Assembly (NCBI RefSeq): GCF_000023205.1
Contig: NC_012803.1
Location: 120,001 to 152,000 of the forward strand
DNA from: Micrococcus luteus NCTC 2665
GTDB taxonomy: Bacteria > Actinomycetota > Actinomycetes > Actinomycetales > Micrococcaceae
Length of the DNA stretch: 32,000 nucleotides
Direction of reading: 5' to 3'
Both the position numbers and the translations under genes were made by a program. The notes beneath the pieces are model-generated. The model saw only the letters and a program-made list of their open reading frames with translations, was not told the DNA's origin and ran no database searches. How positions within the stretch are numbered: position 1 is the first letter of the stretch; every line of letters starts with the position of its first letter. Positions 1-32,000 of the stretch are shown here, piece after piece.

Positions 1-901
1 CGATCCGGCGGGCGTCGACGGCGCCCCCGGCCCGGGCGGTCTCCACGGTGCGGCGCAGGTCCGGCAGCACCCGGCCGGGCAGACCCTCGGGGGAGAGCAG
101 CACGTCGTAGAGCAGGGCGGCGTCCTCGACCGTGTGGGCCAGCGGGCCCGACACCGTGAGGTTGCGGACCGTGTCCGCGTGCTCGTCCATCGGCAGCTCC
201 CCGCGGCCGGGCTTGAGGCCCACGAGCCCGCACGCGGCGGCGGGGATGCGGATGGACCCGCCCCCGTCCGAGCCCGGGGCGAACGGCAGGATCCCCGCGG
301 CGACGGCGGCCGCGGCCCCGCCCGAGGAGCCACCCGCGGTGCGGGCGGGGTCCAGGGGGTTGCGGGCCGGCGCCGTGACGAGGTTCTCCGAGTAGGAGTC
401 CAGGCCGAACTCGGGCACGGTCGTCTTGCCGAGGGTGACCGTGCCGGCCGCGCGCAGGCGGAGCGCGAGCGGGTCGTCCTGCGCGGCCGGCGGCGCATCG
501 GCCAGCAGGGCGGAGCCGAACCGCGTGGGCATCCCGCGCACGTCGATCAGGTCCTTGTACGCCAGCGGAAGGCCGTGCAGGGAGGCGGGGGCGCCGTCGT
601 CGTCCGGGGCGGGGGAGGTGTGCGGACCGGGCACGGCCCGGGGTGCGACGCGCGGGTGGGCCGCGTCCAGCTCGGCCGCACGGGTCCGGGCGCCCTCGGC
701 GTCGAGGAGGGCGAACGCGCCGAGGTCCGCGTGGGCCTGGGCCGCGGCGAGGGCCGCCTCCGTGACCTCCCGGGCGCTCAGCGCCCCGGCGGCGAGGTCC
801 TCCCGCAGGCGCACGGCCGAGCGGTCCAGGAGCCGGGCCGGGCCGGGGGCGGAGGGGGTGCGGTCGTCGTCGGCGGCGGGTGCGGCGTCGGAGGTCTGCA
901 T
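1..901 (-). CDS. amidase (amidase-signature family), N-terminal about 300 aa; the 3' end runs off the window start
   Basis: Absent from the ORF track because it has no stop in the window. My minus-strand translation from ATG (complement of 899-901) reads MQTSDAAPAADDD...LPLAYKDLIDVRGMPTRFGS...GKTTVPEFGLDSYSEN...GGSSGGAAAAVAAGILPFAPGSDGGGSIRIPAAACGLVGLKPGRG. It carries the AS-family GGSSGG and GSDxGGSIRxPA motifs and has high GC3. Confidence 0.85.
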   Translation of the reverse strand, partial: MQTSDAAPAADDDRTPSAPGPARLLDRSAVRLREDLAAGALSAREVTEAALAAAQAHADLGAFALLDAEGARTRAAELDAAHPRVAPRAVPGPHTSPAPDDDGAPASLHGLPLAYKDLIDVRGMPTRFGSALLADAPPAAQDDPLALRLRAAGTVTLGKTTVPEFGLDSYSENLVTAPARNPLDPARTAGGSSGGAAAAVAAGILPFAPGSDGGGSIRIPAAACGLVGLKPGRGELPMDEHADTVRNLTVSGPLAHTVEDAALLYDVLLSPEGLPGRVLPDLRRTVETARAGGAVDARRI

Positions 902-972
902 GCGGCCGAGCCTAACGGGCGTGGGCCGGGTCATGGACGGCGGGGCCTTCCTGGGACGTCCGGGCGGGTGGC

Positions 973-978
973 TACGCT
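973..978 (+). promoter_or_regulatory. candidate -10 hexamer TACGCT placed for a leaderless rhodanese transcript
   Basis: TACGCT (TANNNT pattern) ends 6 nt before ATG 985. There is no purine-rich SD in those 6 nt. Confidence 0.3.
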
Positions 979-984
979 GAAGCC

Positions 985-1311
985 ATGAGCGCCTTCGAGA
1001 CCGTCGATGTGAACGAGATCCCCGCCGATGCGGCCATCCTGGACGTCCGCGAGGACGACGAGTGGGCCCTGGGCCGCGCCGCCGGTGCCCAGCACATCCC
1101 GCTGGGCCAGCTGCCGGACCGGCTCGAGGAGTTGGACCCGGACACGGACTACTACCTGATCTGCCGCACCGGCGGCCGCTCCGCTCGCGCCGCCGAGTTC
1201 ATGACCGGCCGCGGCTACTCGGCCATCAACGTGGCCGGCGGCTCCGGCGCGTGGCTCGAGGCCGGCAAGCCGATGGAGGCCGACGGCGACGCCGAGCCCA
1301 CCGTCAAGTGA
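985..1311 (+). CDS. single-domain rhodanese-like sulfurtransferase
   Basis: 108-aa ORF. It has the active-site loop CRTGGRS (CxxGxR[ST]) preceded by LDVREDDEW..GHIPxG-like AQHIPLG, which is the typical small rhodanese layout. Confidence 0.85.
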   Translation: MSAFETVDVNEIPADAAILDVREDDEWALGRAAGAQHIPLGQLPDRLEELDPDTDYYLICRTGGRSARAAEFMTGRGYSAINVAGGSGAWLEAGKPMEADGDAEPTVK

Positions 1312-2258
1312 CGGGGACGGGCTCCGCTGACGCGACGCCGTCGCGCCTGCGCTACGCCTTCCTCGGCCCGGCCGGCACCTTCACCGAGGCCGCCCTGCGG
1401 AAGGTGGCGGACCCGGCCGAGGCCGAGTTCGTGTCTGCGGGCTCCGTGCTGAGCGCCGTGGCGGCGCTGCGCAGGGGGGAGGTGGACCGCGCCGTCGTCC
1501 CCATCGAGAACTCGGTGGAGGGCGGCGTCTCCGCCACCGTGGACGAGATCGCCCTCGGGGAGACGCTGCAGATCCTCGCGGAGGTGCACGTGCCCATCAG
1601 CTTCGTGCTCGTGGGCCGGCCCGGCGTTGCGATCGAGGACGTGCGGCGCGTGACTACGCACCCCCACGCCTGGGCGCAGGTGCGCGGCTGGGCCGAGACG
1701 GCGCTGCCGGGTGTGGATTTCACGCCCGCCCCGTCGACGGCGGCCGGGGCCGGCCTCGTGGCCCAGGGCGACTTCGACGCCGCCGTGTGCGCCCCGCTCG
1801 TGGCCGAGCAGACCGGGTTGCCGGTGCTCGCCGAGCGGATCGAGGACGTGCCGGGCGCCGTGACGCGCTTCGTGCTGCTCTCCCGGCCGACGGCCCTGCC
1901 CGCGCCCACGGGAGCGGACAAGACCACGCTGGTGGTGCCGCTGCCGGAGGACCGGCCCGGCGCCCTCGGGCAGATCCTGGCCGAGTTCACCACGCGCGGG
2001 GTGAACCTCTCCCGCATCGAGTCCCGGCCGACCGGCGAGGGCATCGGGCGGTACTTCTTCTCCCTCGACCTCGAGGGGCACCTGGCGGAGGCCCGCGTGG
2101 GTGATGCGCTCGCGGCCCTGTACCGGGAGTACCCCGACCTGCGGTTCCTGGGCTCGTACGCGCAGGCCGAGCCCGTGCCCACGAGGGTGCCGGCCGAGTT
2201 CACCGACGCCGCGTATCGCTCCGGCCGCGCCTGGGTGGAGTCCCTCCGCTCCCGCTGA
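1308..2258 (+). CDS. pheA: prephenate dehydratase
   Basis: The frame of track ORF 1062-2258 contains LRYAFLGPAGTFTEAA, the TRF motif (PGAVTRFVLL) and the ACT-domain ESRP motif (NLSRIESRPT). The start is assigned to GTG 1308, which overlaps the rhodanese stop (GTGA). The upstream part of the ORF is Arg/Pro-rich junk that overlaps the rhodanese gene. Confidence 0.9.
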   Translation: MTGTGSADATPSRLRYAFLGPAGTFTEAALRKVADPAEAEFVSAGSVLSAVAALRRGEVDRAVVPIENSVEGGVSATVDEIALGETLQILAEVHVPISFVLVGRPGVAIEDVRRVTTHPHAWAQVRGWAETALPGVDFTPAPSTAAGAGLVAQGDFDAAVCAPLVAEQTGLPVLAERIEDVPGAVTRFVLLSRPTALPAPTGADKTTLVVPLPEDRPGALGQILAEFTTRGVNLSRIESRPTGEGIGRYFFSLDLEGHLAEARVGDALAALYREYPDLRFLGSYAQAEPVPTRVPAEFTDAAYRSGRAWVESLRSR

Positions 2259-2268
2259 GGCCCGGGGG

Positions 2269-2465
2269 GCCACTTTCGTTCGGGAAACGGCGGCCCCAGG
2301 GCCACTTTCGTTCGGGAAACGGCGGCCTCGAGAGACTTTCGTTGACGAAACGGGACGATCACCGCGACGACGGGCCGTCGTCGCGCTTCCCGTCCGCGCG
2401 TCGCCCCGGCGCCCGTTTCCCGAACGAAAGTGGTGGGGAAGCCGCCGTTTCCCGAACGAAAGCGG
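2269..2465. repeat. REP/BIME-like composite repeat: five copies of an 18-nt core around a central hairpin
   Basis: The core CTTTCGTTCGGGAAACGG is forward at 2273-2290 and 2305-2322. These two lie inside a perfect 27-bp direct repeat, 2269-2295 = 2301-2327. The variant CTTTCGTTGACGAAACGG is at 2336-2353, and inverted copies CCGTTTCCCGAACGAAAG are at 2413-2430 and 2445-2462. The element fills the spacer between the convergent pheA and DAGK-like stops. Confidence 0.85.
2364..2384. terminator. perfect 9-bp stem / 3-nt loop hairpin at the centre of the repeat element; possible bidirectional terminator
   Basis: GCGACGACG-GGC-CGTCGTCGC sits between convergent genes. There is no U-tract, which is common in high-GC actinobacteria. 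Confidence 0.4.
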
Positions 2466-2475
2466 GGACGGGGGG

Positions 2476-3654
2476 TCAGATGTGCGGGGCCGGTTCCGGG
2501 ACGGGGGCGGCGGCGGAGACCCCGTCGTCGCGGACGGAGGCGTCGTCCTCGGCCACGAGCATCACGACGAGCGAGTCCGGCTGCACGCGGGCGTCGAGGG
2601 CGGTGATGACCCCGGTGGCGTCGCCGTCGAGCTGGGAGGGCATCGGCTCGGCGAACTCGACCTTCACGCGCTGGGCCTGCTCCATGTGCATCGCGGGGAC
2701 AGAGCTGCGGTGCCGGGTCACGGTCTTCACGGCGATCCGCGCCCAGTCGAGCGCGTGCCGGGGCGAGAGGACCATGACGTCGAGGAGGCCGTCGTCGAGC
2801 TTGGCCTGGGGCAGCAGCTCGACGCCGCCCGTGAGCATCCCGCAGTTGGCCACCATCACGGTGCGCACCTTGAACCGGCGGGGCTGACCGCCGTCGAGGG
2901 CCACGGTCACCTCGTGCCGCTTGCCGCGCAAGTGCCGTATGCCGGCCTCGCTGTAGGCCAGCCAGCCGGCCAGGTCCTTCAGCTCGTCCTTGGTGTCGCC
3001 CATGATGTCCGCGTCGTAGCCGGCGCCGCCGATCACGGTGAAGGTCTGCCGGGTGACGCGCCCGTCCTCGTGCGTGAAGCGGACGTCCACGGTGTCGATG
3101 CGTCGCTGCCGGCCCCCCACGGCGATCCGCAGGCAGTGCTCGACGTCGTTGATCGGCAGGTCCAGGTTCCGGGCCAGCAGGTTCCCGGTGCCCAGCGGCA
3201 CCACACCGAGGGCGACGTCGGTGCCGGCCAGCTGCTCGGCCACGGTGCGGACCGTGCCGTCGCCGCCCGCGGCGATCACGAGCCGGGCGCCGGCGCCGAG
3301 GGCCTGCCGCGCCATCGCGGTGCCGGGATCGTCCTCCTGGGTCTCGAGCACGAGCACCTCGCCGAGGCCCTCCGCCTCCGCGAGCCGCTCGAGCTCGCGC
3401 CGCACCTGGCCCGCGTTCGTCTTGATGGGGTTCAGCACCAGCGCGACCTCGTGGCGGCCCGTGCCGATCCCGGGCACCTTCTCCAGCCGGCGCTGCACGC
3501 CGCCCACCCGCGCGTCGAGGGCGTCCACCCGGAGACGCATCCGCTTGTGCTGCACGCCGAGGCGGACCTGGCGCGCCGCCAGCACCACCACGACGACGAT
3601 CAGCACGGCCAGGAGCACCAGGGCGGCCAGCGCCATCCACCACTCGGGAGTCAT
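2476..3654 (-). CDS. diacylglycerol kinase catalytic-domain (DAGK/YegS-like) lipid kinase with an N-terminal TM helix
   Basis: 392-aa ORF. It has an N-terminal hydrophobic segment (WWMALAALVLLAVLIVVVVVLAA) and the AAGGDGTV and PLGTGNLLARNL motifs typical of the DAGK_cat family. Confidence 0.85.
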   Translation of the reverse strand: MTPEWWMALAALVLLAVLIVVVVVLAARQVRLGVQHKRMRLRVDALDARVGGVQRRLEKVPGIGTGRHEVALVLNPIKTNAGQVRRELERLAEAEGLGEVLVLETQEDDPGTAMARQALGAGARLVIAAGGDGTVRTVAEQLAGTDVALGVVPLGTGNLLARNLDLPINDVEHCLRIAVGGRQRRIDTVDVRFTHEDGRVTRQTFTVIGGAGYDADIMGDTKDELKDLAGWLAYSEAGIRHLRGKRHEVTVALDGGQPRRFKVRTVMVANCGMLTGGVELLPQAKLDDGLLDVMVLSPRHALDWARIAVKTVTRHRSSVPAMHMEQAQRVKVEFAEPMPSQLDGDATGVITALDARVQPDSLVVMLVAEDDASVRDDGVSAAAPVPEPAPHI

Positions 3655-3684
3655 GCCCCGAGTCTAGGCGTCGGCCCCGCCCGC

Positions 3685-3690
3685 TAGGCT
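3685..3690 (+). promoter_or_regulatory. candidate -10 hexamer TAGGCT placed for a leaderless serS transcript
   Basis: TAGGCT ends 7 nt before GTG 3698. There is no SD in the 43-bp divergent spacer. Confidence 0.3.
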
Positions 3691-3697
3691 GGCGCAC

Positions 3698-4981
3698 GTG
3701 ATCGACGTCAAGGACCTCATCGAGCAGCCCGAGAAGTACCGCGCCTCCCAGGAGGCCCGCGGGGAGGACGCGTCCCTCGTGGACCGCGTGGTCGAGGCAG
3801 ACGCGGCCCGCCGCTCGTCCATCGCGGGCTTCGAGCAGCTGCGCGCGGAGCAGAAGGCCTTCGGCAAGCGTGTCGCCCAGGCGAAGGGCGAGGAGAAGCA
3901 GGCCCTGCTGGCCGAGGTGAAGGACCTGGCCGCGCGCGTGAAGGAGGCCGAGTCGGCCGCCGGCGCCGCCGAGGCCCGCCTCGCGGAGCTGCAGCGCGCC
4001 TTCCCGAACCTGATCGTCGACGGCGTCCCGGCCGGCGGCGAGGACGACTTCGTGGTCCTCAAGGAGGTCGGCACCCCGCGCGACTTCGCCGCCGAGGGCT
4101 TCGAGCCGCGCGACCACCTCGAGCTCGGCGAGCTGCTCGGGGCGATCGACATGGAGCGCGGCGCGAAGGTCTCCGGCGCCCGGTTCAGCTTCCTCACGGG
4201 CGTGGGCGCGCGTCTCGAGCTCGCCCTGATGCAGCTGGGCCTGGACCTGGCCCTGGAGAACGGCTTCGTGCCGGTCATCCCGCCCACCCTGGTGCGTCCG
4301 GAGACCATGCAGGGCACCGGCTTCGACGTCGAGCACGACGACGAGATCTACCGCCTCGAGCGCGACGACCTGTATCTGGTGGGCACCTCCGAGGTGGCCC
4401 TGGCCGGCTTCCACGCGGGCGAGATCATGGACGTGTCCGCCCCCGTCCGGTACGCGGGCTGGTCCACGTGCTACCGCCGCGAGGCGGGCTCGGCGGGCAA
4501 GGACACCCGCGGCATCATCCGCGTGCACCAGTTCAACAAGCTGGAGATGTTCATCTACGCCGCACAGGAGGACGCGGAGGCGGAGCACGCGCGCCTGCTG
4601 GCGTGGGAGGAGCGGATGCTGGGCGCGATCGAGGTGCCGTACCGCGTGATCGACATCGCCGCCGGCGACCTCGGCCTCTCCGCCGCCCGCAAGTTCGACT
4701 GCGAGGCCTGGGTCCCCACGCAGGGCACCTATCGCGAGCTGACGTCCACCTCGAACTGCACCACGTTCCAGGCTCGCCGTCTCAACATCCGCGAGCGGGT
4801 CCGCACGGAGGACGGCTCCAAGGGCGGGACCCGCATGGTGGCCACGCTCAACGGCACCCTGGCCACCACCCGCTGGATCGTGGCGATCCTGGAGAACCAC
4901 CAGAACGCGGACGGCTCGGTCACCGTGCCCGCCGCGCTGCGCCCCTACCTCGGCGGGATGGAGCGCTTCGAGCTGGTCTGA
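3698..4981 (+). CDS. serS: seryl-tRNA synthetase
   Basis: 427 aa. It has an N-terminal coiled-coil arm ([22 protein letters not shown]...) and the class II motif-2 region [27 protein letters not shown]. The start codon is GTG. Confidence 0.95.
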
Positions 4982-5096
4982 GCGGACGACGTCGACCCCC
5001 GGCGGCGTCGGCCGCCTCGCCCGCCTGCCCCGCGGCGCCCCTGCGGTTCACCCGCGCGTCGCCGTCGTGTCCGGGCCGTGTGGTTGGGTGGGGGTC

Positions 5097-5906
5097 ATGA
5101 CGAAGAAGCTCGTGTGCCTGGACGTGGACGGAACGATCGTGGACCATGACGGCCATCTGCATGAGCCCGTGCGCGCGGCCGTGCGGGCCGTGCTGGACGC
5201 CGGGCATCACGTGGTCATCGCGACGGGCCGCTCCCGCGGGGCCACCCTGCCCGTGGCCCGCTCCCTGGGGATCGACGCCGGCTTCATGGTGTGCTCCAAC
5301 GGCGGGGTCACGCTGCGCCTGGACCCCGAGCTGGAGGAGGGCTACGAGGTCACGGACCTGCGCACCTTCGACCCGCGCTCGGTCCTGACCCAGCTGCGCC
5401 ACCGCCTGCCCAGCGCCAAGTACGCGCTCGAGCTGCCGGACGGCACCTTCCGCTCCACCGAGCGGTTCCAGGACACGTCCTTCGGCGTGGCCGCGGAGGG
5501 CGTCACGTTCGAGGAGCTGATGGACACCACGGCCGTGCGCCTCGTGGTGTTCTCCACGGACTCCTCCGCCGAGGAGTTCGGCCGCGCGGTGGAGGGCCTC
5601 GGCCTGTCCGGCGTGACCTACTCCGTGGGCTGGACGGCGTGGCTCGACGTCGCCGCGGCGGGCGTGACCAAGGCGTCCGGGCTCGAGGCGCTGCGCACCG
5701 TGCTGAAGGTGGCCCCCGAGGACACCGTGGCCGTGGGCGACGGCCGCAACGACATCGAGATGCTCCGCTGGGCCGGCCGCGGCGTGGCCATGGGCCAGGC
5801 CGTGGAGGAGGTGGTGGCCGCCGCGGACGAGGTCACCGGGCACGTGGACGAGCACGGGCTCGCCACGGTGCTGCGCTCGCTCCTCGAGGAGCCGGCCGCG
5901 GCCTGA
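5097..5906 (+). CDS. HAD-superfamily (Cof-type, subfamily IIB) phosphatase
   Basis: Contains the LDVDGTIVD (DxDGT) motif I and the GDGRNDIEML motif. I chose ATG 5097, preceded by GGGTGGGGG. The track ORF begins 30 nt upstream at 5067. Confidence 0.8.
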   Translation: MTKKLVCLDVDGTIVDHDGHLHEPVRAAVRAVLDAGHHVVIATGRSRGATLPVARSLGIDAGFMVCSNGGVTLRLDPELEEGYEVTDLRTFDPRSVLTQLRHRLPSAKYALELPDGTFRSTERFQDTSFGVAAEGVTFEELMDTTAVRLVVFSTDSSAEEFGRAVEGLGLSGVTYSVGWTAWLDVAAAGVTKASGLEALRTVLKVAPEDTVAVGDGRNDIEMLRWAGRGVAMGQAVEEVVAAADEVTGHVDEHGLATVLRSLLEEPAAA

Positions 5907-5933
5907 GCGGCGCGACCGGCCCGGGCCGCCGGG

Positions 5934-6563
5934 TCAGCCCCCCGCCAGCGTGAGCAGGCGTGCGGCGGCGGGGCGGCAGGCGTGCTCCTCGTTCCAGTAG
6001 GAGCGCTGCACCGCCTGCGAGACGGCCTGCGCCGTGATCCCGAGCGCGGCGGCCGCCGGCTTCTGCTGGCCGCGCACCCCGGGCACCAGCAGGTCCAGCA
6101 CCGCCCACTCGGCGTCGGTGCGGGACCACACGAGCTGCCCGACGAGCCGCAGCACGGCCTCGGCCTCAGCCGCCGCATCCTCGTCCCGGCCGCGCACGGC
6201 CAACGGGATCCGCGCGGTGGACACGGCCGCCGCCTCCACGGCCCGCCGCGCCGCCGCGAGACCGGGCCCGCCTGCGTCGTGCAGGTCCCCGGAGGCGGGC
6301 ACGCCCGCCGCACCGTCCGCGTGCGTCACCGTCCCGACGCCGACCCCCACGTTCCAGCGGCGCGGCCGCAGGGCGCGCAGCGCCACGTCCACGGCGACGT
6401 GCGGGTCCTCGACGGCGCCGATCAGCTCGTCGCCCACGGCGCGCTGGAACGGGAGCACGACGGCGTCGCCCAGCCCCGGCACGTCCTGGAGGGCGCGCAG
6501 GAACGCGTCCACGCGGTCGCCGGCGTCGAGGGTGTCCCGCTGGTTGATGGTGAGCACGAACAT
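5934..6563 (-). CDS. hypothetical protein, SatD-like (N-terminal GDE-containing domain plus C-terminal helix-turn-helix-like segment)
   Basis: 209-aa ORF with high GC3. It contains FQRAVGDELIGAV and a C-terminal LGITAQAVSQAVQRS HTH-like stretch. The family assignment is from memory of the SatD pattern and is not verified. Confidence 0.55.
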   Translation of the reverse strand: MFVLTINQRDTLDAGDRVDAFLRALQDVPGLGDAVVLPFQRAVGDELIGAVEDPHVAVDVALRALRPRRWNVGVGVGTVTHADGAAGVPASGDLHDAGGPGLAAARRAVEAAAVSTARIPLAVRGRDEDAAAEAEAVLRLVGQLVWSRTDAEWAVLDLLVPGVRGQQKPAAAALGITAQAVSQAVQRSYWNEEHACRPAAARLLTLAGG

Positions 6564-6589
6564 GGTCGTCGATTCTGCCAGCCCGCAGA

Positions 6590-6631
6590 CGACGCCGGCC
6601 GCCCACCCCGAGGGGTGAGCGGCCGGCGTCG
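6590..6631 (-). terminator. long GC hairpin downstream of ppa
   Basis: GACGCCGGCCGC (6591-6602) pairs with GCGGCCGGCGTC (6619-6630). An inner CACCCC/GGGGTG stem adds about 18-19 bp in total. It lies 22 nt past the ppa stop and has no U-tract. Confidence 0.5.
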
Positions 6632-6652
6632 CGCGCGTGGGCGGTGCGGGGG

Positions 6653-7240
6653 TCAGCGGCCCTGGGGCTCGTCCGTCTCCTCACCCTCCTCGGTGGCCGG
6701 CTGCGCCTCCTCGGTGTCCACCTGGCGGCCCTGGGGCTCGTCGGTCGGGGACTCCTCGCCCTGGGCGTCGAAGCGCTGGATGGAGGCATCGAGCTCGGCC
6801 TCGGCGGCCGGGCGGCCCTCCCAGCCCTCGGCCTTGACCCACTTGCCCGGCTCGAGGTCCTTGTAGCGGGTGAAGAAGTGCTCGATCTCCTGCTTGAGGG
6901 ACTCCTCCACGTGCTCGAGCTCGGTGATGTGGTCGTAGCGCTTGTCCGCCGGGACGCACAGCAGCTTGGCGTCGCCGCCGCCGTCGTCGGTCATGTTGAA
7001 CACGCCGACCGGGCGGGCCTCGACGACGCAGCCCGGCACCAGGTCGAAGCCCGGCAGGTACACGAGGGCGTCCAGCGGGTCACCGTCCTCGCCGAGGGTG
7101 TTCTCGAAGTAGCCGTAGTGCGTGGGGTACTGCATGGAGGTGAAGAGCACGCGGTCCAGGCGCAGGCGGCCGGTCTCGTGGTCGAACTCGTACTTCACGC
7201 GGGAGCCCGCGGGGATCTCGATGGTGACGTCGTGCGCCAT
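6653..7240 (-). CDS. ppa: inorganic pyrophosphatase (family I) with an acidic C-terminal extension
   Basis: Contains [29 protein letters not shown] and [16 protein letters not shown] 7240 is preceded by GAAGGAGAG. The track ORF starts 15 nt upstream at 7255. Confidence 0.95.
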
Positions 7241-7337
7241 GACTCTCCTTCGCACAGAGGGTGGGGTGTCCGGGCGGCGCGGCGCCGACCGGCGGTGCTG
7301 CCGTCAGCCTACCGGGGGCGTCCGTCATGATGGACGC

Positions 7338-8771
7338 ATGGGACAGGTGGACACGGGGCGCGCTGGGCGTCGGGATCGACGCACGGAACGCCCCCGGAGC
7401 CGCTCGCTCCCCGCCGTCCTCCTGGCCGCACTCGCGGCCGTCCTGGTCGCCTGCGGGCCCGTGACCGCGCCGACGGCCCCGTCGAGCGCGTCCGCCTCGA
7501 CTTCGACCGCCGCGCCGACGTCGTCGTCCCCGTCCGCCGGCCCCACCGCGGCCGAGGTGGCGGCCGCCGTCGAGCCGGGGCTGGAGACGTCCCCGGGCAC
7601 GGTCTCCGCCGAGTTCCGCGACCTGGCCACCGGCGAGGTGCTGTACGCGCGGGACGCGGACGAGCCCGTGGCCCCCGCGTCCTCGCTCAAGGTGCTCGCC
7701 GCCGCGGCCATCGTCTCCGCCCTGGGTCCTGAGACGACCCTGCAGACCACCGTGGTGGCCCAGCCCACCGCGGACGGCGCGGCCACCGAGCTGGTGCTCG
7801 TGGGCGGCGGCGACGTGCTGCTGGGCACGGGCGCCTCGGACTCGACGCACGTCTCCGGCCGCGCGGGCCTGCGCACCCTCGCGGAGCAGACCGTGGCCGG
7901 GCTGGTCGAGGACGGCGTCACCGGGCAGGTGGTGGTCAGCGCGGACCTGCGGCTCTTCGCGGACCGCACGGCCCTGAACCCGCGCTGGACGTCGGACATC
8001 CCGGAGAGCGGCAACATCGCGCCGGTGCAGCCGTTGGCCACCTACGGCGGCCGTGAGGCCCCCGGCACCGGGGAGGACCGCATCGAGGACCCGGCGCAGT
8101 TCGCCGCGCTCACCTTCCAGGCCGCGCTCGACGACGCGGTGGCCGCCTCCGGCGCCGACCTCGAGGTGGGTCTGCGGGACACGATCCCGGCCACCGAGGT
8201 GCCGCGCGCCACGGTCCTCGCCGCCGCCCCCGTCGCGGGCGTGGAGTCCGCGCCCGTGGGGGAACAGGTCGCGTACCTGCTGGCCCACTCGGAAAACCAG
8301 GTGGTCGAGGCCCTGGCCCACACGGCCGCGCCCGCCGCCGACCTGCCCGCCACCCACGAGGGCGCCACGCAGCTGCTGACGGCCACCGCCGAGGACCTCG
8401 GCGTGGACACCGCCGGGATGGCGCTCGTGGACTCCTCCGGACTCTCCCCGGACAACCGGGTCAGCGCGGGCCAGCTGGCCGGCGTCGTGGCCGGGGTGGC
8501 CCGCACGCCCGCCCTGGGCGCCGTGCTGGAGGGCCTGCCGCGGCCCGGCGAGGACTCCACCGTGGGCGACCGGTTCCCGGCTGCCCCCGCGCGGCAGGCC
8601 GTGGCCGCGAAGACCGGCACGCTCGACCAGACGGTCTCCCTCACCGGCACCGTCACCACGACGTCCGGGCGGGTCCTCGCGTTCAGCATCATCTGCTCGG
8701 ATCTGCAGTGGAAGCTGGAGCCCGCGCGCGCGGCGGTCGACGAGGCCGTCAGCGCCGTCGCCGGGCTCTGA
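7338..8771 (+). CDS. dacB: D-alanyl-D-alanine carboxypeptidase/endopeptidase, PBP4 (S13) family, probable lipoprotein
   Basis: Carries the SxxK (SSLK), SxN (SENQ) and KTG (KTGT) motifs in the expected order. The signal peptide has a lipobox (LAAVLVAC). ATG 7338 was chosen; the upstream 72 codons of the track ORF overlap ppa. Confidence 0.85.
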   Translation: MGQVDTGRAGRRDRRTERPRSRSLPAVLLAALAAVLVACGPVTAPTAPSSASASTSTAAPTSSSPSAGPTAAEVAAAVEPGLETSPGTVSAEFRDLATGEVLYARDADEPVAPASSLKVLAAAAIVSALGPETTLQTTVVAQPTADGAATELVLVGGGDVLLGTGASDSTHVSGRAGLRTLAEQTVAGLVEDGVTGQVVVSADLRLFADRTALNPRWTSDIPESGNIAPVQPLATYGGREAPGTGEDRIEDPAQFAALTFQAALDDAVAASGADLEVGLRDTIPATEVPRATVLAAAPVAGVESAPVGEQVAYLLAHSENQVVEALAHTAAPAADLPATHEGATQLLTATAEDLGVDTAGMALVDSSGLSPDNRVSAGQLAGVVAGVARTPALGAVLEGLPRPGEDSTVGDRFPAAPARQAVAAKTGTLDQTVSLTGTVTTTSGRVLAFSIICSDLQWKLEPARAAVDEAVSAVAGL

Positions 8772-8796
8772 TCCGAGGTCCGGGCCCTGTGATCTG

Positions 8797-10038
8797 ATGG
8801 AGCCCATGAGCGACGACCACGCGACCGACCGCCCCCGCGCCGCGGCGGACGCCGAGCCGGGCGGCCTCGCCGAGCCGGGCCCCGCCGTCGCCCACCCGGT
8901 GGACTGGGCCTTCGCAGCACGGACCGCACGGTCCCTCGCCGGCGCCGGCCCCCGGTTCACGCCGCGGGAGGCGACGCGCGAGGCGGAGGGCCTGCGTGCC
9001 GCCGCGGAGGCCGCCGTGCCGCACGTGCACCGCCTGACCGGGCTCGAGGCGGCACGGGACCTGCGCGACTCGCAGGTGCTCGTGGTGGACCGTCCCACCT
9101 GGTCGCGCGCCGCCACTCAGTCCTTCGCCACGCTGCTCGACCCCACGTTCGCGCATCTGCGGGACACCCGGCCCCGCGAGCACGCCGCCGCCACCACCCG
9201 CGTCACCCGGCACGCCACCGGCCTGGAGATGGGCGGGATCCTCGCGTGGATGTCCGGGAGGATCCTCGGCCAGTACGACCCGTTCATCGCGCTGCCCGGC
9301 CCCGGGGGGACGGCGGGCGGCCCCGCCGGCGGACGCCTGCTGCTCGTGGCCCCGAACGTGGCGCAGGTCCGCGCGGAGATCAACGTGGACCCGGCGGACT
9401 TCCGCCTCTGGGTGTGCCTGCACGAGCAGACCCACCGTGTGCAGTTCGCGGCCGCGCCCTGGCTGCGCGAGCACCTGCGGGCCGAGATCACGGCGCTCAC
9501 CGTCGGCCTGTTCGACAAGGCTGAGTCCCTGCCCGAGCGCCTGCGCTCCGCGCTCGCGGCGGCGAACCCGCTGGGTCGGGAGGCCGACGCCGGCCGGATC
9601 GGGACACGGGACGGACACGACGCGCAGGACGCGGCCCCGGCCCGGCCCGTGCCGGGCCTGCTCGGTGCGATCCAGGACGAGGAGGACCGGGAGCGCCTGT
9701 CCCGGCTGACGGCCGTGATGTCTCTGCTCGAGGGGCACGCGAACGTGGTGATGGACGGCGTCGACTCCTCCGTGGTGTCCTCCGTCAAGACCATCCGCCG
9801 CCGCTTCGACGAGCGCGGCGACCGTCGCTCGCCCCTGGACCGCATGCTCCGCCGTCTGCTGGGCATGGACGCCAAGATGGCCCAGTACCGCGACGGCCAG
9901 AGGTTCGTGGCCACCGCCGTGGCCGAGCTCGGCATGGCCGGGTTCAACGTGGTCTGGGACGCCCCCGAGCTGCTGCCGAGCGAGGCCGAGCTCCACGCCC
10001 CCGAGACGTGGGTGGCGCGCATCCGTGCCCAGGCCTGA
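8797..10038 (+). CDS. zinc-dependent metalloprotease (HExxH; DUF2342-like putative hydrolase)
   Basis: 413 aa containing CLHEQTHRVQF (HExxH). It occupies the conserved position between dacB and tilS seen in Actinomycetota. Confidence 0.75.
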   Translation: MEPMSDDHATDRPRAAADAEPGGLAEPGPAVAHPVDWAFAARTARSLAGAGPRFTPREATREAEGLRAAAEAAVPHVHRLTGLEAARDLRDSQVLVVDRPTWSRAATQSFATLLDPTFAHLRDTRPREHAAATTRVTRHATGLEMGGILAWMSGRILGQYDPFIALPGPGGTAGGPAGGRLLLVAPNVAQVRAEINVDPADFRLWVCLHEQTHRVQFAAAPWLREHLRAEITALTVGLFDKAESLPERLRSALAAANPLGREADAGRIGTRDGHDAQDAAPARPVPGLLGAIQDEEDRERLSRLTAVMSLLEGHANVVMDGVDSSVVSSVKTIRRRFDERGDRRSPLDRMLRRLLGMDAKMAQYRDGQRFVATAVAELGMAGFNVVWDAPELLPSEAELHAPETWVARIRAQA

Positions 10039-11209
10039 GGTGCGGGACCCGGGGCCGACGCCGGCGGGCGGGGCCGGCGGCCTGCCCGCGGTCGGCGCAT
10101 GGCCGCCGCGCACCCGCTGGCCCGAGCCCCTGCACCGGGCCGTCGCGGCGGTGCGGGAGGCCCTGGCGGGCGACGGGGCCTGCCGCGCGGATGCCGTGTC
10201 GGGCCGGGCGGGGAACCACTCCCGCGGCCTCGTCGCCCTCTCCGGCGGCGCCGACTCCCTCGCGCTCGCCTTGGCCTGCGCCGTCCTCGTGGGCACCCGG
10301 GAGGGCCGGCGACTCAACCCGATCGGCGCGGCCGTGGTGGACCACGGGCTGCAGTCGGGCAGCGACGCGGTGGCAGCGGCCGCCGCCGGCGTCGCCCGCA
10401 TCCTCGGTCTGACCCCGGTCACCGTGACGCGGGTCGAGGTGGCCCGCACCGGCGACGGCCCCGAGGCCAACGCCCGGCGTGCCCGCCGGGAGGCCCTCGC
10501 CGCCGCCGCCCGGGACGCCGTCCCGGGGGCGGGCGCCGCCGTCGTCCTCACCGCCCACACCGCCGACGACCAGGCCGAACAGGTCCTCCTCGGGCTCGCA
10601 CGCGGGTCCGGCACGCGGTCCCTCGCGGGGATCCCGGCGCGCGGGACGCTGCCGGGCGGGGCCGCCGTCGTCCGCCCCCTGCTGGGCCTGACCCGCGCGG
10701 ACACCGAGACGATCTGCCGCTGGGCCGGGCTGACCTGGTTCGAGGACCCGCACAACCGCGATCCCGCGCTGCTGCGCTCGCGGGTCCGCACCCGCGTGCT
10801 GCCCGCGCTCGAGGACCCCGACGCCGGCCTCGGCCCCGGCGTGCGGGCCGGGCTGGTGCGCACCGCGGCCATCGCGGCCGAGGACGCCGCGGCCCTCGAC
10901 GCATGGGCCGGCGACGAGTTCACCCGGCTGCGCGTCGACCCGCCCGCCCGGGACCCGCGCGTCGTCTCCCTGGACCTGGATGCCCTGGCCGCGCTGCCCG
11001 CCGCCGTGCGCCACCGCGTGATCGCGCGCGCCGCCCGCGCCGCGGGAGGGCAGGCCCCGCCCCGCGAACGGATCCTCGCGGTGGACACCCTCGTGACGGG
11101 CGCCCACGCGGGGGGCACGTCGGCCGGTCCGGTGGAGCTGCCCGGCGGGGTGGCCGCGCATCGGGCGTGTGCCAGACTGGACCTCATCCCCCGCCTGCCC
11201 GGTCCCTGA
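10025..11209 (+). CDS. tilS: tRNA(Ile)-lysidine synthetase
   Basis: Has the PP-loop VALSGGADSLALA, then TAHTADDQAEQVLL and WFEDPHN. The start is uncertain: GTG 10025 overlaps the upstream gene by 14 nt, and GTG 10040 is the alternative. Confidence 0.85.
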   Translation: MPRPEVRDPGPTPAGGAGGLPAVGAWPPRTRWPEPLHRAVAAVREALAGDGACRADAVSGRAGNHSRGLVALSGGADSLALALACAVLVGTREGRRLNPIGAAVVDHGLQSGSDAVAAAAAGVARILGLTPVTVTRVEVARTGDGPEANARRARREALAAAARDAVPGAGAAVVLTAHTADDQAEQVLLGLARGSGTRSLAGIPARGTLPGGAAVVRPLLGLTRADTETICRWAGLTWFEDPHNRDPALLRSRVRTRVLPALEDPDAGLGPGVRAGLVRTAAIAAEDAAALDAWAGDEFTRLRVDPPARDPRVVSLDLDALAALPAAVRHRVIARAARAAGGQAPPRERILAVDTLVTGAHAGGTSAGPVELPGGVAAHRACARLDLIPRLPGP

Positions 11210-11258
11210 CTGCGGCCCGGCCCGGCATTCCCGCACGAGCACTCACCAGGAGCGGCGC

Positions 11259-11810
11259 ATGGACGCACAGGATGTTCAGAACGACCTCACCCACGTCCTC
11301 ATGTCCCGCGAGGACGTGCAGGACACGATCACGGACCTGGCCCGCCAGATCGACCGCGACTACGCGGACAAGGACCTGCTCATCGTCGCCGTGCTCAAGG
11401 GCGCCGTGATGGTGGTCGCCGACCTCACCCGCGCCCTGCACTCCCACGTGGAGCTGGACTTCATGGCCGTCTCCTCCTACGGCTCCGGCACCAAGTCCTC
11501 CGGCGTGGTGCGCATCCTCAAGGACCTCGACGCGGACCTCACGGGCCGGCACGTCCTGATCGTCGAGGACATCATCGACTCTGGCCTCACCCTGTCCTGG
11601 CTCAAGGCCAACCTGGAGTCCCGCGGCCCGGCCTCGGTCGAGATCTGCACCCTGCTGCGCAAGCCGGAGGCCATGAAGGTGGACATCGACGTGAAGTACG
11701 TCGGGCGGGACATCCCCAACGAGTTCGTGGTGGGCTACGGCCTGGACTATGCGGAGAAGTACCGCAACCTGGACTTCGTGGGCACGCTCGCCCCGCACGT
11801 GTACAGCTGA
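11259..11810 (+). CDS. hpt: hypoxanthine phosphoribosyltransferase
   Basis: Has the PRPP-binding loop VLIVEDIIDSGLTL, LLIVAVLKGAVMVVADL and FVVGYGLDY. ATG 11259 is preceded by AGGAG. Confidence 0.95.
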   Translation: MDAQDVQNDLTHVLMSREDVQDTITDLARQIDRDYADKDLLIVAVLKGAVMVVADLTRALHSHVELDFMAVSSYGSGTKSSGVVRILKDLDADLTGRHVLIVEDIIDSGLTLSWLKANLESRGPASVEICTLLRKPEAMKVDIDVKYVGRDIPNEFVVGYGLDYAEKYRNLDFVGTLAPHVYS

Positions 11811-11840
11811 CCGCGGGCCCGGCCCGGCGGGGCCCGGCGG

Positions 11841-11920
11841 GGCCGACCTGTCACGTGTGGTGTCGCTCCGATGCCGGATCTCCGCCCCATTCCGACTCCC
11901 TGCGTGACAGGTCGCCGGCG
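11841..11920. repeat. inverted repeat enclosing the DUF559 stop codon; left copy of a flanking direct repeat
   Basis: CGACCTGTCACG (11844-11855) and CGTGACAGGTCG (11903-11914) form a perfect 12-bp inverted repeat with a 47-nt spacer. The stop codon (complement of 11851-11853) lies inside the left arm. Confidence 0.7.
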
Positions 11921-12918
11921 CTCTCGAGGTGACGGCGCACCTCCACGATCACGCGCGTGAATCCTCGGCGAGCGTCGGAGGAGGACACGGTGATGTTCCG
12001 GTAGGCCCGTCGCTCGAAGGCCGCGTTGCGCTGCACGTCGCGGTCGATCTGACGATCCGCGCCGTGGTGGCCGCCGTCGTAGTGCAGGGCCACTCTCGCC
12101 TGCCGATAGCCCAGGTCCGCCGTCGCGGGGTGGTGCAGGGAGAACTCCGGGTCCCAGACCTCGAGCTGCAGGTCGGGCTCGGGGAGCCCGGCGGCCGTCA
12201 GCGCGAGCCGGAGCCGCGTCTCCTTCGGCGAGTGCGCCCCCACCCGGACCAGCGTGGCGGCGGTGCGGAGCCGTCGTCGCCGGTTGTGCGCGGACGGGCT
12301 CGCCTCGGCCGCCTGGGCCAGGGCCGCCCGGGTCCGCTCGGCGGCGCCCGGACCGCCGGACAGCTGCGCCCGGCGGACGAGATGGTCGCCGAGGATGACG
12401 AGCTCGTCGTCGTCGAGCAGGGCCGCGAGGTCGACCCAGAGACGGGGCGGGGCGGTGACGTACCAGGCCAGCGCGCCGAGCCGCACGCGCTCCACGTCCG
12501 CGGGCGGGAGCGCTGTCCGGTGGGAGGTGACGCCGGGGAGGGCGAGGCGGCCACGGTCACGCGGGCGGCTCACGTGGACGCCGTCCCCCGCGTCCAGTCG
12601 CTCCGGCAGCCAGATCTCCCGGGCGCGGGCCGCGGTCTGGTGCGACACCACCGTGGTGGCGCGGTGCCGGGCGAGCCGCAGCAGCAGCTCGCATTGGGTG
12701 GCCGAGAGCGGGGTGCTCCACCGGTAGGGGGAGGAGCCGGCCACGGGGCGCTCGACGGCGGCCGGGGCGGCCTCCCGCCGGCGGTAGAGGCCGCGGGAAG
12801 CGGGGCGTTCGACGTCGGAGCGACGCAGCCGGTTGCGGTCGAGGCCGGCGGCCCTCGCCTGCGCGGCGGTGAAGGGGCCGTCCAGCAAGGCCACGGGAAG
12901 CGGGGCGGGGCGACGCAT
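11851..12918 (-). CDS. DUF559 (Vsr/restriction-endonuclease-like fold) protein with an AbiEi-like N-terminal region
   Basis: The C-terminus reads SPKETRLRLALTAAGLPEPDLQLEVWD...ADLGYRQARVALHYDGGHH...DRDVQRNAAFERRAYRNITVSSSD, which is the canonical DUF559 pattern. The N-terminus LLDGPFTAAQARAAGL...SRGLYRR is typical of this family. I chose ATG 12918 because the 60 upstream codons of the track ORF are Pro/Arg low-complexity. Confidence 0.75.
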   Translation of the reverse strand: MRRPAPLPVALLDGPFTAAQARAAGLDRNRLRRSDVERPASRGLYRRREAAPAAVERPVAGSSPYRWSTPLSATQCELLLRLARHRATTVVSHQTAARAREIWLPERLDAGDGVHVSRPRDRGRLALPGVTSHRTALPPADVERVRLGALAWYVTAPPRLWVDLAALLDDDELVILGDHLVRRAQLSGGPGAAERTRAALAQAAEASPSAHNRRRRLRTAATLVRVGAHSPKETRLRLALTAAGLPEPDLQLEVWDPEFSLHHPATADLGYRQARVALHYDGGHHGADRQIDRDVQRNAAFERRAYRNITVSSSDARRGFTRVIVEVRRHLESAGDLSRRESEWGGDPASERHHT

Positions 12919-13030
12919 GGTGCCAGCCTGGCGCGGTGGGGCGGGCGGCGTCCTGGGCCGCCGTGGCTCTGGGGAGGAGTGCGGGTGCGCGGGGGTCTGT
13001 GCAGGCGGGGACGCAGGGGCGCGAACGCAG

Positions 13031-13101
13031 CGCCGGCGACCTGTCATGCAAGCGGTCGCTCTGAGGTGCGATCCACGCGCCATTCCGACCCCTTGCATTC
13101 C
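13031..13101 (-). pseudogene. relic copy of the DUF559 3' end (C-terminal codons, stop and post-stop sequence)
   Basis: Ungapped alignment at an offset of 1193 nt to 11844-11904 gives 44/61 identical by my hand count. The minus-strand reading ECKGSEWRVDRTSERPLA* compares with the gene end SRRESEWGGDPASERHHT*, with the stop at the same aligned position followed by CAGGTCG. 13031-13046 is an exact inverted copy of 11905-11920. Confidence 0.5.
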
Positions 13102-13312
13102 CGGGGGACGTCAGGACGGTGCTGGCCGACGTCGTCGCCGGCTGACCGCCCGCGCCCTGTCCACCTGACGCGAACAGTCAGCGGACACCCGGGCCGGGCC
13201 GGTACCGTGGGGGCTTGACCCGGGCGCGACGTCGGCCCTGCGCCGGCCCCGGCCGCACGGCGGCCGCCCCGGGCAGCCCGGCCCCCGCGGCAGACCAGGA
13301 GACACTCGGACC

Positions 13313-15403
13313 GTGAAGAAGCTGTTCAACAAGCCCTACGTCTGGATCCTGCTGGGCCTGCTGGTCCTCGCGGTCGCGATCCCGCTGACCACGTCACAGA
13401 GCGGCCGCACCATGGTGGACACCAACGTGGGCATGGCCCTGCTGAAGGACGACAAGGCCGCGCAGGCCCGCGTGGTGGACGGGGACCAGCGCGTGGACCT
13501 CACCCTGCGTGAGCCGTACAAGCAGGACGACCGGGACCTCGGCAAGGAGGTCTACTTCTACTTCGCCGCCGCGCGCGCCACGGACGTGGTCACCGCGGTG
13601 GACGACTCGGCCCTGGACGGCTACACGGACGAGCCGGTGCGGAGCAACTGGTTCCTCTCGCTGCTCGGCTTCATGGTCCCGTTCCTGCTCATCGCACTGC
13701 TGTTCTGGTTCCTGATGTCCCGCATGCAGGGCGGCGGCGGCAAGGTCATGCAGTTCGGCAAGTCCCGCGCCAAGCTGATCAACAAGGACAACCCGGACGT
13801 GCTGTTCAAGGACGTCGCGGGCGCGGACGAGGCCGTGGAGGAGCTCCAGGAGATCAAGGAGTTCCTCACCGTGCCGGACCGCTTCCGCGCTGTGGGCGCC
13901 AAGATCCCCAAGGGCGTGCTGCTCTACGGCCCGCCCGGCACGGGCAAGACCCTCTTGGCCAAGGCCGTGGCCGGTGAGGCCGGCGTGCCGTTCTACTCGA
14001 TCTCCGGCTCCGACTTCGTGGAGATGTTCGTGGGCGTCGGCGCCTCGCGCGTGCGCGACCTCTTCGAGCAGGCCAAGTCCAACGCCCCCGCCATCATCTT
14101 CGTGGACGAGATCGACGCCGTCGGCCGGCACCGCGGCGCAGGCATCGGCGGCGGCAACGACGAGCGCGAGCAGACCCTGAACCAGATGCTCGTGGAGATG
14201 GACGGCTTCGACGCCTCCACGAACGTCATCATGATCGCCGCGACCAACCGCCCGGACGTCCTGGACCCGGCGCTGCTGCGCCCGGGCCGCTTCGACCGCC
14301 AGATCCCCGTGGACGCCCCGGACCTCGAGGGCCGCGCCAAGATCCTCGAGGTGCACGCGCAGGGCAAGCCGATCGCCCTGGACGTGGACCTGCGCTCCCT
14401 GGCCAAGCGCACCCCCGGCTACACGGGTGCGGACCTGGCCAACGTGATCAACGAGGCCGCGCTGCTCACGGCGCGCTCGAACAACAACGTGATCGACAAC
14501 CACGCCCTGGACGAGGCCGTGGACCGCGTGATGGCCGGCCCGCAGAAGCGCACCCGCCTGATGAACGAGCACGAGCGCAAGGTCACCGCCTACCACGAGG
14601 GCGGCCACGCGCTCGTCGCGGCCGGGCTGCGCAACTCCGCCCCGGTCACCAAGATCACGATCCTGCCCCGCGGCCGCGCCCTGGGCTACACGATGGTGGT
14701 CCCGGAGGACGACAAGTACTCCGTCACCCGCAACGAGCTCCTGGACCAGCTCGCGTACGCGATGGGCGGGCGCGTGGCGGAGGAGATCGTGTTCAAGGAC
14801 CCGTCCACGGGCGCCGCGAACGACATCCAGAAGGCCACGGACACGGCCCGCAAGATGGTCACCGAGTACGGCATGTCCGCCAAGGTGGGCGCCGTCAAGC
14901 TCGGCGGCGGCAGCTCCGAGCCCTTCATGGGCGGCGCCGCCGGCGGCTCCTCCCGCGAGTACTCCGAGGAGCTGGCGTACCTGGTGGACGCCGAGGTCCG
15001 CACCCTGCTGGACCAGGCCCATGCCGAGGCCCACTGGGTGCTCACGGAGAACCGGGACGTCCTGGACCGCCTGGCCTACGAGCTGCTGGAGAAGGAGACG
15101 CTCACCCAGGAGGCCATCGCCGCCATCTTCGCGGACGTGCGCAAGCGGCCCGAGCGCGGCGTGTGGCTGGCCTCGGACGACCGGCTCCCGCAGGACATCC
15201 CGCCGGTGCTCTCCCCCTCCGAGCGCCGCTCGCGCCACGACGGCGGGCAGCAGACCCCCGTCGGCGTCGAGGGCACCACGGTGCCGGTGCGTCCGGAGGG
15301 CGCGCCGCCGTCGTCGCTGGGCGGGGACGCGGCCGGCCCCGGCCTGCCGCCGCACGGCGGTCCGAGCAACACGCCGGGCCCCGGCGAGGGACCGACCTTT
15401 TGA
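13313..15403 (+). CDS. ftsH: ATP-dependent zinc metalloprotease FtsH
   Basis: Has Walker A GPPGTGKT, Walker [10 protein letters not shown], the SRH segment [19 protein letters not shown], the zinc site HEGGHAL and two N-terminal TM segments. The start is GTG, preceded by AGGAG. The C-terminal tail is Pro/Gly-rich. Confidence 0.97.
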
Positions 15404-15420
15404 CCGCGCAGGAGGCCCGC

Positions 15421-16041
15421 ATGACAGCCCACACCCCCGACGACGCCGTCCCCGGCACGTTCGACCCGGACTCGACCGCGGTCGACCGGCCGCGCATCGA
15501 GGCGGCGGTGCGGGAGATCCTGCTGGCGATCGGTGAGGACCCGGACCGCGAGGGCCTGGCGGACACCCCGGCGCGGGTGGCCAAGGCGTACGCGGAGTTC
15601 TTCGCGGGCCTGCACCAGAGCCCGGACCAGGTGCTCGGCACCACGTTCGACATCGCGCACGAGGAGCTCGTGCTCGTGAAGGACATCCCGTTCTACTCGA
15701 CGTGCGAGCACCACCTGGTGCCGTTCCACGGCGCCGCGCACATCGGCTACATCCCCTCCGCCGAGGGCCGCGTGACGGGGCTGTCCAAGCTGGCCCGCCT
15801 CGTGGAGCTGTACGCGCGGCGTCCGCAGGTGCAGGAGCGGCTGACCACGCAGGTGGTGGAGGCGCTCATGGAGCACCTGGCCCCGCGCGGGGCGATCGTG
15901 GTGGTGGAGGCCGAGCACATGTGCATGTCCATGCGCGGCGTGCGCAAGCCGGGCGCGAAGACCGTCACCTCGGCGGTGCGCGGCCAGCTGCGGGATCCGT
16001 CCACGCGCTCCGAGGCGATGAGCCTCATCATGCACGGCTGA
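15421..16041 (+). CDS. folE: GTP cyclohydrolase I
   Basis: Contains [10 protein letters not shown] and [17 protein letters not shown] 15421 is preceded by GCAGGAGG. Confidence 0.95.
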
Positions 16042-16067
16042 GGACCACCGACGGCGGAGGAGGACAC

Positions 16068-16985
16068 GTGGACGAGAGCATCGACGCGGCGGCGCGGGAG
16101 GCGAACCGCGCCCTGCTGGGGCGGCTGCCCGCGGACCGGACCCTGGTCATGGGCATCCTCAATGTCACCCCTGACTCGTTCTCGGACGGCGGGGAGCACG
16201 CCACCGTCCGCGCGGCTCTCGACCACGCCCGGCGCATGGTCGCGGACGGCGCGGACATCGTGGACGTGGGCGGCGAGTCCACCCGCCCCGGGGCCCGCGC
16301 CGTGCCGCCGGCCGAGGAGCAGGCGCGCATCCTGCCCGTGATCGAGGCGCTGCTGGCCGAGGACGTCGTCGTCTCCGTGGACACGCGCCACACCGCCACC
16401 GCCCGGGCCGCCCTGGCGCTGGGGCCGGTGATCGTCAACGACGTCTCCGGCCTCGCCCACGAGGCGGAGATGCCGGCGCTGATCGCCGCGTCGGGCGCGC
16501 CATACATCCTCATGCACAACCGCGGGAACCCGCAGACCATGGACGGTCTGGCCGTCTACGCGGATACCGTCCCGGACGTCGTGTGCGAGCTGCGGGACGT
16601 GGCCGGCCGCTTCCTCGCCGCGGGCGTCGAGCCCGCGCAGCTGATCGTGGACCCGGGCTTGGGCTTCGCGAAGGCCGGCGAGCAGAACTGGGAGCTGCTG
16701 CGCGGCCTCGAGTGGCTCCGCGCCATGGGCCATCCGGTGCTCGTCGCCGCCTCGCGCAAGCGGTTCCTGGGCACCCTGCTGGCGGACGACGACGGCGCCC
16801 CGGCCCCGCCCGCCGCGCGCGACGCCGCCACCGCGGCGATCTCCGCCCTCGCCGCCGCCCAGGGCGCGTGGGGCGTGCGCGTGCATGACGTGCGCGCCAG
16901 CGCCGACGCCGTCCGCACGGCCGCCGCTTGGGTCGGGGCGCATGCCCCGCCGGGTGAGCCCGTCTCCGAGGACGTGCTGCCGTGA
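16068..16985 (+). CDS. folP: dihydropteroate synthase
   Basis: Contains MGILNVTPDSFSDGG, DIVDVGGESTRPG and IVDPGLGFAK. GTG 16068 is preceded by GGAGGAGGA. Confidence 0.93.
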   Translation: MDESIDAAAREANRALLGRLPADRTLVMGILNVTPDSFSDGGEHATVRAALDHARRMVADGADIVDVGGESTRPGARAVPPAEEQARILPVIEALLAEDVVVSVDTRHTATARAALALGPVIVNDVSGLAHEAEMPALIAASGAPYILMHNRGNPQTMDGLAVYADTVPDVVCELRDVAGRFLAAGVEPAQLIVDPGLGFAKAGEQNWELLRGLEWLRAMGHPVLVAASRKRFLGTLLADDDGAPAPPAARDAATAAISALAAAQGAWGVRVHDVRASADAVRTAAAWVGAHAPPGEPVSEDVLP

Positions 16986-17362
16986 CCGCCCGGGACCGCA
17001 TCCGCCTGGCCGGGCTGTCCGCCGTCGGGCACCACGGGGTCTTCGACCACGAGCGCCGGGACGGGCAGCCGTTCGTCACGGACGTCGTCCTCCACCTCGA
17101 CGCCGGCCCCGCCGCGGCCGGCGACGACCTCGCCCGCACCGCCAACTACGCCGAGGTCGCGGACACGGTGGTCCGCCTGGTCACCGGGGAGCCGGTGGAC
17201 CTGATCGAGACCCTCGCCGACCGGATCGCCCGCGCCGTCCTCGCCGAGCAGCCCGTGGTGGCCGCCGTCGAGGTCACCGTGCACAAGCCGCAGGCGCCCA
17301 TCCCGCACGACTTCGCGGATGCCGCCGTCACCGTGCACCGCACCCGGGGGGATCTCGCGTGA
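16982..17362 (+). CDS. folB: dihydroneopterin aldolase
   Basis: 126 aa with GHHGVFDHERRDGQPFVTDVVL. The GTG start overlaps the folP stop (GTGA). Confidence 0.9.
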   Translation: MTARDRIRLAGLSAVGHHGVFDHERRDGQPFVTDVVLHLDAGPAAAGDDLARTANYAEVADTVVRLVTGEPVDLIETLADRIARAVLAEQPVVAAVEVTVHKPQAPIPHDFADAAVTVHRTRGDLA

Positions 17363-18003
17363 GCACCGTCGACTGGTCACACCCGGCCGAGGGCCCCGTG
17401 CCCGTCCCGGAGCTGGGCGCCCGCCCGGACGCGCCCGTCCCGGCCGTGCTGGCCCTCGGCGCCAACCTGCGCGAGCCCGCGCAGACGCTCGACGCCGCCG
17501 TCGCCGCCCTGTCCGCGCTGCCGCACATCACGGACGTCCGGGCCTCGCCCCGGGCCGTCACCGCGCCCGTGGGCGGGCCGCCGGGCCAGCCCGACTACCT
17601 CAACCAGGTGGTCACCCTGCGCACGGACCTCGCGCCGTGGGAGCTGCTCGCGGTGGCGCACCGGCTCGAGCAGGACCACCATCGGCGGCGCGAGGTCCGC
17701 TGGGGCGCGCGCACCCTGGACGTGGACGTGATCGCCTACGGGGACGTGCGCAGCGACCACCCGGACCTCACCCTGCCGCACCCCCGCGCGGCCGAGCGGG
17801 CCTTCGTGCTGCTGCCGTGGCTGTGGCTCGACGCGGACGCCACGCTCGCCGGCACGCCCGTCGCCGACCTCGCCGCCGTCGCCGCGGACGCCCCCGGGGT
17901 GCGCCGCCAGGAGCCCGAGCGGCACCGGCTGCTGGCCGGCACCGACGACGTCGTCCCGCTCCGCCCGGCACGCCCGGACGCACTCGGGAGGGAGGCCACG
18001 TGA
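17359..18003 (+). CDS. folK: 2-amino-4-hydroxy-6-hydroxymethyldihydropteridine diphosphokinase
   Basis: Contains RWGARTLDVDVIAYGD and LTLPHPRAAERAFVLLPW. GTG 17359 overlaps the folB stop (GTGA). Confidence 0.9.
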   Translation: MSTVDWSHPAEGPVPVPELGARPDAPVPAVLALGANLREPAQTLDAAVAALSALPHITDVRASPRAVTAPVGGPPGQPDYLNQVVTLRTDLAPWELLAVAHRLEQDHHRRREVRWGARTLDVDVIAYGDVRSDHPDLTLPHPRAAERAFVLLPWLWLDADATLAGTPVADLAAVAADAPGVRRQEPERHRLLAGTDDVVPLRPARPDALGREAT

Positions 18004-18533
18004 TCGCGCTGCGCTCCGGGTGGACCCTGCTCGTGGTGCTGGCGGCCGCCGTGCTCGGCTGGCTGGCCGGGCTCGCCGCGCCGTCCCTGGGCTGGCCTGC
18101 CCCCGTGGTGGGCCGCAGCGGCCTGATCACCGTGGCCGCGGTCTCCGTGCTGTGCCTCGCGCTGGGCTGGCGGGTGCGCCGCGACCGGGAGAAGCCCGCC
18201 GCCGCGCGGATGGACCCGCTCGCCGCGGCCCGCACCCTCGTGCTCGGCCAGGCCTCCGGCTTCGCGGGCGCGGCCCTCGGCGGCTGGCACGCCGGTGTGG
18301 CGGTGCAGGTGCTGCTGCGAGCCGGCGTCGGGGCGCCGACCGTGCGGGAGGCCGCCCTGCAGGCCGCCGGCGGTCTCGTCCTGCTGGTGGTGGGGCTGAT
18401 CGTCGAACGGTGGTGCCGGATCCCTCCTGAGGAGGATGCGCCCGAGGGCGGTCGTGGGCAGGATGGGTCCCCGGACCGGGGCCGACCGGCCCGTCCCGAG
18501 ACCGAAGGAGGGTATGCCCGTGCCCGGCATTGA
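18000..18533 (+). CDS. DUF3180-like small membrane protein
   Basis: Four predicted hydrophobic helices (LLVVLAAAVLGWLAGLA, ITVAAVSVLCLALGW, LVLGQASGFAGAALGGW, GGLVLLVVGLIV). GTG 18000 overlaps the folK stop. This is the conserved position after folK in actinobacteria. Confidence 0.7.
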   Translation: MIALRSGWTLLVVLAAAVLGWLAGLAAPSLGWPAPVVGRSGLITVAAVSVLCLALGWRVRRDREKPAAARMDPLAAARTLVLGQASGFAGAALGGWHAGVAVQVLLRAGVGAPTVREAALQAAGGLVLLVVGLIVERWCRIPPEEDAPEGGRGQDGSPDRGRPARPETEGGYARARH

Positions 18534-19026
18534 CCTGAGCGGCGTGGCCTTCACGCCGGCCTCGCCGCGGCTGACCACGGTGAAGCTCATCGCCACGTCC
18601 ATCGGCCACCTGATCTGGCTTGCCGGGTTCTCCGTGCCGCTGATCCTCAAGCTCACCGGCCCGTGGGCGGGGATGGCCGCGTGGGCCGCGTGGGGGCTGC
18701 CGGCCGTCGTCGTCGTGTCCTGGATCGTGGACCTGATCCTGATCCCGCGGCGCGTGCGCGCGATGGGCTGGGCCGAGCGCGAGGACGACGTCCTGTGGCG
18801 CGAGGGCATCCTGTTCCGCAGCGTATACGCGGTGCCGTACGGCCGCCTGCAGTACGTGGACGTCTCGGACGGCCCGCTGCTGCGCCGGGCCGGGCTGCAG
18901 ACCCTCACCCTGAAGACCGCCGCCGCGGGCGGGGACGTCACCCTGGAGGGCGTGCCCCGCGAGAGGGCCGAGGAGCTTCGCGAGGTCCTCATGGCGCGCG
19001 GCCAGGCGCGGCTGGCGGGCCTGTGA
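18514..19026 (+). CDS. bacterial PH-domain (bPH_2/YdbS-like) membrane protein
   Basis: Has a two-TM hairpin followed by REGILFRSVYAVPYGRLQYVDVSDGPLLRRAGLQTL, the bPH_2 signature. ATG 18514 is preceded by GAAGGAGGG and overlaps the upstream gene by 20 nt. Confidence 0.75.
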   Translation: MPVPGIDLSGVAFTPASPRLTTVKLIATSIGHLIWLAGFSVPLILKLTGPWAGMAAWAAWGLPAVVVVSWIVDLILIPRRVRAMGWAEREDDVLWREGILFRSVYAVPYGRLQYVDVSDGPLLRRAGLQTLTLKTAAAGGDVTLEGVPRERAEELREVLMARGQARLAGL

Positions 19027-20708
19027 GCGCCGCCGCCCCGCCCCCCGCCGACGACGCCGGCTGGGTCCGCGTCCACCCCGCCTCGCCCTGGGTGCGCGGC
19101 TGGACCTTCCTGCTGCTGATCCTGTTCTTCGTGGGCCGCAACGCGGTGGAGGACTTCGCGGCGGGCCGGTTCAGCGGGGAGGACGTCCCGGGCGGCGGAG
19201 ACGGCAGCCTGCTCGTGGCCGGCGGCATCCTGCTGGGGGCCACCCTGCTGATCAGCCTCGTGTTCTTCTTCTCCTGGTGGTTCACCCGGTTCCGCTGCGG
19301 GGAGGACCGGATCGAGCTGCGCCAGGGCTGGCTCTTCCGCAGCCGGCGGCAGATGCGCTACGACCGCATCCAGGCGGTGGACCTGCAGCACCCCCTCGTG
19401 GCCCGGCTGCTCGGGCTGGCCACGGTGAAGGTCGAGGCGGCCGACGGCGGCGAGTCCGCGCTCGAGCTGTCCTTCCTGCGCCGCGCCGAGGCCGAAGCGG
19501 TGCGCCGGGAGATCCTGGACCGCGCGTCGGGGGTGCTCGGGGGAGCCGGGGCGGACGCGTCCGCCCCGGAGCGCGCGGCCGAGCCCGGCCTCCCCGACGC
19601 CGATCCCGACGCCGTGGACGCCGGCGAACTCATGCTGCAGGTGCCCGCGGGGCGGCTCCTCGGCTCCGTCCTGCTCTCCGGAGGCGTGCTGGGGGTGCTG
19701 GCCGGGTCCCTGATCTGGCTGGGCGGTCTCGCCCTCGTGGTCGCGCTGCTGCCCGAGGCGGTGCTGGACGAGGGGGAGACCCTGACCGGGATCGGCGCGG
19801 CCGCGTCCCTGCCCGCCCTGTTCTCCGTGGCCGGCGTCGCGTGGTCCCGGCTGAACGCCGGCTGGGGCTTCCAGGTGCGCCGCTCACCGGACGGGCTGCG
19901 GCTGCGGCACGGGCTCACCGAGACCACCCACCAGACCGTTCCCCCGGGGCGGGTGCAGGGGGTGACCGTCTCCCAGCCCGTGTTCTGGCGTCCCTTCGGC
20001 TGGTATCGGGTGAACATGGCGGTGGCCGGCTACGGGCAGGAGTCCGACGGCGCCCGGGACGTGGCGCTGCCCGTCGGCCCGTGGGAGGACGTGCTCCGCG
20101 TCCTCACGGTCGTGGCCCCGGAACCGGGCCTGGACGGTGATCCGCGCGCCGCGCAGGGGCTGACCCCCGCCGGGCTCATGCACCTGGGCGTGCACGGCTC
20201 CGGCACGGAGGGGGGCTTCCAGCACGTGCCGCGGCGCGGCAGGTGGTGGTTCAACTGGTTCGCCTGGCGGCGGATCGGCTTCACGACGACGCGGTCCCTG
20301 CTGGTGGTGCGCAGCGGCTGGTTGAACCGCCGGCTGCAGACCCTCCAGCACGAGCGCGTGCAGGCGGCCGAGCTGGCCCAGGGCCCGGTGCAGCGACGCC
20401 TGGGTCTGGCCACGGTGCGCGTGTGGGTCGCGGGGGCGAAGGCCGTGGTCCGCGACCTCGACGAGGACGTGGCCGTGGACCTGTACGCCCGGGAGGCCCG
20501 GCACGCGGCCGTCTCGCGTCGCCTCGCCGACCGCGACCAGTGGATGCGCCCTGAGGAGCTGGCCCGCTTCGAGCAGCGCACGCGCGAGGTCGCGGCCACC
20601 GAGGTGGGCCGCCGCGAACTGGCGCGGGCCGGCGTCGCCGGCGGTGCCGGCGTCGGGGAGGAGAGCGGGGCAGACGTCCCCGCCGTGCGCAGCGAGGAGG
20701 AGCGATGA
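19023..20708 (+). CDS. YdbT-like membrane protein with three bPH_2 repeats
   Basis: Three repeats of the ...R..Y.RIQ.V....P...RLLGLATV... type: RQMRYDRIQAVDLQHPLVARLLGLATVKV, HQTVPPGRVQGVTVSQPVFWRPFGWYRV and LQTLQHERVQAAELAQGPVQRRLGLATVRV. GTG 19023 overlaps the upstream stop. Confidence 0.75.
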   Translation: MSAAAPPPADDAGWVRVHPASPWVRGWTFLLLILFFVGRNAVEDFAAGRFSGEDVPGGGDGSLLVAGGILLGATLLISLVFFFSWWFTRFRCGEDRIELRQGWLFRSRRQMRYDRIQAVDLQHPLVARLLGLATVKVEAADGGESALELSFLRRAEAEAVRREILDRASGVLGGAGADASAPERAAEPGLPDADPDAVDAGELMLQVPAGRLLGSVLLSGGVLGVLAGSLIWLGGLALVVALLPEAVLDEGETLTGIGAAASLPALFSVAGVAWSRLNAGWGFQVRRSPDGLRLRHGLTETTHQTVPPGRVQGVTVSQPVFWRPFGWYRVNMAVAGYGQESDGARDVALPVGPWEDVLRVLTVVAPEPGLDGDPRAAQGLTPAGLMHLGVHGSGTEGGFQHVPRRGRWWFNWFAWRRIGFTTTRSLLVVRSGWLNRRLQTLQHERVQAAELAQGPVQRRLGLATVRVWVAGAKAVVRDLDEDVAVDLYAREARHAAVSRRLADRDQWMRPEELARFEQRTREVAATEVGRRELARAGVAGGAGVGEESGADVPAVRSEEER

Positions 20709-21655
20709 CCGGCGGACTCGACCTGAGCCTGGACCCGCACGACCCGGCGCAGCGGCCCGGGCGGCTGGGCGTCGGCGTGGTGAGCGCGGGCCGTGTGGGG
20801 GCCGTGCTGGGCTCGGCGCTGCGGGCTGCGGGCCACACGATCACGGGCGTGCACGCCGTCTCGGAGGCCTCGCGGGACCGCGCGGAGATGCTCCTGCCGG
20901 GCGTGCCCGTCCTGGAGATCCCCGAGATCCTGCGCCGCTCGGAGATGGTCGTCTTCGCCGTCCCGGACGACGCGCTGGGCGCGCTCGTGACCGGCCTGGC
21001 CGCCGCGGGCCACGTGCAGACCGGCCACCTGCTCGTGCACACCTCGGGCCGCTACGGGGTGGGGGTGATGGAGCCGGTGCGCGCGCACGGGGCGATCCCC
21101 CTGGCGATCCATCCGGCCATGACGTTCACGGGGCTGAGCCTCGACGTCGCCCGGCTGCAGGACTGCGTGTTCGGCGTGACCGCGGACCCCGTGGTGCTGC
21201 CCGTGGCCCAGGCGCTCGTGGTGGAGATGGGCGGCGAGCCCGTGGTCGTGAAGGAAGCCGACCGGGCGGCCTACCACCTGGCGCTGTCCCACGGGTCGAA
21301 CCACCTGGTGACGCTGACGGCGCAGGCCCGTCAGATCCTGGAGACGATCGGGGTGGCCGACCCGGAGCGGGTGCTGCGCTCGCTCATGACCGCCGCGCTG
21401 GAGAACGCGCTCACGGACGGCGACGGCGCCCTCACCGGCCCCGTGGCCCGCGGTGACGTCGACACGCTGCGGACCCACCGTGAGACCCTCGGCGAGCTCG
21501 AGGCCGGGGGACTGCCGGCGGACGTGCGGGCCGTGTGGGAGACCCTCGCCCGCGCGACGACCGACCGCGCCGAGACCCGCGGCACCCTGCGCGCGGACAC
21601 GGCGGCGCGGCTGCGCGAGGTCCTCGACGGCTCCGACGACCCCCACGACGACTGA
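20705..21655 (+). CDS. Rossmann-fold plus DUF2520 domain protein (putative NAD(P)-dependent oxidoreductase)
   Basis: Has the N-terminal dinucleotide-binding pattern LGVGVVSAGRVGAVLGSALRAAGH. The size and position after the PH-domain pair match the DUF2520 family. ATG 20705 overlaps the upstream stop (ATGA). Confidence 0.75.
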   Translation: MTGGLDLSLDPHDPAQRPGRLGVGVVSAGRVGAVLGSALRAAGHTITGVHAVSEASRDRAEMLLPGVPVLEIPEILRRSEMVVFAVPDDALGALVTGLAAAGHVQTGHLLVHTSGRYGVGVMEPVRAHGAIPLAIHPAMTFTGLSLDVARLQDCVFGVTADPVVLPVAQALVVEMGGEPVVVKEADRAAYHLALSHGSNHLVTLTAQARQILETIGVADPERVLRSLMTAALENALTDGDGALTGPVARGDVDTLRTHRETLGELEAGGLPADVRAVWETLARATTDRAETRGTLRADTAARLREVLDGSDDPHDD

Positions 21656-21679
21656 CCGATCCCCCTCCGCCCCCGCCCC

Positions 21680-21733
21680 CCGCTTTCGTTCGGGAAACGG
21701 CGGGTCCCGGGCCGCTTTCGTTGACGAAACGGG
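21680..21733 (+). repeat. two forward copies of the 18-nt REP-like core (standard, then TTGAC variant)
   Basis: CTTTCGTTCGGGAAACGG at 21683-21700 and CTTTCGTTGACGAAACGG at 21715-21732, with 32-nt spacing as in the 2269-2465 element. Confidence 0.85.
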
Positions 21734-21789
21734 CGCTTCCGGCGGCGTTCACGTCACTGGGACGGGACCCCGGGACCGCGCCCCGGCCG

Positions 21790-22266
21790 TCAGAGGCGCC
21801 CGTCGCGGATCGCGGCGACGACGCCGTCTGCTGCGTCCTCGATCTGCCGGTACATCTCCTCGAACTGCGGCCGCGGACACCCGTACGGATCGGGGACCTC
21901 GCGCACCCCGGCGCTGTCCGCATCCGACGCGAACTCGCCCATCAGGTGGATCCGGTCCCGCTGCTCGTCCGTGGTCGCGAGCCGCCGCGCGTCGGCGAGG
22001 TTGGCCTCGTCCATCACAAGGATCAGGTCGGCGTCGTCCACGAGGTCGGTGGACAGCTGCACCCCCACCGTCGGGAACTGGTAGCCCAGTTCGCCGCCGA
22101 CCTCGCGGGTGAGGTGATGCGGCCGGGCGCCCACGTGCTCGCCGGACGTGCCGGCGGAGGTGACCTCGACGTCGTCGAGACCAGCCTCCGCGAGCTTGCG
22201 GTTCAGCACGGCCTCGGCGGCGGGCGAGCGGCAGATGTTCCCCAGGCAGACGGTCATGATGCGCAT
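21790..22266 (-). CDS. low-molecular-weight protein-tyrosine phosphatase / ArsC-type LMW-PTP fold
   Basis: Has the P-loop VCLGNICRSPAAE (CX5R-S) at the N-terminus and the DPY loop (VPDPYG) near the C-terminus. 158 aa. Confidence 0.9.
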   Translation of the reverse strand: MRIMTVCLGNICRSPAAEAVLNRKLAEAGLDDVEVTSAGTSGEHVGARPHHLTREVGGELGYQFPTVGVQLSTDLVDDADLILVMDEANLADARRLATTDEQRDRIHLMGEFASDADSAGVREVPDPYGCPRPQFEEMYRQIEDAADGVVAAIRDGRL

Positions 22267-22414
22267 GGGGCCAGTGTCTCAAGTCCGGGCGGGGGCGGCG
22301 GACGACGACGGCCCGCACGCTCGCCTCGTCGCTGGCGGCACCACATCGGGTGCGTCCACGAGTGCTCCCGCTGGAGGATCGGAGGCCTCCGGCGGTCCGT
22401 CCCCCGGTTCCTCG

Positions 22415-22465
22415 CCGTTTCCCGAACGAAAGCGCTGTGACACGCCGCGGTTTCCCGAACGAAAG
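22415..22465 (-). repeat. two inverted copies of the 18-nt REP-like core
   Basis: CCGTTTCCCGAACGAAAG at 22415-22432 and CGGTTTCCCGAACGAAAG at 22448-22465, with 33-nt spacing. Confidence 0.85.
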
Positions 22466-22527
22466 CGCGGCCGGCGCCGCCTGCTTCGGCAATGACGGCG
22501 CCCGACGCGCCTGGCAGGATGGAGGCC

Positions 22528-22977
22528 ATGACCGACCAGCCCGAGATGAGCCCCCTGACCGAGCCCGAGCGGGAGTGGGTGCGCGTCCGTCGCGACTTCG
22601 CCGCGCAGGAGGGCGTGGACCACCTGGACCTGGACGCGGTCGCCGCCTACTACGACGCCGTGCTGGCCCGTTCGCAGGCCGAGGCCGAGGAGCTGGACCC
22701 CGAGGAGCTGGCGGTGCTGCTGGACGTCGTCGCGGTGCTGCTCGGCGAGCACCTGGGCGCGCGCCACGGGATGCAGTGGGTGACGGTCGCGGATGAGGAG
22801 GGGCCCGCCCTCGCGCTGCGGGACACCCTCTCGGACGCCGTCGTCTTCCCGCAGCCGGTGGTCGGCCAGAGCTGGAACCATCAGGCCACGGGGGAGTGGA
22901 TGGGCGAGTACGTCGACTGGCTCGGCGAGCAGCTCCAGCAGATCCGGGCCGACGCCGGCACCCTGCCCGGCGCCTGA
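22528..22977 (+). CDS. hypothetical acidic cytoplasmic protein
   Basis: Very high GC3 in this frame, with GGAGG 5 nt upstream of ATG 22528. The track ORF starts at 22492. I recognised no motif. The antisense ORF 22279-23019 has artefact-like composition. Confidence 0.6.
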   Translation: MTDQPEMSPLTEPEREWVRVRRDFAAQEGVDHLDLDAVAAYYDAVLARSQAEAEELDPEELAVLLDVVAVLLGEHLGARHGMQWVTVADEEGPALALRDTLSDAVVFPQPVVGQSWNHQATGEWMGEYVDWLGEQLQQIRADAGTLPGA

Positions 22978-23072
22978 GGCGCGGCGGGCACCGGGGCGGC
23001 CCGCCCTCGAGGCCACCACCCCGCCGCCCTTCGTCTTGCCCGGATCACGTGCGGGCCGATAGAAACGAACGC

Positions 23073-25238
23073 ATGACCTCCACCCCGGACAGCCCGGACA
23101 ACACCCCCGCCACCCCCTTCCACGACCTCGACGCCTTCACCGCCCTGCCGCGCGTCGCCGGTCTCACCCTCAGCCCGGACGGCGCCCGCCTGGTGACCAC
23201 CGTCGCCACCCGGGACGCGAAGGGCACCGGCTACGCCACCGCCCTCTGGGAGGTCGACCCCGCGGGCGAGCGCCCCGCCCACCGCCTGACCCGCTCCCGC
23301 GAGGGCGAGGCCGGCGCGCAGTTCGCCGCGGACGGCACCCTCTTCTTCACCTCCGCCCGTCCCGACCCCGCCGACGCCGAGGCCGAGAAGCGCAGCGCCC
23401 TGTGGGCCCTGCCGGCCCGGGGCGGCGAGGCGCGCGTGGTGCTCTCCCGCCCGGGCGGTGTCGCCGCGGTCACGTGCGCCTCCGCGGCGGACCGCGTGGT
23501 CGTCACGGCGGACCGGCTGCTCGGTGCGACCACCGAGGCCGAGCACGCGGCCCTCGCGCAGACCCGCAAGGACGCCGGCGTGGACGCCATCCTGCACACC
23601 GGCTACCCCATCCGCTTCTGGGACCACGACCTCGGCCCCGCCCGCCCCGAGCTCTTCGTCCTCGAGGCCGGCCCGGACCCGCAGGGCGAGCCCGCCACGG
23701 ACGCCGACGCCGCCGAGCCCGGCCCCGCCGCCTCCGGCCTGGCTCCCGAGGCCGACGACGTGGCGCACCACCTGCGCCACGTCTCCGGATTCCCTCGCTC
23801 CCACGCGTTCGGGATCGGCGCGCAGGTGGCCCCGGACGGCTCGTTCCTGATCACCACGGCCACCACCGCCGAGGCCCGCGGCAACGTGCGCGAGGGCACG
23901 GTGGTGCGCGTGGACCTGGCCACGGGCGAGCACCGCGTCCTGCACGACGTCCCCGGTGAGGACGTGGCCGTCGGCCCCGTCAGCCACGACGGCACGCGCG
24001 CCGTCGTCGTCCGCACCCCCGACTCCACCCCGCACTCCGCCGTGCACCCGCGCCTGTACGTGATGGACACGGCCACGGGCCAGACCACGCCCCTGGCCCA
24101 CGGCTGGGACCGGTGGGCCGACGTCGTCGCGTGGCTGCCGGACGACTCCGCGGTGATCGCGCTCGCGGACTCCGAGGGCCGCCGCCCGGTGTTCCGCATC
24201 GAGGTGGCCACCGGCGCCGTCGCGCAGGTGACCCGGGAGGACGAGGCGTGGACCGACGTCGTGCTCTCCCCGGACGGGGCCACGGCCTACGGCGTCCGCT
24301 CCTCCTACCTGTTCCCGCCGGAGGTGGCGCGGATCGACCTGGCCACGGGCGAGGTCACCCGCCTGCCGAACCCCGTGGAGCGCCCCGCGATCCCGGGCAC
24401 CCTCGAGGACGTGGAGACCGTCGCCGAGGACGGCACGCGCGTGCGCGGCTGGCTCGTGCTCCCCGAGGGGGAGGCGCCGGCCGGCGGCCACCCGCTGCTG
24501 CTGTGGATCCACGGCGGGCCGCTGGGGTCGTGGAACGCGTGGAGCTGGCGCTGGACCCCGTGGATCATGGCGGCGCGCGGCTACGCGGTGCTGCTGCCGG
24601 ACCCGGCGCTGTCCACGGGCTACGGCCAGGACTTCATCGAACGCGGCTGGGGCCGCTGGGGCCAGGCGCCCTACACGGACCTGATGGCGCTCACGGACGC
24701 CGTCGTGGCGCGTGAGGACGTCGACGGCGACCGCACCGCCGCCATGGGCGGCTCGTTCGGCGGCTACATGGCGAACTGGGTGGCCGGGCACACCGATCGG
24801 TTCCGGTGCGTGGTCACGCACGCCTCGCTGTGGGCGCTGGACGGCTTCGGCCCGACGACGGACGCCGCGTTCTACTGGGCCCGCGAGATGGACGAGCAGA
24901 TGCAGCAGGAGAACTCTCCGCACCGGTTCGTGGGGGAGATCGTCTCCCCGATGCTCGTCATCCACGGCGACAAGGACTACCGCGTGCCGATCGGCGAGGG
25001 GCTGCGCCTGTGGTCGGACCTGCTGGCGAAGTCCGGGCGGCCGGCCGCCGCGGACGGCACTACCGACCACCGGTTCCTCTACTTCCCGCACGAGAACCAC
25101 TGGATCTTCGCCCCGCAGCACGCGAAGGTCTGGTACGAGGTCGTCCTCGGCTTCCTGGGCGAGCACGTCCTCGACGCCGGCGCCCCGGTGGCCCCGGAGA
25201 CGCTGGGGCTGACGCGGCCGTCGTCGACGGCGGGCTGA
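23073..25238 (+). CDS. S9 family serine peptidase (prolyl oligopeptidase / acylaminoacyl-peptidase type) with an N-terminal beta-propeller
   Basis: The catalytic region has GGSFGGYMANW (GxSxGG), IHGDKDYRVP (Asp) and PHENHW (His). The N-terminal repeats LSPDG.../VSHDG.../LSPDG are typical of the propeller. ATG 23073 was chosen. Confidence 0.9.
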   Translation: MTSTPDSPDNTPATPFHDLDAFTALPRVAGLTLSPDGARLVTTVATRDAKGTGYATALWEVDPAGERPAHRLTRSREGEAGAQFAADGTLFFTSARPDPADAEAEKRSALWALPARGGEARVVLSRPGGVAAVTCASAADRVVVTADRLLGATTEAEHAALAQTRKDAGVDAILHTGYPIRFWDHDLGPARPELFVLEAGPDPQGEPATDADAAEPGPAASGLAPEADDVAHHLRHVSGFPRSHAFGIGAQVAPDGSFLITTATTAEARGNVREGTVVRVDLATGEHRVLHDVPGEDVAVGPVSHDGTRAVVVRTPDSTPHSAVHPRLYVMDTATGQTTPLAHGWDRWADVVAWLPDDSAVIALADSEGRRPVFRIEVATGAVAQVTREDEAWTDVVLSPDGATAYGVRSSYLFPPEVARIDLATGEVTRLPNPVERPAIPGTLEDVETVAEDGTRVRGWLVLPEGEAPAGGHPLLLWIHGGPLGSWNAWSWRWTPWIMAARGYAVLLPDPALSTGYGQDFIERGWGRWGQAPYTDLMALTDAVVAREDVDGDRTAAMGGSFGGYMANWVAGHTDRFRCVVTHASLWALDGFGPTTDAAFYWAREMDEQMQQENSPHRFVGEIVSPMLVIHGDKDYRVPIGEGLRLWSDLLAKSGRPAAADGTTDHRFLYFPHENHWIFAPQHAKVWYEVVLGFLGEHVLDAGAPVAPETLGLTRPSSTAG

Positions 25239-25247
25239 GCCGCCGGG

Positions 25248-25278
25248 CCCGGCGCCGCGTGTGACCGGCGCGGCGCTG
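25248..25278. terminator. GC hairpin between the convergent peptidase and LysR genes
   Basis: GCGCCGCG (25251-25258) pairs with CGCGGCGC (25268-25275) across a 9-nt loop. The stem is extendable by 2-3 pairs. Confidence 0.4.
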
Positions 25279-25285
25279 GAGCACG

Positions 25286-26161
25286 TCAGGACTGGTGCAG
25301 GGCTAGGCGCTCGTGCACAGCGCGGACCGTCGGATTGCGCCATGCCTCGACCGTGACCATGAGCCAGTACTCCATCCGGTGGCGGAAGACGTTCGGCAGG
25401 ATGGGGACCAGGTCGGGGTCATCGCCTGCGCAGAAGTCGGGCAGCAGCCCGATGCCGGCCCCGGCCCGGGTCGCCGCCACTTGGGCCATGACACTGGTCG
25501 AGCTGGCACCGGTCCGCATGTGTCGAAGCGACTCGCGCGCGGCGTCCAGGGATTCGGTGCTCAGTTCCGTCTCCACGTAATAGACGAGCGGGTGGTCACC
25601 CAGGTCGGCCAGGTCCTGTGGAGCACCGTGCCGTCGGACGTAGTCCTCGGATGCGTAGAGCCGGAGTTCGTAGTCGCGGAGGAAGCGGGTCAGGGCACGG
25701 GACTGCCCGGGGTGGCCGACGGTGACCACCATGTCCAGGTCCGTGTGTGACATGCGGCCCCGCGCCGGGTTCGTCCGGATCTGGACCTGCAGGCGGGGAT
25801 GAGCGGCTTGGAGCTCGGCGATGCTCGGCGCCGCGAATGCCACGGCGAACGCCTCTGGAACTCCGAGACGGATGACCCCGTGAAGGTCGCCTCGGTGCCG
25901 ACCCGTCAGAGGCTCCACGGCGGCTTCGAGCGCGCGCGCGGCAGCGAGCGCCTTCTCGCCCAGTGGCGTCACCTCCATCCCTGCAGGACCCCGGACGACG
26001 ACCCGGCCGCCCAGGGCCGCCTCGAGCGCCTTCAAGCGGCGTGTGACCGTCGTCCGATTCACCTGCAATTCCTCTGCAGCTGCATCGAGGCGACCCTCTC
26101 GGACGACGAGGAGGAGGGTGACCAGCCCTTCCATCTGGGTGACGGCTTTCCAGCGCTCCAT
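25286..26161 (-). CDS. LysR-family transcriptional regulator
   Basis: The N-terminal wHTH reads LVTLLLVVREGRLDAAAEELQVNRTTVTRRLKALE, followed by an LTTR substrate-binding domain. The start is ambiguous: GTG 26176 in the track, ATG 26161, or ATG 26134. Confidence 0.88.
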   Translation of the reverse strand: MERWKAVTQMEGLVTLLLVVREGRLDAAAEELQVNRTTVTRRLKALEAALGGRVVVRGPAGMEVTPLGEKALAAARALEAAVEPLTGRHRGDLHGVIRLGVPEAFAVAFAAPSIAELQAAHPRLQVQIRTNPARGRMSHTDLDMVVTVGHPGQSRALTRFLRDYELRLYASEDYVRRHGAPQDLADLGDHPLVYYVETELSTESLDAARESLRHMRTGASSTSVMAQVAATRAGAGIGLLPDFCAGDDPDLVPILPNVFRHRMEYWLMVTVEAWRNPTVRAVHERLALHQS

Positions 26162-26166
26162 CGGCT

Positions 26167-26196
26167 GATGATGCACGAACGCACATCATCTGTGCA
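26167..26196. promoter_or_regulatory. nested dyads in the LysR/mmsB divergent region; candidate LTTR operator
   Basis: GATGATG (26167-26173) pairs with CATCATC (26184-26190). GCACA-TCATC-TGTGC forms a second dyad at 26181-26195. The site is about 95-120 nt upstream of the mmsB ATG. Confidence 0.3.
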
Positions 26197-26288
26197 ATTT
26201 CCCCTCTCGCAGATGCATTGATACCCACACGGACCCGCCCTTAGTGTGAGCTGCACCACAGCACGGCAACGTAGGAGGCTGGATTGAG

Positions 26289-27194
26289 ATGACTCGTTTC
26301 GCTTGGATTGGACTCGGGAACATGGGCGCGCCCATGGCTGGCAACCTGGTCGCGTCCGGCCATGCAGTCAGCGGGTACGACCTGAGTGACGCGGCCCGGG
26401 AGGACGCGCGAAGGGTGGGCGTGGACGTCGTCGGCTCCATTGCGGAGGCCGTCGCCGACGCCGACGTGGTGGTGACGATGCTTCCGAAGGGCCAGCACGT
26501 GCGCGACGTGCTCTCCCAGGACGGCGGGGTGTTCAGCAACGCCCGTCCGGGGACGCTCATCATGGACTCGTCCACCGTGGACATCGAGACGTCCCGCTGG
26601 TGTCACGAGGAAGCGCCCAAGCATGGCGTGCGCTTCGTCGATGCCCCGGTGAGCGGGGGCACGTCCGGGGCCGCTGCCGCGACCCTCGCGTTCATGATCG
26701 GCGGAAGCGAGGCCGATGTCGCCGAAGCCCTGGAGCACGTGAAGCCGATGTCGGGCAAGGCGTTCGCCGCGGGCGGGCCGACGGCGGGCATCGCCGCCAA
26801 AATCGCCAACAACATGATGCTGTTCATCACGCAGATGGCGGCGTCCGAAGGGTCCCAGCTCGCGAAACATCTGGGACTGGACCCGAAGACCTTTTGGGAG
26901 ATCACGACGGCCTCATCCGGCATGTCCTGGTCGCAGCAGACGTGGTATCCCGTCGCGGGGGTCGTTCCGAGTGCCGCCGCCAACAACAACTTCGAGGCCA
27001 GCTTCCGAGCGGACCTGGCCATCAAGGACGTCACCTTGGCGGTGGATGCGGGAAAGGCCGCCGGCCTTCACCTCGAGGCGGCGTCTCTCGCCCAAGAGCA
27101 ACTGCACCGGCTACGTGACGAAGGTCTGGGTGACAAGGACTGCACCCTCGTCGTGAAGTACGTGACGCCTGGCAAGAGCCAGGCCGAGATCTGA
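26289..27194 (+). CDS. mmsB: 3-hydroxyisobutyrate dehydrogenase
   Basis: Has the N-terminal FAWIGLGNMGAPMAGNL NAD-binding motif, then DAPVSGG and GAAKIANN-like IAAKIANNMML. The SD is GTAGGAGG. It is paired with mmsA immediately downstream. Confidence 0.88.
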   Translation: MTRFAWIGLGNMGAPMAGNLVASGHAVSGYDLSDAAREDARRVGVDVVGSIAEAVADADVVVTMLPKGQHVRDVLSQDGGVFSNARPGTLIMDSSTVDIETSRWCHEEAPKHGVRFVDAPVSGGTSGAAAATLAFMIGGSEADVAEALEHVKPMSGKAFAAGGPTAGIAAKIANNMMLFITQMAASEGSQLAKHLGLDPKTFWEITTASSGMSWSQQTWYPVAGVVPSAAANNNFEASFRADLAIKDVTLAVDAGKAAGLHLEAASLAQEQLHRLRDEGLGDKDCTLVVKYVTPGKSQAEI

Positions 27195-27225
27195 ACGATT
27201 CCACGCATACACGCAGGAGCTGAGC

Positions 27226-28728
27226 ATGACCACCATGTCCGCAGGAAAGACCACCGTCATCGAACACTTCATCGGGGGGAAGGCTCGGGGCGGCGACCGC
27301 ACCACCCCCGTTTACAACCCGGCGACGGGCCAGCAGATCGCTGAGCTCGTCCAGGCGCCGTCGTCCCGGGTCGACGAAGCCGTGCGGGACGCGGTGCGCG
27401 CACAGCGGGAGTGGCGGCGCGTCGGGTTGGTGAAGCGTTCGAAGATCATGTTTCGGGCCCGGGAAATCATCGACGCGCGGAAGGACGAGCTGGCTCGGAT
27501 CATCACGAGAGAACACGGCAAGGTCCACTCCGACGCACTCGGCGAGATCGCGCGGGGGATGGAGAACGTCGAGTTCTGCGCCGGGCTCCTGCATCACATG
27601 AAGGGAGAGTTCGCCGAGCAGGTGGCCGACGGTGTCGACGTCAAGCAGATCCGGCAGCCGGTGGGGGTGGTTGCGTGCATCACGCCCTTCAACTTCCCTG
27701 CCATGGTGCCGCTCTGGATGTTCACCACGGCGATCGCTGCCGGCAACGCCGTCGTCCTCAAGCCGAGCGAGCGCGACCCTTCAGCCGCCAACTGGCTGGC
27801 TGAGGTCTTTCTGGAGGCGGGCCTGCCTGAGGGCATCCTGAATGTCGTCCACGGCGACAAGGAGGCGGTGGACGCGCTCCTCAGCCACCCGCAGGTCAAG
27901 GCTGTCTCCTTTGTGGGTTCGACGCCGGTGGCCCATCACATCTACACGACGGCCGCGAACGAGGGGAAGCGCGTTCAGGCTTTGGGCGGGGCCAAGAACC
28001 ACATGGTCGTCATGCCGGACGCCGACCTCGAGAGCGCGGCCGCCGCGGCTGTCTCGGCCGCCTTCGGTTCTGCCGGCGAGCGCTGCATGGCGATCTCGGT
28101 GGCGGTGGTGGTGGGCGACATCGGCGACCAGTTCGTCGACCGGGTCACGGAACTGGCCCGGGCACTCGTCGTCCGTCCGGGCGACCAGCCCGAAGCCGAT
28201 ATGGGCCCGCTCATCACCCGCGACGCGCTGGAGCGGGTCACGTCCTATGTGGACAGCGCCGCGCAGGAGGGTGGAACGCTCGTGCTGGACGGGAGGACCC
28301 ACGACGTGCCGACCGAGGGCTTCTTCATTGGGCCCAGCATCGTCGACCATGTCCGGCCGGGCATGAAGGTCTACGACGACGAGATCTTCGGCCCCGTGCT
28401 GGCGATCGTGCGCGTGGACACGTATGAGGACGCGGTCAACCTGATCAACGAGAACCGGTTCGCGAACGGCACGTCGGTGTTCACCCGCGATGGGAAGACC
28501 GTGCGCTCGTTCGAGTACGACATCGAAGTCGGCATGGTCGGGGTGAACATCCCGATCCCCGTCCCGGTGGGCTCGTTCAGTTTCGGAGGCTGGAAGGACT
28601 CGCTGTTCGGGGACACGCACATGTACGGCCCCGAGGGGTTCAACTTCTACACCCGGCGAAAGGTCGTCTCCTCTCGTTGGCCCGAGGCCAGCGAGTCCCA
28701 AGTCGACCTCGGGTTCCCCTCCCACTGA
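27226..28728 (+). CDS. mmsA: CoA-acylating methylmalonate-semialdehyde dehydrogenase
   Basis: 500-aa ALDH family member with ITPFNFPAMVPLWMF, the catalytic Cys in GERCMA, and the C-terminal GGWKDSLFGD typical of MmsA/IolA. Confidence 0.92.
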   Translation: MTTMSAGKTTVIEHFIGGKARGGDRTTPVYNPATGQQIAELVQAPSSRVDEAVRDAVRAQREWRRVGLVKRSKIMFRAREIIDARKDELARIITREHGKVHSDALGEIARGMENVEFCAGLLHHMKGEFAEQVADGVDVKQIRQPVGVVACITPFNFPAMVPLWMFTTAIAAGNAVVLKPSERDPSAANWLAEVFLEAGLPEGILNVVHGDKEAVDALLSHPQVKAVSFVGSTPVAHHIYTTAANEGKRVQALGGAKNHMVVMPDADLESAAAAAVSAAFGSAGERCMAISVAVVVGDIGDQFVDRVTELARALVVRPGDQPEADMGPLITRDALERVTSYVDSAAQEGGTLVLDGRTHDVPTEGFFIGPSIVDHVRPGMKVYDDEIFGPVLAIVRVDTYEDAVNLINENRFANGTSVFTRDGKTVRSFEYDIEVGMVGVNIPIPVPVGSFSFGGWKDSLFGDTHMYGPEGFNFYTRRKVVSSRWPEASESQVDLGFPSH

Positions 28729-28767
28729 GCCGTCGGCTCACTGACAACCTCGTGAGATGAACACTCC

Positions 28768-30237
28768 ATGATCATCGGATTCCTGGGCATCATCCTCTCC
28801 TTGCTCCTCCTCATCACCATGGCCTACCGGGGGACCTCGGTGGTCATCGCGGCCCCGGTGTGCGCCGCCGTGGCGATGGTCTTTTCGGGGGCGCCCTTCC
28901 TGGCGACATACACGGACATCTTCATGCCCGCGCTGGGCAAGTTCATCACCAGCTACTTCCCGATCTTCGTGACCGGAGCGATCTTCGGACGGCTGATGTC
29001 GATCACCGGGTACGCCCGCGCCGTCGCCCAGGTCATCACCCGGTGGCTGCGCCCTCAGCGAGCCATCCTGGCGACGGTGTTCACCGCCGCCATCCTGACG
29101 TATGGCGGCGTAAGTGTGTTCGTGGCCGTGTTCGTGATGTTCCCCCTCGCGAAGGAACTCTTCCGCATGGCTGACCTGCCCCGGCGGATGATCCCGGCCA
29201 CGATCGCGCTGGGCATCCTGACCTTCACGATGACGGCCCTCCCGGGGACACCCCAGATCCAGAACATCATCCCGGGGCAGTTCTTCGGCACAGGCACGTT
29301 TGCCGCGCCGATCGTCGGCGTGGTGGGAAGTGTCCTGATGCTCGGCCTCGGCATGGTGTGGCTGCACTTCCGGGTCGGACGGCTGGTCGCGGCTGGGGAA
29401 CGGTTCGGTCACCTGACCGATCTGGAGCGGGCGGCGGGCGTGGGCGAGGCTGACGCGGGAAAGGCAGCCGGCTCGACCGGCGACGCCGCCGTCGGCACTC
29501 TCGTGAGAGAGTCCGAGGCCGGGGAGGTGCTCCTTCCGGAGCCACGGAACGCGCTGCTGCCCTTCTTGCCGATCCTGGCGGTCTTTGTGGTCAACCTGCT
29601 CGCGACGACAGTTGTCTTCCCGGCCATGGACTGGGGCTATCTCCAGGAGGAGAAGTACGGTGGGGCCACTCTGGCCAGCCGGTCCGCGGTTTGGGCCGTC
29701 CTCTCGGCCCTGCTGGCCGCCGTGGCGATCATCGTCCTGCTCAACGTCCGCCATCTGCGTGTGATTTGGGAGAACTTCATCGTCGGCGCCCAGCGGTCAC
29801 TGGTGCCCATCTTCAGCACCGCGTCGGAGGTAGGCTACGGGGCGGTCATCGCCTCTCTGCCGGCCTTCGCCATCGTCAAGAACGGCATCCTGGCCCCCGG
29901 CATGAATGCCTTGGCGGCGACGGCGATCTCCACCTCGGTCATCGCCGGCATCACGGGTTCGGCCTCGGGCGGCATGACGATCGCGTTGAACGCCATCGGC
30001 GAGGACCTCCGATCTCTGGCGGTCGAGCAGGGCTACAGCCTCGAGTTGCTCCACCGAGTCACCGCAATGGCATCCGGAGGACTCGACTCGATGCCCCACA
30101 ACGGGGCCGTGATCACTCTGCTCCTCGTGTGTGGCATGACGCACCGCGAGTCGTACAAGGACGTGGCGGTGATCACGCTCGTGATCCCCGTACTGGCCGT
30201 CGCCGTGATCATCCTGGGGGCACTCGCCGTCGCCTGA
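28768..30237 (+). CDS. GntP-family (gluconate/hydroxy-acid:H+ symporter-like) permease
   Basis: 489 aa, polytopic, with about 12 or more hydrophobic segments, a central hydrophilic loop (about 29400-29560) and a GntP-like N-terminus. The family call is by overall pattern and is unverified. Confidence 0.75.
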   Translation: MIIGFLGIILSLLLLITMAYRGTSVVIAAPVCAAVAMVFSGAPFLATYTDIFMPALGKFITSYFPIFVTGAIFGRLMSITGYARAVAQVITRWLRPQRAILATVFTAAILTYGGVSVFVAVFVMFPLAKELFRMADLPRRMIPATIALGILTFTMTALPGTPQIQNIIPGQFFGTGTFAAPIVGVVGSVLMLGLGMVWLHFRVGRLVAAGERFGHLTDLERAAGVGEADAGKAAGSTGDAAVGTLVRESEAGEVLLPEPRNALLPFLPILAVFVVNLLATTVVFPAMDWGYLQEEKYGGATLASRSAVWAVLSALLAAVAIIVLLNVRHLRVIWENFIVGAQRSLVPIFSTASEVGYGAVIASLPAFAIVKNGILAPGMNALAATAISTSVIAGITGSASGGMTIALNAIGEDLRSLAVEQGYSLELLHRVTAMASGGLDSMPHNGAVITLLLVCGMTHRESYKDVAVITLVIPVLAVAVIILGALAVA

Positions 30238-30261
30238 CGCCGATCCGATCCGTCCCCGCGG

Positions 30262-30298
30262 CCGGGCGCGGCACCGCGCGTGACCGTGCCGCGCCCGG
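30262..30298 (+). terminator. perfect 13-bp GC stem / 11-nt loop hairpin after the permease gene
   Basis: CCGGGCGCGGCAC (30262-30274) pairs with GTGCCGCGCCCGG (30286-30298), 25 nt downstream of the stop. Confidence 0.6.
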
Positions 30299-30301
30299 AA
30301 C

Positions 30302-30323
30302 CGTCACCGGCTGTTCACCGGAC
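30302..30323 (+). promoter_or_regulatory. candidate PHO box: two tandem 11-nt direct-repeat units
   Basis: CGTCACCGGCT followed by GTTCACCGGAC. The units share TCACCGG with 11-nt phasing, and the second unit carries the GTTCACC core described for actinobacterial PhoP. The site is about 90 nt upstream of the glpQ ATG. Confidence 0.4.
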
Positions 30324-30413
30324 GGGCCGTCTGTGGCCGGTGGGGGGCCACCCGGTCGACACCCGGATCTGGCCCACTGGAGCGGTCATCCCCCTCCCGG
30401 AAAGGACCGTTCC

Positions 30414-31640
30414 ATGACCTCCGTCCGTCGTCACGCCGCCCGCGGCCTCGTGGCCCTCGCCGCCGCCGTCGCCGTCAGCGCCCCGCTGGCCGCCCCGGCC
30501 GCCGCCGCCCCCGCCACAACGGAGGCCCCGGCTGCCGCGCAGTCCGTCGCGGGCAAGCCCGTGGTGCGCCCCGGCGTCGTGGGCCACCGTGGCGCCTCCG
30601 GCTACCGCCCCGAGCACACCCTGGCCGCCTACGAGCTGGCCGCCGCCCAGGGCGCGGACGTGATCGAGCCGGACCTGGTCGCCACCAAGGACGGCGTGCT
30701 CGTGGTCCGCCACGAGAACCTGATCGACGGCACCACGGACGTCGCCCAGCGACCCGAGTTCGCGGACCGCAAGACCACCAAGGTCGTCGACGGCGTGGCC
30801 CTCACCGGCTGGTTCACCGAGGACTTCACCCTCGCCGAGCTCAAGACCCTGCGCGCCAAGGAGCGCCTGCCGCAGGTCCGCCCCGAGTCCGCGTCCTACG
30901 ACGGCCGGTACCAGGTGCCCACCTTCGAGGAGGTGCTCGAACTGCGGGAGCGCCTCTCCACTCGGCACGGCCGGCAGATCGGCGTCATCCCCGAGATCAA
31001 GCACCCCACCTACTTCGACTCCATCGGCTTGTCCATGGAGGAGCGCGTCGTCGAGCTGCTCGACGAGCACGGCCTGAACAAGCGCAACGCCCCCGCCACC
31101 GTGCAGTCCTTCGAGCTCGCCAACCTGCGCGATCTCAACGAGAACCTCGGCCTCAAGGCCGAGACGGTGTTCCTGTCCAGCGTCAACGGCGCGCCCTACG
31201 ACTCCGTGGCCGCCGGCGACACCGTCCGCGACTACGACTTCTACGCGACCGCCGCGGGCATGCGCGAGGTCCGCGCGGCCGGCGTCGACACGCTCGGCCC
31301 GGCCTTCGCGCAGATCATCACCAAGCAGAAGGACGGCTCGATGGGTGAGGAGACCGCGTTCGTCTCCCTCGCCCACCGCGCGGGCCTCGAGGTGGTGCCG
31401 TACACCTTCCGCGCCGAGAACCAGTTCCTCTACACGGAGTTCCGCTCCTCCACGGACCCGAACGCGCAGGGCGACATGGTCGGCATGATCCAGCCGTTCC
31501 TCGACGCCGGCATCGACGGCTTCTTCACCGACCCCCCCGACCTCGGCGTGCAGGCCGTGGACACCTGGATGCAGGGCAAGAAGGAGCACCCGGGCCGGGG
31601 CGTCGGCAAGACCGCCCAGCGGGGCCTGCAGGGGCGCTGA
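30414..31640 (+). CDS. glpQ: secreted glycerophosphodiester phosphodiesterase
   Basis: Has GDPD motifs HRGASGYRPEHT and EPDLVATKDGVLVVRHE. The N-terminal signal peptide MTSVRRHAARGLVALAAAVAVSAPLAAPAAAAP has an RR. ATG 30414 was chosen within the long track ORF 29691-31640. Confidence 0.88.
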   Translation: MTSVRRHAARGLVALAAAVAVSAPLAAPAAAAPATTEAPAAAQSVAGKPVVRPGVVGHRGASGYRPEHTLAAYELAAAQGADVIEPDLVATKDGVLVVRHENLIDGTTDVAQRPEFADRKTTKVVDGVALTGWFTEDFTLAELKTLRAKERLPQVRPESASYDGRYQVPTFEEVLELRERLSTRHGRQIGVIPEIKHPTYFDSIGLSMEERVVELLDEHGLNKRNAPATVQSFELANLRDLNENLGLKAETVFLSSVNGAPYDSVAAGDTVRDYDFYATAAGMREVRAAGVDTLGPAFAQIITKQKDGSMGEETAFVSLAHRAGLEVVPYTFRAENQFLYTEFRSSTDPNAQGDMVGMIQPFLDAGIDGFFTDPPDLGVQAVDTWMQGKKEHPGRGVGKTAQRGLQGR

Positions 31641-31816
31641 CCCCGTCCTGACCGGAGACGACGCCGTCGCGCCGGCCGACCCCGGCGGGCCCGAGGTCTT
31701 CCGGCGCCTCCGTCGCGGTGCTTACCTTGGCCCTCAAGACCGGTGGGCCCGGTGACGTGGACGGCCAGAAGGGTCGGCCACGAGGGGCCGCCGACCCGGA
31801 CGAAGGAAGGCACAGC

Positions 31817-32000
31817 ATGACGACGAACACGCCGAAGAACGCCCACGGCTCCTCAGCCGAGGGCCGTGACGCCAAGAACCAGGCGAAGGACAAGGCCCAG
31901 CAGGCCGCGGGCGAGGCCCAGGGCCAGGCGAAGGCCGTGGCCCACGACGCCAAGGACAAGGCCCAGGACCTCGCGGCCACCGCCAAGCACGAGGCCGGCC
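31817..32000 (+). CDS. partial (5' end) Lys/Ala/Gln/Asp-rich repeat protein, LEA/general-stress-like
   Basis: Absent from the track because it has no stop in the window. It follows GAAGGAAGG-N7-ATG. My translation is MTTNTPKNAHGSSAEGRDAKNQAKDKAQQAAGEAQGQAKAVAHDAKDKAQDLAATAKHEAG, with very high GC3. The antisense track ORF 31525-31986 is an artefact. Confidence 0.55.
   Translation, partial: MTTNTPKNAHGSSAEGRDAKNQAKDKAQQAAGEAQGQAKAVAHDAKDKAQDLAATAKHEAG

Follow-up and report, generated by a model that had tools for sequence, protein, structure and literature searches.

A hairpin-bracketed gene for an AbiEi-like, Vsr-type nuclease protein in the hpt-ftsH slot of Micrococcus luteus

The gene between hpt and ftsH

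The window, a stretch of 32,000 nt from the chromosome of Micrococcus luteus NCTC 2665, contains the gene order Peptidase_S13, Zincin_2, tilS, hpt, an opposite-strand ORF, ftsH and folE, as identified by Pfam and NCBIfam (Table 1). The gap between hpt and ftsH is 1,502 bp, and the DNA between the nuclease ORF and ftsH, 394 bp, is non-coding. An earlier note on this DNA had described the junction as normally contiguous, and it is: among the matches listed, ftsH lies within about 500 bp of hpt in 72 of 80 other actinobacterial hpt loci. In none of these 80 was a homologue of the window protein detected. The sample contains no Micrococcus genome, and the context in that genus was taken from exact-protein look-ups. 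Homology of the window with other Micrococcus-type loci stops at 11816, 6 nt past the hpt stop codon. The slot gave no Rfam match at E≤1, and no promoter or terminator was predicted there by scans for sigma-70-like promoters and canonical terminators. Around the gene, no phage or defence-island context and no partner gene (toxin, methylase) was seen.

Table 1. Features of the hpt-ftsH slot and its borders, in window coordinates
Feature	Position	Strand	Basis or remark
tilS	10025-11209		Pfam/NCBIfam
hpt, hypoxanthine phosphoribosyltransferase; left conserved border of the slot	11259..11810	+	TIGR01203 E=1e-61, PF00156
Variable cassette region (gene, its upstream region and both repeat copies)	11817..13156	.	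alignment of the window to loci L090 and L091 breaks at 11816 and 13157
Downstream (hpt-side) bracket repeat copy	11837..11921	.	repeat families D1, I3
AbiEi-like/Vsr nuclease gene, 355 aa	11851..12918	-	Pfam, PADLOC, AF2 + Foldseek, family profile
CCTGCACAG motif, -87/-88 from start codon	12997..13005	-	same distance in the window, L008, L001 and L089
Upstream (ftsH-side) bracket repeat copy	13030..13110	.	repeat family D1
Conserved ftsH upstream region (promoter, 5' leader); right border of the slot	13157..13312	+	collinear with the empty allele L179
ftsH	13313..15403	+	TIGR01241 E=4e-251

The 355-aa product is identical to M. luteus ACS29688.1 (UniProt C5C886). The mechanical ORF reaches 13098 and would encode 415 aa; its extra start falls within the upstream repeat, and public M. 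luteus annotations of the gene give 354-355 aa. The M. luteus protein is already named 'DUF559 domain-containing protein' in the databases, and close relatives carry the NCBI name 'AbiEi family antitoxin domain-containing protein'. Residues ~1-215 are AbiEi-like, comprising a winged helix and the AbiEi C-domain, and residues ~225-335 form the Vsr/EDxHD (DUF559) nuclease domain. The direct Pfam matches of the window protein are weak: AbiEi_4 at E=0.048 and REase_MTES_1575 (PF18741) at E=0.051, the latter scoring 14 bits against a cut-off of 38 bits. The same Pfam scan gave no match to PF04480, to a transposase domain or to NUMOD motifs. Among 60 aligned homologues, PF04480 is matched in 44 (E≤0.01) and PF18741 in 35. 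The PADLOC AbiEi models match residues 71-175 at E=6.3e-7 and residues 14-212 at E=0.003-0.004. In the AF2 model of the protein (pLDDT 90) a Vsr-type alpha/beta nuclease fold is present, and the top Foldseek match is I-Bth0305I (3r3p_B; probability 1.00, TM 0.69 on the target). The further best PDB matches are Rv2827c (1zel), PvuRts1I/AbaSI (4oq2, 4par) and NGO0050 (3hrl). As the earlier note had it, a single opposite-strand gene of AbiEi-like/DUF559 type lies between hpt and ftsH.

Catalytic residues, too, are kept where aligned by the family profile against PDB, which matches 3hrl at E=5e-4 and 3r3p at E=0.026. In the profile comparison H279, D281, H285 and D294 align with E-x-D...H...D. For D281, H285 and D294 the alignment to the PDB homologues 3hrl and 3r3p is direct; E233 and D268 were assigned by motif order instead. 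E233, D268, D281, H285 and D294 are invariant or nearly so across 60 family sequences. H279 stands where an extra acidic residue is canonical, and the Arthrobacter clade has Q there. The catalytic residues of Vsr are E25, D51, H64, H69 and D97, and the H279 position corresponds to Vsr F62; an acidic residue at this position is therefore not required. The nuclease domain of the window protein looks catalytically competent.

The DUF559 (PF04480)/REase_MTES_1575 domains, such as those of NGO0050 (3hrl), E. coli Vsr and Caulobacter VsrA, share this fold and the E...D...xD-G-x-x-H...D set. The window protein differs from them: its scores fall short of the Pfam thresholds, it carries a full AbiEi-like module in fusion, H279 takes the place of the extra acidic residue and there is no methyltransferase partner; no cytosine methyltransferase was found near the gene. 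The N-terminal two thirds match AbiEi models, as in the AbiE type IV toxin-antitoxin or abortive-infection systems (AbiEi; M. tuberculosis Rv2827c, 1zel). Unlike AbiE, the window protein has a nuclease domain fused in cis and no AbiEii toxin gene adjoining: no AbiEii (DUF1814) nucleotidyltransferase gene is adjacent, the neighbours being hpt and ftsH, and no other ORF in the slot has a family match.

Paired repeats at the locus and in the family

Two repeat copies bracket the gene. Positions 11837-11903 and 13030-13096 are 72% identical, and the local score of the pair is 30, compared with 13.2 +/- 2.0 in 1,000 dinucleotide shuffles, none of which reaches 30. No other 300-nt interval in the 32 kb reaches this score. 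The arms of the repeat, read from the sequence, are CGACCTGTCACG and CGTGACAGGTCG. The hpt-side copy folds into a hairpin whose outer stem of 13 bp joins 11844-11856 to 11902-11914, and the stop codon of the nuclease gene (11851-11853) is inside its left arm. Its fold z is -2.4 in the window and -3.5 in strain L174, and it is the sole hairpin between the convergent hpt and nuclease genes. The ftsH-side copy has kept its left arm, CGACCTGTCATG (13037-13048), and an inner 7-bp stem (13046-13052 paired with 13092-13098), but its outer right arm has decayed and its fold z is only ~0 to -0.9. This decayed hairpin is flanked by divergent genes, and it is not obvious which neighbour a terminator would serve there. 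Further copies of the repeat were found neither in the 32 kb nor in several hundred kb of related loci. Metagenome contigs scanned for the M. luteus repeat pattern gave 0 matches, a result that is uninformative on dispersal.

The family to which the window gene belongs is very large (at least 2,675 clusters at 50% identity) and mostly actinobacterial. A locus-specific duplicated palindrome or repeat array brackets the gene in 41 of 71 family loci, compared with 1 of 109 neighbouring control genes, when a bracket is called above the 99th percentile of permuted controls. Flanking repeats are present around none of five other fillers of the hpt-ftsH slot, and the bracket repeats were not found elsewhere in the family loci. 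The upstream palindrome lies just ahead of a compact promoter and ends ~50-65 nt short of the start codon; the other copy begins 1-3 nt past the stop codon. The commonest gene arrangement is X-> gene-> <-Y. Where X lies upstream in the same direction, the palindrome on that side begins, in several loci, within ~4-12 nt of the X stop codon. In most loci no hairpin other than these two palindromes remains between the cassette and its neighbours. The earlier note had asked whether paralogues carry a common terminal repeat; in the single contig with two family paralogues, their palindromes differ. We did not find this bracketed layout described in the literature searched, including papers that mention DUF559.

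Are these repeats simply the remains of an insertion? The earlier note had taken them for repeat scars, which does not match what is seen across the family, where they are structured paired hairpins. Identity between the copies is 84.5% in the stems and 61.4% in the loops, and compensatory changes are present in 14 of 28 stem pairs, a number matched by 0 of 500 shuffles. The palindromes are also conserved between orthologous loci. This conservation, together with the covariation, indicates that they are under selection and are not decaying duplications. Concerted evolution by gene conversion could also keep the copies alike without function.

Empty and occupied slots

In one M. luteus genome, GCA_031920025.1 (L179), the slot is empty and contains a single hybrid copy of the flanking repeat. 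About 1.2 kb of the variable cassette region is missing, and the flanks are 96-99% identical to those of occupied strains (98-99% to other M. luteus on the ftsH side). The solo repeat is 89-94% identical to the ftsH-side copy type, and the crossover lies within 14 nt that are identical between the left arms of both copies. We take this as a precise loss by recombination between the repeat copies, with the solo hybrid repeat left behind; the repeats are the substrate of deletion rather than scars. Could the empty site be ancestral instead? In principle it could. The nuclease gene is present at 9 of the 10 M. luteus places listed, and sister lineages have diverged orthologues, so loss fits better than ongoing invasion. 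The slot is likewise empty in Citricoccus. The earlier note, which proposed a search for empty sites and preferred an insertion to a core gene, is right in that this is not a core gene. The gene is accessory and dispensable within M. luteus. The empty spacers of M. luteus and Citricoccus gave no convincing alignment to each other, and the Arthrobacter empty sites, with ~79% DNA identity even in genes, are too diverged for the bracket repeat to be sought there as native spacer.

The form of this excision recalls integron cassettes (attC), which share an imperfect palindrome at the stop codon, structure that is better conserved than sequence, and one hybrid site after excision. The hairpins might then be sites for a host recombinase of integron or Xer type encoded elsewhere, with the nuclease as mere cargo. 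The imperfect palindromes of 55-90 nt that abut the stop codon agree with this, as do two loci, L138 and L024, in which three palindrome copies bracket two adjacent segments. However, direct reading of the window repeat gives no RYYYAAC/GTTRRRY (R'/R'') cores, and no integrase or other recombinase is among the genes identified within ~5 kb (Peptidase_S13, Zincin_2, tilS, hpt, ftsH and folate genes). The bracket is tied to one gene family and not to varied cargo, and it is found as a single cassette in housekeeping spacers rather than as an array. The 14-nt identical crossover stretch is explained equally well by homologous or slipped recombination. We regard a recombinase-site origin as most improbable.

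How old is the insert? The same slot holds homologues at 94, 59, 58, 44 and 43% identity, and the GC content of the insert is unremarkable. The 32 kb contains a single family copy, every close homologue checked is in the same slot as its relatives, and identical family copies at different sites were not seen, unlike the several near-identical copies of an insertion sequence or transposon. The cassette has resided in the hpt-ftsH slot for a long time and is mostly inherited in place. The earlier note's view of the gene as an insertion is therefore right as to its accessory status, but not if a young insertion is meant. The gene has diverged further than would be expected from its flanks. For the ftsH upstream region, identity to L090 and L091 is ~79%; the L090 leader had first been read as ~97% identical to the window, but over its whole length the figure is 79%, so that gene and flank disagree mildly and not dramatically.

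This excess divergence of the gene, the best structural match (the EDxHD homing endonuclease I-Bth0305I) and the coexistence of empty and occupied alleles within one species might all suggest homing, which was among the readings of the earlier note. The enzyme would cleave the empty hpt-ftsH allele and repair would copy the gene in, with the two highly conserved neighbour genes serving as homology arms. The likeness extends to the architecture, since in I-Bth0305I (3r3p; PMC3239194), as in the window protein, a DNA-binding region at the N-terminus is followed by a Vsr-like nuclease at the C-terminus. Yet the occupied allele carries two intact copies of the repeat of the empty allele, one on either side, so the insertion destroys no target and confers no cleavage immunity. 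The window gene has no intron, intein, phage context or NUMOD motif, its N-terminus is AbiEi-like, it has been inherited in place for long, and family members are in dozens of unrelated intergenic slots. With loss fitting the occupancy better than invasion, homing is very unlikely here.

Stable residence between essential genes could instead point to a housekeeping function. The protein might be a DNA-repair nuclease of the Vsr very-short-patch type, or a transcription factor with a dead nuclease domain, and the repeats ordinary terminators kept alike by gene conversion. The Vsr fold is in keeping with repair, and a role in VSP repair is proposed for VsrA, a DUF559 protein of Caulobacter (PMC12907096); the H or Q at the canonical acidic position would suit a dead domain. 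Against these proposals, the Vsr catalytic set is kept and does not require that position, no cytosine methyltransferase was found nearby, and the bracketing repeats are specific to the AbiEi-Vsr family. In addition, the gene is dispensable within M. luteus, is missing at this slot from most actinobacteria, and belongs to a family with paralogues and extreme diversification. A housekeeping role is accordingly quite unlikely.

Mobility, role and promoter motifs

Family loci occupy at least 36 different slots (~36-40 among ~60 loci), and three unrelated members occupy the hpt-ftsH slot in different genera. In one locus, L173, the older palindrome pair is enclosed by a further pair of direct repeats, 90 nt long and 100% identical. 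This contig was considered as a candidate circle; its ends outside the 90-nt repeat differ, and the idea was rejected. Do these genes belong to a new kind of mobile element, active or recently so? The nuclease would cut a terminator hairpin at its base in a staggered fashion, promoter and ORF would be joined in as the cassette, and fill-in would duplicate the hairpin as a target-site duplication of 60-90 nt; the M. luteus copy would be old and immobilised. The number of slots, the shared hpt-ftsH slot and L173 are all consistent with this, as are the IS-like compactness of the bracket geometry, the locus-specific palindromes that are unlike between paralogues, and their being the only hairpins left beside the cassette. 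DUF559 genes are also 14-fold enriched among predicted inversion targets, according to PMC9881135. However, identical copies at different sites were not seen, every close homologue checked shares its slot with its relatives, and L173 is a single 1.6-kb metagenome contig. Strand-transfer chemistry is absent from PD-(D/E)xK-type nucleases, and the palindromes, conserved in orthologous loci and covarying, are under selection. As to whether the palindromes travel with the gene when close homologues are in different slots, flank clustering was too noisy on short contigs. Such an element is possible, but we consider it doubtful.

In RAYT-REP and IS200/IS605 systems a nuclease gene is likewise flanked by similar hairpins, the enzyme being an HUH/Y1 transposase. 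The arrangement in this lineage is alike in being a single nuclease gene between similar hairpins, resident and inherited in place, but its enzyme is not of HUH/Y1 type, and its hairpins are specific to the locus, no dispersed copies having been found in the sequence scanned.

The reading that we prefer, with confidence that is about even, is that the insert is a resident, dispensable, hairpin-bracketed and probably autoregulated cassette that combines an AbiEi-type DNA-binding module with a DUF559 endonuclease. The gene is bracketed by two direct copies of a 70-90-nt hairpin-forming repeat. AbiEi proteins autoregulate through the binding of repeats in their own promoter. By analogy with these antitoxins, the AbiEi module of the cassette may bind DNA at its own promoter and regulate its own expression. 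The hairpins would terminate transcription in both directions and thereby shield the cassette from hpt and ftsH, and may also set where it is gained and lost. For the target of the nuclease, the role of the cassette and its route of insertion, we give what we infer. The nuclease domain may act as the effector in a function of conflict type, be it defence, abortive infection or addiction, rather than in housekeeping repair. Counted toward a conflict-type signature were the family size, the slot diversity, the paralogues with different palindromes, the divergence of the gene relative to its flanks, and the Vsr-type effectors of Hhe. In Hhe defence a Vsr-type REase is the effector domain, and this use of a Vsr-type nuclease in conflict systems would be shared; the helicase and HEPN domains of Hhe are absent here, and only one distant family member, L025, matches the Hhe model, weakly. 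The geometry suggests that the bracket may have originated when insertion duplicated a local terminator hairpin; a fresh insertion was seen in no pair of closely related genomes.

DUF559/AbiEi-nuclease genes are among the commonest uncharacterised actinobacterial genes, and their annotation goes no further than 'DUF559' or 'AbiEi antitoxin domain'. The features described here give the family an anatomy that can be tested: hairpins with covarying stems that bracket the gene in pairs, and a fixed promoter motif. M. luteus, a tractable species, also offers a natural empty site with a solo repeat. Should the bracket prove to arise at insertion, genes would have a new route of movement, with a whole terminator as target-site duplication, and the Vsr fold a new use. 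If it arises otherwise, the family would remain a clear case of an insulated, autoregulated nuclease tolerated between essential genes, and a warning that 'AbiEi antitoxin' labels here mark no toxin-antitoxin pairs.

The promoter region of the family has motifs of its own. A 10-nt motif, TGTGGATAAC, which matches the complement of the DnaA-box consensus, is present at -47 in 43 of 83 family loci. It might extend the mobile-element proposal: AbiEi-Vsr genes of Actinobacteria would be both cargo and engine of an unrecognised one-gene element that enters a 3' intergenic terminator hairpin, duplicates it whole and can later leave by copy-copy recombination. The DnaA-box-like site at -47 in most members would tie expression to DnaA or replication status, and the M. 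luteus insert would be an old resident copy still able to excise. We offer this only tentatively and think it rather unlikely. A reading of the promoter motif as a 21-bp dyad operator was dropped, because in the consensus of 39 sequences only an asymmetric core, cCTGTGGATAAC, is strongly conserved. The TGTGGATAAC motif is absent from the window. In its place stands CCTGCACAG, which is common to the M. luteus-type loci.

The hpt-ftsH slot and its occupants

The cassette formed by the nuclease gene between hpt and ftsH and its flanking repeats is accessory and precisely deletable; it encodes an AbiEi-Vsr fusion that keeps aligned catalytic residues, and it is bracketed by a structured, duplicated hairpin. 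The protein is identical to M. luteus ACS29688.1 (UniProt C5C886), which different sources name 'hypothetical', 'DUF559 domain-containing' or 'AbiEi family antitoxin domain-containing'. Public annotations give it 354–355 aa. A mechanical ORF list pushed the start to 13098, adding 60 codons (12919–13098, minus strand); this start was rejected, its ATG lying inside the upstream repeat and the public calls being of 354–355 aa.

Hpt and ftsH are separated by 1,502 bp in the window. A scan based on hpt, with one genome per species, gave at least 80 actinobacterial loci. Among the matches listed, ftsH lies no more than about 500 bp past hpt in 72 of 80, and a homologue of the window protein was detectable in none of the 80, so the earlier note's observation that this junction is normally contiguous and is interrupted here stands. 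The slot is empty in a Citricoccus MAG, the closest genome among the listed matches. A homologue of 94% identity occupies the slot in comparison locus L008, on the strand opposite hpt and ftsH. Homologues of 59% are found there in L001–L006 (metagenome assemblies, L002 from human skin), of 58% in L089 (a Micrococcus sp. MAG), and of 44% and 43% in L090 and L091, whose contigs end in sequence that reads as the N-terminus of FtsH and the C-terminus of Hpt. A look-up of the exact Hpt protein of the window listed 10 M. luteus places, nine of which have the gene. In M. luteus CP026366.1 ftsH is missing from the gene calls from about 5657 to 8159 and its neighbours are there; a frameshift or an index gap is possible.

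The first 40 residues of FtsH are 80–82% identical to those of the window in L090/L091 and 48–50% in L001/L089, whereas the nuclease proteins are 43–44% and 58–59% identical, respectively. Gene and flank divergence are mildly incongruent; at the DNA level the difference is modest. The cassette is accessory, yet long-resident in the slot.

Two very distant AbiEi_4/DUF559 genes, in Arthrobacter and Paenarthrobacter, likewise lie between hpt and ftsH on the opposite strand, each with its own flanking repeats. Both match the window protein at a BLASTP E of 0.007 or weaker; their sequences are essentially unrelated to the window gene as well as to each other. The slot appears to draw this class of gene repeatedly. 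Unrelated fillers are LacI genes (L018, L022), AIM24 (L074), an unassigned ORF (L039) and a set of GntR, 2-hydroxycarboxylate transporter and TM2 genes (L015); flanking repeats are absent in all five. In general, this junction tolerates insertions.

Features of the window and of the comparison loci (L-numbers)
Locus	Feature	Position	Strand	Remark
Window	Peptidase_S13, then Zincin_2			5' of tilS
Window	tilS	10025-11209		
Window	hpt	11259-11810		
Window	Repeat copy, hpt side	11837-11903		
Window	Nuclease-family ORF	11851-12918	-	355 aa; between hpt and ftsH
Window	Repeat copy, ftsH side	13030-13096		
Window	CCTGTCCACCT	13157-13167	+	
Window	ftsH	13313-15403		folate genes next
L007	Tandem arrays	4845-4934, 5981-6157		Pseudarthrobacter; 31-32-nt units, inverted
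L092	Tandem arrays	9751-9929, 11014-11089		Pseudarthrobacter; 31-32-nt units, inverted
L025	AbiEi_4/DUF559 gene	6742-7815	-	Arthrobacter sp. ISL-28
L024	AbiEi_4/DUF559 gene	7846-8823	-	Paenarthrobacter sp.
L173	Direct repeats	34-123, 1520-1609		metagenome contig
L138	Palindrome, three copies	2616-2667, 3831-3885, 5693-5749		

Flanking repeats and the empty allele

The two repeat copies of the window are 72% identical, with a score reached by none of 1,000 shuffles, and no match as good was found elsewhere in the 32 kb. The hpt-side copy, which holds the stop codon of the gene, folds into a good hairpin whose outer stem is 13 bp long (z -2.4; -3.5 in M. luteus strain L174). In the ftsH-side copy the outer right arm has been lost. 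The last 17 residues of the gene are encoded in the downstream copy, in a different frame, and the repeat is therefore not a coding duplication.

In M. luteus GCA_031920025.1 (L179) the gene is missing and ftsH is just 299 bp past hpt, in flanks 96–99% identical to those of other M. luteus strains. In this empty slot the flanking repeat is present exactly once, as a hybrid in which the hpt-side flank is followed by the left arm CGACCTGTCACGC, common to both copies, and the remainder is 89–94% identical to the ftsH-side type versus 69–77% to the hpt-side copy. Such a hybrid is the expected product of recombination within the 14 nt common to the left arms of L174-type strains. An ancestral empty site is possible on structure alone, but loss of the gene is more parsimonious because sister lineages hold diverged orthologues in the slot. 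The earlier note had doubted that this was a core gene, and the empty sites of L179 and the Citricoccus MAG confirm that it is not.

Every slot homologue examined has its own flanking repeat pair, the sequence differing by lineage. In a survey of 80 further family loci from metagenomes, upstream-downstream similarity exceeded the 99th percentile of permuted pairs at 41 of the 71 loci having both flanks, compared with 1 of 109 neighbouring non-family genes at the same loci. What the earlier note took for repeat scars is a family-wide bracket. Where 3 kb or more of additional sequence was available (50 loci), the flanks resembled each other more closely than anything else at 36. Usually the repeat is a locus-specific palindrome with an 18–28-bp stem, the upstream one ending some 50–65 nt ahead of the start codon and the downstream one starting 1–3 nt past the stop codon. 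Between copies of one locus the stems are 84.5% identical and the loops 61.4% (Fisher p ~1e-13). One clade has compensatory changes in 14 of 28 stem pairs, with 90% of cells pairing, a level that 0 of 500 shuffles reach, so self-complementarity has been maintained. Such pairing indicates a hairpin of RNA or ssDNA, conversion from arm to arm, or a cruciform.

In certain clades inverted tandem arrays stand on both sides in place of palindromes, repeating every 32 nt in Pseudarthrobacter and, in L140 and L165, every 52 nt. The Pseudarthrobacter slot, unlike that of M. luteus, is between the genes for formate-tetrahydrofolate ligase and inositol-1-phosphate synthase, and the gene-flanking arrays are the only sizeable ones in the locus.

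The 1.6-kb metagenome contig L173 has 90-nt direct repeats, 100% identical, outside the pair of older, diverged palindromes around the gene; they may reflect either a fresh, long duplication of the target or an effect of assembly, and a circular contig was rejected. In L138 one palindrome occurs three times around two neighbouring segments, of which one has a LacI-type regulator and the other the DUF559 gene and an epimerase gene; the Paenarthrobacter locus L024 has a similar three-copy pattern. Two family members (L120, L151) share one 90-kb contig (Ga0268288_10059), each bracketed by a different palindrome.

The AbiEi-Vsr protein

Pfam matches of the window protein are weak, to AbiEi_4 (residues 14–46, E=0.048) and REase_MTES_1575 (residues 272–323, E=0.051), and the Pfam search gave no match of the protein itself to PF04480. 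That domain is carried by ~36%-identity homologues from Pseudarthrobacter and Paenarthrobacter and matched by 44 of 60 aligned relatives (PF18741 by 35 of 60). PADLOC AbiEi models match residues 71–175 (E=6e-7). An AlphaFold2 model from a 60-sequence input (pLDDT 90) retrieved the Vsr-type nuclease fold, with the homing endonuclease I-Bth0305I's catalytic domain (3r3p) as best PDB match and AbiEi-like Rv2827c (1zel), PvuRts1I/AbaSI and the DUF559 protein NGO0050 (3hrl) among the others; the family profile matches 3hrl (E=5e-4) and 3r3p (E=0.026). Beyond the weak Pfam matches, the homologues, PADLOC models, profile and structure model settle the predicted architecture, AbiEi joined to Vsr/DUF559, as the earlier note had it.

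Residues were mapped to Vsr partly by direct alignment and partly by inference. The window motif LHYDGGHH...Q..D..R aligns with IVEADGGQH...D..R in PDB homologues, and D281, H285 and D294 are the aligned counterparts of Vsr H64, H69 and D97. E233 and D268, invariant across the family, probably correspond by motif order to Vsr E25 and D51. The extra acidic position of the EDxHD motif is H279 in the window protein and Q in the Arthrobacter clade; this need not inactivate the enzyme, since Vsr itself has F62 there, according to PMC3239194. The protein thus resembles a Vsr/EDxHD nuclease, of predicted activity, joined to an AbiEi DNA-binding module. A housekeeping repair nuclease, or a regulator with a dead nuclease, is an improbable account of this accessory gene and its aligned catalytic residues.

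Origin and regulation of the cassette

The window gene is an ordinary member of the annotated, uncharacterised DUF559/AbiEi-domain family, which at 50% identity comprises at least 2,675 clusters (E≤1e-30) or 16,083 (E≤1e-10). Some 60 family loci occupy 36–40 different genomic slots, within each of which the gene is common to related genomes. The commonest arrangement, X-> gene-> <-Y, corresponds to insertion into an intergenic region where 3' ends converge. At several loci whose upstream gene runs in the same direction, the upstream palindrome starts within ~4–12 nt of that gene's stop codon, and too little space for another hairpin separates the downstream palindrome from the next gene; from this geometry the bracket is read as a duplicated terminator.

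We would give roughly even chances to a composite reading in which the AbiEi module autoregulates expression, the nuclease acts as effector in a conflict-type function, the hairpins would serve as insulating terminators and as places of cassette gain and loss, and insertion would have duplicated a local terminator. A stronger reading, in which insertion at hairpins is the work of the nuclease itself, seems doubtful.

Known systems fit poorly. No AbiEii gene is adjacent, so this is not an AbiE toxin-antitoxin pair. The earlier note had favoured a selfish, homing-like or defence-related insertion over a core gene, and the nearest structure is that of a homing endonuclease; but insertion leaves the target undestroyed, which makes a homing endonuclease gene very unlikely. 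The note's interpretation is partly supported: the contiguous junction, the single AbiEi-like/DUF559 gene and the empty sites hold, and homing and repeat scars are not supported. Judged from the 32 kb and the comparison loci, the cassette does not qualify as an IS, as a RAYT-REP system or as an integron cassette, and integron-like cargo is a very improbable origin. A full-text search gave 25 papers that mention DUF559; the passages, titles and abstract openings covered describe neither the bracket nor the -47 motif, nor the empty site of M. luteus. The architecture of the cassette and the solo-repeat empty site within one species are both new and open to testing. According to PMC9881135, predicted inversion targets are 14-fold enriched in DUF559 genes, which fits flanking inverted repeats.

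At 43 of 83 loci (L097, L121, L092 and L096 among them) the sense strand carries the motif TGTGGATAAC (≤2 mismatches, mostly exact) at -45 to -49 relative to the start codon, against a chance expectation of ~0.02 per window. The consensus of 39 promoter sequences is cCTGTGGATAAC, whose complement contains TTATCCACA, the consensus DnaA box of E. coli, and the variant GTTGTCCACA agrees with the actinobacterial form. Candidate binders may include the protein's own winged helix, DnaA or something else. A CAnAAT hexamer at -12 to -7 in family loci suggests leaderless transcripts. TGTGGAC is retained at -47 in L090 and L091. The window is without TGTGGATAAC; it and other M. luteus-type loci have CCTGCACAG at -87/-88 in place of the -47 motif. 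Some family loci have a TTGTCCACA form. Just beyond the cassette, in the conserved ftsH upstream region, CCTGTCCACCT is DnaA-box-like (TGTCCAC); it is also present in L090, L091 and L179, and so is retained in the empty allele.
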